This document shows, piece after piece, positions 1 to 64,000 of a stretch of DNA of 64,000 bases. Source of the stretch: Candidatus Saccharimonadia bacterium (GTDB taxonomy: Bacteria > Patescibacteriota > Saccharimonadia > UBA4664 > JBIOIQ01); the NCBI GenBank assembly GCA_044449985.1, contig JBIOIQ010000001.1, forward strand, positions 280 through 64,279. Direction: 5' to 3'. Below the pieces are notes generated by a model. That model was given only the letters and a program-made list of their open reading frames with translations. It made no database searches and was not told the origin of the DNA. Position numbers and translations under genes: made by a program. Numbering within the stretch: the stretch's first letter is position 1; every line of letters starts with the position of its first letter.

Positions 1-600
1 CGTCGTATACCCTTTGGCACTTAAAACACGTCCGAGCTCATGAAATATTTCAACGCATGTCTCGAGTTGTTTGGGAAAATCAGCCCCAGAAGGTACGATC
101 ATAAATTCTTGAATGTCGGTTGAACCGGCGGCATGGCGACCACCATTAATAATATTGCACATTGGTCTAGGGAGATTAAATTCGGAATTGCCGGCAAGTT
201 CTCCAATATATCGATAGAGGGGCAACTGCTTTGCCACAGCTACCGCTTTGGCAGCCGCTAGTGATACCCCGAGAATGGCATTTGCACCAAGACGCGCCTT
301 ATTGGGCGTACCATCAAGCTCTATTAAGGCGTTATCAAGCTCAAATTGCTTAGTTGCATCAAATCCCATTAACTTAGGAGCGATAATATCCTTAATCCCT
401 GCCAGCGCCTTGTTAACACCCTTGCCATCGTAAGCGGTCCCATCATCACGAAGCTCTAAGGCTTCTTGTTTACCAGTGGAGGCCCCTGAGGGGACTGAGG
501 CCCGTCCCATCGAACCGTCTGTTAGCATAAGCTCGACTTCAACGGTTGGATTACCGCGAGAATCCAGAATCATCCGCGATATGAGTTTTTTAATATCCAT
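1..600 (-). CDS. eno: Enolase (phosphopyruvate hydratase), 5' portion; gene runs off the window start
   Basis: The minus-strand translation begins [24 protein letters not shown]...[14 protein letters not shown], the canonical enolase N-terminus. The ATG is at complement 598-600 with a GAGGA motif upstream. There is no stop codon before position 1. Confidence 0.9.
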
Positions 601-638
601 ATGGTTGTTTCATCCTCAATTAATGCCATAATACATAC

Positions 639-1643
639 ATGGAAAAACTATGCTTCTATGATGTATCACCGGTCGACCAAACACAACTACAGCAACATTT
701 AAATAACCTCCCAGCCACATTTAGCTCCGAGCACTTGTCGGTTGAAAATGCCGATCCAGAGGCGACGGTCTTATCCGTCTTTGTATCTTCAAAAGTGACC
801 GCCGAGATGATTACTAAGATGCCGAAACTTAAGCTCATTGCCTGCCGTTCAACGGGTGTCGATAATATTGATATCGCCGCGGCCAAATCTCGTCATATCG
901 CGATTGCCAGCGTACCGACCTACGGCGAACATACGGTTGCCGAATATACGTTTGCACTTCTACTGACTTTATCGCGTAAAATTATCGCGGCCGAGCTCGC
1001 ACTACGAGATGGCCAAACTGATCATTCGAACCTACAGGGTTTTGATTTATTCGGACGCACGTTCGGCCTACTCGGAGCCGGAAAGATTGGCCGCAATGTC
1101 GCCATACTAGCTCGAGCTTTTGGTATGAACGTGATAGCTTATGATCCTTTTCCCAATAATGATGCCGCTGCCCAAATCGGCTACACTTATTCAACACTCG
1201 ATGAAGTCTTAAAGTCTTCTGATGTCATCAGCATGCATGTACCATACTTGCCCGAAAATGATCACCTCATGAACGAGCAAAGGTTTGCGCTGATGAAGCC
1301 AACCGCAATTCTTCTTAATACTTCAAGGGGCGAAGTGGTCGACACCAAAGCCCTCATCTCAGCCCTGAAAGATCATCGACTGGGCGGAGCCGCACTCGAT
1401 GTCTTCGAAGGTGAGAAACTCGTAGGTATCGATGAAGAAATGTTTCAACTTCGAGCCCAGCAAGTCGATACTATGGCCCTGGAAGCCGACATTGAGCTCA
1501 GTATCCTGCAGAAACTACCGAATGTTCTAATGACCAATCATAACGCCTATAACACTGTCGAAGCGGTGGGTCGGATCAATCAAACATCGGTTGAGAATAT
1601 AACGAAGTTTTTGGCGTCGGAGCCTCAAAACTTAATTCCATGA
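639..1643 (+). CDS. D-isomer-specific 2-hydroxyacid dehydrogenase family (D-lactate/phosphoglycerate dehydrogenase-like), NAD-binding
   Basis: 334 aa with a Rossmann GxGxxG motif (GLLGAGKIGRNVA) and the typical catalytic-domain layout. It overlaps gpmA by 4 nt, consistent with an operon. Confidence 0.8.
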   Translation: MEKLCFYDVSPVDQTQLQQHLNNLPATFSSEHLSVENADPEATVLSVFVSSKVTAEMITKMPKLKLIACRSTGVDNIDIAAAKSRHIAIASVPTYGEHTVAEYTFALLLTLSRKIIAAELALRDGQTDHSNLQGFDLFGRTFGLLGAGKIGRNVAILARAFGMNVIAYDPFPNNDAAAQIGYTYSTLDEVLKSSDVISMHVPYLPENDHLMNEQRFALMKPTAILLNTSRGEVVDTKALISALKDHRLGGAALDVFEGEKLVGIDEEMFQLRAQQVDTMALEADIELSILQKLPNVLMTNHNAYNTVEAVGRINQTSVENITKFLASEPQNLIP

Positions 1644-2281
1644 GCCAGTCCGGCCTACTGGTAATACTTAGACACGGCGAATCAGAGTGGAACGCAAGGG
1701 GAGTTTGGACTGGGCTAACAGATGTACACCTGACCGAAAATGGACGGGCAGAAGCCGTCCAAATGGGAGAAATGATCAAAGATCTCCACTTCGATCAGGC
1801 TTTTGCCAGCGAACAAATCCGGACGCATGAGACCCTCGACGGAGTGTTATCGGCCATCCACGAGACAACCCTAGCCAGAACTTATGCAAAAGCTTTTAAC
1901 GAACGTGATTACGGCATTTATACCGGAAAAAATAAGTGGGAGGTTGAACAAGCGATCGGTCACGACAAATTTATTGCGTTGCGCCGGGGTTGGAACTATC
2001 CGGTCGAGCATGGTGAAAGTTTAAGGGAGGTTTACGCTCGTACCATTCCTTATTATAAATCTCATGTGGTACCACTGCTCTTAAGCGGTAAAAACGTCCT
2101 GATAGTAGCGCATGGAAATTCAATCCGTTCGTTGCAAAAATATATTGAAAATATTGATAACGCTGCAATTGCTCAAGTTGAGATGATATTCGGATCCGCC
2201 CTTATCTATACGGTTGATAAGACTGGCAGACAAAAATCGAAAAACGTCCGTAAAATTGACGTTATCCCCCCGCCCGCCTAA
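1640..2281 (+). CDS. gpmA: 2,3-bisphosphoglycerate-dependent phosphoglycerate mutase (histidine phosphatase superfamily)
   Basis: Carries the N-terminal catalytic His motif LVILRHGESEWN and HGNSIR near the C-terminus. Confidence 0.85.
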   Translation: MSQSGLLVILRHGESEWNARGVWTGLTDVHLTENGRAEAVQMGEMIKDLHFDQAFASEQIRTHETLDGVLSAIHETTLARTYAKAFNERDYGIYTGKNKWEVEQAIGHDKFIALRRGWNYPVEHGESLREVYARTIPYYKSHVVPLLLSGKNVLIVAHGNSIRSLQKYIENIDNAAIAQVEMIFGSALIYTVDKTGRQKSKNVRKIDVIPPPA

Positions 2282-2283
2282 AT

Positions 2284-3282
2284 TTAGCGTGAGAGTGGTA
2301 GTTCAAGCGTAAAGCTCGAACCATGACCAATTGCCGAAGAAACCCGAATAATTCCACCATGATTTTCGGCAATCTTTTTAGCAATTGAGAGGCCCAGCCC
2401 ATAGCCATCGGCCTTATTTTTTGAACGTGAAGTATCTGAGCGATAGAAGCGATCGAAGATATGTTCAATATCAGTTTCAGCAATGCCTTTTCCTTGATCG
2501 CTCACGCGTAATTTTGCATGGTTATTTGAGCTTGAGACGCTCAGAGATATCGGGCTTTTTTCTTCGGAATACTTGCTGGCATTATCGAGCAGAATTACTG
2601 CGAGCTCAACTAAGCTGGCATAGTCCCCTCGCACCGAAACTTCTGAAAGTGTCGATTCAATTTCTTGATGGCGAGCAGAAACGACTTTTTTGAGCCGACT
2701 AACCGCCTCTGCGGCGACTCTATCTAGTGAAACATCACTATCATAGGAAACTTCTTTATCTTGACTGGCCAGTTTTAATAATCCGTTTGCCAGAGCCTCA
2801 AGTTTTGAGATTTCTTCGAGATTACTGACGAGTAAATCCCTGGCCTCGGCAATCGGTAATTTTGAAGACCGGAGTGCTACTTCGATTTCGGTTTTCATAG
2901 CTGTGAGTGGAGTTCTTAACTCATGGGAAGCATCAGCCGTAAACCTGCTCTGCGCATCGAGGGCTTCTTCGAGCGGCTCCAGGGTTTTATCGGCCATTAA
3001 ATAACTGCCGTAGCCAGCAATAACTAAAATGGCTAGATTTACGAGCAACAAATCAAATTGCAACTCATGGCGAGCCGCCGCAGCTTGAGAATCCGGCGAA
3101 AGATTAAAATTGGGATCAAAATCATAGCGCGGTAAATTTTCAAAATAGGTAGCCTGCCGACGCAAGCTCCCTGAGATAGAGCGAGAAGATAAGCTATAGA
3201 TGGCTAAGCTAAATAACAAACTAATCGCCATAATTACGGCGAGATAGAAAAATGTTAAGCGAATTCTTGCTGAATGAAACAT
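2284..3282 (-). CDS. Sensor histidine kinase (two TM helices, HisKA + HATPase_c)
   Basis: Has the H-box ASHELRTPLT and a G-box GYGLGLSIAKKIAENHGG, plus an N-terminal TM segment. It sits immediately downstream of an OmpR-type regulator. Confidence 0.85.
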   Translation of the reverse strand: MFHSARIRLTFFYLAVIMAISLLFSLAIYSLSSRSISGSLRRQATYFENLPRYDFDPNFNLSPDSQAAAARHELQFDLLLVNLAILVIAGYGSYLMADKTLEPLEEALDAQSRFTADASHELRTPLTAMKTEIEVALRSSKLPIAEARDLLVSNLEEISKLEALANGLLKLASQDKEVSYDSDVSLDRVAAEAVSRLKKVVSARHQEIESTLSEVSVRGDYASLVELAVILLDNASKYSEEKSPISLSVSSSNNHAKLRVSDQGKGIAETDIEHIFDRFYRSDTSRSKNKADGYGLGLSIAKKIAENHGGIIRVSSAIGHGSSFTLELPLSR

Positions 3283-3287
3283 GGCTT

Positions 3288-3983
3288 TTAAGCTACACCG
3301 AGTTTGTAACCAAATCCCCGCATGGTATGAATTAAATTCGGCCCCTTGAATGGTTTATCAATCTTATTGCGCAGATATCCAATATATACTTCAACAGTAT
3401 TAGGAAGTATGTCAGCGTCATAATCCCAAACATGACCAATGATATTGTTTTTGGTGAGCGTTTGGTTCTGGTTTCTGAGCATGTACTCGAGTAGTGCATA
3501 TTCTTTATGAGAAAGCGCAATGTTCTGACCCGCCCGTTTGACATCAAAATTTAGTGTATCAAGTGTTAAATCATCACAAGTTAGTGTGCTTCCGGTAGTG
3601 TCTTGAGGCCGACGCAGCAGCGCGCGCGTGCGAGCAAGTAATTCCTCAAACGCAAAAGGCTTCACCAAATAGTCATCAGCACCAGCGTTTAAACCTTCAA
3701 CTCGGTCTTTAATCTGATCTTTTGCAGTCAGCATCAGGACCGGAGTATGGATCTGATTTGCTCGCATTTCTTTGACGATATCAATGCCCTCAATCATTCC
3801 GGGCAGCATTCGATCAAGTATGACGGCGTCATAGCTTTCGGTAGTTGCCATACTGACGCCTTCTTCGGCATCAAAACAAACATCAACTGCGAAAGACTCC
3901 TGCTCAAGTCCGCGTTTGATGGCGCTGGCAATTTTGTGTTCATCTTCAACTACAAGTACTCTCATATGCTTATTGTAGCGCAA
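3288..3983 (-). CDS. OmpR-family DNA-binding response regulator
   Basis: A receiver domain (MRVLVVEDE..D..K) followed by a winged-helix C-terminus (LT.KEYALLEYL..N). The true start is probably the internal Met at about 3965. Confidence 0.9.
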   Translation of the reverse strand: MRYNKHMRVLVVEDEHKIASAIKRGLEQESFAVDVCFDAEEGVSMATTESYDAVILDRMLPGMIEGIDIVKEMRANQIHTPVLMLTAKDQIKDRVEGLNAGADDYLVKPFAFEELLARTRALLRRPQDTTGSTLTCDDLTLDTLNFDVKRAGQNIALSHKEYALLEYMLRNQNQTLTKNNIIGHVWDYDADILPNTVEVYIGYLRNKIDKPFKGPNLIHTMRGFGYKLGVA

Positions 3984-4216
3984 CTTGCTTAATATTAGCT
4001 GAAAAGATAATGATACTAGAACGCATTCTTTCGGAGGGCTTTAGTGTCCTAGTGCTGTGACAAATACGTATAAACCGGCCAGAATCGCAAACAGCCAGAC
4101 CCCCCAACGATAATCTTTATCTGGATTATGGCGCAATTTATGGATTATGCGCTCAATGACAGAAAGCACCCCAAGTACGATTAGAAAGACTACCAGCGCA
4201 GAAATTATGGCTGACC

Positions 4217-4672
4217 TCAAGGGGTTTTCCCCTTATCGCCTCCGAGTCCTAGTTTTTCATTGATCTTTTCTTCAACGTCGTGTGGTGTCAGCTCAGCTTT
4301 GACCAAATACTCGGCCCCATAGCCCTCTGCCTGCTTTCTCAGTTCTGCATCAGAAGAGTTTGTCAGTACAATCACCGGTGAAGTTGAAAAATCATAACCG
4401 TCATTCGATAACGTTGCGAGTACTTCAAGTCCGGTAAGTTCTGGCATAGAGATATCGAGCATCATGAGATCCGGATGGACTTCTTTGATTGCCTGGTAGG
4501 CGTCTCGGCCATTGGTTTTAATGATGATATTAAAACCGGAGTTGGTCAGCTTAGTCTGATACATACGGGATATAAACGGATCATCTTCAGCCAGCAAGAT
4601 GGTTTTTCCATTGGACGGAAGTTGCGTCTCGATCGGAGTTTGTTCGTCTGGATTTGTAATACGCGTCATCAC
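4217..4672 (-). CDS. Single-domain (CheY-like) response regulator receiver protein
   Basis: 151 aa with ILLAEDDPFISRMY...D...LTNS..K receiver motifs and no output domain. It lies downstream of the large sensor kinase. Confidence 0.8.
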   Translation of the reverse strand: MMTRITNPDEQTPIETQLPSNGKTILLAEDDPFISRMYQTKLTNSGFNIIIKTNGRDAYQAIKEVHPDLMMLDISMPELTGLEVLATLSNDGYDFSTSPVIVLTNSSDAELRKQAEGYGAEYLVKAELTPHDVEEKINEKLGLGGDKGKTP

Positions 4673-4678
4673 CTTCTC

Positions 4679-6784
4679 CTATTTTAACGGCATTGAGAAA
4701 CCGAACATGCTTCCTTGTCCTTCGGCTGATTCAAATAATATTGTACCACCCTGATCTTCAATTACCCTTTTTGCTAGGTATAATCCGAGTCCGGTACCGT
4801 CTGGACGGGCAATCTGGGCATTCTCAGCTCGAAAGAATTTCGTAAACAATTTCTTTTTGGCAGCTTCGGGTACGCCGATTCCGGTATCACGAACTCGAAG
4901 TTCAATGGCAGTCGGGGTTGCTTCTAGGGTAACATAGACTCCGCCGGATTTGGTGTAATAGATTCCGTTATCGATAAAATTCATAATTACTTGTCTGGTT
5001 TTGCCTTCGTCAAGATTAATAGTCGGGAATTTACCGGTCGGAGGATTAAATTTAAGTTCGAGTGATTTTGCGCTTGCATGAGAAGCAAGTTGTCTGACTT
5101 CATCAGCTGTAACTGCGACCAGATTAGTCGGCACTTTCTCAATGACAAATCGCCCGGCTGAAAGTCTAGACACATTTAACAGATCCGAGATAAGCGAAAC
5201 CATTCGTTCGGCACCGTCAAAGGCATAATCCAGAAATTCTTTTTGTTCGGTATTTATTTCACCCGAATCACCCTCAAGGATCATCGATAAATATCCTTTA
5301 ATAGTAGTAAGAGGGGTACGAAGCTGATGCGAGGCCATGGAAAGAAACTCGTCTTTGGCTTTATCAAGGGCTTTTAAGTTATGATTGGCAACTCGAAGCC
5401 GGGCAGTAGCTTCATCGACTTTATTTTGGAGCGTGACGTTAAACTGCGCGATTTGGCTATAAGCTTTGGCATTGCTAATTGCAATCGATAATTCACGACC
5501 TAAAATTTCGAGCAGTCGCAGGTCTTGATCAGAATATATTTCTCCACTCAATTTATCACCCAAGAATAAGTAGCCGACAAATTCATCCCGAGTCCGCAGC
5601 ATTAAACTTACTCTAATATCATTGTCGTCGAGTATTTGTTTACGATCACCACTTTCGAGCTCATCCGATACCAGCATTGTCTGACGAAGTTTTCGCAAGT
5701 TCTGATCGGTAATTTCCTGCTTTGGAGAATTTCCGATATGAGACGTCTGATATATTCTACCTCCATCAAAAATGATGAAACGTCCACTCCCGATATGAAG
5801 ATTAGTAGTAATTTCGCGTAGCGCATCACGTAGCAAGCTATCGAGGCGAATTTGTTCGGCGAGAGTTTTCCCAATTGCCGCCAAAACTTCCTGCGAATCA
5901 TACCGATCGCGATAGAATATTGTATCGGTAATTTTCTCAAAGAACCTCCTTAAAGGCTGGAAGATAAAAGCCAGGATAATCGCAAGAATAATATTAAAGA
6001 ATTGACTAGAGGACGAGAGTGTTTGCTGATGAAAGATGAGATTCGAGACAGCATATGAGGCAATTCCGAACGAAAGAGCTAAAGTCACCAGTAGGAGAAG
6101 ATACGCCACCGATCTTGCAACAACCAAGCGAATATTTAAAAGTCGATGTTTCACAATCGCAATGGTGCAGAAAACTGTGAAGATAACGACGGTAATCGGT
6201 CCAAAGGCCGAGAGAGCCGTATTAACATAAATAACGTCAAAAAATAGCGCTGGAATAAAAGAACAAATCATCCCGGCAAAAATATAAATGAGCTGTTGGC
6301 GCTGGAGAACATCCGAATCACGATAAGACCGCCATAAGAAATATGACCCTAGAATAAAGTACGCTAGTAGGTAGCCGGATAGGGCGATATAGGCGGGTCC
6401 GGTAGTAAGTCCGCTGCCTCCGGGACCAACTGAAACAATATTCAAATTTGTTTGCGATAAGGCGATTAACCCCAACCAAGGAATGCCCAACCAAAAATAT
6501 CTGAAGAAACTGATCTTTTGATTTCCAGGAAATGCCAAACTAAACAAAACGAAGGCATAGGCAATACCGGATCCAGGGATCATGGTAAAGCGGCTCCAAA
6601 ACAGCGCCGCGTCGGCCGTCTTCGATATATTTACCAGCATATTGGCCACTAACCAAACAAGGCCATTTAAGGTCAAGAATGCGAACAATCGATTTGGTGA
6701 GAGACCGCGGTTGCTAATAAAGACTGTTAGCCCCAAGAAGAATAACAATACTCCACAAGCACCAAGCACATAGGTTGAAAGCAT
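4679..6784 (-). CDS. Multi-TM sensor histidine kinase with GAF domain, HisKA and HATPase_c (7TMR-type N-terminus)
   Basis: 701 aa with about 7 N-terminal TM helices, the H-box SMASHQLRTPLTTIKGY and G-box GTGLGLYLAKRVIEDQGG. It is a paralog of the CDS at 43251-45404. Confidence 0.85.
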   Translation of the reverse strand: MLSTYVLGACGVLLFFLGLTVFISNRGLSPNRLFAFLTLNGLVWLVANMLVNISKTADAALFWSRFTMIPGSGIAYAFVLFSLAFPGNQKISFFRYFWLGIPWLGLIALSQTNLNIVSVGPGGSGLTTGPAYIALSGYLLAYFILGSYFLWRSYRDSDVLQRQQLIYIFAGMICSFIPALFFDVIYVNTALSAFGPITVVIFTVFCTIAIVKHRLLNIRLVVARSVAYLLLLVTLALSFGIASYAVSNLIFHQQTLSSSSQFFNIILAIILAFIFQPLRRFFEKITDTIFYRDRYDSQEVLAAIGKTLAEQIRLDSLLRDALREITTNLHIGSGRFIIFDGGRIYQTSHIGNSPKQEITDQNLRKLRQTMLVSDELESGDRKQILDDNDIRVSLMLRTRDEFVGYLFLGDKLSGEIYSDQDLRLLEILGRELSIAISNAKAYSQIAQFNVTLQNKVDEATARLRVANHNLKALDKAKDEFLSMASHQLRTPLTTIKGYLSMILEGDSGEINTEQKEFLDYAFDGAERMVSLISDLLNVSRLSAGRFVIEKVPTNLVAVTADEVRQLASHASAKSLELKFNPPTGKFPTINLDEGKTRQVIMNFIDNGIYYTKSGGVYVTLEATPTAIELRVRDTGIGVPEAAKKKLFTKFFRAENAQIARPDGTGLGLYLAKRVIEDQGGTILFESAEGQGSMFGFSMPLK

Positions 6785-6868
6785 AACTATAATGATTGTA
6801 GCTTATACGTTATAAAAAGACACTGCCCTGGCCCCTATTCGGGGCCAGGGCAATTTGGGGACCAGCAA

Positions 6869-7507
6869 TCAGCCAGTCGGTTGGGGGTAGCCGGGATCAT
6901 TAATCGGATGGCGAACGAACCACTGCAGATAGTCCAGTCGACCTGATTCGATCAGATATCTTTCCTGATCGACAAAGTCGAGGACGTAGGGAGCGACCAG
7001 AGAATTGACTTCTCCCTCGTAGAGCTGGGGAGGACCAACAATCTTGTAGCGATAGTGGTAAAAGGCGTTCATCGCCTCAACTCGGTCAGGCTCCATGATG
7101 ATGCCGAAATACTTCCGCCCACGGAGTTTGGCATCGCGGTAAGCAACGCGCACCAGATCAACGAAAATTCCCAGTCCGCGTCCAGACTCTTCGACAGCCA
7201 CCGTGGCAAACTCATCAAGCAGGCCACCTCGAGCGAGCATCGCCCACTTTTCCCGGTCGTAAATTACGACACCTTCTCCCAAGAACGGTGGAAGGTGAAG
7301 TCCGCTGGAGATGATTCTGGTCATGCCCTCGCACGTGCCATCTGGCCCGAATGCGCCGAAAAAATGGGAATCGGGTATCTGCTCAGCGTACTTCTCGGCA
7401 ACGTCGAGAAATTCATTCTTCCGAAACTCGATCGCTTCTCGAGCGAGCGCCAGTTGGATTTCCCCCGGTTCAGTTAACTTTCTTATTGCGCAAGCGTGCA
7501 TGCACAC
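6869..7507 (-). CDS. GNAT-fold N-acyltransferase (Acetyltransf_5 / OlsB- or FeeM-like N-acyl amino acid synthase family), putative
   Basis: 212 aa. The composition and motifs (FGAF..DG...G..R...SG, VAVEES.RG) resemble lipid N-acyltransferases. It overlaps the upstream membrane protein gene by 38 nt, suggesting an operon. Confidence 0.45.
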   Translation of the reverse strand: MCMHACAIRKLTEPGEIQLALAREAIEFRKNEFLDVAEKYAEQIPDSHFFGAFGPDGTCEGMTRIISSGLHLPPFLGEGVVIYDREKWAMLARGGLLDEFATVAVEESGRGLGIFVDLVRVAYRDAKLRGRKYFGIIMEPDRVEAMNAFYHYRYKIVGPPQLYEGEVNSLVAPYVLDFVDQERYLIESGRLDYLQWFVRHPINDPGYPQPTG

Positions 7508-8195
7508 TCCTTTTTGATTTGAAGTGGAGAGGTTTTAGGCCATTGCCATAGACTCTTTGATCACGCGCTAGGTTCCGGCGCTTAAGTCCGACGACAAAGC
7601 CGACTAGCACTAGCACCGCTGCCACCCAAAGGATGACAGCTCGCCATGCTGGGGTAAAGATACCCAGGTAGATCGCGTTCCAGGAAGCGGCGAACACAAA
7701 CGCCGAGATCCAGGCCAGGACTTTGACTCTGGGATCATGCTTACGCGCGTAATACCAAGCGACTCCAAGAGATCCGCCGATAATACTGGCCGCAATAAAC
7801 ACTGGCCAGTTTTCGCCGGAGAGAATCTTTATCCCGGCCCGGGTTCGAAAATCTCGATCTTCTGGGATATCGGCTCCGCTTTCAAAGCGTCGGATAACCG
7901 GCCAAGCAGCTAACAAATAGCCGCCAACACCCAGCAGCAAGAGCGCAATTGGCCACTGCAAATTTACCAGCCAATGCGTTCCGTGCCGTGTTGCGAGATG
8001 GTGTAGAAGTTCATCTGAGCCTTTGACCACCCCGATGGTGAGCGCTTCCAAAAAAGCCGCATATATCACGGTCAGAGTAAAGATTTCGACGTCAGCCTTG
8101 GAGGCTTGTCGTTTCAGAACGAAATAGATGAGGACGAGTCCACCCCAGGCCGCAACCCAGAGCGTGCTCATCAGTCGATAATCGAGATGATTCAC
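7470..8195 (-). CDS. Polytopic integral membrane protein, function unknown
   Basis: 241 aa with about 6 predicted TM helices. It is co-transcribed with the GNAT-like gene. Confidence 0.5.
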   Translation of the reverse strand: MNHLDYRLMSTLWVAAWGGLVLIYFVLKRQASKADVEIFTLTVIYAAFLEALTIGVVKGSDELLHHLATRHGTHWLVNLQWPIALLLLGVGGYLLAAWPVIRRFESGADIPEDRDFRTRAGIKILSGENWPVFIAASIIGGSLGVAWYYARKHDPRVKVLAWISAFVFAASWNAIYLGIFTPAWRAVILWVAAVLVLVGFVVGLKRRNLARDQRVYGNGLKPLHFKSKRSVHARLRNKKVN

Positions 8196-8293
8196 GGTTA
8201 ACTCCCTGAGTCGGAAACACTATGTGAAGGAACTCCAAAAAGACGTATTAAATTAAACTACTTTTCGTACTAATTGTCAATAATTTACTCCGA

Positions 8294-8329
8294 CAAAAAA
8301 TAAGCGGGGAGCCAAAATGGCTCCCCGCT
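8294..8329 (-). terminator. Rho-independent terminator after the MacB-type ABC operon (minus strand)
   Basis: A perfect 11-bp stem (AGCGGGGAGCC / GGCUCCCCGCU) with a 5-nt loop at 8303-8329. On the minus-strand RNA it is followed by UAUUUUUUG, 9 nt past the ATPase stop. Confidence 0.7.
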
Positions 8330-8337
8330 GGTACGCG

Positions 8338-9048
8338 TTAGACGTAGGAAATTTGCGGGCTACCTGAAACAGTTGGCTCGATGATCCCGTCCTTGATGCG
8401 AACGATAACCTGGGCATATTGCCTGGCCAACGTTTCGTCGTGAGTAACAAGTAGCATCGAGCAGTCCGGTGGCCGGGCTTTGCTCAACTGATGCATGATC
8501 AGATTGGCAGTCGCACTATCAAGAGCCGAGGTCGGCTCGTCTGCAAAGATCAGCTTTGGGTGCTTCGCTAGCGCCCGGGCAATTGCTACCCGCTGTTTTT
8601 CTCCACCTGAAAGTTCGTTTGGGACTCGGTGCCAAAGGTCCGGTCCAATTCCCAAGCTGGCTAGTTGCGCACAGGCCTGGGCTTTGGTAAAACTTCGTAA
8701 ACCCAAACGGCGCATAGTGACGTAAACGTTTTCCCAAACGTTTAAGGAAGGGTCGAGGATCGGGAACTGCGTGACTACCCCGAACAATTTTCTTCGATAC
8801 ATCCGTCTGATCTTCAGATCTTGGCGAGGGATAAATTTACCCTCGACCGTAATCGTTCCACCATGGGGCCGATCGAGCAATGCAGCGATGGCAAGCAGGG
8901 TAGATTTCCCTGAACCTGAGGGTCCGAGTAGCGCTACTGTTGTGCCACTAGGGATATCCAGGGATACCCCGGAAAGCACTTCGTTTTCGTTTCTTTGGCC
9001 CGGGTTGTAGCGGTAGACAATGTTGGCAAGTGAAACCAGTACGGACAC
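8338..9048 (-). CDS. ABC transporter ATP-binding protein (MacB/LolD-type)
   Basis: Walker A (GPSGSGKST), ABC signature (LSGGEKQRVAIARAL) and Walker B (LIFADEPT). Confidence 0.9.
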   Translation of the reverse strand: MSVLVSLANIVYRYNPGQRNENEVLSGVSLDIPSGTTVALLGPSGSGKSTLLAIAALLDRPHGGTITVEGKFIPRQDLKIRRMYRRKLFGVVTQFPILDPSLNVWENVYVTMRRLGLRSFTKAQACAQLASLGIGPDLWHRVPNELSGGEKQRVAIARALAKHPKLIFADEPTSALDSATANLIMHQLSKARPPDCSMLLVTHDETLARQYAQVIVRIKDGIIEPTVSGSPQISYV

Positions 9049-9050
9049 GA

Positions 9051-10196
9051 CTAGGCCTCTCTCAAAATGGTTGCCGGATCGGTGCGGTACATCGAAACCG
9101 CACTTGGAATCAGTGCGAGCGTTGCCATTAATGCAACAAGCGGGATCGCCTGGTAAAAGATCCGCGCGGTCAGTTCCGCGTCCAGCCCGGGAGTTAAATG
9201 GTTGATACTACCTATCCAGGCGTAGCTGCCGAGTATTGCCAGCAAAAAACCAACCCCACAGAGCACTAAAGTGCGGGCGTATTCTTCGCAAATCAAACGC
9301 CACGGCGAGACACCTAAAGCGCTTTGCATAGCTAAAGTCCGACGCTGCATCCAAGCAGCGAACAGAAGTACTACAAACAGGACCAGACCACCGAGCAGGG
9401 CCGAACTTATGACGGTCTGGTTTTGAACCGGTCCGATTTGTTTGTACCAGTAGTTGTGGTTCTGGGCAACGAACTGCTTGGTTGTCCAAGCTGAAACTCC
9501 GAACCCACTAACAAGACTGCTCACCAGTTCGGGATTTGCGGTTTTGATCAGGGCGTGAGTAAAAATGCCCCCCTGGCCCAGGTACTTGAGCGCATCCGCC
9601 GTTGTCATGAAGACCAACTGCTTACCGATGGATGAGGTTCCGTTTGAAAAACCTACCACTCGGAAACTGCCAGTGCCAAGGGAAATGACGCTTCCCAGAT
9701 GAAGTTTGAGTTCACTTGCGAGGCTCCTATCAACCACAACTTGACCGTTGTCGGAAATCGGATGGCTTTTGGAAGTAAGACTCCATGGGCCACCAAATCC
9801 TGAGCTTGGGTCATAGGACTGAATCGTAATGCTATCCGGTCCAAGACTACTAAAGCTAAGGATCGTTCCCTGAACTTTCTCCACATTGGGAAGGTTTGCA
9901 ATTTTTTGGACCTCGGCCGGCGTGACTGTCGAATACGAAACGTAATCTCGCACCCCTTTTAAGGTTACGAAAACGTCCGCACCAGAACGACGGATCCAGT
10001 TTTGAGGCTTGTTGATGGTCGAATCTCGGACCGCTGCAGCTTGCAGTATCAAAATGACTACTGCCTGCAAAACGATCAGTATCATCGCCGAACGAAAAGC
10101 TTCTCGCCAATAACGAGCGAGATAGCCACCAATTCTTGAGATGGGCACTTTTACCGCTCCTTTGTCGAAGATCGTCTCCCGGAATTCTACCTCCAA
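9051..10196 (-). CDS. ABC transporter permease, FtsX/MacB-like, with large extracytoplasmic domain
   Basis: 381 aa with an N-terminal TM helix, a large loop and a C-terminal 3-TM FtsX-type bundle. It lies 2 nt upstream of the ATPase. Confidence 0.85.
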   Translation of the reverse strand: MEVEFRETIFDKGAVKVPISRIGGYLARYWREAFRSAMILIVLQAVVILILQAAAVRDSTINKPQNWIRRSGADVFVTLKGVRDYVSYSTVTPAEVQKIANLPNVEKVQGTILSFSSLGPDSITIQSYDPSSGFGGPWSLTSKSHPISDNGQVVVDRSLASELKLHLGSVISLGTGSFRVVGFSNGTSSIGKQLVFMTTADALKYLGQGGIFTHALIKTANPELVSSLVSGFGVSAWTTKQFVAQNHNYWYKQIGPVQNQTVISSALLGGLVLFVVLLFAAWMQRRTLAMQSALGVSPWRLICEEYARTLVLCGVGFLLAILGSYAWIGSINHLTPGLDAELTARIFYQAIPLVALMATLALIPSAVSMYRTDPATILREA

Positions 10197-10273
10197 AAGA
10201 TCCTAGTTGTTATAACATAAAAAGTGAAAATATTCTAGACTTTTGAATTGAGTTCGTTTATAATCCTCATGTT

Positions 10274-10747
10274 ATGAAGATCAACATTAGTTCAGGAGTC
10301 GGGACTGGCCCAACCAAATTATCGGCATTTGATGATGCTTTGATTAAGGCCGGAGTCGCCAATTATAATATTATCCGGCTGAGCTCAGTTATCCCACCGA
10401 ATACCAGCCTTCAAATAGTTGAACGGATAAGCCCAGACGGAAACTGGGGAGACCGCTTGTACGTGGTTATGGCTGATAAACGAGTTGATACTCCTAATGT
10501 GGAGGCTTGGGCAGGGATAGGTTGGGTCCAGGATGATAAAACGGGTAAAGGATTATTTGTTGAGCACGAAGGTAATAGCGAAGCAACCGTTAGACAGGAT
10601 ATCCAAGACAGCTTAAAAGCACTTATGAAAGGCAGGGATGTCGATTTTGGGCCGATATCCATGCACGTTACGGGTTCGATGTGTCACGGCGATCCGGTTT
10701 GCGCGCTAGTAGTCGCAGTTTACCAATCGAGCAGTTGGCAAAAATAG
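10274..10747 (+). CDS. pdaD: Pyruvoyl-dependent arginine decarboxylase (PdaD/AaxB family)
   Basis: 157 aa with the strong family signature LSAFDDALIKAGVANYNIIRLSSVIPP. The Ser-Ser self-cleavage site is the pyruvoyl precursor. Confidence 0.8.
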   Translation: MKINISSGVGTGPTKLSAFDDALIKAGVANYNIIRLSSVIPPNTSLQIVERISPDGNWGDRLYVVMADKRVDTPNVEAWAGIGWVQDDKTGKGLFVEHEGNSEATVRQDIQDSLKALMKGRDVDFGPISMHVTGSMCHGDPVCALVVAVYQSSSWQK

Positions 10748-10792
10748 TTATGATTTTTTGTTATGATAGCGTAATGACGCCACAACTTTGTA

Positions 10793-11956
10793 ATGCCCGA
10801 GGCTAATCGAAGACATTATTGGGGTAGGTTGCGCAGGCAACTATCTCACCCTTATCACACCTTAAACCTACTTGAGATATCAAAGCAGGCCATACTGGCA
10901 AACTACGACTTAATCGCCGACCATCACCCGGGAATGGCAGTGATGCCGGTTTTAAAAGCTAACGCTTACGGTCACGGTATTAACGAAATTGCCGAGATTC
11001 TGACTGAAAGACGGTTTCCCTTTCTAATTGTGGATGGGTATTTTGAAGCCTTAAAACTGCGCCAAGCCTATAAACAGCCGATTCTGATTATGGGCTATAT
11101 CGACCCGATAAATTTTAGTGCAATGAAGACCAACGGTTTTAGCTTTGTTATTCACGACCATATAAGTCTTGAGACACTCGGTAGAATGCGCCGCTCAGTC
11201 AATATTCATCTTGAAATAAATACCGGTATGAATCGAAACGGGATCGACCCTAGCGAACTTGATTCATTTTTAACCGAGCTGGGAAAATATCAGAATGTTC
11301 ATCTCGAGGGGGTAATGTCGCATCTGGCTGATGCTGACGGCGAAAGCGACGAAACCACCGATCGGCAAGTTGAATTATTTGACCAATGCGTTGATAAAAT
11401 ACTCGAGGCTAATTTTAATCCAAAGCTCGTTCATATCGCCCAAACTGCCGGAAGCGAAAGAAAACAATCAAAACATGCCAATGCAATTCGTCTTGGAATC
11501 GGGTTATACGGCATCAATCCCTTTAGTGACGGACCAAACCAAAAAAACTTATCGGCTTTAGAGCCCGCGCTTAAACTCACCAGTACGATTTCCAAGGTAA
11601 TCCCGATAAAAAAGGGCGATCGCGTCAGTTATAATGGTATCTTCACGGCGGAAAAACCAACCCGGATAGGTGTTTTGCCCTTAGGGTATTACGAGGGTAT
11701 ACCGAGAAGTTTAAGTAACGCGGGTGAGGTCAAATGGGAGAATAGTTTTATGCCTATTCGAGGACGAGTTTGTATGAACCACACTATGATCGATCTTGGA
11801 AATTCAGAAGCCCGCTACGGTGACCAAGTAACCGTTATCTCGAGCGACCCCAAGGATATAAATTCAGTGGCGGAACTATCACGTCGTCACAATCTATTTA
11901 GTTATGAGCTCCTAGTCGGGTTGTCCGAATCGATTCGCCGGGTCATTCGTGAATAA
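10793..11956 (+). CDS. alr: Alanine racemase (PLP-dependent)
   Basis: Has the PLP-lysine motif VLKANAYGHG and the C-terminal beta-domain. Confidence 0.85.
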   Translation: MPEANRRHYWGRLRRQLSHPYHTLNLLEISKQAILANYDLIADHHPGMAVMPVLKANAYGHGINEIAEILTERRFPFLIVDGYFEALKLRQAYKQPILIMGYIDPINFSAMKTNGFSFVIHDHISLETLGRMRRSVNIHLEINTGMNRNGIDPSELDSFLTELGKYQNVHLEGVMSHLADADGESDETTDRQVELFDQCVDKILEANFNPKLVHIAQTAGSERKQSKHANAIRLGIGLYGINPFSDGPNQKNLSALEPALKLTSTISKVIPIKKGDRVSYNGIFTAEKPTRIGVLPLGYYEGIPRSLSNAGEVKWENSFMPIRGRVCMNHTMIDLGNSEARYGDQVTVISSDPKDINSVAELSRRHNLFSYELLVGLSESIRRVIRE

Positions 11957-11971
11957 ACATTTTCAAATTTA

Positions 11972-12769
11972 TTACTGTTTGAGTGCAGCAATCAAAAGAT
12001 TATCAAACAGTGCCGCAACGGTCATCGGTCCGACTCCGCCCGGATTAGGTGTAATTTTGATTCCTTCCCGCCCGTAGAGGTAGTGATCAACATCGCCGAC
12101 TAAATTGCCGTCAATCTCAGCCGTCCCAGCATCAACTACAACACAACCTGGTGAGATCATTTCGGTGGTAATGAGATTAGGCTTTCCAACGGCACTGATT
12201 ACTATATCGCAGCTTTGTAATGTTTGGCTTAAATTTTTCGTGCTTATGTCGCAACGAATTACTTTTGCAGCCTTTGACGCTTCAAGCATATTGGATAACG
12301 GCAGCCCAACAAGTCTTCCTTGACCGACAACACCAACCGTTTTGTCTTTCCAGGAAATGCCATAAGAACTGAGGAGCCAGAATATGGCTTTCGGTGTAGC
12401 CGGCTCATATTCGCTATCCGGATGCAAGCCATCGACATCTTTCGACGGTGCAACACTTCTAATCACCTCATCAGTGTCGACTCCTGGGAAAGGAAGTTGC
12501 ACGATAATTCCCGTCACTGCCGAATCATGATTAAGTTTAGAAATTAATCGCTTCACAGAAGCGGAATCACCATCAATTTCATGCACATCGATTAAAGCAC
12601 CGATATCTTCCCCATAGCGAGATTTGGAGCTGCGCACATAGACGCGCGTGGCCGCATCGGCAGCAATACTCATAACAATTGCAAGTTTTGGAGGGCGAGG
12701 GAGCGCGCGAACCTGCTCAAGATGACGCTGCTTTATATAGCTCGCGAGTTCTTTTCCGCCGAGAAGCAT
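11972..12769 (-). CDS. folD: Bifunctional methylene-THF dehydrogenase / methenyl-THF cyclohydrolase
   Basis: 265 aa with FolD-family N-terminal and NAD-binding domain motifs (GKPNLIT, PGGVGPMTVA). Confidence 0.85.
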   Translation of the reverse strand: MLLGGKELASYIKQRHLEQVRALPRPPKLAIVMSIAADAATRVYVRSSKSRYGEDIGALIDVHEIDGDSASVKRLISKLNHDSAVTGIIVQLPFPGVDTDEVIRSVAPSKDVDGLHPDSEYEPATPKAIFWLLSSYGISWKDKTVGVVGQGRLVGLPLSNMLEASKAAKVIRCDISTKNLSQTLQSCDIVISAVGKPNLITTEMISPGCVVVDAGTAEIDGNLVGDVDHYLYGREGIKITPNPGGVGPMTVAALFDNLLIAALKQ

Positions 12770-13476
12770 TAAAAAACCTCCAGAACTGCGGCGCGGCCAT
12801 CACTGACGAATTTATCGCCGTAAGCATTGGTGCCTTCCCCAGGTGGCTGAAATTGAATGTACCCGCGTAGTTTAGCTCCGCCCATAACCATGTCTTTGAC
12901 GATCACCTTGCGTTCATCATCAATACGCTCGTCAATTTCATGAACGGGCGGTGATAAGGGTGAAGTTTGTTTAATGCCTTTGTCATAGCTGGCATGGGCA
13001 ATCCAAATAGTTTTACCAGAATTATCAGCTAGGTTTGTCGGCCAAAACCTGGCGTGGTGACGCTGCTCGAACTGATTGAGTGGGGTTGGTTTCTGATAAC
13101 TGAGTCGCTGCTGTTTATCACCAACAAATATAGGGGTAAATGGACCCGTCAGATACTGCGCATGAAAAACCAGCGCAAAAAAGGCTTTTACTAATACCCA
13201 TGGTGTAATTGGATCACCCTTATACCAGCCGGAGTCCTCAAGAACCCGAACTAGTTTTTCTTCATCTCCGACAATAATCAGATTCATCCATTCCATCGGT
13301 TTGCCACCCGCATAGTAACCCCACTTGGGGAGTTGCTCAACTACTCCGGAGCTAAGTCCTACTTTGCTTAAGTTACTCGCTGACGCACTGGTATAGGGCA
13401 GATCCCTTTTTTTGGCACGGCGATAGAGGGCATAAATGCCGATAGCGAGCGGAGCAAAGATAAATCGTTTTTTCAT
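12769..13476 (-). CDS. Membrane-anchored hypothetical protein (possible LssY_C-like domain)
   Basis: 235 aa with an N-terminal TM helix and HHARFW / HEIDERID-type motifs reminiscent of the LssY C-terminal domain. It overlaps def by 4 nt. Confidence 0.35.
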   Translation of the reverse strand: MKKRFIFAPLAIGIYALYRRAKKRDLPYTSASASNLSKVGLSSGVVEQLPKWGYYAGGKPMEWMNLIIVGDEEKLVRVLEDSGWYKGDPITPWVLVKAFFALVFHAQYLTGPFTPIFVGDKQQRLSYQKPTPLNQFEQRHHARFWPTNLADNSGKTIWIAHASYDKGIKQTSPLSPPVHEIDERIDDERKVIVKDMVMGGAKLRGYIQFQPPGEGTNAYGDKFVSDGRAAVLEVF

Positions 13477-14084
13477 ATTGGTTTTACCAATTCAGAGACA
13501 TCAATAGTATGTGGCCAAGAGGCCGCGGTTTTGTGATTATACTCCTTTATATCCTTTGTTTCTACATAGTGCGCTTTTTTCGGATCGCTTAAATGATCAA
13601 TAAACAAAATGCCATTTAAATGATCAATCTCGTGCTGAAGTAGTGCTGATGCCCAACCACGGGCTTCAATCGTGATGACGTTGCCGGACCGATCGAGCGC
13701 ACGCACCGTAACCGTTTGATGACGAGCTACCATCCCCCAAATTTTCGCAAAATTGACACAACCTTCCCGTCTTGTAACCAGCCCTTTACTGGCTTTAATT
13801 ATTTCCGGATTTATAAGAACATGAATATCATGAAATTTCTTACTCCCAATTGCGAGATCTACCACACTGAGCCTGCGCATAAATCCAACTTGGGGGCCAG
13901 ATAATCCAACGGTCATAGGACGAGTCGATGAGCGTTCGTCACCTTTATTATTATGACCATAAACATAACTTAAAAGTCGCTCGATACTAGCCTGCATCTC
14001 AAGGGTATGCAGTTCTTTTCGAGTAATTGGTTCGGCAATATGCCGGAGCAAGTGATCATTTGATGATAAGGCTTCGAGTTCCAC
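13473..14084 (-). CDS. def: Peptide deformylase
   Basis: All three metal-binding motifs are present: GLSGPQVG, GCVNF (EGCLS-like) and HEIDHLNG. Confidence 0.85.
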   Translation of the reverse strand: MELEALSSNDHLLRHIAEPITRKELHTLEMQASIERLLSYVYGHNNKGDERSSTRPMTVGLSGPQVGFMRRLSVVDLAIGSKKFHDIHVLINPEIIKASKGLVTRREGCVNFAKIWGMVARHQTVTVRALDRSGNVITIEARGWASALLQHEIDHLNGILFIDHLSDPKKAHYVETKDIKEYNHKTAASWPHTIDVSELVKPI

Positions 14085-14200
14085 GAGCGTAAGTATACCA
14101 AAAATGGGTCATCCTTTTAGCACACTAATAAACTAGCTTTTGTAACAGCGAAAGCTCGCCTACCTTTGCAGAGACCAAGTTAACCGATTACGATAAGACA

Positions 14201-14923
14201 ATGAAGCGCTCACTACCTAGTTCAAATGAACCACCATACAGTGGTTTTGCGCAGTATTATGACGAGGCAATGGGTGATCAATCGGCAAAGATTACTCTCC
14301 TTAAAGGTTTGGTCGCAGAATACGCACCAACGGCACGCAAGATCCTTGAGCTGGCTTGCGGAACTGGCACGATTCTAGAAGGTTTTTCCAATAATTTTTT
14401 ATTGACGGGTATCGATTTGTCCCCTGAAATGCTTAGCATTGCGCGCACCAAAGCACCATCCGCAAAACTACTTAAAGGAGATATGCGTAATTTTACATTG
14501 GACGAGCAATATGACGTTGTATTATGTATTTTTAACTCAATTAATCACTTGACCAATTTTAGTGATTGGTTAGTTGTGTTCAGGCGAGCGTGGGAACACT
14601 TACTGCCTGACGGAATATTTATTTTTGATGTAAATACTTTAGAGCGGCTGAAGAAAATCTCTCAACTTAGCACGTCATACGACGAGCTAAGTCATGGGGA
14701 GCTTTGGATCGAGCTTTGTCAAATCAAGAAGCAATTCCGTTGGATAATCCACATGAGACCCAAAGATAGCGACCATGAATATATCGAGACATTCGACGAA
14801 ATAGCCGTACCGACCGAAATAATTTCAACCAACCTTGAAAGGGATTTCAAATTGCTCGAAGTTATTACGAAAACTGGTTATGAGGGCGAGGCTATTCTTT
14901 ACTTTGTCGCCCAAAAGATATAA
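14201..14923 (+). CDS. Class I SAM-dependent methyltransferase
   Basis: Carries SAM-binding motif I, ILELACGTGTILEG. Confidence 0.75.
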   Translation: MKRSLPSSNEPPYSGFAQYYDEAMGDQSAKITLLKGLVAEYAPTARKILELACGTGTILEGFSNNFLLTGIDLSPEMLSIARTKAPSAKLLKGDMRNFTLDEQYDVVLCIFNSINHLTNFSDWLVVFRRAWEHLLPDGIFIFDVNTLERLKKISQLSTSYDELSHGELWIELCQIKKQFRWIIHMRPKDSDHEYIETFDEIAVPTEIISTNLERDFKLLEVITKTGYEGEAILYFVAQKI

Positions 14924-15190
14924 CTGGGCGAGGTGCTAATGCGTTTTCCAGCCTTGCCAGATATAACTCGCTACCAATTCGAATTCCAAATCCCGGAAGT
15001 TGGGCGTAAAATTTGCAGGTTTTCGAAAATGGTTTGCCCTCGCGAAGGAGCGCTTAAATGACCCGGGAAGACGAACATTTTTTGAAATATTCATAAGAAT
15101 TTTCCACCTCACTATGACGGTATTAAGCCATAATACGGGGGCTCCGAGCCGTGATTATCGTCACATTTAAGAGTATCATCAGTTTAGATT

Positions 15191-15862
15191 ATGCAAGCTA
15201 ACACTTTATCTGAATTATTTTCATCCGGGCATAAAAAGACTTTTAGTAAAAATGAAATAATATTACGTGCCGGTGAAGTTCCCGAAGGAGTTTATCAAAT
15301 TGTATCGGGTATGGTGAAAGTTTACTCAATAACTGACGAGGGTGAAGAAAATATCCACATCATCTATAAGCCACTTGAGGTCTTTCCTTTTATATGGGCT
15401 TTCAAAGGAGTTGTTCGCGATATTTTTTATGAGGCGATGGAGTCAGTTACCGTTCAAATAATCTCACGTACTAAATTTTTAGATTCGGCAAAACACGATC
15501 CGAATTTTTCATTTCAAATTGCCGAGCAAATTGCGGAACAATTTTTTATCTACGCTGATCGACTGGATAATCTCGAATACACTACTGCCTACGCGCGAAT
15601 CGTCTATCGGATTTTATTTCTGGCCCACCGCTTCGGTCATCAATCGGGCAAAAAGATCATAATTCATGCGCCGATTACGCACCATGCTATTGCCAGTTCG
15701 GTCAATGTTGCTCGGGAAACAGCCAGTCGAGAAATTGAACTCCTTGTTAAAAAAGGTTTAATAACGCAAACCAATAAAGAAATAACAATTCCAGATATTG
15801 AAAAACTGGCTGCGGAAATTGGTTCCAATGTAAATTTAGAAACTTGGAACATGGGCAACTAG
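15191..15862 (+). CDS. Crp/Fnr-family transcriptional regulator (cNMP-binding + HTH)
   Basis: 223 aa with an N-terminal beta-roll and a C-terminal HTH (ETASREIELLVKKGLI). Confidence 0.8.
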   Translation: MQANTLSELFSSGHKKTFSKNEIILRAGEVPEGVYQIVSGMVKVYSITDEGEENIHIIYKPLEVFPFIWAFKGVVRDIFYEAMESVTVQIISRTKFLDSAKHDPNFSFQIAEQIAEQFFIYADRLDNLEYTTAYARIVYRILFLAHRFGHQSGKKIIIHAPITHHAIASSVNVARETASREIELLVKKGLITQTNKEITIPDIEKLAAEIGSNVNLETWNMGN

Positions 15863-16236
15863 TAACGAGCCACTACGGCGGGAGTGGACAGGGGCGAAGA
15901 GTAAGACTCGCTGGTTTCCCAAATTCTCACCCTTTTTTTAACTTCTGTCGGTAGGCCACTTGGCAAAATATAACATTGCCATTTCTTCGATCTTCCCAAG
16001 ATCTCCAGATGATAGATTAGCTTTCCGCTACCTGCAACTTTCGTTCGATACATTCGAAACTTTCCCCTATCTAGCTCGAGTAATGGATGATGCAAAGATC
16101 TACTAAGCTCAAGGATTTGTCCTATTTTCGCTAAATTGAGCCATACGTAGCTTACCTCTTCAAGACAAAGCAGCCTCGTCCCCCCGACGCTTTCGAACAT
16201 ATGAAACTGACCGGTCTTAACTATCTGTATCATCAC
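15859..16236 (-). CDS. Hypothetical protein
   Basis: 125-aa ORF overlapping the upstream ORF by 20 nt. It has no recognisable motif. Confidence 0.3.
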   Translation of the reverse strand: MMIQIVKTGQFHMFESVGGTRLLCLEEVSYVWLNLAKIGQILELSRSLHHPLLELDRGKFRMYRTKVAGSGKLIYHLEILGRSKKWQCYILPSGLPTEVKKRVRIWETSESYSSPLSTPAVVARY

Positions 16237-16528
16237 CTGCTTGCTCGAGTAGTTTTATTAGTACACCTTGTTCAGCTAGAAATGGATCGTTAGAAACATA
16301 CGATACTCTGGCATGTTCTAAGCCGTCTTCGTCGTAGACGATAGCTTCGGACATCACTAATTCATCTTCATCCGGAATGTTGACGAAATTCAGGCTTATT
16401 TGATATCCCGGTCGGGCACGCAAGTATGCATTATCGACCCGGTCGAGAAGTTCCCCATGCTCACGTCCAAATCGTGAACTAACAGAAACTGCCCTGGTAA
16501 GTGGTTTAGATTTGTAGATTGTAGTCAT
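16217..16528 (-). CDS. Hypothetical acidic protein
   Basis: 103-aa ORF forming a pair with the downstream 125-aa ORF. The two may be one frameshifted gene or a two-gene module. Confidence 0.3.
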   Translation of the reverse strand: MTTIYKSKPLTRAVSVSSRFGREHGELLDRVDNAYLRARPGYQISLNFVNIPDEDELVMSEAIVYDEDGLEHARVSYVSNDPFLAEQGVLIKLLEQAGDDTDS

Positions 16529-16579
16529 ATCCCCCTCCTGCTTACAAGATTAAGCCAATCAGGAAATATTGTCGGTGAG

Positions 16580-17002
16580 CTAGCTCACCTTTTTTGAGCT
16601 ATCCGCAATTAGTCCCCATAAATAACTACCCAAGGCTATTAAGAATGCTGTTGCCATAACGTAGGAATAAACCGGTGACTGTTGATCAATAAAAGCTGCT
16701 CCGCCAAAACCTGCGAATAATATTGCACAAAAACCAACGAGAGCTGGTATTTTCCAGGTCACAGAATTGTTTTTATAAGCTTGTGATAAAAGTATTAGAG
16801 AACTAATGAGTAGTCCAAAAGCGAGTAAGATGTGCAGGGCGATCGGTATCTGATGCCAAGCATATTCCCATAGCTTGCCGGAGACCTTGGTTTTAGGAAA
16901 AGTTACATAAATATTTGCCCACATACCTAGTAAATATTGGACACCCAACATGATAAGTATCCCAATGGCACGTTTTGAGAGTCTCGAAAATTGTTTCATC
17001 AA
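16580..17002 (-). CDS. Small integral membrane protein (4 TM)
   Basis: 140 aa with four hydrophobic helices. Confidence 0.45.
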   Translation of the reverse strand: MMKQFSRLSKRAIGILIMLGVQYLLGMWANIYVTFPKTKVSGKLWEYAWHQIPIALHILLAFGLLISSLILLSQAYKNNSVTWKIPALVGFCAILFAGFGGAAFIDQQSPVYSYVMATAFLIALGSYLWGLIADSSKKVS

Positions 17003-17127
17003 TAATTATACTAATCCTGGTTGAATGTTAATGACAAGCAACAAGCGTTATTGGCACAGCGATACTGAATATTTCGCAAATTAGCTAGCCAGATTAAAAC
17101 TCATGAACCCAAATTTTCGATATTCTA

Positions 17128-17337
17128 TTAAATAACGTTACGGTTTTTATGTATCAAATACATTTTGATCGTCCCCGAAAGCCAACCGACGAAGTACCCG
17201 TAAAATATCAGCGAAACGTCTTTTAACTGGACTTTTGTATCTAGCTTCCAGACCAACAAAAACACAATTATCCAGGCGAGAAATAATCCTAAACTATACT
17301 GCCACCAAGCTTTAGTCCAAGTTTTCATCTTCATCAT
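17128..17337 (-). CDS. Small membrane protein (2 TM), hypothetical
   Basis: 69-aa ORF with hydrophobic helices. Weak support. Confidence 0.3.
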   Translation of the reverse strand: MMKMKTWTKAWWQYSLGLFLAWIIVFLLVWKLDTKVQLKDVSLIFYGYFVGWLSGTIKMYLIHKNRNVI

Positions 17338-17407
17338 TATACAACTGAATCTTCCGGACAGAAGGATATCCCCTTAGTACAGAATATTTTCGCCGTGGTT
17401 CTAGTAA

Positions 17408-17749
17408 CTAAGATTTATAAATGTCTTCTAGTCTGACTTGAAGCAAGTTACGAATCAGCTCATCTGGAATAAGGTTATCTAAGCTGTACCTAATAGTCCC
17501 TCGAGACAGCTTATATCCGGTTAATTTATCTTTTAACACTGCAATTGGTCTCGAAGTAGGAAAAAGACTTAAATGATTCGGAAAAGCAGCGAAGTAAACA
17601 AGCGGCTTATTTTGAACGAAAAAAGTTGGTAGTTTATAGCTAATTCGTTCGGTAGCTTCGGGCGCGAGCTCTTTTACAATCGCTCGAATTCTTTCAAATT
17701 CAATCAATTCTTCAGGCTTCAGATTAGATAAATAGTCTTCAATACTCAT
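17408..17749 (-). CDS. DUF1801 (YdhG-like) domain protein
   Basis: 113 aa showing the characteristic YKLPTF...PL.YFAAF.NHLSL.P pattern. It lies 2 nt downstream of the kinase gene. Confidence 0.55.
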   Translation of the reverse strand: MSIEDYLSNLKPEELIEFERIRAIVKELAPEATERISYKLPTFFVQNKPLVYFAAFPNHLSLFPTSRPIAVLKDKLTGYKLSRGTIRYSLDNLIPDELIRNLLQVRLEDIYKS

Positions 17750-17751
17750 AT

Positions 17752-18648
17752 TTATAAAAGCTTAGATCGCTCGAATGTCTCCGAAGCTTTGGCAAATGTT
17801 GTTTTGTGACTTATAAAGAAATCGATCATCATAAAAACTCCTACCCACTTTTGATATATTATCGCACGGTTTAGAAAAGTGTCATCTTTTGGGGCTTCGT
17901 AATATTGGTACACGAGCCGGACGAATTCCTCACCATATTCATACAACTCCGCGAAATCGTACGCCGGATCACCAATGTTCATATCGCTAAAATCTATAAT
18001 ACCTAAATTCATCTGGCCGGCGTCCCAAAGTAAATGAGTGCTATAAATATCACCGTGCAAAAGTACGGCCGGCAGGTTATTTAACACCAATCCTTCAACG
18101 TCGGTAAGAATCATCTCGACCAATTGAAAATCTCTATGAGATAGGGACGGTTTTAAGTATTTCTCCACTTGGATTCTATCTTCTGATCGAGTTTCTAACA
18201 GATCAGATAGAGGAACTTCTTGAAAATTATAGCCCTTCGAAATACAGGTATGTAAAAGTGTTAGAAAGCTGGCAATTTTCCGTGCGATTTCATTAACTTC
18301 TTTACGACTCAGCCGATCGAAGATGTCTTTAGTTAATGTCGTTCCACTTATATAATTATAGCCCGCAAATTTTTTATCTTCCGAAATATAGCTATATTTA
18401 GGAATGGTGACTGAGTCCACGAGTGGCGCGAGCTTTTCGAGCACGGCAATTTCAACGGTAAGCTGTTCTAGGTAATCCGGATCATTCGGAAATCGAAAGA
18501 CAATTTGATTATCCAAAATAATGACTTCATGATCCCACCCTTCATCAACATATTGGTAATTTGACCAATTTAATTTCGGGAAATTATGCCGAATTTTGTT
18601 AAGCAATACTGTCGGGTTGGATGAGTTATGTTTACTCGACTGGGTCAT
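17752..18648 (-). CDS. Aminoglycoside/choline phosphotransferase (APH)-family kinase
   Basis: Has a Brenner motif (HGDIYSTHLLWD) and IDFSDMNIGDPAYDFAEL. Confidence 0.75.
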   Translation of the reverse strand: MTQSSKHNSSNPTVLLNKIRHNFPKLNWSNYQYVDEGWDHEVIILDNQIVFRFPNDPDYLEQLTVEIAVLEKLAPLVDSVTIPKYSYISEDKKFAGYNYISGTTLTKDIFDRLSRKEVNEIARKIASFLTLLHTCISKGYNFQEVPLSDLLETRSEDRIQVEKYLKPSLSHRDFQLVEMILTDVEGLVLNNLPAVLLHGDIYSTHLLWDAGQMNLGIIDFSDMNIGDPAYDFAELYEYGEEFVRLVYQYYEAPKDDTFLNRAIIYQKWVGVFMMIDFFISHKTTFAKASETFERSKLL

Positions 18649-18803
18649 AATGTTATTTTAACAACTTAAACCGGAATACGTTTTCTTAATAAGAATATGG
18701 AGGTCCTTAGTGTAGACTATTGTGAATAGATTGCAGGCATATACAGCAAGGTATGTCGTTAGTTTTGGGTAGTGTTATCTTAATACTCCACTTATTCAAA
18801 TCT

Positions 18804-19265
18804 TTATTCTTCTAACTCGATTAGGTGTTGATGCTGCCATTCTCGTTCTTTTGCTACAGCTGCATCAACTTCTGTCGGAGGGCTAGCTCTATGGATAGCT
18901 TGCAGAGCGTAGATTGCGGCACCTACAGAGTGTGTGGGAACATGTGCAGTCGCCACTGCCTGGCCAGCGGAGCGCGCTGATGAGCGTGCGGGGCTATCCT
19001 TGCCCACTTCACGAGCAGCAGTGTGAGCTGCAAGAGATGCCTTCCGTATCAAAGACATTTTGAATACTCCTGTGTCAATCCATGCCTGGAGTGTTTCAAT
19101 GGCTTGTCTGGGTCTATGGTCATTTGGAAATTTGTCCTCAAAATATGGCATGACGCGTTCCGTGCAGTCAATTGCCCAAATAGCCAATGTTTTATGGCCA
19201 ACTTCTTTAATATCTTCTAGAAATTCACCTTTGTAATGAGTTAGCGAGAACTTAGATTTTTCCAT
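18804..19265 (-). CDS. Hypothetical alpha-helical protein (immunity-protein-like)
   Basis: 153-aa ORF, helical and Ala-rich. No confident family assignment. Confidence 0.4.
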   Translation of the reverse strand: MEKSKFSLTHYKGEFLEDIKEVGHKTLAIWAIDCTERVMPYFEDKFPNDHRPRQAIETLQAWIDTGVFKMSLIRKASLAAHTAAREVGKDSPARSSARSAGQAVATAHVPTHSVGAAIYALQAIHRASPPTEVDAAVAKEREWQHQHLIELEE

Positions 19266-19413
19266 TATTTACATGGTAACAAAAAGAACCGTTCATACGG
19301 CTATTTGGTTACAATAGTTTTCAATTAAGTTCTGAACAGGGAAATCTTGGAGGGCCATTGTGCATGCTGTAGCAACTAAAATTAATACTATTCAACCTCA
19401 ACACATAGCGGAC

Positions 19414-20715
19414 TTAGACATGTTGTAATGCTGGTCTCAACTGTTTTCTAAAACCTAGCAGTAGTATTACGGCCACCAGAGATACTACAGTACTAAAGAA
19501 GAACGGTGCACTAGGACCAATGTGATCCCAAAGCAACCCAGCAATAAGACTAGCGGGCAGAGCTGCTAGACCGATTATCATATTGTATAGACCGTAAGCC
19601 CTGCCTCTTGCTTCTTGTCCAACTACATCAGCTATCAAAGCTCTGCCTACGCCCTCGTTTGCGGCATAGAAGACGCCATAGAGTGCAAACAAAGGCCAGA
19701 CCTGCCAAGCACTGTGTGCGACAGCAAATCCAAAATAGCTCAGTGCATATACAGCCCAGCCTAAGGTGATTATAGGTATGCGGCCAATCTTGTCGGAAAT
19801 AATACCTGCATGTAACGACAGTGAGCCATAAACTATGTTTAGTACCGCATACGCAAGTGGGATAGCCACAATGCTAAGTCCAAGATTTTGCGAACGGAGT
19901 ATCAAAAAAGCGTCTGACGAGTTAGCGATTGCAAAAATACCTGCAATAGCTGTAAATAAATAAAACGACTTGGCTAGCGTTGCTTTGGCGTTAAAAGTTT
20001 CTGTCTTTAGGTCTCTAGTCTCTTTGACGCCAAACTTCACGATGGCGATGGTAATAAGCAACACCGAAGCCGATAAAATCATTAGCCAGCGGTAGTAGTG
20101 GCTCGGTGCAATGTTATGCCGAGTGAATATGACTATCAAACCGCTTAAGATCAATGGCCCAAGTGCCGACCCAAAGGTGTCCAGCATACGGGCAATACCA
20201 AAACTACGACCTCTGGTTGCCTTATCAGCTGCATTCGCGACCAACACATCCTTTGGTGGGTCTTTAATACCTTTACCGACACCATCCGCAAAGCGTAGAC
20301 CAAATACTGCCAAAGGTACGCTTACGAAAGCTAGTATTCCTCGACCTACCATTGAAAGTGCGTAACCAGCTATTACAATCGGTTTTTGTTTCTTATACTT
20401 ATCCGATAATCGCCCTGCAATAATTTTAAAAACACTAGAAGCCGCCGATACAAGACCCTCTGCTATACCAACCATTGCTCTATCAAAACCAAGTATTTGT
20501 GTCAGGTAAAGTGGCAGAATAGGAATAAAAATATCTTGGCTAATACCACCGAAAAAACTGGCAAACCCAACTGATAAGATGTTACGATGCCCGTTTTTCT
20601 TCTTGGATATTTCACTCACACACTCATAATAACAAAAACAGAGGTAAGCTACCCCTGTTTTAAGCATAAGCGAGACTGGAGGCGCATAGTTCGCACTGTT
20701 AGAACCAATTTGCAA
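19414..20715 (-). CDS. MFS transporter
   Basis: About 12 TM helices and a G.L.DK.GR.P motif between TM2 and TM3. Confidence 0.8.
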   Translation of the reverse strand: MQIGSNSANYAPPVSLMLKTGVAYLCFCYYECVSEISKKKNGHRNILSVGFASFFGGISQDIFIPILPLYLTQILGFDRAMVGIAEGLVSAASSVFKIIAGRLSDKYKKQKPIVIAGYALSMVGRGILAFVSVPLAVFGLRFADGVGKGIKDPPKDVLVANAADKATRGRSFGIARMLDTFGSALGPLILSGLIVIFTRHNIAPSHYYRWLMILSASVLLITIAIVKFGVKETRDLKTETFNAKATLAKSFYLFTAIAGIFAIANSSDAFLILRSQNLGLSIVAIPLAYAVLNIVYGSLSLHAGIISDKIGRIPIITLGWAVYALSYFGFAVAHSAWQVWPLFALYGVFYAANEGVGRALIADVVGQEARGRAYGLYNMIIGLAALPASLIAGLLWDHIGPSAPFFFSTVVSLVAVILLLGFRKQLRPALQHV

Positions 20716-20883
20716 GAAATGCTGGCAGAAGGATATGTTGAGAGCTTTGTAATATAGCCGCTACCCCCATCCCACTTACTATTCTTTGGAAGGCCGTATA
20801 TGAGACTGTTGCTGCTAAATTACGTAGAGACAATCCGGTTATTATTAACTTGAATCAGAAATATTACCTTACATATACCAATA

Positions 20884-21702
20884 TCAGTTTGAATAGTAGT
20901 TACTTGTAATGCCCAATGACAATATATAAGGATAGCTTTTTGACGTAGCTCCCTTAAGTATGGTTTGTGCACTTACTAGTAAGTTTCGATTGTAAATATC
21001 GCCTCCATTATCAGGTACTTCAGGTACCTCAAGGATAGATAATTCAGTCGAGTTGGGTAGCGATTTGCCGTCTTGATAATTAATATTAATTGTAGTTCCT
21101 GATTTGTTATTAAATGGCCCCATTCCACCAAAGAAAGGCTGAGGATTGGAGAAATCTGGCCCAATAAAACTATTCTCATCTCCAACAGACTGCGAGTAAT
21201 ATGAGTTAGTAATTGACCAGTTATTATTTTGAAGAGCTGTTTCCAAAATTATCATTGTTTGGCCAAAATCATTTAAACCATAAAACTTTGTAACCAGTAT
21301 TGTGCATTCATAAGTGTAAGAATTGGGAGTTAATGAAAACTCGCCTTTGATATCCTTATAACAAATGTCTGATGAACCCGATGCGTAGGTAGTTAAACCA
21401 GTATCATAATTTATGGTGCTAAATTCATTATTGATAGTATCAAATGCGTTTTTACGGTTCGTACTTACTTTTGGACTGATGGGATTTGGTTGAGGCGGGT
21501 AGTTTTTATACACAAATCTTACTAAGGACATGGCAAGAAATGAGACTAGACAAACCCCAAAAAGTAGCCCTGAAATTACCAGCGGTTTCTTTATGGCTGA
21601 TTTATTTTTGACTGGCTCAACGTACTGGGAGGGCAGTTCTAGTTTTTCATCTTCCACGTACTCAACATTAGCACAAAAAGACCCTCTCGGGTCTTTAAGC
21701 AT
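20884..21702 (-). CDS. Secreted/membrane-anchored Asn/Ser/Tyr-rich hypothetical protein
   Basis: It has a signal-anchor helix followed by an N/S/Y-rich domain. The ORF-track start at 21771 overlaps tRNA-Lys, so the start was trimmed to the first Met beyond the tRNA; a GTG start near 21650 is also possible. Confidence 0.5.
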   Translation of the reverse strand: MLKDPRGSFCANVEYVEDEKLELPSQYVEPVKNKSAIKKPLVISGLLFGVCLVSFLAMSLVRFVYKNYPPQPNPISPKVSTNRKNAFDTINNEFSTINYDTGLTTYASGSSDICYKDIKGEFSLTPNSYTYECTILVTKFYGLNDFGQTMIILETALQNNNWSITNSYYSQSVGDENSFIGPDFSNPQPFFGGMGPFNNKSGTTININYQDGKSLPNSTELSILEVPEVPDNGGDIYNRNLLVSAQTILKGATSKSYPYILSLGITSNYYSN

Positions 21703-21710
21703 AAGATTTA

Positions 21711-21786
21711 TGGAGGGCCATCCGGGACTCGAACCCGGAACCAATTGCTTAAGAGGCAACTGCTCTGCCAATTGAGCTAATGGCCC
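21711..21786 (-). tRNA. tRNA-Lys (anticodon CTT)
   Basis: Manual cloverleaf: acceptor GGGCCAT/ATGGCCC, anticodon stem GTTGC/GCAAT, loop CTCTTAA, T-arm CCGGG-TTCGAGT-CCCGG, with CCA encoded. Confidence 0.85.
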
Positions 21787-21835
21787 GCATTTTACGAAAT
21801 CAACTACTTTGAAAGTATAATTACAAGAAATTTAT

Positions 21836-21911
21836 TGGTGCGCCCTGGGGGATTTGAACCCTCGGCCTTCTGGTTCGAAGCCAGACACTCTATCCGCTGA
21901 GCTAAGGGCGC
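21836..21911 (-). tRNA. tRNA-Arg (anticodon TCG)
   Basis: Acceptor GCGCCCT/AGGGCGC, anticodon stem TCTGG/CCAGA, loop CTTCGAA, T-loop TTCAAAT and encoded CCA. The T-stem has one mismatch. Confidence 0.75.
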
Positions 21912-21964
21912 GTACGCTATTCATACCCGATGGGACTGGGAAATCATAGCATAATTAGTGCATT

Positions 21965-23023
21965 TTGACTACACTGGTAGAAATGGATTCCCTCATTCAA
22001 CATGACATACTTTTGCAGGATTATTGCACCTTTAGGGTCGGCGGAAGGGCATCCAACTTTGCCCATATTAAATCAAAGGATGATTTAGTTGAAGCGATAG
22101 ATTGGGCCAGGGAACGTAAGCTCCCAATATTTATCCTTGGCGAAGGATCAAATCTCATCTTTAGCGACGGAACTCATAAGTTTCTAATTATCAAGATTGA
22201 AATCCTAGGCTATGAACTTGTGAGTTCAGATGAGGACTACGAGATCATCAAAATCGGCGCCGGCGAACACTGGGACAGTGTAGTTGAACGAGCAGTCAGT
22301 GATGGACTTGCAGGCATTGAAGCAATGAGTCTCATTCCCGGAACAGCCGGTGCCACTCCGATTCAAAACGTGGGCGCTTACGGACAGGAGATAAAAGATA
22401 CGTTGGTTGAACTTGAGGCGTATGACTTGGAAATACAGAAATTTATTATTTTAACGAATGACCAGTGCGAGTTTAGTTATCGAAACAGTATGTTTAAGTC
22501 AAAGCATCGCGGACGCTTCATCATCAGCTCGATAACTCTTAAACTTTCTAAGCTCCCACCTGAACCTCCCACTTATGAATCTTTAAAAAATTATTTGCTC
22601 AAACATCATATTAAAACCCCGGATCTTTTTCAAATCAGGCAAGCAGTTATCGCTGTTCGTTCTTCAAGACTGCCTGACCCAGAAGAATTACCCAACGTTG
22701 GATCATTTTTTTCTAATCCGGTAGTGAGCTTAGCTCAGGCTAATAAACTGGCGAAGCTCTACCCGGACATGCCAACTTTTCCGGCAGATTTGGATCAAGT
22801 AAAATTATCGGCGGGTTGGCTGATTGAGAAGTGTGGACTCAAAGGAAAAACAATCGATCACATTAAAATTTATACAAAAAATGCTCTCGTCTTAACTAAC
22901 CCAAACCACGCGGATTTTACCGATCTTAAACTGGCCACCAAAGAGATTATCAAAATCGTCTCAGAAAAATTTGATATATCGCTGGTCGAAGAACCTGAGA
23001 TAATTGGGCCTGATTATTTCTAA
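21965..23023 (+). CDS. murB: UDP-N-acetylenolpyruvoylglucosamine reductase
   Basis: FAD-binding PCMH domain (RVGG, GEGSNL) and the MurB C-terminal domain (RNSMFK, KLSAGWLIEKCGLKG). Confidence 0.85.
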   Translation: MTTLVEMDSLIQHDILLQDYCTFRVGGRASNFAHIKSKDDLVEAIDWARERKLPIFILGEGSNLIFSDGTHKFLIIKIEILGYELVSSDEDYEIIKIGAGEHWDSVVERAVSDGLAGIEAMSLIPGTAGATPIQNVGAYGQEIKDTLVELEAYDLEIQKFIILTNDQCEFSYRNSMFKSKHRGRFIISSITLKLSKLPPEPPTYESLKNYLLKHHIKTPDLFQIRQAVIAVRSSRLPDPEELPNVGSFFSNPVVSLAQANKLAKLYPDMPTFPADLDQVKLSAGWLIEKCGLKGKTIDHIKIYTKNALVLTNPNHADFTDLKLATKEIIKIVSEKFDISLVEEPEIIGPDYF

Positions 23024-23057
23024 AACTCAATTAACATCTAGCAGGGGGGTGCAACCC

Positions 23058-23393
23058 TTACGGCTTACTATTTTTCTTAGCTTTTCGCAAAAGTTCATCT
23101 CGAATTGGATAAAGACTTTGGTTCAGCGAGGCCTGCAGGGCGTGCATCGTCTTAATAGTAAGCTGACTGAAATGGATTCGATCTTCGGTTGATTTAATCT
23201 GTGCATTGATGCTCTCTAGTGTCCACTCGGTAACTTCTGGGCTTTTTACATCTGAGGCTTCGATTGGTTTACCAGTCGTAATTTCGATAACTTCAGCCAG
23301 AGGTGGCTCCTGCTTGTGCCCTAGCTCTTGATAGGCCTGACTTTGCGAAAAACTCGGCTCTTCAGAGGACAAGCTGGCTTGCTCCTCACTCAT
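23058..23393 (-). CDS. Hypothetical acidic protein, co-transcribed with glyA
   Basis: 111-aa ORF immediately downstream of glyA with no intergenic gap. Confidence 0.35.
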   Translation of the reverse strand: MSEEQASLSSEEPSFSQSQAYQELGHKQEPPLAEVIEITTGKPIEASDVKSPEVTEWTLESINAQIKSTEDRIHFSQLTIKTMHALQASLNQSLYPIRDELLRKAKKNSKP

Positions 23394-24707
23394 TTAGCTT
23401 CCTCCGACCGACTTGTCACTGGGCAATGGAAATTTTAGACAAAAATCTTTGACTTCTTCACCGATTTTAACCAGCGCGTTTTCATCTTTTTGATTTAGGA
23501 GTGCAGAATGCATCCACTCGGCGATTTGCGGCATATGTTGCTCTTTCATGCCCCTGGTAGTCAGCGCAGGGGTACCTAATCGTATACCACTGGGATCAAA
23601 AGGTTTCCTTGTGTCATCGGGAATGACATTCTTATTGAGCGTTAAATGAATTTTATCAAGAGCCCGTTCGGCTTCTCCTCCACTGATTTCAAAAGACTGC
23701 CAGACATCAGCGAGTATCAAGTGATTATCGGTACCATTAGTCACCAGCTTAAAGCCAAGTTTCATCAAACACTCGGCGAGAGTTTTGGCATTGGAAAGTG
23801 TTTGTTTGGCGTAAGATTTAAACTCTGGGGTAGCGGCTTCTTTGAAAGCAACTCCTTTAGCAAGCACTTGGGCCATGTGAGGACCTCCTTGAATCCCTGG
23901 GAAAAGAGCTCGGTCAACCAGGGTAGGCAAATTCTCAATGGTTTTTTCTGGTGGTACGAGGGGATTACCGACTTTTCCTTTAGTGAGAATTAGTCCCCCT
24001 CTGGGTCCACGCAGAGTTTTGTGAGTGGTTGAGCTAACCACGTCGAATCCAAAATCAAAAGGGTTGGCGAGCTCACCGGCTGCAATTAAGCCGGCGATAT
24101 GGGCCATATCCATCATGGCAATCGCATTTACCTCTTTTGCGATAGCGGCGAACTTCGCGTAATCGAGTTCTCGCGGATAGCTAGAAAATCCGGCTAAGAT
24201 AATTTTCGGTTTATGAGTCAGCGCCAAATCCCGCAGTTCATCGAAATCAATTTCACCGGTCTCAACGTCTTTGATGCCGTAGCGAATAAAGTTAAAGACC
24301 TTGGCTGGTAACGTCCTGGGGTCTCCGTGAGTCAAATGTCCACCATGATTAAGTTTCATCCCCAAAACCGTATCTCCCGGTTCGAGCCAAGCATTATAAA
24401 CTGCTAAATTGGCGGGGGCACCACTTAATGGTTGAACGTTGGCATGATCGGCGCCAAATAATGCTTTCGCACGGTCAATGGCAATTTGCTCGATTTGGTC
24501 GGTATTAACTTGCCCGCCGTAGTAACGTTTACCGGGATAGCCTTCGGAATACTTATTAGTAAATACTGTCCCAAGTGCTTGCAGGACAGCTCGAGAAACA
24601 TAATTTTCGCTAGGGATCAACTCTAGGCCTTCGCGTTGCCTCGTTTCCTCAGCCAGTGTCAGGGTAGCGAGCTGGGGATCTATCTGTTGTAATGCATCTA
24701 ATTCCAA
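23394..24707 (-). CDS. glyA: Serine hydroxymethyltransferase
   Basis: PLP-lysine region SSTTHKTLRGPRGG, with GHLTHG and YSEGYPGKRYYGG. Confidence 0.9.
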   Translation of the reverse strand: MELDALQQIDPQLATLTLAEETRQREGLELIPSENYVSRAVLQALGTVFTNKYSEGYPGKRYYGGQVNTDQIEQIAIDRAKALFGADHANVQPLSGAPANLAVYNAWLEPGDTVLGMKLNHGGHLTHGDPRTLPAKVFNFIRYGIKDVETGEIDFDELRDLALTHKPKIILAGFSSYPRELDYAKFAAIAKEVNAIAMMDMAHIAGLIAAGELANPFDFGFDVVSSTTHKTLRGPRGGLILTKGKVGNPLVPPEKTIENLPTLVDRALFPGIQGGPHMAQVLAKGVAFKEAATPEFKSYAKQTLSNAKTLAECLMKLGFKLVTNGTDNHLILADVWQSFEISGGEAERALDKIHLTLNKNVIPDDTRKPFDPSGIRLGTPALTTRGMKEQHMPQIAEWMHSALLNQKDENALVKIGEEVKDFCLKFPLPSDKSVGGS

Positions 24708-24858
24708 ATCAAATTCTCCAATTTAAGTCAACGATTCTACTTGGAAATTCGATTACAACACGAGCATAATCCGTTATAACTAGATTCTACCCGTTTTATA
24801 ATCCTTACACCAGACTTCTCGGGCTCGACAGACATTTAGAAACGTCTACAATTGTCTG

Positions 24859-25320
24859 GTGGCACACATACATGAACTAATTGATTTAACGGTCAGTTGC
24901 TATGTCGTCTATGACGATAAGGTACTGCTGGCCCATCATAAGAAATATAATAAATGGCTCCAGATCGGTGGACATGTTGAACTCAATCAAAACACGGATG
25001 AAGCGCTCGAAAATGAAATCCGTGAGGAAGCGGGTTTGGAAGTAGAAATTCTGGGGTCAAATCCAAACATCAGCACAGAAACTTTTAAAAGCTTACGAAG
25101 ACCTGAGTCGGTAAATATTCACTATGTCAGTCCGACGCACCAACATTTGGATCTGGTTTATTACGGTCGCGCTAAAACTGCAATTTTTCAGGTTTCGGAC
25201 GAGCATTATGAGCTTCGTTGGTTTAGTTTAAGAGATTTAGATAATCCCGAATTTAATATTCAACCTCAGATAAAATATTATGCCGAGGCAGCGATAGCAA
25301 CTGCAAACTCTGCACTTTAA
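24859..25320 (+). CDS. NUDIX hydrolase
   Basis: Nudix box GGHVELNQNTDEALENEIREEAGLEV. Confidence 0.8.
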   Translation: MAHIHELIDLTVSCYVVYDDKVLLAHHKKYNKWLQIGGHVELNQNTDEALENEIREEAGLEVEILGSNPNISTETFKSLRRPESVNIHYVSPTHQHLDLVYYGRAKTAIFQVSDEHYELRWFSLRDLDNPEFNIQPQIKYYAEAAIATANSAL

Positions 25321-25384
25321 ACAGGGTGCGAAATATTTAGCGCGCTCATGATACTATGAAAGCATAAGCTTTTAGCCTACATCC

Positions 25385-26845
25385 ATGCTCCTGAAAAAAT
25401 CACGACACATCTCAAAGTCTCCAAAGCTTTTGGTAACTTCAAAAAAGGTCCGTCCAATTGCCCTCGCGACATTAGTTGGAGGACTTGTTATTCTTGGCAT
25501 ATTCTTCATTTTCTTTTCTCACGCCGCATCGTGCACTTTAATGGGAGATGCGAATTGCGATGGTGTTGTTAATATCATCGACTTGAGTATTCTTGCTTCC
25601 AACTGGGGCAATACCACTGCTACTTGGAATATGGGTGATTTTAATGGTGACGGCATAGTAAATATTCTTGATTTATCAATTCTCGCTGCAAATTGGAATC
25701 AAACTAGTACATCAACATACGCGGTTCCAAGTAATATCCCAGCCGATTGTTCGGTTGAAGTTTCAGCTCAGTTAAACGCATGGATTGCAAGCGTGCCGGA
25801 TGGAACGGCCAATGCTCAGACTATGATTGAATTCCCAGCAAATGCTTGTTACTGGGTAGATAATGCCGTAGCCCTTGGTCAAATAGTTGTCAATCAATCC
25901 AACGCCCCTCAGAATGGACGGCACTATCTTTACATTGAGGGAAACAATGCCACACTCAAAGCCAAAAACCTGGCACCGGTCAATACCAAACGTGACGAAC
26001 TGGCTATCATATCCGGTAGCAACATTACCGTTCACAACCTGAACGCTACAGGCGTCAATACAGTCGCGTCGTATACACCCCAGTATGAACACGATGCCAA
26101 CTTCAGTATCACCGGCTCCCATTACGTAACGCTCGATGATGTCCACGGCTCGGATGCTTACGGCGATTGTGTCGATACCGGACCTGCGGAGTTTGTTTGG
26201 CCCGATTCCGAAATGGTGCAGAATTTCACACTCAAGAATTCTTCTTGCAATACTACCGGCCGTATGGGCATTGACTGCACCGGCTGCAACGGCTTTACGG
26301 TTGATCACAATAGTTTCGACAACATTGGCTACCATGCCTTTGACCTGGAAGTAGAAGACGCTACGTGGCAAGCTCATAACGTCTACTTTACTAATAATAC
26401 GATTGGGTATGTGTATCTCTCAGCAGTTTCGGATGCAGGTCAAAGTTATGACCAGCAAAACATTAATATTACAGGCAATAACGAAACGTCAAAAGCGGTC
26501 ACATGCTACCAGCCTGTATATATAGATTGGGGTGGGACGACCGAGAACCGGCCAGGGCCGTATGTTATAACCGGAAATCACTTCAATACCGCAAGCGATG
26601 TCGTGTGGATCAATCATGCCAATAATGTGACCGTCCAGAACAACACTACAACGTACTGGAACGGTGGGTGTGGCCATTCCGGCGTCGAGGCCAGCAGTTC
26701 AGTTGGAGGTAACGTGTCTAACAACGATTTTACTGGGGAAGATACGTCGTATACTAACTTAGATGGGTTGGCCAGCGGTTATACGGTCTGTGACAATAAA
26801 TTAACCCCTGGCGGTGCTTTTGACCAGCCAGCAGTATGTCATTAA
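25385..26845 (+). CDS. Secreted right-handed beta-helix (pectate-lyase-like, PbH1 repeats) protein with N-terminal tandem dockerin repeats
   Basis: An N-terminal TM/signal anchor is followed by two Ca-binding dockerin segments (DANCDGVVNIIDLSILASNWG and DFNGDGIVNILDLSILAANWN). The rest consists of repeated N..N/T-rich beta-helix rungs. Confidence 0.7.
   Translation: MLLKKSRHISKSPKLLVTSKKVRPIALATLVGGLVILGIFFIFFSHAASCTLMGDANCDGVVNIIDLSILASNWGNTTATWNMGDFNGDGIVNILDLSILAANWNQTSTSTYAVPSNIPADCSVEVSAQLNAWIASVPDGTANAQTMIEFPANACYWVDNAVALGQIVVNQSNAPQNGRHYLYIEGNNATLKAKNLAPVNTKRDELAIISGSNITVHNLNATGVNTVASYTPQYEHDANFSITGSHYVTLDDVHGSDAYGDCVDTGPAEFVWPDSEMVQNFTLKNSSCNTTGRMGIDCTGCNGFTVDHNSFDNIGYHAFDLEVEDATWQAHNVYFTNNTIGYVYLSAVSDAGQSYDQQNINITGNNETSKAVTCYQPVYIDWGGTTENRPGPYVITGNHFNTASDVVWINHANNVTVQNNTTTYWNGGCGHSGVEASSSVGGNVSNNDFTGEDTSYTNLDGLASGYTVCDNKLTPGGAFDQPAVCH
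25546..25706 (+). repeat. Dockerin-module coding repeat (copy 1)
   Basis: About 80% nucleotide identity to the reverse complement of 41690-41850, including identical runs GATTTATCAATTCTCGCTGCAAA and GGTGATTTTAA. Confidence 0.6.
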
Positions 26846-26892
26846 TTGTTGAGAGTAGTTCCTTTGGACGGAATTACAAATATATATCAACA

Positions 26893-26968
26893 TGGTGCGC
26901 CCGAAGGGATTCGAACCCCCGACACCTGGCACCGGAAACCAGTGCTCTATCCACTGAGCTACGAGCGC
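26893..26968 (-). tRNA. tRNA-Arg (anticodon CCG)
   Basis: Acceptor GCGCTCG/CGGGCGC with one G-U pair, D-arm GCTC-AGTGGATA-GAGC, anticodon loop TTCCGGT, T-loop TTCGAAT and encoded CCA. The T-stem has two G-U pairs. Confidence 0.75.
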
Positions 26969-27019
26969 ACAATAAACCAAAAGCCATAGTGCTGGCGATA
27001 GACCTCTGGCAATTATACT

Positions 27020-27859
27020 CTAGAGTCCGGTTGAAGAATTGGTAGTCGAGTAGTTCGGTATTACGTTTTGATTTTTTTGCACCGAACTTACGGCAGTCAA
27101 GGTGATCAAAGCGATATAGCCGATAATTAATAACGTCCCTAATATAGGTAAGATATAATTTACCCAATGAACCGGTGGCTTCGGCAGATTATTGTCTTTT
27201 AAATTCTTGAGTTGCTCGTACCGGATTCCAAGTGCTGAAGCAGCTACCGGAAAAGAAAGCAGCCCATTTGAACCCAAGATACCGGCGGCAAAGACTGATC
27301 CCCAGATCTCAAAAATATGGCCTTTGACCAGCTCATGGCTTCGTTTCATAGCCGCTGTCGCGCTCAAATTTTCATTTACGATTACGAACGAGGTTAAACT
27401 AAACCAGGCTGCGAAAATAAGCCCAGGAATAACCAATAATATTAAACCTAACATGATTGCAAGAAACGTAAGTATTGTGCCGAGTAGAAGGGATGGGGCT
27501 TTTTTGATACCTTCCTTAATAAAATCACCCGTTTTCTTTGATTGTTTATTGATGCTCGCAGTATAGAGATAGGCAAATGATCCGTAAGTTACCGGAAAGA
27601 CAAAGATCATAAACACTAGTCCTAAAATGCCTGCTAGAATGGCTCCGACCGGACCAAGGACGACAAACAAAAGCTCAAGTAACACCAGTACCACTATCGA
27701 TAACACAATCACGAGACCGATTAATATGGCGGGCAAGGGATTGCTACCCAGTACTTCCGCCAGCCCATGCAAAGTTGCTGAAAACGGGTTAGATATATAC
27801 TCGGAAGTCTGTGGAGTTGATGTTGCGTTTTCTGGTTGAGGAATGGAAGAAGTGTCCAT
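27020..27859 (-). CDS. Polytopic membrane protein, hypothetical
   Basis: 279 aa with about 6 TM helices and no catalytic motif. Confidence 0.5.
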   Translation of the reverse strand: MDTSSIPQPENATSTPQTSEYISNPFSATLHGLAEVLGSNPLPAILIGLVIVLSIVVLVLLELLFVVLGPVGAILAGILGLVFMIFVFPVTYGSFAYLYTASINKQSKKTGDFIKEGIKKAPSLLLGTILTFLAIMLGLILLVIPGLIFAAWFSLTSFVIVNENLSATAAMKRSHELVKGHIFEIWGSVFAAGILGSNGLLSFPVAASALGIRYEQLKNLKDNNLPKPPVHWVNYILPILGTLLIIGYIALITLTAVSSVQKNQNVIPNYSTTNSSTGL

Positions 27860-28044
27860 AAGTTTTTCCTTAAAATTAGCTTAAGTATGGCAAAAATAAG
27901 CCGGTAAAGTCAATCACTTTGCAACCCTTTGATCCAAGCCTTCTAACGTAGTGATAGCTTCACGCTAAGTCTCAAATCCTAGCTCAAAACATCATGTAAA
28001 AAAGGCTATACAACAGCCGAACCACCAACTACAATCTACACGAC

Positions 28045-29346
28045 ATGCCAAATTTGATTAAAATTACGGGGGGCAACCCCTTAGTCGGTGAGGTCACATT
28101 GAGTGGTGCTAAGAATGCTGCCACAAAGATGATGATTGCATCTCTCTTAACCAGTGATCCGGTGACGCTTCATAATTGTCCAAGGATCGGCGATGTCGAT
28201 ATTACAGCTGAAATATGCCGAGCAATTGGTACAAAAGTAAGTTTTGACGGTTCAACCGTTCATCTTCATACTCCTAAGATACTTCAAACTACAGTCAAGC
28301 ACTTAAGCCAAGCCAATAGAATCTCCGTTCTAGCAATTCCACCGCTACTGCATCGTGCTGGGAATGCTGCGGTCCCGAAAGTTAGCGGGGATAAAATAGG
28401 TTTGAGACCGGTAAATTATCACTTGGATTCACTTATAAAGATGGGTGCAAAAATTGAAGAAACCAATAAAGGTTATAAAGCAAAAGCAACCAGGCTGCAC
28501 GGTACATCCGTAACGCTGCCCTATCCAAGTGTCGGCTCAACTGAGAACATTATTCTGAGTGCCGTACTGGCCGACGGACGGACCTATATAAAGAATGCCG
28601 CCATTGAGCCTGAAATCATGGATCTCATAAAAATGCTCCAGCAAATGGGAGCTATCATTGAATTTCGGGCCAATCGAACCATAATAATCGACGGGGTCGA
28701 GCGATTGTCAGGAGTCGAATATAGCGTGATGGCCGATCGCAACGAAGCTGCATCCTACGGTGTAATGGCCGTTGCCACAGGGGGGGATATTCTGGTCAAG
28801 GGTGCCCGTCAAGAGGATTTAATGACCTTTCTTAATACCTTGCGGCGGATCGGTGCTGATTATTTTATCGAACCGGATGGCATTCGGTTCCGTCGGACAA
28901 ATGATGCCCTCCTTACCGGTGTTGAGCTTGAAACAGACACTTATCCGGGATTTATGACTGACTGGCAACAACCTATGGTAGTCCTCTTAACCCAAGCAGA
29001 TGGGATCTCCGTCATACACGAAACTGTCTACGAAGAACGCTTTGGGTACGTCGAAACGTTAAAAAACATGGGCGCGAGCGTGACGGTCTTTGCGAAGTGC
29101 TTGGGGGAATTACCTTGTCGATTTAACGGCGAAGGCTATAAACATAGCGCAGTGATAAAAGGTCCGACCCCACTGCACGCGACTACCATCGTAATCCCAG
29201 ACATCCGAGCCGGTATGGCACAAGTCATTGCGGCTCTGATTGCTGATGGAACATCGGAGCTGACCGGTCTCGAACACTTATTAAGAGGCTATGAGAATCT
29301 CCTCGACAAACTACATGCTATTGGCGCCCAGTTTGAAGCCAAATAG
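28045..29346 (+). CDS. murA: UDP-N-acetylglucosamine 1-carboxyvinyltransferase (Asp in place of active-site Cys)
   Basis: N-terminal LSGAKNAATKMMIASLL motif. The active-site loop VSGDKIGLRPVNYH aligns to E. coli GGCAIGARPVDLH, placing Asp where Cys115 normally sits. Confidence 0.9.
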   Translation: MPNLIKITGGNPLVGEVTLSGAKNAATKMMIASLLTSDPVTLHNCPRIGDVDITAEICRAIGTKVSFDGSTVHLHTPKILQTTVKHLSQANRISVLAIPPLLHRAGNAAVPKVSGDKIGLRPVNYHLDSLIKMGAKIEETNKGYKAKATRLHGTSVTLPYPSVGSTENIILSAVLADGRTYIKNAAIEPEIMDLIKMLQQMGAIIEFRANRTIIIDGVERLSGVEYSVMADRNEAASYGVMAVATGGDILVKGARQEDLMTFLNTLRRIGADYFIEPDGIRFRRTNDALLTGVELETDTYPGFMTDWQQPMVVLLTQADGISVIHETVYEERFGYVETLKNMGASVTVFAKCLGELPCRFNGEGYKHSAVIKGPTPLHATTIVIPDIRAGMAQVIAALIADGTSELTGLEHLLRGYENLLDKLHAIGAQFEAK

Positions 29347-29349
29347 ACT

Positions 29350-30633
29350 TTATTCGTAACGAAGTGCATCAATTGGGTTGAGGCGAGCTGCCATGGCGGC
29401 CGGATAAATCCCAAATATCAGTCCAACAGCAGTTGATACGCCAACAGCTAACGCGACTGCCCCCATAGTAATAATTGGATTTATCCCGAGAAGATGCGAG
29501 GCACCAATTCCAATCAATTTACCGAGGCCGATCCCGAGGACACCCCCAGCCAAAGTTAGCATGAGTGCTTCAGCGATAAATTGACCTAAAATATCGGAAG
29601 TTTTGGCGCCAACTGCCTTACGCAGCCCTATTTCTCGAGTTCTTTCAGTGACTGAGACGAGCATAATATTCATAATGCCGATGCCTCCAACCACCAAAGA
29701 TATTGCCGCAATCCCGGCGAGCAGCGAAGTCAATACCCCGGTGATATTACTGACCGTCGAAAGCAGATCCTTTGAAGTCAGAACCGAAAAGTCGGCCAGT
29801 TTGGCATCTTTAATCTTATGATTGGCAAGCAGTGTATTTGTGACATCAGTTTTTACCGTGTCAACATCATTACTATTATCTGCTTCTACGACCATGGCGC
29901 TAAAAGTAGTCGCATTAAATTCGCTCATGGCAGCCGTGTATGGTATGAAAGCATAGACATTGTAATTACTGAAACTATTTTCATCGGTCTGAGCCAGTAC
30001 GCCAATAATTAAGTATTTATCACTATTAATTTGAAGATACTTCCCGACCGCTGATGAGCCTACCACATTGGCGGCAAAATCATGACCTAAGACAACAACT
30101 TTTTTGCTCGCTGTAACTTCAGCCGGTGTAAATAAGCGGCCACTGCCTACGCTGAGGTTTCGAATACCAAATATGGCAGCTGATACGCCACTAATTGTTT
30201 CGCGAGTATCTTGGCCGCTTTCGTTAAAGACAGCCGATCCATTGATTGTGCCCGAGACAGCCGTAATTTTAGGATGAGCCACGTGATTACTTAGTGAAGT
30301 ATAGTCAGCGACACTAAGAGTTGATGCGGCTTGGACAAAACCGCCACCGCCTCTACCACCCCCCAACCCTCCACCTGAGCTGGAACTTGAGCTGTTGGAC
30401 GCGCTAGAACCGCCACCGGCCGAGCTGAGTTCCTGTCCCGGTGTAATCGTTAAATTATTAGGGCCGAGACTCGAGATTTTGCCACTGATACTCTGTTTTA
30501 CGCCGTTGCCAAGCGAAATTAATGCAATAACCGAGCCAATCCCGATAATTATTCCAAGGATTGTTAAAAAACTGCGTCCTTTATTTCGAAATATGGCTTT
30601 ACTGGACTGACGAAGTACCTGAAAAAGTTTCAT
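29350..30633 (-). CDS. ABC transporter permease, FtsX/MacB-like, with Gly/Ser-rich extracytoplasmic insert
   Basis: 427 aa with an N-terminal TM helix, a periplasmic domain containing a G/S low-complexity stretch, and a C-terminal FtsX 3-TM bundle. Confidence 0.8.
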   Translation of the reverse strand: MKLFQVLRQSSKAIFRNKGRSFLTILGIIIGIGSVIALISLGNGVKQSISGKISSLGPNNLTITPGQELSSAGGGSSASNSSSSSSGGGLGGGRGGGGFVQAASTLSVADYTSLSNHVAHPKITAVSGTINGSAVFNESGQDTRETISGVSAAIFGIRNLSVGSGRLFTPAEVTASKKVVVLGHDFAANVVGSSAVGKYLQINSDKYLIIGVLAQTDENSFSNYNVYAFIPYTAAMSEFNATTFSAMVVEADNSNDVDTVKTDVTNTLLANHKIKDAKLADFSVLTSKDLLSTVSNITGVLTSLLAGIAAISLVVGGIGIMNIMLVSVTERTREIGLRKAVGAKTSDILGQFIAEALMLTLAGGVLGIGLGKLIGIGASHLLGINPIITMGAVALAVGVSTAVGLIFGIYPAAMAARLNPIDALRYE

Positions 30634-31421
30634 AACCTTATGATCCTTGGCCGCGCAGCGGGCCGATTGGGTTTTGGCGTTGGTCGAACCACTGGCTGCT
30701 CGGGAGCTTCAGGTTCACCCAGTTTAATAGCTGTTTCGGTAATATGATCTGATACAATTTTGCCGTCAATAACACGAACAATCCGTGAAGCATACCGAGC
30801 AACTTCGGGCTCATGCGTAATTAAAACGACCGTTGCGCCAGCCTGATTAATTTCGCGCAAAATCTCCATAACTTCTGCGCTTCGTTTACTATCCAGATTT
30901 CCGGTCGGTTCGTCAGCCAGAATAATCGACGGATCCATGATCAAGGCTCGGGCAATCGCGACCCTTTGGATCTGACCCCCAGAAAGTTGGTTGCTTTTAT
31001 TCTTGATGCGCTCTTTTAAGCCGACTCGATCGATTAAACTTTTGGCGTGTTCGGTTGGATTCTTAATTTTGCCGTATATCGTTGGCAGTAAGACGTTTTC
31101 TAGGACTGACGTTCTTGGCAATAAATTAAACTGCTGAAAGACGAAGCCGATTTCACGGTTTCGTATGCCGGCTTGCTTGCGCTTACTTATTTTTGAGACG
31201 TCTCTGCCATCAAGTAAATACCGCCCTTTTGAGGGACGATCAAGCAGACCGATAATATGCATAAGCGTTGATTTACCGGACCCAGAAGGCCCCATGATAG
31301 CTACAAACTCACCCTTAGCTACCGTCATATTTATATTATCGAGGGCTATCGTATCTTCGTCACCGGTTCGATAGATTTTCGAAATATCCGAAAGTTCGAT
31401 TACATTTTGTGCGTCACTCAC
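30630..31421 (-). CDS. ABC transporter ATP-binding protein (MacB-type) with Pro-rich C-terminal tail
   Basis: Walker A (GPSGSGKST), signature (LSGGQIQRVAIARAL) and Walker B (ILADEPT). The start was trimmed to a GTG 8 aa upstream of the conserved IELSDISKIY, because the longest ORF (to 31514) leaves only 28 bp before the divergent gene. A TTG at 31436 is an alternative. Confidence 0.75.
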   Translation of the reverse strand: MSDAQNVIELSDISKIYRTGDEDTIALDNINMTVAKGEFVAIMGPSGSGKSTLMHIIGLLDRPSKGRYLLDGRDVSKISKRKQAGIRNREIGFVFQQFNLLPRTSVLENVLLPTIYGKIKNPTEHAKSLIDRVGLKERIKNKSNQLSGGQIQRVAIARALIMDPSIILADEPTGNLDSKRSAEVMEILREINQAGATVVLITHEPEVARYASRIVRVIDGKIVSDHITETAIKLGEPEAPEQPVVRPTPKPNRPAARPRIIRL

Positions 31422-31542
31422 TTGTCCATTAAACAAGCTCGAGAACTTAAAGTCAAAGCGTAGTCGCCCTAATAAGACGGCATATTCTCGGCTGCTACAG
31501 AGTAAATTCGACAATTATACATTTGGACTTTAATATAACGAT

Positions 31543-32364
31543 ATGTCGTTAACTCCCACAAGCCCATCCAACATTATTATCGAAGTCGTGGATCTCGAGA
31601 AAAGATTTGGTGATTTCACCGCGGTCAATAAAATAAGTTTTTCTGTTCGAACCGGACAAATATTTGGCTTTCTAGGTCCGAATGGAGCCGGAAAGAGTAC
31701 CACTATTAAAATGCTCACTACCTTACTTGCGCCCAGCTCGGGGACGCTCAAACTGGCTGGATTTGACGTTGCTAAAGAGCAAGCCGAGACGAGAAAGAGT
31801 TTCGGTATTGTATTTCAGGATCCAAGCGTAGATGAAGATTTAACGGCACTTGAGAATATGCAGGTTCACGCAGCGCTCTATGGTCTATCTAACAAAGATA
31901 TTAATGGCCGAACTAAAGAACTGCTCGATTTGGTTGAATTGTGGGACCGCCGGAACAACCAAGTTAAAACTTTTTCCGGGGGCATGAAACGACGACTCGA
32001 AATAGCACGCGGACTGCTGCATCACCCCAAAGTATTATTTCTCGACGAGCCGACACTTGGTCTTGATACGCAGACCAGAAACCTGCTCTGGAGTTACGTC
32101 AAAGCTTTAGTCAAAAGCGAAGGTATGACGGTATTTTTTACGACTCATTATTTGGAAGAAGCAGAAGAAATCGCCGATGAGATAGCAATTATTGATCATG
32201 GGGTGATCGTTGCGCATGGATCTAGCGCACATTTAATGTCCTATACCAATACTGAAACCCTCGAGGAAGCATACTTAAAACTAACCGGTAAAGCCGTACG
32301 CGATGAAACTGCAGATCCGAAAGATAGTTTGCGTACTCGCAGACGAGCTAGGGGATCAAGATGA
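31543..32364 (+). CDS. ABC transporter ATP-binding protein (ABC-2/DrrA-like)
   Basis: Walker A (GPNGAGKST), signature (FSGGMKRRLEIARGL) and Walker B (LFLDEPT). Confidence 0.85.
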   Translation: MSLTPTSPSNIIIEVVDLEKRFGDFTAVNKISFSVRTGQIFGFLGPNGAGKSTTIKMLTTLLAPSSGTLKLAGFDVAKEQAETRKSFGIVFQDPSVDEDLTALENMQVHAALYGLSNKDINGRTKELLDLVELWDRRNNQVKTFSGGMKRRLEIARGLLHHPKVLFLDEPTLGLDTQTRNLLWSYVKALVKSEGMTVFFTTHYLEEAEEIADEIAIIDHGVIVAHGSSAHLMSYTNTETLEEAYLKLTGKAVRDETADPKDSLRTRRRARGSR

Positions 32365-33113
32365 GTTTAAACGTAATTTATACCCTGTGGCTACGACAAC
32401 TTAAGAAGTATTTTAGGGCTCGTTCAAGAATCATTGGAGCTATCGGGCAGCCCCTATTATTCTTAGTGGCGCTAGGATACGGACTCGGATCGGTTTTTCA
32501 GAGGGCGGGAGAAGGAAATTACTTAAGATTTTTAGTTCCGGGAATTATGGCCCAAACCGTCTTATTTTCGGCGGTCTTCTTTGGTATCAATATAATTTTC
32601 GATAAACAGTTCGGCTTTTTAAAAGAGACCCTCGTCGCACCGGTCTCAAGACTTACAATAATGCTTGGGGGTGCGCTCGGAGGCGCCACGACTTCGGTCA
32701 TGCAGGGCATTTTGGTGTTCATCATTGCCTTATTTATGGGTTTTCGACCTTACAATTATGCGACGCTTCCGCTGTCGCTGTTAGTGCTCGTCATATTGTC
32801 GGTCGCGCTGACTTGTTTTAGCTCTGGATTTGGTGCAATTGTGAATGATTTTCAAGGCTTTCAAGCCATTAACCAATTTCTAATTTTCCCATTATTCTTT
32901 CTTTCAGGGTCACTCTACCCCTTGACCAACGCTCCAACCGCTCTGCGCATCATCGCAGATCTTAATCCTCTAAGTTACGCAGTTGATGCCCTCAGGGCTA
33001 GTTTGATTAATCAAAGTCATTATGGGTACGCCAAAGATTTTAGTGTACTCTTCGTGACCGTCATAATACTGATGAGTTTTGGGGCGTATCAATTCCGCCG
33101 CATCCAAGTTTAG
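32361..33113 (+). CDS. ABC-2 family transporter permease
   Basis: 250 aa with 6 TM helices. It overlaps the ATPase gene by 4 nt. Confidence 0.75.
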   Translation: MSLNVIYTLWLRQLKKYFRARSRIIGAIGQPLLFLVALGYGLGSVFQRAGEGNYLRFLVPGIMAQTVLFSAVFFGINIIFDKQFGFLKETLVAPVSRLTIMLGGALGGATTSVMQGILVFIIALFMGFRPYNYATLPLSLLVLVILSVALTCFSSGFGAIVNDFQGFQAINQFLIFPLFFLSGSLYPLTNAPTALRIIADLNPLSYAVDALRASLINQSHYGYAKDFSVLFVTVIILMSFGAYQFRRIQV

Positions 33114-33179
33114 CTGGATCTTGATTGGTAGTTTTTCGTTTCTAGTGGGATAATTAAACCTAATAAGAAGGCAAGGCTG

Positions 33180-34070
33180 ATGGAAATTGCTCTCGAGACT
33201 AAAGGTCTTTCGAAATTCTACAACGATCTAGTGGCACTCGACTCGCTTAACTTAAGCGTCAAAAAAGGCGAAGTACTGGGATTCTTAGGACCAAACGGGG
33301 CAGGCAAAACCACGACGATTCGAGCTATTCTTGGCCTGATTAAACCTTCAGCCGGTACCGCCGAAATTTTTGGTCTCGACGTTTCGACGCATAAAGTCGA
33401 AACTCATAAGAAAATTGCCTACGTACCGGGGGAAGCCACTTTTTGGCCGGGACTGACAGGAGAAGAAACTTTGCATCTGCTAGCCAAGTTGCACGGCAAA
33501 GTTGACGAGCAGTATCAGGCGCATTTAGTAAAACTATTTGATTTTGAACCAAGTCGAAAAGTTAGGACCTATTCGAAAGGAAATAAGCAGAAAATAAACT
33601 TAATAGCAGCCCTTGCTACTAGAGCCGAACTCTTGATATTAGACGAACCGACCAGTGGTCTTGATCCGATCATGGAACAGGCTTTTCGGGAATGTATCTT
33701 AGAAGCTAAATCTGCCGGACAAACCGTTTTTTTGTCATCGCACATTCTCGAAGAAGTAGAAGCTTTATGTGATCGAATAGGCATTTTGAGAAAAGGTAAG
33801 CTGGTCGAACTGGGCACGTTATCTGAGCTTAGACACCTGTCGGCGGTAACTATCGAAGCAACATTTCTGGGTAAAGTTCCAGATGTTTCTAAAGTCAGTG
33901 GGGTGAAGCGAGTCAAAGTTACCGGGCATAAACTTGAGTGTCAGGTCCACGGATCGATTGAGCCTCTTTTGGTTTTGTTATCTAAAACTGACATCGTGAA
34001 ACTGCTTTCACGCGAACCTTCACTTGAAGAGCTGTTCTTAACCCTCTACGGCACAGACGAGAAAGAGTAG
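33180..34070 (+). CDS. ABC transporter ATP-binding protein (ABC-2 type)
   Basis: Walker A (GPNGAGKTT), signature (YSKGNKQKINLIAAL) and Walker B (LILDEPT). Confidence 0.85.
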   Translation: MEIALETKGLSKFYNDLVALDSLNLSVKKGEVLGFLGPNGAGKTTTIRAILGLIKPSAGTAEIFGLDVSTHKVETHKKIAYVPGEATFWPGLTGEETLHLLAKLHGKVDEQYQAHLVKLFDFEPSRKVRTYSKGNKQKINLIAALATRAELLILDEPTSGLDPIMEQAFRECILEAKSAGQTVFLSSHILEEVEALCDRIGILRKGKLVELGTLSELRHLSAVTIEATFLGKVPDVSKVSGVKRVKVTGHKLECQVHGSIEPLLVLLSKTDIVKLLSREPSLEELFLTLYGTDEKE

Positions 34071-34071
34071 T

Positions 34072-35721
34072 TTGATGAATGATAACCATCCGTCAAAGCT
34101 AAAGTCATTTCGTTCCCCTCAAACCGTTATTGCAAGGTTTGTTGCCGGGCAAACGGTCAAGACTGCGGCGTTCTGGGCACTTATTTTTGGATTTTATGTT
34201 GCTTCCAAATCGTTGGGATTCGCAACCGCCTATCCAACTGCAGCCGGAAGAGCCCACCTGGTTAGTTCGCTGGGGTCAAACATCGGGCTGATTGCGATCT
34301 TAGGGAAACCCCAACTAGTATCAACCGTAAAAGGCTGGGCAGCCTGGAATACGCTACTGGTTGTTACCGTTGTGGGAGCCATCTGGGGTCTTTTGCTCGC
34401 GACCAAACGCTTCCGGGGTGAGGAAGCCATGGGTCGCTGGGAAATTCTGTTAAGCGGTTTAACAACGCCTCGAAAGGCCGCTGTCAATGTGCTGGCCGGA
34501 CTAGGTTTTAGTTTCGCCGTGCTGTTGGCTATCACGAGTGTTAGCTTTATCGTGATCGGGCGCATCCATACGGTTGATTTTTCAGTTTCAAGTGCTCTGT
34601 TCTTTGCACTGGCTTCAGTTTTGGGTGCAGCAGAATTTTTAGCAATTGGTAGCCTAGCCTCTCAACTCATGCCCACAAGAAGTCGAGCTGCCAGCCTGGC
34701 GGCGGCAATCTTTGGTATAAGTTTCATCATTCGCGCAAGCGGAGATATATCATCTTATCATTGGCTACTTAATATCTCGCCGCTAGGATGGATTGAGAAC
34801 TTGCAGCCTCTTTCTCATAGTCAACCTATTTGGTTAATCCCAATATTTTCAATGATCACGCTACTACTTCTACTAACTGTGATTTTAGCTGGCAGTCGCG
34901 ATCTAGGGGCGGCAACATTTCCAGATAAAGACACTTCGCGCCCTCACTTTGGTTTGCTTAACTCAACTTTTGCCTCATCGGTGCGGCTGGCTCGGACTTC
35001 AATTATTTCCTGGCTCATCGCCGGGATGGGTATAGCCTACTTTTTTGCAATTCTTACAAGAACGGCTGCTCAAGCATTTCAAGCTTCATTAAGTGCAGAA
35101 AAAGTACTTTCAAGACTGGCACAGGTCTCGCAAGACTTCGGAGCGAAAACTTTCCTGGGAATAATCTTTTTTTTCTTGATGATTTTATTTATGGCATATA
35201 GCGCCAGTGCTCTGGGGGCAATTCGAGAAGATGAAGCTTCGGGTTATCTCGACAACATCATAGTTCGTCCGATAGGGAGGTTACGATGGATCGGTGATCG
35301 AATACTGCTACTCATATCTTCGCTTGTCCTGATCGGAACATTGTCATCTCTGACCGTATGGATTGGTAGCCACGGCCAAACGGGGGGGATTTCCCTCCAA
35401 ATCTTTCTTAGCGCCGGGATTAACAGCCTCATTCCCGCAATCTTTATCGCCGGGCTAGGAATTTTGGCTTTGGGATTCTGGCCCAGATTTTGCTCAACCA
35501 TAACTTTCGGAGTTTTAGCTTGGTCGTTTTTACTTGAAATGGTCAGCTCGGGAATTAATTTAAACCATTGGATTGCTGACACATCTATCTTGCATCATAT
35601 TTTACTTGCCCCGGCCTCATCGCCCAACTGGCATGGCGATCTGATAATTACCTGTATTAGCCTCGTATTAGCGCTCTTCGGAATCTGGAAATTTAATATT
35701 CGAGACTTAGCCAGCGAATAA
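34072..35721 (+). CDS. Large ABC-2-type permease / polytopic membrane protein
   Basis: 549 aa with at least 10 TM helices. It starts 2 nt after the ATPase stop. Confidence 0.6.
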   Translation: MMNDNHPSKLKSFRSPQTVIARFVAGQTVKTAAFWALIFGFYVASKSLGFATAYPTAAGRAHLVSSLGSNIGLIAILGKPQLVSTVKGWAAWNTLLVVTVVGAIWGLLLATKRFRGEEAMGRWEILLSGLTTPRKAAVNVLAGLGFSFAVLLAITSVSFIVIGRIHTVDFSVSSALFFALASVLGAAEFLAIGSLASQLMPTRSRAASLAAAIFGISFIIRASGDISSYHWLLNISPLGWIENLQPLSHSQPIWLIPIFSMITLLLLLTVILAGSRDLGAATFPDKDTSRPHFGLLNSTFASSVRLARTSIISWLIAGMGIAYFFAILTRTAAQAFQASLSAEKVLSRLAQVSQDFGAKTFLGIIFFFLMILFMAYSASALGAIREDEASGYLDNIIVRPIGRLRWIGDRILLLISSLVLIGTLSSLTVWIGSHGQTGGISLQIFLSAGINSLIPAIFIAGLGILALGFWPRFCSTITFGVLAWSFLLEMVSSGINLNHWIADTSILHHILLAPASSPNWHGDLIITCISLVLALFGIWKFNIRDLASE

Positions 35722-35839
35722 CAAACGACGGCTCACCTATATACCTGCGCATAACAATTTGTGGTCTGTTTCGTTTTTCTTTTGACAAGCCAAAATCTTT
35801 AGGTTTATAGTGAAGCTAAATTAACGAGGTAGTAATAAA

Positions 35840-36259
35840 ATGTTTGCACAAGTCTCCGTTTGGGGTGTCTTGCTCGCAGCCGCGTCAGCTATGATCGTAG
35901 GTACCCTTTGGTATAGCACATCCATGTTCGGGAAAACGTGGATGAAAGGAATTGGCATAACAGATGCCGAGATGAAAAAAAAGATGAACAGCACAATGCT
36001 CGTGTTAATAGCAGCATCGCTCGCAACGGCTTATGTTTTGAGCCTGTTTACGGTTTATTTCCATAGTTACGTTGGTGGCAGTTGGGTGATGGCAGGATTT
36101 GATACCGCGCTTCTAGCCTGGTTCGGACTTGGTCTCACCGCAATTTTTGCGCACGGAGCATTTGATCCAAGAGATATTAAGGTACTCTATATTAATGCTG
36201 GCAATCGGTTAGTAACGCTCGTCATTATGGGCCTCATTATTGGCTATTTTTTACGCTAA
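35840..36259 (+). CDS. Small membrane protein (DUF1761-like)
   Basis: 139 aa with 4 TM helices. A strong intrinsic terminator follows. Confidence 0.5.
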   Translation: MFAQVSVWGVLLAAASAMIVGTLWYSTSMFGKTWMKGIGITDAEMKKKMNSTMLVLIAASLATAYVLSLFTVYFHSYVGGSWVMAGFDTALLAWFGLGLTAIFAHGAFDPRDIKVLYINAGNRLVTLVIMGLIIGYFLR

Positions 36260-36274
36260 TAACGCTAATCAAAA

Positions 36275-36296
36275 AGAGGCTTCGGCCTCTTTTTTT
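36275..36296 (+). terminator. Rho-independent terminator
   Basis: AGAGGC-TTCG-GCCTCT stem-loop followed by TTTTTTT, 16 nt after the stop. Confidence 0.7.
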
Positions 36297-36412
36297 GTGC
36301 CAACATACCCACGCGGAAATCCCTTTTCGGCTTACGAATATTTTGGCTGAATATGATGCTTTTTATGGTTCTCAGCAAAAAGTCAGCTTCAAGCGGTATA
36401 ATCTGAAATTGT

Positions 36413-37540
36413 ATGAATAAATACATTGTGAGCCGAACTAAAATAGTCGGGAAAAACACGCTCCATTTGAGCCTGGCTCCCAAAACTCCCGAAGACCGGA
36501 TGAGGTTTTATCCTGGTCAATATGTGGCGCTATCTTACAAGGTAGGTTTAAGAACCTCGCCGATGCGTTGTTTCTCAATTCTTAGTTCGCCGAAAAACGC
36601 CGGAGAACTTCAGTTTGGTATCCGAATTCAAGGCGATTTTACGAGATCTCTAGCGAGTTTAACAATCGGCGAAACGGTACTGGTACAAGGCCCCTTCGGG
36701 GAGTTTGTAATTGATGAATCTTATGATCGAAGCGTAATACTGCTCGCCGGCGGGATTGGCGTTACTCCATTTCTTAGCATGATTAGACACTCAACGGAGG
36801 CCCAAAGGCCTACGCCAATCACCCTTCTCTATAGCTCCCAGTCTCAAGATGATGTGCCGTTTTATGAAGAACTGATTGAACTTGAGCGACTTAATCCGCG
36901 TTTTAGAGTAGCGTTCTTTATTACGAATGGCCCAGTGAGTAAGCTGACACGTGGTCATGTCTATTCCGGAAGGGTTGATGAAGACGTTTTCTTACAGATA
37001 ACAAAAGGACACTTTAACCACTTTAGTTACTTTATCTGTGGCCCTAAAGGTTTCATGAAAGGCATGAAATCGATACTAACCAGCCACCGAACTGATTCAA
37101 ACCGCATCGTCTCGGAAGAATTTTCGCCGTCAAACCAACTGATTGCAAATATTGCCCCAAAAGATAGCGCCTCGCGCTGGACCTATGCCATAAGTGCGGC
37201 TTCGATTGTCGTCGGATCGGCATTCGTTATGTTTGTTGATCTTGCGCGAGTTGTGCCTAAACAACTCCAAGCTGATGCCTCTCAATCGGCCGCCATCACC
37301 CAGTCCCAGTCCACGCCAAGTACGCCTACAAGTTCAGCGAGCTCAAGCGTAACAACTACCCCCTTATCGCAAGCTCAAACGAACACTAATTCAAGCTCAA
37401 ATAGTTCAGCGAGTTCGTCAACCCAGTCTAGTTCAGCACAATCCTCTCAATCGACTGCTTCGAGCTCGACTCCGACGCAAACTACTACGACTCAATCAAC
37501 ACCGACGTATTACCAACAACCCGTCACTTCAGTATCCTAA
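36413..37540 (+). CDS. FNR-like flavin reductase (FAD_binding_6 + NAD_binding_1) with C-terminal TM anchor and Ser/Thr-rich tail
   Basis: Has a FAD-binding R-x-F-S motif (RCFSILSS) and the NAD(P)-binding motif LLAGGIGVTPFLSMI. A hydrophobic helix (AISAASIVVGSAFVMFV) and an 80-aa S/T-rich low-complexity tail follow the catalytic domain. Confidence 0.75.
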   Translation: MNKYIVSRTKIVGKNTLHLSLAPKTPEDRMRFYPGQYVALSYKVGLRTSPMRCFSILSSPKNAGELQFGIRIQGDFTRSLASLTIGETVLVQGPFGEFVIDESYDRSVILLAGGIGVTPFLSMIRHSTEAQRPTPITLLYSSQSQDDVPFYEELIELERLNPRFRVAFFITNGPVSKLTRGHVYSGRVDEDVFLQITKGHFNHFSYFICGPKGFMKGMKSILTSHRTDSNRIVSEEFSPSNQLIANIAPKDSASRWTYAISAASIVVGSAFVMFVDLARVVPKQLQADASQSAAITQSQSTPSTPTSSASSSVTTTPLSQAQTNTNSSSNSSASSSTQSSSAQSSQSTASSSTPTQTTTTQSTPTYYQQPVTSVS

Positions 37541-37583
37541 TGCCAAAAACTTTTGAGCTGATCAACAAAACGAGGGTTCACTA

Positions 37584-38225
37584 ATGCTGCACTCCCTTAC
37601 ATTTGTCCAAAACTTTGGGGGATCAAGCGCGTTTCAGATTGTGGCCGAAAGAGTCAGCGCCTCCTGGCCTTGGTACGTCATTAGAGCGGCTGGTTTTATC
37701 GCTGCCGGACTCATAATAATCCTTATGCTTTCAGGTATTGGGCAAGTTACAGGACTGTCGTATCGGATTGTTGAGCCAATCAAGGCTTGGGCAATTCATA
37801 AGGCCCTCGCAATTGCACTTTGTGTTAGTATTGCAATCCACGTGGGCTTTTTACTAATGGATCATTTTATTCACTTTTCGCTGGCCCAAATTCTCATTCC
37901 CTTTACTTCCACTTACAATAATGGCACAGTCTTTAGCGGACTCGCGCTTGGAGGAGTTGCGATCGCCTTGGGGGTACTGGCGATGTATGGGGTAGTGGTA
38001 ATCGTTTTAAGCTCACTCGGGTGGATTGATTCCAGAAGGAATTTATGGCATCAACTACATTATATATCCTACGCGGTTGCACTATTTGTCTTTCTGCATG
38101 CGCTCTATTCGGGGAGTGATCTAAAATACGGCCTTTCCCGCCAGTTATGGGTAGCAATTGGGCTAGTAATAGTAGTCGGGATAATAAGCCGACTTTGGCG
38201 TTCGGGGACTAAAAAAATAGCCTAA
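37584..38225 (+). CDS. Ferric-reductase-like transmembrane heme protein (MsrQ/YedZ/NOX TM-domain family)
   Basis: 213 aa with 6 TM helices. The bis-heme His pairs show the family spacing: H-x13-H (IHKALAIALCVSIAIHV) and H-x12-H (LHYISYAVALFVFLHA). Confidence 0.65.
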   Translation: MLHSLTFVQNFGGSSAFQIVAERVSASWPWYVIRAAGFIAAGLIIILMLSGIGQVTGLSYRIVEPIKAWAIHKALAIALCVSIAIHVGFLLMDHFIHFSLAQILIPFTSTYNNGTVFSGLALGGVAIALGVLAMYGVVVIVLSSLGWIDSRRNLWHQLHYISYAVALFVFLHALYSGSDLKYGLSRQLWVAIGLVIVVGIISRLWRSGTKKIA

Positions 38226-38283
38226 ACGCACATTGGGGTAATGCCACTTCGGATATACAAATTTATGTTATGCTTGGATCAAC

Positions 38284-39117
38284 ATGAGGGACTCAACTGA
38301 TAAATCGGCGCATATCCATCATTACCAGCGTCATGCAACATACTCTTATCCGGTTCGGCTGTCCCAACGTATTCACGCTACAGTTACGCTTCCCGTAATC
38401 CTGCTTATATTTACCATTTTGGCGGTGCGGTTTTTCCCGGTATCGCAAAGTAATACTTCAACCCTTGACTGGCACCTAGTAATCTTTTCATTATTATCGA
38501 CGCTTTATCGGTTGCTGATTGCCTACGGCTTCGCCCTGGTTATATCAGTCCCGATTGCGCTTCTAATCAATGTAAATTCCGTGACAGAGCGGTTACTGCT
38601 ACCATTCTTCGACATCGTTCAATCAATTCCAGTTTTGGCCTTTTTCCCTGTCATTATCGCGTTATTTCTGCACTATGGTTTCGTCAACGCGGCGGCCGTA
38701 TTTATCATTTTCTTAAGCATGCTTTGGAATCTGGTGTTTAGTTTAGTCGGTGGTTTGCGAATTATTCCAAGCGATATTCGATCAGCGGCTCAAGTATTTA
38801 ACATCAGGCAAATGGCCTATTTGAGAAAAATAATTCTGCCGGCAATATTTCCATATATAGTCACCGGCTCACTGCTCGCCTGGGCGCAAGGTTGGAATAT
38901 AATAATTGTGGCTGAAGTTCTCCACACCTATATTCCTGGTGGAGGAAGTAGCCTTGATGTCTATGGGATTGGAAGCCTACTAGTGCATGCTTCAGCCAAT
39001 GGACAATCACAAATATTTCTCGCTTCAATTTCGGCGATGGTGATAATGATTGGTCTGATTAACTTCTTTGTTTGGCAAAAATTATTACACCTGGCTGAGA
39101 GGTTTCGGTTTGAATAG
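38284..39117 (+). CDS. ABC transporter permease (binding-protein-dependent, NitT/TauT-type)
   Basis: 277 aa with 6 TM helices and an EAA-like loop. Confidence 0.75.
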   Translation: MRDSTDKSAHIHHYQRHATYSYPVRLSQRIHATVTLPVILLIFTILAVRFFPVSQSNTSTLDWHLVIFSLLSTLYRLLIAYGFALVISVPIALLINVNSVTERLLLPFFDIVQSIPVLAFFPVIIALFLHYGFVNAAAVFIIFLSMLWNLVFSLVGGLRIIPSDIRSAAQVFNIRQMAYLRKIILPAIFPYIVTGSLLAWAQGWNIIIVAEVLHTYIPGGGSSLDVYGIGSLLVHASANGQSQIFLASISAMVIMIGLINFFVWQKLLHLAERFRFE

Positions 39118-39835
39118 TATTATAAGTCTAGCTAAAGTTTCAAAACGTTACTCAGAAAGCGTAGAAAATGCCCTGAGCCAGATATCTCTCGATGTGGCCA
39201 GTGGGGAGTTCTTGGTCTTGGTCGGGCCTTCAGGCTGCGGAAAATCTAGCTTAATTAAAATAATCGCCGGCCTTGAACATGCGAGCTCAGGAGAGATTTC
39301 GGTCCCCCCCAAAGTCTCGATGGTCTTTCAGGCCGGTGCGTTATTCCCATGGTTAAGTGTGGCTGACAATCTAGGTATCGTGCTGGCGGCCCAAAAACTT
39401 CCGCATAACCAAATTATCCAAAAAATTAATCAATATCTCGAGCTCGTCAATTTGCGAGAATTTAGCGATAAATATCCGCGAGAACTCTCCGGTGGCCAGA
39501 GGCAACGTGTGGGGATAGCGAGAGCACTTGCCATTGAACCGGAAGTTCTAATTCTAGATGAACCATTTTCAGCCCTCGATATTAAAACTACCGAAGATCT
39601 GCATAATGACCTACTCAGGATCTGGGAGCTGACCCACCAAACCATTGTGATGGTATCACATTCGATAGAAGAAGCCGTAACGCTGGCTGATCGAATCGTG
39701 CTTATGGATAGTGGGAAGATAATCCAAACCTTTGATCTCTCGCAGTTAAAGCGACCGAGACGTGAGCAGGCTACTCAATTTATCTCTGATGTCCAAACAG
39801 TCAGGCGGAAACTGCTCGAAGTTGCCAAAGTCTAA
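39068..39835 (+). CDS. ABC transporter ATP-binding protein (NitT/TauT-type)
   Basis: Walker A (GPSGCGKSS), signature (LSGGQRQRVGIARAL) and Walker B (LILDEPF). The true start is more likely the TTG at 39110, which has a GAGAGG motif upstream and overlaps the permease stop by 8 nt. Confidence 0.8.
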   Translation: MFGKNYYTWLRGFGLNSIISLAKVSKRYSESVENALSQISLDVASGEFLVLVGPSGCGKSSLIKIIAGLEHASSGEISVPPKVSMVFQAGALFPWLSVADNLGIVLAAQKLPHNQIIQKINQYLELVNLREFSDKYPRELSGGQRQRVGIARALAIEPEVLILDEPFSALDIKTTEDLHNDLLRIWELTHQTIVMVSHSIEEAVTLADRIVLMDSGKIIQTFDLSQLKRPRREQATQFISDVQTVRRKLLEVAKV

Positions 39836-39883
39836 AGCCAGGCTTTGCTTATGCTATAATCATTGCCATAAACAGCTCTCTAG

Positions 39884-40462
39884 ATGGCACACAATTTAAA
39901 AGTAAAAACATACTCGAATCGGGAACAACCAACTCAGCCGGCCAAGAATCCGGATTTTGAAGGTCAACACGAGGGCGAAGAAGTAACGTTGGTGTTTCGA
40001 CAACATCCGGTGATCATGCGAAAAGCCTTACTCAAGGGTTTGATTGTACTATTAATCGCATTGGTACCTTTATATTTATGGACCTCGACGGCACTCGTAT
40101 CGAGTAACGATTTCTATAACTGGTCTGTTCGGCTACTAGAAGTTGTATCGGTGTGCGTGTTGTTATTTTGGTTACTTGCCTGGATAAAGTGGCATTATAG
40201 TGTGTATATTTTAACCACCGAAAGACTGTTTCAGATTCATCAACTGGGACTGTTTAAGCGTGAGATAGATTCTCTATTCCATGCCCGAATTCATGCGGTA
40301 AATTATACGATAGATGGCATACAGGGAGCACTGCTTGGTTTTGGCACCATAAGCATTCAAACCGAAGTCGGCAACTACTTTCTAATTAACGTCCCCCACC
40401 CGGCCAAACTTCACGAAAAGATTCTGGAGGCTGTCCGCGACCACGTCGGCGAAGACGACTAA
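39884..40462 (+). CDS. Bacterial PH-domain (bPH_2/YdbS-like) membrane protein
   Basis: 192 aa with two TM helices followed by the bPH_2 pattern (YILTTERLF...H...I.). Confidence 0.55.
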   Translation: MAHNLKVKTYSNREQPTQPAKNPDFEGQHEGEEVTLVFRQHPVIMRKALLKGLIVLLIALVPLYLWTSTALVSSNDFYNWSVRLLEVVSVCVLLFWLLAWIKWHYSVYILTTERLFQIHQLGLFKREIDSLFHARIHAVNYTIDGIQGALLGFGTISIQTEVGNYFLINVPHPAKLHEKILEAVRDHVGEDD

Positions 40463-40481
40463 GTTATATTTTTTGCTAAAA

Positions 40482-41084
40482 TTAGTTTGCCCCGGTACCG
40501 CTGACGATTGGATAGACTAGAAATCCCGGACAAGCTTGGTCGTTATCAGCTACATCTATAGACGCGGTTTGATTAGGAGGATAGACCCGTAAATTCGTGG
40601 CTGCCGCCGAACATTTTCCGACCGGCAGAACTCCCGGATCAGGAAAACTTAAGATTGCAGAGGCTTCCCCGTTTGGAGCCAACGTGACTGCGGCACCACT
40701 GCTGCCACTTCTGGTAGCAGGTGAACCGAGCTGATTACCGCTCGCGTCAACCAGCGAAACACCAGGGTATCCGACCAGCGTACAGCTGAGCTTTCCGACA
40801 TTGGTCAGTATCAAGTTTTTGTAGGTCGTTCCGGCGGCACTACTAGTGGCTGCGAGACTCGCACTGAGACTCGTAGTTACACAACCTGATATCCCGCTAC
40901 TAGGTGGGGAAGTGGCCGGAGTAGGGCTAGGAGATGTTGTTAAGCTCGAGTTTGAGCTGACCGTTGTCGAAGCGGATCGATTGTGCAGTACCAGAAATAC
41001 TCCAAAAGCGATGGCCGCGAGTACTATGAGCACTAAGACGATTTGGAAGATAACGATATTTCGATTCGAATTTACCGGTTTCAT
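40482..41084 (-). CDS. Secreted DUF4232-like protein with Ser/Thr-rich linker
   Basis: Has a signal anchor, an S/T/P linker and the DUF4232-type L.N.G...C.L.GYPGV motif. Confidence 0.5.
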   Translation of the reverse strand: MKPVNSNRNIVIFQIVLVLIVLAAIAFGVFLVLHNRSASTTVSSNSSLTTSPSPTPATSPPSSGISGCVTTSLSASLAATSSAAGTTYKNLILTNVGKLSCTLVGYPGVSLVDASGNQLGSPATRSGSSGAAVTLAPNGEASAILSFPDPGVLPVGKCSAAATNLRVYPPNQTASIDVADNDQACPGFLVYPIVSGTGAN

Positions 41085-41195
41085 ATAAATATTAGTTCCT
41101 ATATGTGAGACTAATGCTTATGCTACGCTTTCGTCAAGGATTTAGGCAAACGTTACAAATTTTTCACCAGGCATCACTTGATAAGGTAGCTCAAT

Positions 41196-41603
41196 TTACG
41201 GCTTTTTAAGTTGATCGAGTATTTGGGTGATACCTTTTAGTTCTGCCATCTGTTCATCTTGCAAGGTTGCGAGATACGTCAGGGTCTCATGATCAACTTC
41301 TGCTTTCGCATCATTTTGAGCCTGAGTTTTATTTTGTGAACGTTGCAAGGCCGGTAGAGCCCACCATTGGATCCAACTACCCGAGATCACTCCTAAAGTT
41401 ATTTTGACAGAATCCGGAGCATTTAAAGTCAGGAGCGGCACGATTAAGGCGATATCGAATAATATTACCGAGGCGAGTACATGATTGGTAATCCACTCAA
41501 GGACCACGTCGTTGATAAAAAGGGCTTTATTCTCCTTTTTTCGCTTGTTTTTATTTTGTTCTAAGATTTCTTTAGGATGTCGAACATGTTCATGAGTCTT
41601 CAT
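41196..41603 (-). CDS. Small membrane protein (DUF1003-like)
   Basis: 135 aa with two TM helices followed by a coiled-coil tail. Confidence 0.4.
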   Translation of the reverse strand: MKTHEHVRHPKEILEQNKNKRKKENKALFINDVVLEWITNHVLASVILFDIALIVPLLTLNAPDSVKITLGVISGSWIQWWALPALQRSQNKTQAQNDAKAEVDHETLTYLATLQDEQMAELKGITQILDQLKKP

Positions 41604-41675
41604 AAGCCGACTATACCATAAATTCTTGACTCAATTTCATCTCTATTTTCTGGGAGTAGTCTAAAACACTGCCAC

Positions 41676-43160
41676 TCAATAATTTGCAGCGAGAATTGAT
41701 AAATCTGTAATATTTACCACCCCGTCCCCGTTAAAATCACCTTCCGACCAGGTTGCGTTAGTCTTGCCCCAATTAGACGCCAGGATTGAAAGATCAAGAA
41801 TATTCACTACACCATCCCCGTTGGCGTCACCCGGAATTTGGATATTTTTCGATCCTGATATCTCAAGCAGAGTTACATTTGAGCTGGAACTAAAATTGTA
41901 ACTCGTAGCATTGTTGCTTGCTTGAGACGCTAGATTATTAAGATCTGGATGATACTGGGCGACACTCGCACTTTGGGCAAGATTTAGCGTGAGATTTATT
42001 GGACTCGTAGTAATAGCTTGTCTGGTTGTACCATTCCATATATTATCGGCTTCCCAGACCGCCAGCCAGAAAGTCCCATCGCGTTTTTGCAAAAGTACAC
42101 TCGTAGTGGCCGCATCGGTACCAGTTAAACTATAGGTTAAAGCAGCGGGAGTAAATGAAGCCCCGGGGTCACTAAGCAAGCTAATCAGGTTTTCCAATGT
42201 CGTATAAGCTGGGGTCAGGCTCCAATCATCCCTGACTAAACCATACTCCTGCTCTTGAATGGATAACCCGGAATCTGGGAGTTCGTCTAAAAACTCATAG
42301 CCGTATGTTCTTTTTATGCCCAAGCGAAAATTATTAAGAAGCATGCGCGTGTAGTAAGTGGCAAATGTGGGATCACTCACAGGCCAATCCGCCATTGAAC
42401 GCGAGGTAGTAGAATTAAGATCGGCATGATAACCAGTTTCGGTAGCATATAGCGGCTTGTTAGCTGAAATGGTGTTTTGTAAATTCATATTCGCCACAAT
42501 ATTCGATTCAGGATTTCTTCCCCCCGGATAGGGATGGAAATTACCATAATCTAAATAGGAAGACATATCTCCAACTTGAGCGTATGATGCTGACCCTCCT
42601 GTCAGGGTAAAACCGAGAACCGGCACGGAAGAATCATTTGGATCGGCTTTGACTGCTGCATAAAGTGCTTGCTGCTGGGTCTGGGCGATGCTGACCCAAT
42701 TAGTCCAGCCATTGTTATCGACTTCATTCAAGCCTTCAAAAGCATCAGGGATCGGATAATTTTGACTGATCGAGCTGACTATGGCTTGGGCTGTGGTTGA
42801 ACTTGGAATGGGATTAACGATGATGTCTACACCAATTCCATCAGTTTTTAACGAAGCATAAAGCGTCTTTTCTTGGGTAACTCTGGTCGATATCCATGCA
42901 TCTCTAACGTGTCTTACCCCGAGTTGTTGCAACAGGGGAACCCACTGCGACTGTGAGCCGTACTGATCTCCTCCGCCGGTTGCGGCTGAATGAATGTTCA
43001 GTCCAATAGAATCAACGAACGAATCAGAGCTCTTAGCCGTTATGGCGGTTAAATTTGCGGCTTTTGAGTGCCCAATAATCCGATAGCCGATAAGAACTGT
43101 TGCAGCAATTATAAAAATACCGGGAATCCAGACAAATTTATTGGTAGACTGCATAAGCAT
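41676..43160 (-). CDS. Secreted clan GH-A (GH5/GH39-like) glycoside hydrolase with C-terminal tandem dockerin repeats
   Basis: Has a signal peptide, a TIM-barrel region with candidate catalytic glutamates (NEVDN acid/base, TETGYH nucleophile), and a C-terminal DANGDGVVNILDLSILASNWG...DFNGDGVVNITDLSILAANY dockerin pair. Confidence 0.65.
   Translation of the reverse strand: MLMQSTNKFVWIPGIFIIAATVLIGYRIIGHSKAANLTAITAKSSDSFVDSIGLNIHSAATGGGDQYGSQSQWVPLLQQLGVRHVRDAWISTRVTQEKTLYASLKTDGIGVDIIVNPIPSSTTAQAIVSSISQNYPIPDAFEGLNEVDNNGWTNWVSIAQTQQQALYAAVKADPNDSSVPVLGFTLTGGSASYAQVGDMSSYLDYGNFHPYPGGRNPESNIVANMNLQNTISANKPLYATETGYHADLNSTTSRSMADWPVSDPTFATYYTRMLLNNFRLGIKRTYGYEFLDELPDSGLSIQEQEYGLVRDDWSLTPAYTTLENLISLLSDPGASFTPAALTYSLTGTDAATTSVLLQKRDGTFWLAVWEADNIWNGTTRQAITTSPINLTLNLAQSASVAQYHPDLNNLASQASNNATSYNFSSSSNVTLLEISGSKNIQIPGDANGDGVVNILDLSILASNWGKTNATWSEGDFNGDGVVNITDLSILAANY
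41690..41850 (-). repeat. Dockerin-module coding repeat (copy 2)
   Basis: About 80% nucleotide identity to 25546-25706 when reverse-complemented. Confidence 0.6.
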
Positions 43161-43250
43161 AACTAAAGTGTAATAGGCTTTTTTTACTAACCATTACCAA
43201 TTTAACAGAGTTTAGGCTTTTTTACGCTAATTTCAGCCCATATAACCTTT

Positions 43251-45404
43251 TTAGCGTATCAACTTCGGTGCTGTAGGTTGAGTTGGTCGAATGAGTGGAA
43301 TTTCAATACTAAAAGTTGAACCTTTTTCGACTTCACTTTTCACTGTAATCTTCCCATCATGTTCTTTGATGATTAAGTCGGTTAAAAACAAACTGAGTCC
43401 AGCACCTTCATAGTCATAATGCATAAAATTCGTCGCGCGGTGAAATTTATTGAATAAGCTTGGCAGTTCCTTTTTCGCAATACCACTGCCAGTATCACTT
43501 ATTGAAATAACAAGTTTATCATCTCTTACGCTTTGCTCAATAGTAATTTTGCCAACTTTTGTAAACTTAAAGGCATTTTCGATAACGTTTCTGAGAGCAG
43601 TTTGGATTCTAGGTAAATTTCCATTTACTGTGGCGTCGGGACTAGTTTCTTTGACGATCAATGACAGATTACTGGCATTTGCCTGTTTTTTGGCATCAAC
43701 AATGAGTGGTAAGAGTATATCGCTTGCGCGAAGTTGTTGCATCGTTGGTTTTGCGCCGGATTCTATGGCACTAATCGTGAGCAAGTCTTCGACCAATTTA
43801 TTTAATCTCTTACCCGCCATACGTAATGATTCAAGTAGCTCAACTTGGTCATGACCTAACTTCGTAAGCCCAAGAAGTTCAGCTTCACCATTGATAATAG
43901 TTAGCGGTGTCCGGAGATTATGCGAAGCCAGTGCAATAAATTCCGTTTTCATTTGGTCATCGGCGCGCAGTGCCTCATGTGCATCACGTAAATTTTTGGT
44001 TGCACGATCTATTCTTTCTTGTAGCGTTGCATTAAAATTGCCAATTTCTTCATACGCCTGCGCCCCAACAATGGCGACTGCCAGTTGGCTGGCAATGATT
44101 TGCAAGACTGAAATATCTTGGGCCGAGAAAATATCACCAGTCTGTTTTACACCAAGGAGCAAATAACCAACAAATTCCCCACGGGTTTTTAACGGCAATA
44201 GCAGTTGTATCCCATATTCTTCAAGACTCGCGCGCAACGGATCATCAAGTGCAAGTTCATCAGTCAGCAGAAAAGAGTGTTTAAGCTTAATTTTCTTGAG
44301 CTCAATGGCCGCAATTAATTTTTTTGGATGATCACCAACAACTTCGCTAATACCATTCGAATCCGAATTTAAGATCGACACTTGTCCAAAAGTAACTCCA
44401 ATCTCTCGGCAAAGCGAAGACAGAGTATTAGAAAGAAGAGGTTTTAGATGAAGTTCTTCTGCAATCCGCGTCCCAAGATTTCTCAAAACTTCCGGACTCT
44501 CGTACCACCCTGGATCGAAGAAATAGGCCGACCAATGTTCAATTGCCTGAAATAAGGGCTGTAAGATAATGAGTAAGATAAAGGCCGCCCCCGCAATCCC
44601 AAACACCAGAGTAGAAAGCGAATGAGGATAAATTCTTCCTAATTCCCAACTTGTACCGAGTAGTAATACAGCAATTATTCCGAAACCTAGTAAATAGGTA
44701 ATGAGCTTGGTAATGATTAAATGAATATCTGCATATCGATGTCTAATTAACCCGTACCCAATAAAAGCAACAGCCAGCAGTGCCGCCGGACAATCTATTA
44801 AAGGCCCCCCAAGATTAGGATTAACCAATACTAGTACGAAATTGAGAATAATACCGGTCAAAAAAGTGATAGCGATACCGAACGAAGCGTATCTAATCTG
44901 ATTTTTCTCAACCAAGTTCGCTACCTGGTAATTTTGATGAAAATTGTCGAGTGCCAACGCAAACAACAAAAGCGCGAGGATACCATAAAGAATATATCCC
45001 GGACCGGGAACTATCATGAATTGATGGTTTGTATAATTAACTTGCCGAGCGACCAAGTTACTAATCGAGAGCCATCCACCCCCGATAGTAATTAATCCGT
45101 ACATGACATACTGCTTCAGACTGAGCTTATTCTCGAGAGGAAAATAGTGACTAAATACGCAAAGCGCGATGAGGAGCCACAATCCACCGGCATAACTTAA
45201 TCGGGTGGCAAACGTTGCAAGCGACAGATTACCAGGAAGTAGCGAGTAATAATTTGCGGTCGTCCAAAAACTAAATATAAATGATGCGATAAAGAAAGCC
45301 CGGGCTCCCCGAGAATTTCGATTTCTGAGCCAGGCCATCAAACTAATGGCGACAATACTTATCTCGGTAAATGGAATTATTAAATTGATCGAGAACCAAG
45401 ACAC
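43251..45404 (-). CDS. Multi-TM sensor histidine kinase with GAF domain (paralog of 4679-6784)
   Basis: 717 aa with about 8 TM helices, the H-box ALASHNLRTPLTIINGE and G-box GAGLSLFLTDLIIKEHDG. Confidence 0.85.
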   Translation of the reverse strand: MSWFSINLIIPFTEISIVAISLMAWLRNRNSRGARAFFIASFIFSFWTTANYYSLLPGNLSLATFATRLSYAGGLWLLIALCVFSHYFPLENKLSLKQYVMYGLITIGGGWLSISNLVARQVNYTNHQFMIVPGPGYILYGILALLLFALALDNFHQNYQVANLVEKNQIRYASFGIAITFLTGIILNFVLVLVNPNLGGPLIDCPAALLAVAFIGYGLIRHRYADIHLIITKLITYLLGFGIIAVLLLGTSWELGRIYPHSLSTLVFGIAGAAFILLIILQPLFQAIEHWSAYFFDPGWYESPEVLRNLGTRIAEELHLKPLLSNTLSSLCREIGVTFGQVSILNSDSNGISEVVGDHPKKLIAAIELKKIKLKHSFLLTDELALDDPLRASLEEYGIQLLLPLKTRGEFVGYLLLGVKQTGDIFSAQDISVLQIIASQLAVAIVGAQAYEEIGNFNATLQERIDRATKNLRDAHEALRADDQMKTEFIALASHNLRTPLTIINGEAELLGLTKLGHDQVELLESLRMAGKRLNKLVEDLLTISAIESGAKPTMQQLRASDILLPLIVDAKKQANASNLSLIVKETSPDATVNGNLPRIQTALRNVIENAFKFTKVGKITIEQSVRDDKLVISISDTGSGIAKKELPSLFNKFHRATNFMHYDYEGAGLSLFLTDLIIKEHDGKITVKSEVEKGSTFSIEIPLIRPTQPTAPKLIR

Positions 45405-45764
45405 GTTTTATAACCGTTACTTGTTTGAAACTATATCAGTCATTTTGCGGCAAGCATACTAGCCCCCAGAGCAAGTGCGATTATGGGATATTTTGGACGA
45501 GAGTAGGCGCGTAAATTGTCACCGCTTTTGTTTTGCCTTTTTATAAAGTACTTATTATTCTTCGCCTGAGTCCAGGCCCTGTCAATAGTGCTTATGCTCT
45601 TAAAGCTTCTCGATTTCGAAATACGTAGCCGATTTTTTACGTATTTATTTTAAGACATCACGCATGGTCATAATGAAAACTGTAACCATCCTTTAATAGG
45701 TGTGAAGATAATCACAGTATTACGATCTCGTTACGCTATAATTACGTTACAAAGGACATCAAGT

Positions 45765-46646
45765 ATGCAAGCCATTTCTATCAACAATCTCGACAAAAGT
45801 TATGGTAAGAGAAAAGCTCTCAACCATTTAACTTTGGCCGTAGAGATAGGTGAAATTTTCGGTTTCTTGGGTCCAAATGGGGCAGGTAAAACGACTACAA
45901 TCCGATGTCTTATGAATTTTATTCGGCCAGATTCTGGCGAAGTTAGCATTTTTGGTAAAGATGCCCAACACGATTCGGTTCAAGTTAAGAAAGATATTGG
46001 TTTTTTGTCGGCTGATAATCAATTATATGAAAAGTGGAATGCAAATCAACATATAGAATTCCTGGGTTCAATCCGCGGTGGAGAGAATAATGCGAAATCT
46101 CTTCTGGCAAGACTTGACCTTGATCCAAACATGCAACTAAGGCACCTTTCCTCTGGAAATAAACAGAAACTCGGATTAATACTCGCGCTCATGAATAATC
46201 CGAGACTACTGGTACTTGATGAGCCAACAAAAGGACTTGACCCCTTACTCCAAAGCGAGATTTATACCATCTTGCGCGAATACGTTGAGAGGGGAGGGAC
46301 AGTTTTTCTATCCTCACATAACTTAGCCGAAGTGGAACATCTCTGCACAAATGTTGGAGTACTGCGCGAAGGCGAGCTGGTGGCGAGCAAAAGTTTAGCC
46401 GAAATAAGCGCACTTAATATTCATATCGTCTCAATCACCTATCGTCCGCAATCCAAGCCAATCCATCATAATATTGCCGGAGCAGAAATAATCAGCTCAT
46501 CGAAAGATCATTTAGTCTTGAAATTTAAAGGTGATATCAATCCACTTATGCATATGCTGGCAGGACTCGAACTAACTGACATTGAAATTAGCCATGCTCC
46601 ACTTGAAGAGATTTTTATGGAATATTATCGAGGTGAGCCAAGATGA
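45765..46646 (+). CDS. ABC transporter ATP-binding protein (ABC-2 type)
   Basis: Walker A (GPNGAGKTT), signature (LSSGNKQKLGLILAL) and Walker B (LVLDEPT). The start was placed at the internal Met, which is preceded by AAAGGA. The ORF track extends upstream to 45702. Confidence 0.85.
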   Translation: MQAISINNLDKSYGKRKALNHLTLAVEIGEIFGFLGPNGAGKTTTIRCLMNFIRPDSGEVSIFGKDAQHDSVQVKKDIGFLSADNQLYEKWNANQHIEFLGSIRGGENNAKSLLARLDLDPNMQLRHLSSGNKQKLGLILALMNNPRLLVLDEPTKGLDPLLQSEIYTILREYVERGGTVFLSSHNLAEVEHLCTNVGVLREGELVASKSLAEISALNIHIVSITYRPQSKPIHHNIAGAEIISSSKDHLVLKFKGDINPLMHMLAGLELTDIEISHAPLEEIFMEYYRGEPR

Positions 46647-47440
46647 AACTTTACTTTAAAGAATTTAACGGCCGAAAAGTATTCTTAATAGTTTGTTGTG
46701 CGATTATTCTTGCTGCAATTTGGTTATATAGTGCCATGTATCCCTCGATTCAAGCCCAGTCTGCTTCGCTCACAAAAGCGCTTGAGTCGTTTGGACCAGC
46801 CATGAAGGCTTTCGGCGTCTCAAATTTTAGCTTGGATACTTTGCAAAAGTTTCTCGCAATTGAACTCTTTAGTATCACCTGGCCGGTACTGACTATTATC
46901 TTAAGTATTTCGATAGCCGGACAAACTTTAGCGGGCGAGACGGAGAAAGCCACAATCGGAACAATTTTAGCACTGCCGATTTCTAGGACTAAAATAGTCC
47001 TCGCCAAATATTTTTCCGGATTATCCGCAATTACAATTTTTGTAGCAATCTCGACTTTTAGTGCAATTCCTATCGCCACTCTCTATAGGTTCACCTTTCA
47101 ATCGATCAATTTCGTCAATCTAGCAGTACTTTGTCTGCTCTTTAGCTGGGCAATATATAGTGTAGCAATGATGTTCTCGGCGATTTTGAACGAGAAGGGT
47201 CAAGTTTTTATGGTGATGGGTGGAAGTTTACTTTTGATGTACATTGCTAACCTACTTGGAGAGATGAGTAATAAAGTTTCATGGCTGCGATACGTTTCCA
47301 TATTCCACTGGTTCAATGCTTCAGACGTTTTAGTTTCCAATCATGTTAATTTGATGGCTTATCTGATTTACGGAGTAATAATTCTGTTATCGGGAAGTTT
47401 TGGCTTAATCTGGTTTAACCGAAAAGACGTAATTGTCTAA
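46643..47440 (+). CDS. ABC-2 family permease
   Basis: 265 aa with 6 TM helices. It overlaps the ATPase gene by 4 nt. Confidence 0.7.
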   Translation: MKLYFKEFNGRKVFLIVCCAIILAAIWLYSAMYPSIQAQSASLTKALESFGPAMKAFGVSNFSLDTLQKFLAIELFSITWPVLTIILSISIAGQTLAGETEKATIGTILALPISRTKIVLAKYFSGLSAITIFVAISTFSAIPIATLYRFTFQSINFVNLAVLCLLFSWAIYSVAMMFSAILNEKGQVFMVMGGSLLLMYIANLLGEMSNKVSWLRYVSIFHWFNASDVLVSNHVNLMAYLIYGVIILLSGSFGLIWFNRKDVIV

Positions 47441-47649
47441 AAATATAATTACACCATAAAATGATTTTTCGTCAAAAAGAGTAGGGGAGTGCTAAATTTT
47501 ATTTTAGTCTCCCCTTCCCTTGTTAACATACTTGGTAAATTCTTCGTAAAACTGGTATATAAAATTCGAATTTAGAAAAATTCGAATTTGTTAGACCCGA
47601 GTTACCAAACCTCCCTCGAGGTGGGATTAGAACTCCCCTACTTTTAATT

Positions 47650-48150
47650 TTATTTTAAGATTTCCTCTAAGTGATTTCTGGCTTCCGTTAAGATTTCGGA
47701 AGCTTTTTCGCGTTTTTCGTCAGATCCGTCATGCAGAATTTGGCGCGACAAAGAGACAAGCTGCATTAAGGATATTTTAAGCTTAATGACCTTACTCGAC
47801 TTTTTATCGATTGACTCCCATGGAGCTTCAGTGCGCTTATTTTCTGCTTCAGTGCGCCCTAGTTCTGTGATTGTGTAAATTTTTTTACCACCATCTTCCT
47901 TGCCTGATACAAATTCTTGTTCTTCAAGGAGCTGAAGTGTTGGGTATACTGACCCTGGACTCGGTCGCCACATTCCATGACTTTTTTTCTCAAGTTCCTG
48001 AATAATCTCGTACCCGTGCATTGGTTTATCTGCTAGAACTCGTAAAATTATTGGACCGATATCTCCACGTTTAGCTTGCATGCCGTGCCAGCCTCGAAAC
48101 ATACCATGTCCATGCCAATTCTGAGCCCAATCTTCATATTGATCTTTCAT
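47650..48150 (-). CDS. PadR-family transcriptional regulator
   Basis: Winged HTH HGYEIIQELEKKSHGMWRPSPGSVYPTLQLLEEQEFV. The start was set at the Met preceded by AAAGGGGA; the longest ORF extends to 48189. Confidence 0.8.
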   Translation of the reverse strand: MKDQYEDWAQNWHGHGMFRGWHGMQAKRGDIGPIILRVLADKPMHGYEIIQELEKKSHGMWRPSPGSVYPTLQLLEEQEFVSGKEDGGKKIYTITELGRTEAENKRTEAPWESIDKKSSKVIKLKISLMQLVSLSRQILHDGSDEKREKASEILTEARNHLEEILK

Positions 48151-48166
48151 AATTATCCCCTTTCGC

Positions 48167-48211
48167 GATATATCGTGATATATCATCAATTATTATATAC
48201 AGCGATATATT
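48167..48211. promoter_or_regulatory. Candidate PadR operator: three copies of palindromic octamer GATATATC (two tandem, one 7/8)
   Basis: GATATATC at 48167-48174 and again at 48177-48184, separated by 2 nt, with a 7/8 copy (GATATATT) at 48204-48211. These lie immediately upstream of the padR start on its promoter side. Confidence 0.45.
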
Positions 48212-48595
48212 GTACTGTCAAATTCGAAACTTTTATGCAGCCTAAGCTTTCAAAACTATGTTAAAAAATTAGGGTGCATCTCGGCCCCGGGACACTACCC
48301 GGAGCTGAATACTGTTTACTCGAAGGCTCAGTTCGTTGTGAGCTCTTGACTGGCGGCAACGCGCGCTCTTTCGAGGCTAGGCAAGAACCCTGCGTTTTTT
48401 GGGAGTGCAAGTTTTCGTTGTCTGATTAAACAAGTCGTTGTTAAAGATCAAAGCCTAGAGCTTATGTAGAGATTTAAACCTGGAAAATAATTATGTCTAG
48501 TAAATCTCTCAATACGTACTCAAATTTTTAATGCGAGCGAAATTATTTACTGTATTGGTTGACAAGGAATTTTCTTGTGTATACTATTTAACCGT

Positions 48596-48964
48596 ATGGT
48601 TGAATACTTATTTAATCTAGACGCCGTTTTTGGGTCGCTGTCAGATTCTACACGACGTGATATATTGCAACGGGTTGCCCAGAAGCAATTATCTGTCGGT
48701 CAAATCGCTGAGCCTTATGCTATGTCGCTTGCTGCTATTTCGAAACACTTAAAAGTGCTGGAGCGGGCGCGATTAATTATCAAGCGTCGAAGCGGCAATG
48801 AGTATTTTGTGGAACTGGCGCCTCAGGCACTAGCTAGTATCGACACATATTTAAGTCAATACCGAAAGTACTGGGAAGAACGTTTTGAGGCACTTGATTT
48901 AGTTTTAGAACAGGAAAATATCAAGTTAAATAAGGAAGGGAACGATAATGGAAAAAAACACTAA
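48596..48964 (+). CDS. ArsR/SmtB-family transcriptional regulator
   Basis: HTH motif LSVGQIAEPYAMSLAAISKHLKVLERARLI. The start is taken at the internal Met. Confidence 0.75.
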   Translation: MVEYLFNLDAVFGSLSDSTRRDILQRVAQKQLSVGQIAEPYAMSLAAISKHLKVLERARLIIKRRSGNEYFVELAPQALASIDTYLSQYRKYWEERFEALDLVLEQENIKLNKEGNDNGKKH

Positions 48965-49424
48965 GGAGTTAACGATCTCGCGAATATTTGATGCTCCGCG
49001 AGAACTGGTTTTTAAGGCTTGGACCGACCCTGAATTACTGGCTAAATGGTGGGGGCCTCGCGGAGTTACCAATCCAGAATGTGAAGTTGATGCCCAGGTC
49101 GGCGGTGCGATACACATAACCATGCTTGCAGGTGAGGAGCTAGGGCCACTCGCTGGCCAACGTTGGCCCATGAAAGGCACCTTTATTGAGCTGACACCTC
49201 CTGATAGAATCGTTTTTTCTAATCAGGCTGTTGATGAAAACGACAATGTTCTAATTGACGGTATAACGACTGTCATATTTGAGGAGAAAGACAGTAAAAC
49301 TATAATGACTCTGCATGTTATTGCCAGGGGGATTTCTGCTGAATCCCCTCAAATGCTCGCTGGGATGAACCAGGGTTGGAGCGAAAGTATCGATAAATTA
49401 ACAGAATTATTAGAGAAAAGCTAA
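48948..49424 (+). CDS. SRPBCC-superfamily (AHSA1/activator of Hsp90 ATPase-like) protein
   Basis: 158 aa with an IFDAPRELVFKAWTDPELLAKWWGP N-terminus typical of AHSA1 domains. An ArsR and AHSA1 gene pair is common. Confidence 0.7.
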   Translation: MEKNTKELTISRIFDAPRELVFKAWTDPELLAKWWGPRGVTNPECEVDAQVGGAIHITMLAGEELGPLAGQRWPMKGTFIELTPPDRIVFSNQAVDENDNVLIDGITTVIFEEKDSKTIMTLHVIARGISAESPQMLAGMNQGWSESIDKLTELLEKS

Positions 49425-49504
49425 AATGCCTACGGTTACTAAAAAGACTACACTATTACCATATCGATAACCAAAACTTGGATGTCCCAGTTAGGAGAAG
49501 AATA

Positions 49505-50062
49505 ATGTCGTTTCAAGCCTACATTGATACGATAAAAGCAAAGACCGGAAAAACACCTGAGTATTTCTTAGAGCAAGCAAGACAAAAAGGATTTCTAGAA
49601 GACAAGGCTAAGACTTCCGACATAATTAACTGGCTCAAGAAAGATTACGATTTAGGACGTGGACACGCCATGGCGTTGGTTGTGAGCTTTAACAGTGCGA
49701 CCAAACCAAAACAAAGTATTGAAGAAGGCACTGCACAGCACTTTGGCGGAACAAAGACGAAGTGCCGCCAGCCGTTAGATGAATTAGTCAAACAAGTACA
49801 TGGCTTTGGCCCGGAAGTCTCTGTCTGGCCGGGCAGATCATACTTGAGCTTGCAGCGTGAGGGTAAAAAGTTCGCCATAATTCAAATTACAGCAAATAGG
49901 TTCGATATTGGCATCAAGCGCAAAGGCGTGAGCGAGGATAATCGATTTGAGGCTGCTGGAGTCTGGAACAGTATGGTCACGCACCGTGTTCGCATCACAG
50001 AACCAGCGCAAATTGATGCTGAGGTTCTCGATTGGCTCAAGCAAGCATATCTCGCGGCCTAA
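49505..50062 (+). CDS. DUF4287/DUF5655 domain protein
   Basis: Its N-terminus (MSFQAYIDTIKAKTGKTPEYFLEQARQKGF) is typical of DUF4287. A strong AGGAGAAG motif lies upstream of this Met. Confidence 0.5.
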   Translation: MSFQAYIDTIKAKTGKTPEYFLEQARQKGFLEDKAKTSDIINWLKKDYDLGRGHAMALVVSFNSATKPKQSIEEGTAQHFGGTKTKCRQPLDELVKQVHGFGPEVSVWPGRSYLSLQREGKKFAIIQITANRFDIGIKRKGVSEDNRFEAAGVWNSMVTHRVRITEPAQIDAEVLDWLKQAYLAA

Positions 50063-50127
50063 CATTACTAGATATTTCGCAGCTTAGTTCTATAAATACT
50101 TGATTTGGCTGAGGTAGAATAAACAGT

Positions 50128-50682
50128 ATGAAATACTATGTAGTTTTGCTGCGCGGAATCAATGTCGGTGGTAAGAATATCATTCCGATGGCAGCTTTAA
50201 AGAGCTTTCTCGAAGATTTAGGGTTTAAAAATGTTTCGACTTATATCGCCAGCGGAAATGTGATTTTGGCATCCCAAAAAACTCCAAATCAAATTAAGGA
50301 CCTGATTGAAGCTACACTCACTGCCAAATTTAACCTGAGTAGCGATTTAATTAAAGTTTTAGTGCTAAACCGTCAGCAACTAATAGAAGTAGTCGATAAC
50401 AAACCCGAAGGATTTGGCAACAAGCCAGAAAAATATCACAGTGATGTAATTTTTCTGCTTAATATTAACCAGGAACAGGCTCTAGCAGTTTTTAACCCAC
50501 GAGCAGGCGTGGACAAAGTATGGTTAGGAAATGGCGTGATTTACTCACAACGACTGAGTGCCAAGCGGACTCAAAGCCGGCTTAGTCAAATCATGTCATC
50601 AGTTTTATACAAATCAATGTCCATCCGGACCTGGAACACGACAATCAAATTAGTTGAGATGTTACAAGAAAGAGAACACTAA
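50128..50682 (+). CDS. DUF1697 domain protein
   Basis: Carries the N-terminal signature YVVLLRGINVGGKN. Confidence 0.65.
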   Translation: MKYYVVLLRGINVGGKNIIPMAALKSFLEDLGFKNVSTYIASGNVILASQKTPNQIKDLIEATLTAKFNLSSDLIKVLVLNRQQLIEVVDNKPEGFGNKPEKYHSDVIFLLNINQEQALAVFNPRAGVDKVWLGNGVIYSQRLSAKRTQSRLSQIMSSVLYKSMSIRTWNTTIKLVEMLQEREH

Positions 50683-50694
50683 CAATTAAGTGAG

Positions 50695-51630
50695 TTATAG
50701 TCTGAGCAAATGAAGACCCGCTGGAGCAATCCGCTGGTCTCGGATTGGCATGTGTGCGACATCCGACTGCACGTGCTCAATTTTGCCGTCACGCATGTAC
50801 ACAATGGATCGGCATTGTCGCGCTACTTCGGGGTTATGGGTCACAATAATAAAGGTTTGTCCTTGCTGATTAAGTTCGTGAATCAGGTGCATAACCTCAT
50901 CTGTCATTTTCGAATCAAGTTCGCCGGTCAGTTCATCCGCCAATATAATCGAAGGGTGGTTAACGATCGAACGAGCAATGGCAACCCGCTGCTGCTGACC
51001 ACCAGATAATTCATTTGGCTTGTGATCGAAGCGGTCCGCCAAACCAACTTGTGCAAGAGCTTTCTTTGCCATTTGTCGTTGACGTTTTTTTGATAATCCA
51101 GCGTAACGAAGCGGCAACATTACATTCTCTAATGCGGTGAGTGTCGTTATTAAATTAAAGGACTGAAATACGAACCCTAGTTGAGAAGACCTCACCTTTG
51201 GTAAATCTCGGCGTTTAATTCTGGTAATGTTTAATCCGCCAATGAATAGACTGCCTGAAGTTGGCTCATCAAGTAAACCCAACATATTAAGCAGAGTCGA
51301 CTTCCCGCTCCCAGAAGGCCCCATGATGGCGATTAATTCACCTTTGGTAATTGCTAAATCGACACCGTTTAAGGCGTGAACTACTACACCTCGATCTTTA
51401 GGACGAGATTTTAAGTGTTTGCCGGTAATCGCTTCATAACTGTCTTCATAACGTTCCTCGGCAAATAATTGCTGTGCTCGACGTAATAATTCATCATCAT
51501 GTTCCGAGCCACCACTTTCCAGCCGCTTATGTAGTTTATGGATGGCTTTTTGCGCTTTGGTGGCATTTTTGTGATTGCCAATCACGTACGTTTTGGTCAA
51601 ATTGTTTACCCTTAAGATTACATCTTCCAT
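50695..51630 (-). CDS. ABC transporter ATP-binding protein (MacB-type) with N-terminal extension
   Basis: Walker A (GPSGSGKST), signature (LSGGQQQRVAIARSI) and Walker B (ILADELT), preceded by an N-terminal extension of about 70 aa. Confidence 0.85.
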   Translation of the reverse strand: MEDVILRVNNLTKTYVIGNHKNATKAQKAIHKLHKRLESGGSEHDDELLRRAQQLFAEERYEDSYEAITGKHLKSRPKDRGVVVHALNGVDLAITKGELIAIMGPSGSGKSTLLNMLGLLDEPTSGSLFIGGLNITRIKRRDLPKVRSSQLGFVFQSFNLITTLTALENVMLPLRYAGLSKKRQRQMAKKALAQVGLADRFDHKPNELSGGQQQRVAIARSIVNHPSIILADELTGELDSKMTDEVMHLIHELNQQGQTFIIVTHNPEVARQCRSIVYMRDGKIEHVQSDVAHMPIRDQRIAPAGLHLLRL

Positions 51631-51632
51631 GA

Positions 51633-52799
51633 CTATGCCTCCCTAAGAGCTTTTACGATATTGACCCGTACGGCATAATAGGAGGGATAAATTCCAGCAA
51701 TCACGCCCAGCACGGCCGAAAAAATGATCGCAAAAATTGAGATTCTCGCAGTTAATAGAAAAATAATGTTCCCGGATTGACCCATAAAGTGATTAAGTGT
51801 TAGTACTACAGCCGCTCCAATTGCCCAGCCAATTAAACCACCGAATAAACCTATCAAGCCCGCCTCCATCAGGTATTCACTCATGATATTGCGAGTTTTG
51901 GCTCCCACGGCTTTTTTGATACCAATTTCCCTAATACGTTCCGAAATCGACATAGTCATGGTATTTATTACACTGAGGCCACCAACTAGTAACGAGATTA
52001 AGGCGATGCCAAACAAAATTGCATTAAAAATTCCCGTTGCAGCAGCAACTTGGTCCTGAAACGCTTTAGGCCCACTGGCGTTCACGTCTTTGACCTGAGC
52101 ATTTATTTTTTTGGCGAGCTCATTCGGATCTACTCCAGAATTTGGATAGACGGTAAAACCATTCACAATAGTGCTCGCTTGAGTTTGCTGCTTAATAATT
52201 GGAGGCAATGATGCATACATCAATTTCTGCGCATCGGGTAATGTCATCCAGACTTCGTTATCTGGAGCCGTTAAAGTTTTACCGATGATTCCGACTACTT
52301 TATAAGCATAGCCCTTGATCGTTACAGTACCCCCCACCTTGGCTTTTAATTTGTTTACTAGATCAGCCCCAACTACTACTGCTTGGCTATCACCTGGGCG
52401 TAAGGCTCGCCCCTGACTATAGGTTATTTTGAAGGTTTCGTATTGGGAGCCAGCAAAATCTGTTCCGACAATTGTATCGGGAGGCCCGAAGCTTATGCTC
52501 GTGCCGGAATCGTTAAGTAAAGTGAGTACCGTTGCTGAAACGGCTTTGACACCTTCGACTTTTTGGATTTCTGCCAGTTTAGAAATATTCATAGGTGTCG
52601 GCATGCTGGTGAGCGAAGACCCGGCGGCTTGAATAGTAACTTTATCTGAATAATACTTTGTACCCCCATTTACCAATAAGCTGATTTTCTCAGCCATTGA
52701 GCCCATAACAACAAATGCAAAAATCCCAATGGTAATTCCAAAAATGGTCAAAAGTGTTCGCGTACGACGACGAAACAAGTTTTTGATAATCTCGTTCAT
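51633..52799 (-). CDS. ABC transporter permease, FtsX/MacB-like
   Basis: 388 aa with an N-terminal TM helix, a periplasmic domain and a C-terminal 3-TM FtsX bundle. It sits 2 nt upstream of the ATPase. Confidence 0.8.
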   Translation of the reverse strand: MNEIIKNLFRRRTRTLLTIFGITIGIFAFVVMGSMAEKISLLVNGGTKYYSDKVTIQAAGSSLTSMPTPMNISKLAEIQKVEGVKAVSATVLTLLNDSGTSISFGPPDTIVGTDFAGSQYETFKITYSQGRALRPGDSQAVVVGADLVNKLKAKVGGTVTIKGYAYKVVGIIGKTLTAPDNEVWMTLPDAQKLMYASLPPIIKQQTQASTIVNGFTVYPNSGVDPNELAKKINAQVKDVNASGPKAFQDQVAAATGIFNAILFGIALISLLVGGLSVINTMTMSISERIREIGIKKAVGAKTRNIMSEYLMEAGLIGLFGGLIGWAIGAAVVLTLNHFMGQSGNIIFLLTARISIFAIIFSAVLGVIAGIYPSYYAVRVNIVKALREA

Positions 52800-53027
52800 T
52801 GCAGATACTCTTTCTGCTTTTAACCCTAATTCAGGAATAGAAATCCGACAGTGACGCGAATCACTTAACTTAGAAAGACTCTTCGAATGTGGGGGATCAT
52901 AAAAGAAATACTATGAAATTGAAGAATCCCTGATGAAGCGAGCTATCCTACAATTTTCTAACTGATGCTTATCGGACGATTATCGGCCTGGTAAATCGAA
53001 TTGAGTTTCGCACTATATCTCGCTAAA

Positions 53028-53753
53028 CTACTTTTTAACCTGAAAGATCATCGCATCGCACTCGATTTCGGCTGCCGTAATTCCGCATAACAAACTTTCC
53101 GGGTCAACTTGTGTTAAACCATTCCAAGGGTCAGCCAAGAGGTAATCTTCGGCTTCATTTCGGCCATAAATGACCAGGCTATGTGTACCGACGTGGCCAT
53201 GAACATCATCTAACTGTTCTTGCCGGAGAGCTGGATAAGACATTCGCCCGGTATTATAGAGTGGTTTGGTGCAGACATTAGCGTAAACTGGACCCTTCTC
53301 AAGAAGTTTATTGATGAGCTCAGTGGTCACATGTGGTCGAATATTCATTTGGCCACCTGCCTCAAAAAACTCAATATACCTTTGAATATAAACTTTGGTC
53401 CATTTTCCGAGTGACGGTATTTCACGAACATTCTCGATAGCTTTAAGTCGAAAGATAATTTCTGAAGGTGAAAGTTTTTGCCATGATAGATCGATAATTA
53501 AAAAATCGAACATCCATAATTCAACTTCAAAACCCCGCTCTATGCACCAAGTGGCCAATTGAGCCGTAACGCTTCCCCAAGCTTCTTCGCCATCCACTAT
53601 ATTTTTTGGTGCATTTTTAAGTAGTTGATCTGGTGTAACTTCAAGACCATAACTTGATACCAACATTGAGAGTGCAGCATACCCACAACTGTCATTCGTG
53701 GGTTGATAATAATGTTTTATTGTGTGCTCGATAGCTTTCATTGGTGCAATCAT
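53028..53753 (-). CDS. Standalone papain-like cysteine peptidase, C39-like domain
   Basis: Shows the Q...N-D-S-C-G-Y-A-A-L pattern (catalytic Gln/Cys of C39) and a downstream His (HSLVIYG). It is not fused to an ABC transporter. Confidence 0.55.
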   Translation of the reverse strand: MIAPMKAIEHTIKHYYQPTNDSCGYAALSMLVSSYGLEVTPDQLLKNAPKNIVDGEEAWGSVTAQLATWCIERGFEVELWMFDFLIIDLSWQKLSPSEIIFRLKAIENVREIPSLGKWTKVYIQRYIEFFEAGGQMNIRPHVTTELINKLLEKGPVYANVCTKPLYNTGRMSYPALRQEQLDDVHGHVGTHSLVIYGRNEAEDYLLADPWNGLTQVDPESLLCGITAAEIECDAMIFQVKK

Positions 53754-53969
53754 ATCAAAAAAGCCTCTCAGGGGAGTTATTTCTTAAATACTACGTTTTT
53801 GGTCTTTATAATTTGACTGTACTAAGCCATGATTAGTGTGAAAGCCGTGTAGTGTGCGACATTAAAACTATTTTTTTAATCGCTAAACGATCAGCTCATT
53901 AAGTATTGAGCTGCAAAAAGTACTTTGTTTGATATTCCGGTTGTTAACGCCGGTATAGAATTGGGCTAA

Positions 53970-54518
53970 TTAACGTCGCTTAGCAGCAATTCCGGAGTGA
54001 AGAAATCCGACTCCGGAAAGTACGAGTAGTATGAGCCCGGAAACTAGTGCTCCGATGCCAGCATAGTAGGCAGCAAGTGCCATTGTATCGAAAGCGTATG
54101 CATTAAGTAGAAGTCCACGCAAGGTCTCGCCCTGGAAGACTGTTTGGACTTGTTTTGCTAGTGCTTGGTTCGTAGGATTAGCGAGTGCTACGGAGCTTAG
54201 CTGTGCATATGTCTTGCCACCACCTATTTCGACAAGATGCACAGCAATAAAGTGGTTGGCCCACGTTTCAGCTTGAGCACCAGTTTCGAGTTGTTCGCCA
54301 GCATATTGCTGCATCACTGTCCGATCGGATGCCGGTAAAGATGTTACAGCAGACGAGCCGTAGGCCGGAAAATAGATTTGCTGAGCCGATAACTGGGTTA
54401 CAACCTGGTTATGAATGAAGTTATGCGCCCAAAATAGTACTCCAGAAGCTGCAAGCAATACGATGGCGACAACTAGCCCAGCCGATGAAATAAGGCGATC
54501 TAGAGTTGCGCGATTCAT
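53970..54518 (-). CDS. Bitopic membrane protein with extracytoplasmic domain, hypothetical
   Basis: 182 aa with TM helices at both ends. Confidence 0.4.
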   Translation of the reverse strand: MNRATLDRLISSAGLVVAIVLLAASGVLFWAHNFIHNQVVTQLSAQQIYFPAYGSSAVTSLPASDRTVMQQYAGEQLETGAQAETWANHFIAVHLVEIGGGKTYAQLSSVALANPTNQALAKQVQTVFQGETLRGLLLNAYAFDTMALAAYYAGIGALVSGLILLVLSGVGFLHSGIAAKRR

Positions 54519-54585
54519 ATTAGTGTTCCTATTATTGGGCTTTATTATAGCACTACCATTTTAAGCTAGGCAAACAACAATAAAT

Positions 54586-54663
54586 TGGGGCGAGTGATGG
54601 GGGTCGAACCCACGACATCCAGTACCACAAACTGGCGCTCTAACCAACTGAGCTACACCCGCC
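54586..54663 (-). tRNA. tRNA-His (anticodon GTG) with genomically encoded G-1
   Basis: Acceptor GCGGGTG/CACTCGC, anticodon loop TTGTGGT, an extra 5' G opposite discriminator C73, and encoded CCA. Confidence 0.85.
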
Positions 54664-54767
54664 ATAATTTCTCGAATCTTGGAATAATGGTGGAGGCAAT
54701 TCCAATAAATTGGAACGGCCCCCGATCTGGTTTTCATGTTGATTATGAAAATCAGATCGGGAACAAT

Positions 54768-54844
54768 TGGCGCCCCGGGAGGGATTCGAACCCCCGACCA
54801 TTGGCTTAGAAGTCCACTGCTCTATCCAGCTGAGCTACCGGGGC
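54768..54844 (-). tRNA. tRNA-Arg-like (anticodon TCT) with non-canonical anticodon stem
   Basis: The acceptor, D-arm, CTTCTAA anticodon loop, T-arm GGGGG-TTCGAAT-CCCTC and CCA are all present. Only 3 of the 5 anticodon-stem pairs (GTGGA vs GCCAA) are Watson-Crick, and there is an extra 5' G. Confidence 0.6.
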
Positions 54845-54853
54845 CCGATATTT

Positions 54854-54928
54854 TGGAGCGGGTGGCGGGAATCGAACCCGCATCTCCAGCTTGGAAGGCT
54901 AGCATAATAACCGCTATACGACACCCGC
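54854..54928 (-). tRNA. tRNA-Gly (anticodon TCC)
   Basis: Acceptor GCGGGTG/CACCCGC, anticodon stem CTAGC/GCTGG, loop CTTCCAA, T-arm GCGGG-TTCGATT-CCCGC and encoded CCA. Confidence 0.8.
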
Positions 54929-55069
54929 AGAATTACAATCCAAAAAGTTCACCATTGAATGTGATACCTTATAAGTTTACAAACACAGCGCCTGAATGCA
55001 AACTTTCATATATTCGTTTCAATTAACTTATTCCGAAAGACCTACAGAAACTATTATTTAATTATTTTT

Positions 55070-55145
55070 TGGTCGGGGTGAAAGGACTTGAACCTTCGGC
55101 CTCCTGCTCCCAAAGCAGGCGCGCTACCAACTGCGCCACACCCCG
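55070..55145 (-). tRNA. tRNA-Pro (anticodon TGG)
   Basis: C1:G72 acceptor (CGGGGTG/CACCCCG) with discriminator A, anticodon stem CCTGC/GCAGG, loop TTTGGGA and encoded CCA. Confidence 0.85.
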
Positions 55146-55229
55146 AAATCAATAATCATTTATCGTACTTAAGATGTTTAATTCGTATTTAAACTACCAA
55201 TTAAACCTGATAATTATACAAGTTTGACC

Positions 55230-55727
55230 CAAATTGGTCAAATAAGTTTAGCGGCCCGCCAGGATCTTGGTCGTGGGTACAAGATCCGGCAGGCCGCCAC
55301 TCCCTTTATCGGACAGAGTAGGGTAAACCATCCCCTGCCCAGGCATGCCCTCTTCGGCTCATAAAAGGGAATAAATGAGTCGAGGTTATGTAAAAAGGTG
55401 TGGGCTAGGCGCCTCCTTTCGGATTTGTAGATTATGACAATCAGGCGTCTTGAGACTTTGCCTACTAGTCAGTGATCTTTGGGGGTCGAGAATCCCACAC
55501 TGCGAGATTCTCATTGATCTCCGGGAAGCCGTTACGTCGATCGACGTCCATGAAGAAGTGATCCGACGGGAGAGCTCTCCGAATTTTGCGCGACGATCGA
55601 ATTCCTCGCCCAGCTGAAGGTACACTGGCGGCAGTTATTGTGGCGGACTGGCTCAAGGTGGCATCTCCTTAACTCGTAATAGTCCGGTAAAGACACGTTT
55701 CTTTTGCTTACTACGTCACTGCACGTT
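55230..55727 (-). ncRNA. Candidate structured non-coding RNA or long tRNA-operon leader (GC-rich, unassigned family)
   Basis: About 500 nt with no credible ORF and GC content well above flanking DNA. A consensus -10 lies just upstream on the minus strand, and the region ends in a 17-bp imperfect hairpin at 55251-55297. I could not match RNase P, tmRNA or SRP motifs by eye. Confidence 0.3.
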
Positions 55728-55734
55728 ATCGGAA

Positions 55735-55770
55735 ATTATACACTCTTTAACAGATTTGCAACATAAAAAC
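55735..55770 (-). promoter_or_regulatory. Sigma-70-like promoter (minus strand): TTGCAA ... TATAAT
   Basis: Reading the minus strand there is a perfect TATAAT (plus 55735-55740) with TTGCAA 15 nt upstream (TGTTGC at 17 nt). It would drive transcription into the GC-rich region and the tRNA cluster. Confidence 0.4.
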
Positions 55771-55792
55771 CGCCAAACAATGACGGTTTAAA
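55764..55792 (-). terminator. Putative intrinsic terminator downstream of hup
   Basis: On the minus-strand RNA: AAACCG-UCAUUGUUUGG-CGGUUU followed by UUAUGUU. The 6-bp stem is weak. Confidence 0.4.
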
Positions 55793-55811
55793 ATGATAAT
55801 GAGTTCGGGCT

Positions 55812-56084
55812 TTATCGAACGATTTCTTTGAGGCGCTTGCCGGCTCGGAAACGAGGCATTGGCATTGCTGGAATCTGAATTTCTGCACCAGTTTGCGGGT
55901 TTACTCCGCGTCTCGCGGCCCGCTTACCAAGATCAAATGTCCCAAAACCTGTGACAGATACTTTACTACCTTCTTTAATAGTCCGCCCGACAATACCAAC
56001 AAAAGTTGATAAAACAGTTTCTACTTGTCTCTTCGATAACTGAGTTTCGTTCGCTAATGTTTCGATAAGTTCTTGCTTGGTCAT
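55812..56084 (-). CDS. hup: DNA-binding protein HU
   Basis: 90 aa with the HU/IHF signature GFGTF...R.ARRGVNPQTGAEIQIPA...F..GK.LK. Confidence 0.9.
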   Translation of the reverse strand: MTKQELIETLANETQLSKRQVETVLSTFVGIVGRTIKEGSKVSVTGFGTFDLGKRAARRGVNPQTGAEIQIPAMPMPRFRAGKRLKEIVR

Positions 56085-56218
56085 ACCCTACTTCTCCTTT
56101 GTATCAACTTATTCGCATTCTTTTAGCTTTTTGTAGCTAACAGTCATTCTAACTCAAGGCCTGGGAGCTCTGCAACGATAAGCATAATCACTCTTAATTT
56201 CAGAATGAATCCTTCCTG

Positions 56219-56800
56219 TTAGCTAAGTCTGCCGGAAAGTTCGAGCGCTTTAATTGCCGCAAGTGCGGATACCCAGGCATCGGTTCTTGGTTCGTGACGA
56301 TCCCCCATTTGCTTGTCCAATCGTTCTGCCACAAATTCCGTTCGAATTGCCAGAGGTTTTACCCCAATTTGAATGAGTAGAGACGATACATCAAGCAGTG
56401 GAAAAGGATGATCCCAATACCGATCTTCCAAATCGTCTTGCTGGCAAGTTATCAGAAACCTTGCTTCAACTGGATACCCATTATCGACCAAGACGTAATC
56501 AGCTCTCTCTTTGGCAATCCGGAACCATGACCAAAAACCGTTGCGCATATCTTTTGCACTCTTATAATCTTCAGGCACATTTTTCATCGGCGGCAGGACA
56601 TTTTTCTTCACCCAAGGATCAAGCTTGCCGGTTATGGGACTGCGGCCTAAAAAATCGTCAAGTTTAGTATTATCAGCTCGAAGCAGCACAGCGCCAACTG
56701 CAAAGGCGTCTCCTTGTAAACCATTACTTTCGACATCAATTGAGAGAAAGATAGTATCGCGAGTAATCTCTGGCGCTGGCTGATTAAGGTTTCGTTTCAT
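56219..56800 (-). CDS. DEDDh-type 3'-5' exonuclease domain protein
   Basis: Exo I-like motif LSIDVESNGL and a C-terminal H...D (HEPRTDAWV). It lies immediately downstream of rny, about 24 nt away. Confidence 0.5.
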   Translation of the reverse strand: MKRNLNQPAPEITRDTIFLSIDVESNGLQGDAFAVGAVLLRADNTKLDDFLGRSPITGKLDPWVKKNVLPPMKNVPEDYKSAKDMRNGFWSWFRIAKERADYVLVDNGYPVEARFLITCQQDDLEDRYWDHPFPLLDVSSLLIQIGVKPLAIRTEFVAERLDKQMGDRHEPRTDAWVSALAAIKALELSGRLS

Positions 56801-56824
56801 GGCAAAGATATCTTTCGTTTGAGC

Positions 56825-58342
56825 TTATTTTGCGAACTCGATGGCTCTAGTTTCGCGGATGACATTGACTTTTATAGTGCCCGGATATTTTAAGGTCGCT
56901 TCGATTTTAGTGGCCATGTCACGAGCGAGTTTTATGGCAGATAAGTCATCGACTTGCTCAGGCTCAACTATTATCCGGATCTCTCGTCCGGCTGAAATAG
57001 CATAGGCTTTGGTGATTCCCGGGAATGTCATAGCAATATTTTCAAGCTCGGTCATACGTTTGGCGTAGTTCTCGAGTGTGTCGCCCCTAGCACCCGGTCG
57101 ACCAGCTGACAAAGCGTCAACGACTCTGACAACCAAAGCTTCGACCGTGGTTGCTTCCATATCATCATGATGAGCTTCAGCCGCATGGGCAATTGCTTCA
57201 TCCATCCCGTATTTTCTGATAAGCATTCCAGAAATATGATGATGATTTCCTTCAATTTCATGGGTCATGGCTTTACCAATATCGTGCAAGAGCGCGGCAG
57301 TTTTACAAATTCTCACGTCAGCACCGAGCTCTGCTGCAATCATTCCGGCAAGATTTGCCATTTCTACCGAATGTTTTAATACATTTTGACTAAATGACGT
57401 TCGAAACTTTAGTTGACCAATTAATTGCACCAGTTCAGCAGGAATCCCGACTACCCCAACTTCCTTAACCGCTTGCTCGCCCGCCTCTTTCACCATTTTC
57501 TCGACTTCTTCTTGGGCTTTTTCGACGACTTCTTCGATTCTTGCCGGATGCACCCGACCGTCCGCAAGCAGTTTCTCAATCGCAACTCGAGCAATTTGAC
57601 GACGAACCGGATCAAAACTCGATAACACAATGACCCCTGGGGTATCATCAATTAAAACGTCAACTCCAGTTGCTCGCTCAATAGCTTGGATATTGCGCCC
57701 TTCTTTCCCGATGATACGACCCTTCATTTCATCACTTGGAATGGCAACTGTCGTAACAGTTCGTTCACTGGTCTGGTCCGAAGCTACTCTTTCCATGGCC
57801 GTGGCAACGATCCAGCGCGCCTGCTCATCAGCGGTTTCTTTTGCGTCGTCTTTGAGCTTATCGATTAAACCGACGAGATCGGTTTTAATATCTCGCTCGG
57901 TCATTTGCATCAATTTTTCTTTCGCTTCGTCGCGGGAAAGTTTGGCGATTTTCTCTAAATTTTCTTGCTGCTTTGTCCGAATAACTCGAATTTCATTTTT
58001 AAAATCTTCGAGTTCCGTCTCGCTTTTGCGCAAATTTTCACTGCGCTTATCCAGCTCTTCGAGTTTACGATCCAGGGTCGTTTCTCGAGAACTCAATCGA
58101 TTTTCAATTTCGCTGAGTTGCTTACGTCGCTCACTTTCTTCACGTTTAGATTCTTCGCTAGTTTTTAAAGCTTGGGTTTTCGCTTCTAATACGATTTCTT
58201 TAGCTTTAGATTCGGATTCCGACAAAATTTTGCTGGCTTTCGCATCGGCCGAATTGGTTTTTCGTTTACTAGCGTACGAACTGGCGCCAAAGCCAGTCCC
58301 GCCCCCGAGTACAAGAGCTAGGATTGCCACAACAGGAGTCAT
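56825..58342 (-). CDS. rny: Ribonuclease Y (N-terminal TM + coiled coil, KH domain, HD domain)
   Basis: KH motif IIGKEGRNIQAIERATGVDVLIDDTPG and HD motif LLHDIGKA...HH, with an N-terminal membrane anchor. Confidence 0.9.
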   Translation of the reverse strand: MTPVVAILALVLGGGTGFGASSYASKRKTNSADAKASKILSESESKAKEIVLEAKTQALKTSEESKREESERRKQLSEIENRLSSRETTLDRKLEELDKRSENLRKSETELEDFKNEIRVIRTKQQENLEKIAKLSRDEAKEKLMQMTERDIKTDLVGLIDKLKDDAKETADEQARWIVATAMERVASDQTSERTVTTVAIPSDEMKGRIIGKEGRNIQAIERATGVDVLIDDTPGVIVLSSFDPVRRQIARVAIEKLLADGRVHPARIEEVVEKAQEEVEKMVKEAGEQAVKEVGVVGIPAELVQLIGQLKFRTSFSQNVLKHSVEMANLAGMIAAELGADVRICKTAALLHDIGKAMTHEIEGNHHHISGMLIRKYGMDEAIAHAAEAHHDDMEATTVEALVVRVVDALSAGRPGARGDTLENYAKRMTELENIAMTFPGITKAYAISAGREIRIIVEPEQVDDLSAIKLARDMATKIEATLKYPGTIKVNVIRETRAIEFAK

Positions 58343-58616
58343 AATCCCTACTTTCTTAGAGCCAGTGAGTACGAACGGCCGTACTTCCTGGCTTATTTGT
58401 TGGACCTAGCTGTGGTGCTAAAAAAATTGATCGTGCAGTTTGAATCTGAAAGATAAAAAATAAAAAGTTGGATAAACTACTTTATATGATCTGGAATTTC
58501 AGTAATACAGTTCGGTCAACAAAAATATTGGTTAAATTACAAAGTAGTTTAATTGTGCCTTAAAGCCGTCCAATCGTCAAGGAACGCGCATAGTGCAAAA
58601 TTCCAAAAATATCAGC

Positions 58617-58645
58617 TTGACCGATCGAGCGTAAACCTATACGAT
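58617..58645 (+). promoter_or_regulatory. Sigma-70-like promoter TTGACC-N17-TACGAT (plus strand)
   Basis: A consensus-like -35 at 58617-58622 with a 17-nt spacer and a -10 (TACGAT) at 58640-58645. No annotated gene lies downstream before a plus-strand terminator. Confidence 0.4.
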
Positions 58646-58651
58646 CGCAGT

Positions 58652-59006
58652 ACCAACGCCGCGAAGATATTCCAACATATCCGGCCCGACTCAAAAAGCA
58701 GGTGATAGCTGTGGCTCAATGGCCACCGGCACTACACAATCTTCCAGTTTCGGAATGTCCAGATACACGGGTAAACGCGAACGGCTCACCGCAGTGTCAA
58801 AAATGTTTCGCGATTCTTCTACCCTGTCCGGTTGGACATCATTCGACTGCCAACTGTCGACACTGCGGAAGTCCTCCGACTGGGTATTACTGCCCGTCGC
58901 ACGGCGCATACTGGCAGCGCTAGAGCCAAAAGATTCCGACAGAATCAATCCAGATTGGGGCTTGGGTTTACTCGAAAAAGAGTAAGTCCAAGCCCCAGAA
59001 CTTTTT
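58652..59006 (+). ncRNA. Candidate ~350-nt plus-strand transcript (structured ncRNA or small protein), between tsaB and rny
   Basis: The region is bounded by the promoter above and a 9-bp GC stem terminator. It is GC-rich with overlapping ORFs in several frames on both strands (88 aa, 73 aa, 85 aa), none with family similarity. Confidence 0.3.
58957..59006 (+). terminator. Intrinsic terminator (long GC hairpin + T-run), plus strand
   Basis: GGGGCTTGG...CCAAGCCCC outer stem with inner TTACTC/GAGTAA, then AGAAC and TTTTTAATTTT. Confidence 0.55.
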
Positions 59007-59037
59007 AATTTTCAAAAGCAGTCAGTATTCTATAAAA

Positions 59038-59463
59038 CTACTTTGGTTTGGTTATATTGGCTTCTGCTCCGTAGCTAGGAACCACTATGTCTTTAAAATC
59101 TAGATCTCTCAGCTGGCTAATTCCTAGTTCGAACCACTTCTCACTGCCGGTACCAATAATTGGGATATTGAGCGTGTAGGCACTGGTATTGGCAACTGTG
59201 ATACCAATGCGAAGACCGGTAAACGATCCCGGACCTTCAAATACAATGATGGCATTTAGATCTGACCAGGTTATTTCAGCGCGATTTAACAACGCCTCAA
59301 TCTTTGTCAGAATGCTATTTGATAATTGCCGGGCGGCCGTCCAAGAATAATCTTCAATAATTTTAATCTCCCCTGCTTCTCCGGTGATTTTTGCAAGTTT
59401 CAGCTCGGCCTCGGCAGTTTCGGAGCGGATCCCTAAAATGTAGCGAGACTTAGTGTTTGGCAT
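59038..59463 (-). CDS. tsaB: tRNA threonylcarbamoyladenosine biosynthesis protein TsaB (short, N-terminal domain only)
   Basis: 141 aa. It begins RYILGIRSETAEAEL (the inactive-Kae1-like TsaB N-terminus) and has the GPGSFTGLRIG motif. The C-terminal half typical of about 230-aa TsaB is missing. Confidence 0.7.
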   Translation of the reverse strand: MPNTKSRYILGIRSETAEAELKLAKITGEAGEIKIIEDYSWTAARQLSNSILTKIEALLNRAEITWSDLNAIIVFEGPGSFTGLRIGITVANTSAYTLNIPIIGTGSEKWFELGISQLRDLDFKDIVVPSYGAEANITKPK

Positions 59464-59923
59464 GTTGCAGCCCTTGTATCACATAATCAAATCTCGTATC
59501 TAAAGACTCGACCGAAATCTCTCTGGTGTTGTCGCTGGTAGCGGTAATTTCAATCCGAATTCTTTTGGCTGGCATCGACTTACCGGCATGTCCAGCCCAT
59601 TCAACTGCAACAATGATAGTCGGATCCCCCACCACTTCCGCCAGCTCGACCGCGACAATGTCTGAAGAATCAAGTCGATAGAAGTCAAAATGATGGAGCT
59701 CTAAACCATCTCTAAGCTTATATATCCGCGAAATCGTAAACGTCGGTGAGGTAACTTCGCCTTTAAACCCAAGTCCTCTCGCGATCCCCTTCACTAGAAC
59801 TGTTTTTCCTCCACCTAAGTCACTCGCGAGCTCAATAGTTTCCCCGCCACGTAAAATTCTTCCAAATTGTTCGCCAAATTGAAGACTTTCGGACAGTGAG
59901 TGTGTCGTAAGTTCGTACTTCAC
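59450..59923 (-). CDS. tsaE: tRNA threonylcarbamoyladenosine biosynthesis ATPase TsaE
   Basis: P-loop LASDLGGGKT and the conserved VTSPTFT motif. It overlaps tsaB by 14 nt. Confidence 0.8.
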   Translation of the reverse strand: MKYELTTHSLSESLQFGEQFGRILRGGETIELASDLGGGKTVLVKGIARGLGFKGEVTSPTFTISRIYKLRDGLELHHFDFYRLDSSDIVAVELAEVVGDPTIIVAVEWAGHAGKSMPAKRIRIEITATSDNTREISVESLDTRFDYVIQGLQHAKH

Positions 59924-60005
59924 ATCTTATATATATCACAGCTTGGGGATGTGCCCCACAAAATCGCTTCGCCTGAACTACGAATTTCAAGCTGTATGAA
60001 GTTGG

Positions 60006-60926
60006 TTAACTACTCAGCAAATGATCAAGCAAGGCCATTCGGACAAACAGACCATTAGCGGCTTGTTCGAAATATTTTGCTCGCGGATTCGTATCAACTT
60101 CGGGAAGTAGTTCTCCGACCCGCGGCAGGGGATGCATGATGATTGCACTTTTTTGGAGTGAGTTTGCAAGTTTACTGTCGACAATAAAATAATGCTTTAA
60201 AGTCTCATATTCGGCGGTGTCGGCAAAGCGTTCTTTTTGAACCCTGGTCACGTACAAGACATCGATGTCACGGCTAAGCCCGTCGAGACTATTTAGTTCG
60301 CGAAACTTAAGATTATGACTTGCGAGATAGTTTTTATACTGCTTTGGCAGTTGCAGTTTTGAGGGTGCAACTAGCTCAAAACTGATGTTTTTGTAAAGAC
60401 CGAGCAAATAAAGTAGTGAATGAATTGTTCGGCCGTTTAAAAGATCCCCGACAAGGGCAATTTTGAGGTTATTTACCTGCGGGAAATACTGCGAAATAGT
60501 ATAGACATCAAGTAGTGCCTGGGTGGGGTGCTCGCCCAATCCATCGCCGGCGTTTATTAGGGGTACAGTCGCGACTGTGGCAGCCCTTTCGGCTGATCCA
60601 GCTTCAGGATGCCGCAAGACAATCACATCACAATAGCTGCTGACTACGCGAATGGTATCTTCCAGCGATTCGCCTTTACTGACCGAGGAGAAGTGACCGG
60701 CAGCTTCCGTTGAGATGACATTGCCTCCCAGTCGCATCATCGCGGACTCGAACGAAAATCTTGTTCTGGTACTGGGCTCATAAAATAAGGTGGCGAGGAT
60801 CTTTCCCTCTGATCGGGAAACAAATTTGCCACTTTTAACTTGGTTAGTTAAAGCAAATAACGATTCCAAAATGGAGTGATCAAAGAACTGTTTGGTAGAT
60901 ATTACGTGGTATTTATCAGCTAGCAA
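60006..60926 (-). CDS. pyrB: Aspartate carbamoyltransferase catalytic subunit
   Basis: Carries STRTRFSFE and HPLPR (ATCase-type, as opposed to HCLP in OTCase). No pyrI is adjacent. Confidence 0.85.
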   Translation of the reverse strand: MLADKYHVISTKQFFDHSILESLFALTNQVKSGKFVSRSEGKILATLFYEPSTRTRFSFESAMMRLGGNVISTEAAGHFSSVSKGESLEDTIRVVSSYCDVIVLRHPEAGSAERAATVATVPLINAGDGLGEHPTQALLDVYTISQYFPQVNNLKIALVGDLLNGRTIHSLLYLLGLYKNISFELVAPSKLQLPKQYKNYLASHNLKFRELNSLDGLSRDIDVLYVTRVQKERFADTAEYETLKHYFIVDSKLANSLQKSAIIMHPLPRVGELLPEVDTNPRAKYFEQAANGLFVRMALLDHLLSS

Positions 60927-61002
60927 CGATGTTCCTTTTTAGCTCTACAGATTTAATTTTAACATAAGCTTGATTATCCTGGTTATGCTAAAATAGTGAT
61001 GT

Positions 61003-62985
61003 ATGCGCATTTCCGATAGTGAGCTAAAGAAATTATTAACTGACTCGAAAAAAGTCAAACCTGAAGATCTCGACGAAGCATTTAAGGCTCATGAGCAGAG
61101 TAAAGAGCCCCTGCTCGCGACGATCATTAAGCGTAAGTTGATTACGGAAAAGGATTTGACTGAGTTATACGCCAAGAGTATTGACGTGCCTTTTGCTGAG
61201 CTCTCCGGGATTAAAGTTCCCCACGAAATACTCTCAAAAATTCCGGAGCGTATTGCCAGAAAATATCAGGCGGTCCTTTTTGGTGCCGATGGCGATATTT
61301 TACAGCTGGCCATGGCTGATCCTGAAGATTTTCAGGCAGCTGATTTTATAGAGAAGCAGGTTGGTAAAAAAATTAAGATCTTTATCGCCACTCCCGGGGA
61401 CGTCCTAGGAGTTCTCGATCAGTTTTCAGGTAATCTCGACAGTGAGATCACCAAGGCTATTAAAGATTCCTCGAGCGGAGAAGAAGAAAAATCTCAAGAG
61501 GTCAGTGCCAAAGATCTGGCCGAAGATGCGCCAATTGCGAAAACCGTTAACGTCATCATTGAATATGCCATACGCTCACGCGCTTCAGATATTCATATCG
61601 AGCCTCGCGAAGGAATAGTGCAGATTCGTTATCGGATAGACGGGGTCTTGCGAGAATCCATGACCCTACCTAAACCAATTTTACCAGCGGTAATATCACG
61701 TATTAAAATCTTATCTAATCTAAAAATTGATGAACATAGAGTCCCGCAAGACGGTCGATTTAAGTTTACGCTCGGCAGTAAAGTGATTGCACTGCGGGTT
61801 TCAACCCTGCCAGTAATGGACGGCGAAAAAGTTGTAATGCGGCTGCTCGATGAATCAAGTCGGGCTTTAACGCTGGATGAACTCGGATTTGAGGGGCGCT
61901 CACTTGATGTTATTATGCGTAATTTGAAGAAACCTCATGGAATGACACTGGTGACAGGACCGACCGGATCCGGAAAAAGTACCACACTCTATAGCGTTCT
62001 TAATATGATCAATACTCCTGGCATAAATATATCCACGGTGGAAGATCCGGTCGAATATCGAATTCAGGGCGTAAATCAAACCCAAGTTAATCCAAAAACC
62101 GGTATGACTTTTGCCACTGGCTTAAGAGCCCTGCTGCGCCAAGATCCCAATGTCATCATGGTGGGTGAAATTCGAGACGGTGAAACCGCTGATTTAGGTG
62201 TCCAAGCGGCACTAACCGGCCATATTGTGCTATCAACGCTTCATACGAGCAACGCCGCCACCACCTTACCTCGACTGCTTGATATGGGCATTGAGCCGTT
62301 TTTAATTGCTTCAACCGTCAATACGGTTATCGGTCAACGGCTGGTGCGCAGATTATGCCAAACTTGTCGAATTCAATATGTACCCGACCCCAAAGAGATG
62401 GAAACACTGAGATCGGATTTTAAAGTTGATGAGGGCTTAAAACACTTTCGTGAAATGGGTAAGAATCAAGTTGCCCCACCTCCCCCTCCGCTCCCAGTCG
62501 CCCAAGAAGCCCCAAAAGATACCAAGAAAAAAACTGCTGCCGGAATGCGCGTAATCGAACCAACCCACGATATTGCGGTCGACAAATCAATTCTCGATAA
62601 AATCGCATCGGATCCGAATATTATTAATCGCACGGCAGCTGAAGCAAATAAAGCGAAGTTAGCGGCTGAAAACCCCCAACCAGCTCCGCCACCCGTACCC
62701 TCAAATGAAGAACATCAGCTTAAAGAGGGTGAGTTTCAGCTATTTAAAGCCGGTCCGGGCTGTCCGGATTGCGGACAAGCAAGTTATCAGGGTCGGATGG
62801 GTATTTACGAAGTACTGGAAGTGAATCAAGAAATTTCAAAAATGATTGTATCCCACGGCACTAGTGATGATATTCAAGACGCTGCAATCCGAGACGGAAT
62901 GTTAACTATGCTTCAAGATGGTTTTGTCAAAGCCTTAGCGGGTCTCACGACAGTTGAAGAGATCTTAAGAGTTACCAGTGAATAA
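61003..62985 (+). CDS. pilB: Type IV pilus assembly ATPase PilB/GspE family, with Pro-rich insertion in the C-terminal zinc-binding region
   Basis: GSPII_E N-domain, Walker A (GPTGSGKSTT), Asp box and His box. The CQTCR and CPDCGQ cysteine pairs are separated by about 110 aa of P/A/K-rich sequence (APPPPPLPV...PQPAPPPVPS). Confidence 0.85.
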   Translation: MRISDSELKKLLTDSKKVKPEDLDEAFKAHEQSKEPLLATIIKRKLITEKDLTELYAKSIDVPFAELSGIKVPHEILSKIPERIARKYQAVLFGADGDILQLAMADPEDFQAADFIEKQVGKKIKIFIATPGDVLGVLDQFSGNLDSEITKAIKDSSSGEEEKSQEVSAKDLAEDAPIAKTVNVIIEYAIRSRASDIHIEPREGIVQIRYRIDGVLRESMTLPKPILPAVISRIKILSNLKIDEHRVPQDGRFKFTLGSKVIALRVSTLPVMDGEKVVMRLLDESSRALTLDELGFEGRSLDVIMRNLKKPHGMTLVTGPTGSGKSTTLYSVLNMINTPGINISTVEDPVEYRIQGVNQTQVNPKTGMTFATGLRALLRQDPNVIMVGEIRDGETADLGVQAALTGHIVLSTLHTSNAATTLPRLLDMGIEPFLIASTVNTVIGQRLVRRLCQTCRIQYVPDPKEMETLRSDFKVDEGLKHFREMGKNQVAPPPPPLPVAQEAPKDTKKKTAAGMRVIEPTHDIAVDKSILDKIASDPNIINRTAAEANKAKLAAENPQPAPPPVPSNEEHQLKEGEFQLFKAGPGCPDCGQASYQGRMGIYEVLEVNQEISKMIVSHGTSDDIQDAAIRDGMLTMLQDGFVKALAGLTTVEEILRVTSE

Positions 62986-63002
62986 GGAATAAGGTACGAT
63001 AG

Positions 63003-64000
63003 ATGGCAACATTTACTTATTCAGCCCGAGATAAATCCGGAAAAGTGACAAAGGGGAGTCTATTTGCGAAAGACCGCACCGCAGCATCAAGCAGTTTAAG
63101 TGAAAAAGGTCTCACTCCAATTGTAGTCATGGAATCCGTCGCTAAAGGATCGGGTGGTATCAAACTACCCTTTATAGGCAGCATAAGTCTCGAAGGGAAA
63201 GTCAGAACTCAAGATAAGGTCATTTTTTCTCGCCAATTTGCCACTATGATCAACGCTGGGGTACCGATCACAAAAGCTTTAGCAATTCTAAAAGATCAAA
63301 CTGAATCAAAAAAATTTCAAAATGCAATTTCCGATCTAACTTCACGGGTTGAGGGTGGATCGACTTTGGCCGCGGCTCTGGCTGAACATCAAGACATTTT
63401 TAATCCGGTCTATGTAAATATGGTTAAGGCTGGTGAAACCGGAGGAATTCTAGACGAGGTCCTTGATCGCTTAGCTGAGCAACAAGAAAAAGATGCGGAT
63501 ATTGTCGGAAAAGTCCGAGGGGCGATGATATACCCAGGAGTAATAACCACAGCTGCTCTCGGCGCATTCTTCTTCCTGATGATCGTAATCGTCCCTAAAT
63601 TAGGTGCAGTTTTTACGAGTTTAGGTACTCAACTTCCGATCTATACTCGAGTGCTTCTGGCGCTTTCCGGATTTGTCGTAAAATATGGCATCGAGCTGAT
63701 TGGTGGAATGGCTGCAGGTGTCGTCTTGCTCGCGCGCTATGTCAAAACCCCAAGAGGAAAAAGAGTCCTCGACACTATTATTATAAAATCTCCAATTATC
63801 GGACCAATTATCATCAAGGTTAATGTGGCACGATTTGCGCGTACTTTCGGTTCTTTAATGTCGTCTGGAATTGCCGTTTTAGACGCTCTCAATTCAACTT
63901 CGAGTGCAATTGGCAACACCATGTTTAAAGATGAGCTCAATAGAATAGCTAAAGAAGTGAAAAACGGTCGCTCAATTTCCGAGCAAATGCAGAAGTCAAA
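63003..64000 (+). CDS. pilC: Type IV pilus assembly platform protein PilC/GspF (N-terminal ~330 aa; continues beyond window)
   Basis: The ATG at 63003 is preceded by AAGGA. The frame stays open to the window end and is not in the ORF track. The translation shows a GspF repeat with TM helices (AMIYPGVITTAALGAFFFLMIVIVPKL). Confidence 0.8.
   Translation, partial: MATFTYSARDKSGKVTKGSLFAKDRTAASSSLSEKGLTPIVVMESVAKGSGGIKLPFIGSISLEGKVRTQDKVIFSRQFATMINAGVPITKALAILKDQTESKKFQNAISDLTSRVEGGSTLAAALAEHQDIFNPVYVNMVKAGETGGILDEVLDRLAEQQEKDADIVGKVRGAMIYPGVITTAALGAFFFLMIVIVPKLGAVFTSLGTQLPIYTRVLLALSGFVVKYGIELIGGMAAGVVLLARYVKTPRGKRVLDTIIIKSPIIGPIIIKVNVARFARTFGSLMSSGIAVLDALNSTSSAIGNTMFKDELNRIAKEVKNGRSISEQMQKS

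Follow-up and report, generated by a model that had tools for sequence, protein, structure and literature searches.

CPR bacteria such as Saccharibacteria are ultra-small epibionts that are considered to live by fermentation and to have hardly any redox machinery in their membranes. The window analysed in this study (the whole 64-kb stretch of DNA) contains two adjacent genes, designated A and B, which encode a flavoprotein with a C-terminal membrane helix and a haem-binding membrane protein. Do these two proteins form one transmembrane enzyme, and if they do, where would its electrons go? Direct reading of the sequence located both ORFs where they had been called, on the forward strand and 43 nt apart (Table 1). 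The protein A sequence is a 100% match to an NCBI entry from Ca. Saccharimonadia named "ferredoxin--NADP reductase". A hairpin followed by a T-run, which was not listed by the consensus scan, is located after the upstream DUF1761 gene and suggests that A and B constitute a separate transcription unit.

Table 1 Features of the A-B locus and of the encoded proteins (positions in the window).
Feature	Position	Strand	Remark
Hairpin + T-run, AAAAAGAGGC-TTCG-GCCTCTTTTTTT	36271..36296	+	3' of the upstream DUF1761 gene; read directly from the sequence
Gene A	36413..37540	+	FNR-like NAD(P)H:FAD dehydrogenase subunit with C-terminal TM helix and predicted extracellular tail; 375 aa; ORF and Pfam
FAD-binding beta-barrel of A, aa 6-98	36428..36706	+	PF00970; includes R52-x-F-S55 and G74-x-x-T77
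NAD(P)H-binding Rossmann domain of A, aa 110-219	36740..37069	+	PF00175, PF08030; includes G113-G-I-G-V-T-P119 and C209-G-P
TM helix of A, aa 256-282	37178..37258	+	Predicted equivalent of TM1 of the 6-TM ferric-reductase fold; hydropathy, AF2
S/T/Q/P/A-rich linker of A, aa 283-366	37259..37510	+	Hypervariable; predicted disordered and extracellular; pLDDT <50
C-terminal motif of A, Y-Q-Q-P-V-T-S-V-S-COOH, aa 367-375	37511..37537	+	Candidate ApbE flavinylation site, Ser375
Spacer A-B	37541..37583	+	43 nt; ~300-aa ApbE gene at the same position in 68 related loci, none here
Gene B	37584..38225	+	Predicted 5-TM di-haem cytochrome b, ferric-reductase-domain (FRD) superfamily; 213 aa; corresponds to TM2-TM6 of the NOX/FRE fold
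Loop of B, S50-G-I-G-Q-V-T56-G57	37731..37754	+	Likened to the NOX "B-loop"; invariant in 120 split homologues, largely retained in 6 fused
Helix of B, aa 65-92	37776..37859	+	His72 (inner haem) and His86 (outer haem), H-x13-H; haem ligation predicted
Helix of B, aa 152-176	38037..38111	+	His159 (inner haem) and His172 (outer haem), H-x12-H; haem ligation predicted

Protein A had been described as a complete FNR-type reductase, and the Pfam matches agree with this description: PF00970 (FAD_binding_6, 50.4 bits) and PF00175 (NAD_binding_1, 53.7 bits) are both above the curated cut-offs, and PF08030 is a secondary match (31.1 bits). The RxFS and GGxGxxP motifs are present as R52-C-F-S55 and G113-G-I-G-V-T-P119, together with C209-G-P, and A carries all the elements of FNR-like flavoproteins (R-x-[YF]-[ST], G-x-x-[ST], G-G-x-G-x-x-P, C-G-P, and the C-terminal aromatic E-x-F). 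R52, F54, G74, G114, I115, G116, P119, G210, E235, and F237 are invariant among 73 homologues in the A family. The closest PDB entries are generic reductases of the FNR family, among them cytochrome b5 reductase, MMOR, BenC, NqrF, and flavohaemoglobin (E-values of 5e-13 to 1e-9), and A falls into no named subfamily, every NCBIfam equivalog match being far under its cut-off. Hydropathy and composition place a single TM helix (approximately residues 256-282) at the C-terminus, followed by an S/T/Q-rich tail of 85-93 aa, much as had been claimed. In the AF2 model (maea0ba6a7650; overall pLDDT 82.3), the FNR core scores 95-98, the helix, which spans residues 252-294, approximately 95, and the tail below 50. 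The helix contains the conserved residues Y258, D276, L277, R279, and P282, and its conservation (0.60) is at the level of the catalytic domains.

B had been described as a protein with six TM helices; hydropathy and the AF2 model (pLDDT 79.9, pTM 0.73) give five (residues 30-56, 65-92, 123-144, 152-176, and 184-209). The two histidine pairs, H72/H86 (x13) and H159/H172 (x12), lie within predicted TM helices and do not vary among 120 split and 6 fused homologues. The expected PF01794 match covers residues 68-169 and is borderline (28.3 bits, cut-off 28; E = 2e-6), and a precomputed PF01794 match exists in most B homologues. The fold of B matches di-haem transmembrane reductases, with STEAP metalloreductases near the top of the structural matches; Foldseek E-values were weak (0.17-0.45). 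B also conserves the extracellular-loop residues D93, P106, N113, and G177-x-D179, and Arg34, near the outer end of the first helix, is invariant. The SGIGQVTG loop, which would face the cytoplasm according to the predicted topology, is probably the docking surface for the FNR module of A.

The relationship between A and B is clarified decisively by fused relatives. When relatives of B were searched for exhaustively with a profile, the top scores went to single chains with an FNR-TM-FRD arrangement, in the same order as A and B, and these chains are equal to A plus B minus the tail of A. The fusions are found on four independent contigs, each as one continuous open reading frame, and are unlikely to be artefacts of assembly or gene calling. 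ApbE-FRD fusions were suspected among the long FRD matches, and Pfam showed that these are FNR-FRD fusions. In the fused homologues P0241 and P0242, the A-type helix runs continuously into the FRD domain. On the basis of this continuity, the helix of A is probably the missing first helix of the 6-TM bundle and not a mere tether. Because the nearest relatives of B are such chains, the A/B pair appears to have arisen when the gene of a NOX-like enzyme with reversed domain order underwent fission in the extracellular loop between TM1 and TM2. These sequence comparisons support the view that A and B are halves of one NOX/FRE-like transmembrane electron-transfer enzyme. They might instead be functionally unrelated neighbours, i.e., a membrane-anchored ferredoxin/flavodoxin reductase beside an independent cytochrome b, as the separate ORFs and the generic FNR-family reductases closest to A among solved structures could suggest. 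However, the operon linkage of A and B is invariable, B is devoid of the first FRD helix while A brings exactly one conserved helix, and the single-chain homologues effectively refute this explanation, which we consider extremely improbable.

The original prediction of a two-component transmembrane electron-transfer system therefore stands in its core, on the evidence of the fusions and the fold of B, but its six-helix B, its simple tether helix, and a tail consisting only of low-complexity sequence do not. It was staked on a ferric-reductase family match, on histidine pairs within membrane helices, and on adjacency of the genes in other genomes, and all three were found. The separate polypeptides with the dehydrogenase preceding the membrane protein were also confirmed, and this order is that of the fused relatives. 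The remark that such a system is unusual for a reduced genome was misleading, because the pair is a conserved class-wide trait and each protein has over 240 homologue clusters. As judged from these homologues, the A/B module is widespread in Saccharimonadia. The split loci were obtained from an alignment-based metagenome scan; a single-sequence scan of species-representative genomes gave three loci. We found no account of the module in Saccharibacteria or Patescibacteria in the literature searched.

Compared with NOX and FRE enzymes (SpNOX 8qq7, csNOX5 5o0t, NOX2 8gz3, DUOX1 7d3e, and yeast and plant FRE), the A/B system has the reverse domain order, a chain split after helix 1, and an extra tail and motif on A. 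In NOX proper, one chain carries the FRD at its N-terminus and FAD_binding_8 and NAD_binding_6 at its C-terminus, whereas A and B are separate and reversed, and A fits FAD_binding_6/NAD_binding_1 better than the NOX-type domains. O2 reduction by A+B is hypothetical. STEAP2-4 (6hcy) are eukaryotic, unsplit enzymes that have a single haem, an FAD bridging the membrane face, and an F420-type Rossmann dehydrogenase (PF03807), which is not FNR-like.

The tail of A has two contrasting parts. S, T, and Q account for 62 of the last 85 residues, and the linker, which is missing from the fused homologues, has a conservation of 0.26 among A homologues. The tip is the most conserved stretch of A, with a mean conservation of 0.72, higher than that of the catalytic domains. 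The family consensus is Y-Q-x-P-V-T-S-V-S-COOH, in which S375 is invariant and P370, Y367, and V374 are conserved in 97%, 92%, and 88%, respectively. Across 603 kb of related DNA, no protein outside the A family carries the tip motif, and the possibility that it is a general sorting signal for C-termini was rejected on this ground. AF2 docks the tip motif nowhere (pLDDT 46-56). The tip resembles the ApbE motif [ST]-G-A-[ST], although the match is only partial. Compared with D-x-x-[ST]-G-A-[ST], the tip fits at positions -3 and 0, has S/A/R in place of G at -2 and V/I/M in place of A at -1, and lacks the Asp. A-to-V and G-to-A changes in the ApbE motif keep approximately 50% of flavinylation, and losing the Asp matters little (PMC12052999). 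In a divergent clade, the tail carries S-G-V-T within a Cys-Cys loop, and the element [ST]-[GS]-V-[ST] is common to both tail designs. ApbE substrates with FMN_red C-terminal extensions (PMC11334425) and the engineered Flavin-tag (PMC12052999) likewise carry, on a C-terminal extension without structure, a short motif whose last residue is Ser/Thr, and apbE is adjacent, as in relatives of A. The known motifs are [ST]-G-A-[ST], whereas the A family has T-S-V-S at the extreme C-terminus or S-G-V-T in the Cys-Cys loop, on a flexible tether of 85-120 aa.

An ApbE flavin-transferase gene is located between A and B in 68 of the 70 informative split loci, a set that includes the window and whose loci are not phylogenetically independent. 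Only the window and one other locus, L061, were without ApbE among these 70 (tblastn). The window's 87% relative keeps A, B, and the motif, and its operon is also without ApbE. No ApbE was found in the four fused, tail-less loci examined, all of which are on short contigs. Neither tblastn nor an unfiltered profile/HMM search found ApbE, FMN_bind, or RnfD-like genes in the 64-kb window, so that a flavin step is unsupported for this organism. From this distribution, the ancestral operon evidently consisted of three genes, and the window is a rare ApbE-less exception.

The presence of ApbE goes together with the tail of A and with no other feature; none of the other conserved Ser/Thr residues in the A and B homologues tracks with it. 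The position of ApbE between the two genes in nearly all relatives suggests that a flavin is tethered at the tip of the tail outside the cell, with FMN esterified to the C-terminal Ser of A, which is predicted to be extracellular. Several other candidate sites were set aside: T56 of B, which is present in the ApbE-less fusions and lies inside the B-loop-like docking segment; the N-terminal A-x-S-T of B, in which Ser/Thr is found in just 64%; and T77 and S55 of A, which are generic FNR flavin-binding residues. None of the 52 full-length cluster ApbEs has a signal peptide, which creates a topological paradox because the tail of A is predicted to be outside the cell.

We tentatively propose, as a possibility that is on balance doubtful, that Saccharimonadia have a new class of ApbE substrate. 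In this class, FMN would be carried on the last residue of a disordered, Ser/Thr-rich extracellular tether of 60-120 aa attached to helix 1, and would relay electrons from the outer haem across the cell wall, where minerals, O2, or the host surface would receive them. A different reading is a direct NOX/FRE-like enzyme without a tethered flavin, in which electrons go straight from the outer haem to O2, giving superoxide, or to Fe(III) chelates. The tail would then be a wall-spanning spacer and the tip a docking or recognition peptide for the extracellular loops of B, a wall component, or a partner, and ApbE would modify another target or handle FAD/FMN supply. The three ApbE-less operons (the window, its 87% relative, and L061) that retain A, B, and the motif are consistent with this explanation, as are the fused relatives with neither tail nor ApbE, the ApbEs without signal peptides, the partial fit of the tip, and the conserved loop residues of B with its invariant Arg34. 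It leaves unexplained why ApbE is placed between the genes in 68 loci and in no fused tail-less locus, and why [ST]-[GS]-V-[ST] is found in both tail designs, and ApbE is tracked by no other conserved Ser/Thr. We regard a direct enzyme as rather unlikely.

The gene neighbourhood was surveyed in 80 loci, in which no conserved neighbour exceeded 12%. A VIT1 ferrous-iron transporter gene (PF01988, 222 bits) adjoins the cluster in five loci, a GDT1 divalent-cation transporter gene is present in four, and YaaA in five. These neighbours, the VIT1 association also reported in PMC8238504, and the STEAP metalloreductases among the best structural matches are in line with an assimilatory ferric reductase, with or without the flavin, that reduces extracellular Fe(III) for uptake, as proposed for some MsrQ-like and PepSY-like systems. 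However, approximately 90% of the loci, including the window, are without an iron-transport neighbour, and VIT1 proteins are usually exporters or vacuolar importers; an assimilatory role is a minority possibility in our estimation.

B could also be an MsrQ-type electron supplier to a periplasmic or extracytoplasmic MsrP-like molybdoenzyme, with A acting towards it as Fre acts towards MsrQ in E. coli. Some sources annotate the homologues as "YedZ / MsrQ haem-binding subunit", and a two-component NOX-like system of MsrQ and Fre has been published (Juillan-Binard 2017, as cited in PMC8238504). MsrPQ (YedYZ) consists of an MsrQ equivalog and an adjacent MsrP gene, a combination that the A/B locus does not have: B matches no NCBIfam model, MsrQ included, and the 80 loci contain no recurrent molybdoenzyme neighbour. 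The absence of an MsrP-like partner noted in the original prediction was borne out at 22-52 kb of the window. CPR genomes are generally not expected to encode the synthesis of molybdenum cofactor. An MsrQ-type role is highly improbable. In the E. coli system of MsrQ and Fre (Juillan-Binard et al., JBC 2017), the FRD cytochrome and the flavin reductase are separate polypeptides, as in the A/B pair. Fre is soluble and genomically unlinked and delivers electrons via free flavin, and MsrQ contains all six helices itself and works for MsrP; unlike Fre, A is predicted to be anchored by a helix of the FRD fold and is co-operonic with B, and there is no MsrP.

The closest parallel is provided by the MsrQ-like flavinylation-associated systems described by Meheust, Huang, Rivera-Lugo, Banfield & Light (eLife 2021, PMC8238504; structural follow-up by Huang et al., mSystems 2024, PMC11334425), which are defined by a PF01794 gene in a cluster with apbE or a gene for an FMN-binding domain. 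Such a gene is present in the orthologous loci and missing from the window. The PF01794 di-haem membrane protein, the PF00175 cytosolic donor, the apbE gene (orthologous loci), the occasional VIT1 neighbours, and the proposed flow from NAD(P)H through haems to an extracytosolic flavin are shared. The NAD-binding module, PF00175 in A, is on a separate chain or, in relatives, an N-terminal fusion. Most of the published MsrQ-like systems are actinobacterial; their FRD protein carries the NAD-binding domain as a C-terminal fusion, and the substrate with the FMN-binding domain is secreted as a protein of its own. The A/B system differs in having the dehydrogenase first, on a separate chain bearing FRD helix 1, and in having no FMN_bind protein. 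The candidate substrate in the A/B family is the nine-residue C-terminal tip on a disordered tail, its ApbE is without a signal peptide, and its lineage is CPR, which is strikingly under-represented for extracytosolic flavinylation (PMC8238504); the window itself is without apbE. We would place the module family with the MsrQ-like systems as a new variant; the window locus itself falls outside their definition.

Taken together, we propose that A and B form one NOX/ferric-reductase-type enzyme that spans the membrane, is driven by NAD(P)H, and is built in reverse order with the fission in the first extracellular loop, and in which electrons would pass from FAD via two haems b to a tail-tethered FMN; we assign this reading a probability of roughly 0.6. 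The cytoplasmic FNR module of A, by analogy with its family, would transfer hydride from NAD(P)H to a non-covalent FAD. The helix of A would act as helix 1 of the six-helix bundle and B would provide the other five, an architecture seen in the fused chains, and their packing would place FAD above the cytoplasmic face of B, close to the invariant SGIGQVTG loop. Single electrons would then move to the inner haem b (His72/His159) and on to the outer haem b (His86/His172). The outer haem may in turn donate to FMN that is esterified to the invariant C-terminal Ser of the long flexible tail. This FMN would be attached by the ApbE whose gene lies between A and B in nearly all relatives, and it would stand in for the separate FMN-binding-domain protein of the actinobacterial MsrQ-like systems. 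From the tethered flavin, electrons would reach an acceptor outside the cell, with Fe(III) or O2 as the likeliest candidates, and NAD(P)+ would be regenerated for the fermentative cell. In the window, where the motif is intact, ApbE may be encoded elsewhere in the genome, or the lineage may use the haem chain without the flavin.

As a clean natural case in which gene fission has divided a membrane domain and one helix has stayed with the soluble partner, the A/B pair helps in understanding how dehydrogenase and haem domains of the NOX type dock. If the tip is flavinylated, the substrate rules of ApbE would be wider, extending to a terminal T-S-V-S without a folded domain, and the tip would be a minimal natural "flavin tag". 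An ApbE without a signal peptide would imply that flavinylation precedes post-translational translocation of the C-terminal tail. Flavinylation of the tip would also explain why signal-peptide-based surveys score CPR as without extracytosolic flavinylation. A substrate of this class would constitute an extracellular electron-transfer route in CPR bacteria, a group believed to have few respiratory chains and little extracytosolic flavinylation. A class-wide conduit from NAD(P)H to the outside would give these cells an outlet for reducing equivalents, a means of mobilising iron, or a source of reactive oxygen where they meet the host.

Genes A and B lie at the predicted positions, 43 nt apart, and each product is 100% identical to a Candidatus Saccharimonadia MAG protein (B, locus tag ACHQUB_00235). 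The proposed FNR-like FAD/NAD(P)H reductase fold of A is borne out by PF00970 (residues 6–98), PF00175 (residues 110–219) and the motifs R52-C-F-S55 and G113-G-I-G-V-T-P119. A also carries C209-G-P and gives a weaker additional match to PF08030 ("ferric reductase NAD-binding"). The solved structures nearest to A are generic FNR-family reductases (cytochrome b5 reductase, MMOR, BenC, NqrF, flavohaemoglobin and the SpNOX dehydrogenase domain), and every NCBIfam equivalog match to A fell far under its cut-off. The expected TM helix and Ser/Thr-rich tail are present: hydropathy places the helix at approximately residues 256–282, and the final 85 residues include 30 Ser, 20 Thr and 12 Gln. The AF2 model is highly confident for the FNR core (residues 1–238, pLDDT 95–98) and for a helix at residues 252–294 (approximately 95), and it shows a disordered tail with an undocked tip. 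B matches PF01794 with 28.3 bits (cut-off 28). It has the predicted x13 and x12 histidine spacings, His72/His86 and His159/His172, and all four residues are invariant in 120 split and six fused homologues. The original prediction gave B six TM helices, its sole descriptive error; both hydropathy and the AF2 model (49 homologues as input, pLDDT 79.9, pTM 0.73) give five (30–56, 65–92, 123–144, 152–176 and 184–209).

When 1.84 billion representative proteins were searched exhaustively with a B-profile HMM, the two best matches were fused relatives, P0241 (494 aa, 268.7 bits) and P0242 (470 aa, 260.8 bits). The FRD is C-terminal in both and in four other proteins, and the single chain runs FAD_binding_6 + NAD_binding_1 – TM – Ferric_reduct, the same order as genes A and B. 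P0241 aligns with residues 1–293 of A (37% identity) and then directly with residues 1–209 of B (50%), and thus equals A + B minus only the A tail. This collinearity indicates that A and B are one NOX-like transmembrane electron-transfer enzyme, as the original two-component reading held, split by gene fission; we place the probability at about 0.85. From the same alignment, the A helix would supply the first of the six helices in the canonical FRD bundle, which would explain why it is as conserved (0.60) as the catalytic domains (0.60–0.63). Asp276 of the helix is invariant, and Y258, L277, R279 and P282 are nearly so. The predicted topology has the FNR module inside, helix 1 running in-to-out, a short outside loop, the five helices of B and the C-terminus inside; the B C-terminus is basic, in agreement with this location. 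P0241, the closest fused relative, carries a canonical ApbE motif, S-G-A-T (residues ~283–300), in the short extracellular loop between helices 1 and 2, at precisely the point that forms the new termini in the split proteins. Its 7.4-kb contig (L091) contains no ApbE gene.

A hairpin with a T-run after the upstream DUF1761 gene implies that A and B begin their own transcription unit. A TATAAT hexamer lies just 10 nt from the A start codon, so that the 5′ leader would be very short or absent.

Features of the A–B module, its surroundings and related loci (window coordinates unless a locus is named)
Feature	Position	Strand	Description
A	36413-37540	+	ORF, 375 aa
B	37584-38225	+	ORF, 213 aa
Hairpin terminator	36271-36296		AAAAAGAGGC-TTCG-GCCTCTTTTTTT + T-run, 3′ of DUF1761 gene; read from sequence, missing from consensus-scan list
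TATAAT hexamer	36397-36402		5′ of A ATG
Polytopic membrane protein	34072-35721	+	549 aa, no Pfam match
NitT/TauT-type ABC pair	38284-39835	+	directly 3′ of B; permease (277 aa), ATPase (255 aa, overlapping start)
DUF4232	40482-41084	-	signal-anchored, S/T-rich linker
Dockerin type I (PF00404)	41676-43160	-	494 aa, 40.4 bits, secreted
Dockerin type I (PF00404)	25385-26845	+	486 aa, 39.5 bits, secreted
PadR	47650-48189	-
DUF1697	50128-50682	+
P0241	L091 2566-4050		fused FNR-TM-FRD
Second flavinylation cluster	L005 7945-10685	-	1.3 kb from FNR-ApbE-FRD operon
Recurrent neighbours (examples; similar loci exist)	L024 2625-3350; L040 3224-3820; L039 2859-3461; L067 1442-2236

On comparative sequence grounds, the ancestral operon has three genes, FNR-TM-tail / ApbE / FRD. 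This order occurs in homologue neighbourhoods and in 80 metagenomic loci collected with the B alignment, and the stop codon of one gene often overlaps the start of the next. After dereplication and tblastn confirmation, ApbE lies directly upstream of the FRD gene in 68 loci, and the FNR gene is also visible in 49 of these; 11 loci were too short to judge. Six loci lack ApbE: four fused (L091, L092, L093 and L095), the window and L061. The relative L009 (87% identical), like L010/L011 (one contig), has "...TYYQQPVTSVS*" immediately before its FRD gene, with no ApbE between. Profile searches of the whole 64-kb window, including an unfiltered one, detected no ApbE, FMN_bind or RnfD-like sequence, and the window keeps a perfect tail motif even with no ApbE in the operon. 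The ApbE of the clusters is a genuine member of PF02424 (174.7 bits) with what we take to be the usual family motifs (GGIGKGY, GGD, ATSG and HHIIDPxTG). A signal peptide is absent from all 52 full-length sequences, although the A tail is predicted to lie outside the cell. A also lacks an N-terminal signal; its C-tail, we speculate, must therefore cross the membrane post-translationally. The second cluster in the related genome L005 encodes an NQR/RNF-like system. It comprises a 506-aa protein in which an RnfD/NqrB-like membrane domain is joined to NAD_binding_1, an ApbE of 247 aa that lacks a signal peptide, and a signal-anchored FMN_bind protein whose linker is S/T-rich and which carries an LITGATFTS motif. 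Here too, the ApbE has no signal although its substrate is apparently extracytosolic. Speculatively, Saccharimonadia may flavinylate before export.

The A tail is hypervariable (conservation 0.26), yet conservation at its tip (0.72) exceeds that of the catalytic domains. Approximately 110 of 120 homologues end in Y-Q-x-P-[VIM]-[TS]-x-[VIM]-S-COOH; a 73-sequence alignment shows an invariant terminal Ser, with P370 and Y367 conserved at 97% and 92%, respectively. In a divergent clade, a loop, C-T-T-T-[QA]-S-G-V-T-T-C, stands in place of the tip, and its paired cysteines favour an extracytoplasmic position. Of 2,840 reading frames in 603 kb of related DNA, only those of A-family proteins carry the tip motif, which rules out a general sorting signal. 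Split relatives have the tail, motif and ApbE, whereas fused relatives have none of these; ApbE is present/absent in 68/3 split and 0/4 fused loci (Fisher p = 3e-5, from counts that are not phylogenetically independent). The remaining conserved Ser/Thr positions show no such link with ApbE: in B, T56 is retained in the fusions, and the N-terminal A-x-S-T is just 64% Ser/Thr. In the motif D-x-x-[ST]-G-A-[ST], it is the final residue to which ApbE attaches FMN; replacing A with V or G with A leaves ~50% flavinylation, omitting the Asp changes little, tags perform best when placed at a terminus, and some ApbEs are cytosolic (PMC12052999). Natural substrates with the motif on an unstructured C-terminal extension are also known (PMC11334425). 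The tolerated substitutions, terminal tags and natural C-terminal substrates make T-S-V-S and S-G-V-T plausible candidate FMN acceptor sites. A tethered-flavin step is nevertheless a tentative proposal for the family, and a less probable one for the ApbE-less window locus.

On the A/B architecture established here, electron transfer, by analogy with the NOX, FRE and STEAP families, would run from NAD(P)H to FAD in the cytoplasmic FNR module of A, then to a putative inner haem (His72/His159) and a putative outer haem (His86/His172). FMN on the tip of the flexible extracellular tail could take electrons from the outer haem and pass them to an external acceptor, taking over the role that a separate FMN-binding-domain protein plays in the MsrQ-like systems of actinobacteria.

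Neighbouring genes hint weakly at a role in iron and, more broadly, at metal or oxidative-stress physiology. Infrequent recurrent neighbours among the 80 loci are the VIT1 iron transporter (5), the GDT1 divalent-cation transporter (4), the YaaA peroxide-stress protein (5), VKOR (5) and a PadR regulator (5); the VIT1 adjacency echoes PMC8238504. Iron-type neighbours are absent in the window, where the module is flanked by ABC transporters, DUF1761, bPH_2, DUF4232 and dockerin proteins. The NitT/TauT-type ABC pair, which also follows the FRD gene in L009, has no substrate-binding-protein gene nearby, and its top NCBIfam matches (SaoP/SaoA, NtrB) are far under their cut-offs. DUF4232, DUF1697 and PadR also occur near the module in the unrelated Saccharimonadia loci L001/L002 and L056, which may be weak conserved synteny. 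The gene for the 549-aa membrane protein follows those for two ABC ATPases and an ABC-2 permease, and its product is probably a permease partner of ABC-2 type that is so far uncharacterised. The dockerins, the 494-aa one having two C-terminal GDxNGDGVVNIxDLSILA repeats, would imply a cohesin partner, the organism's own or its host's.

The general combination of a PF01794 cytochrome, an NAD-binding module and ApbE has been published as "MsrQ-like" systems (PMC8238504), and the MsrQ/Fre pair is an already published two-component NOX-like arrangement. A survey of FRD architectures described bacterial FRD-only and FRD-FAD-NAD forms (PMC3591440) and stated that an N-terminal dehydrogenase, as in STEAP, had not been predicted for bacteria. 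We found no description of the A-B(-ApbE) module in Saccharibacteria in the literature searched. Compared with these descriptions, the reverse order with the dehydrogenase first, the fission inside the membrane domain that leaves helix 1 on the dehydrogenase, the tail whose conserved tip, rather than an FMN_bind protein, is the candidate flavin carrier, and the ApbE without a signal are new. Also new is the class-wide presence of the module in CPR, a group in which extracytosolic flavinylation has been reported to be strikingly under-represented.
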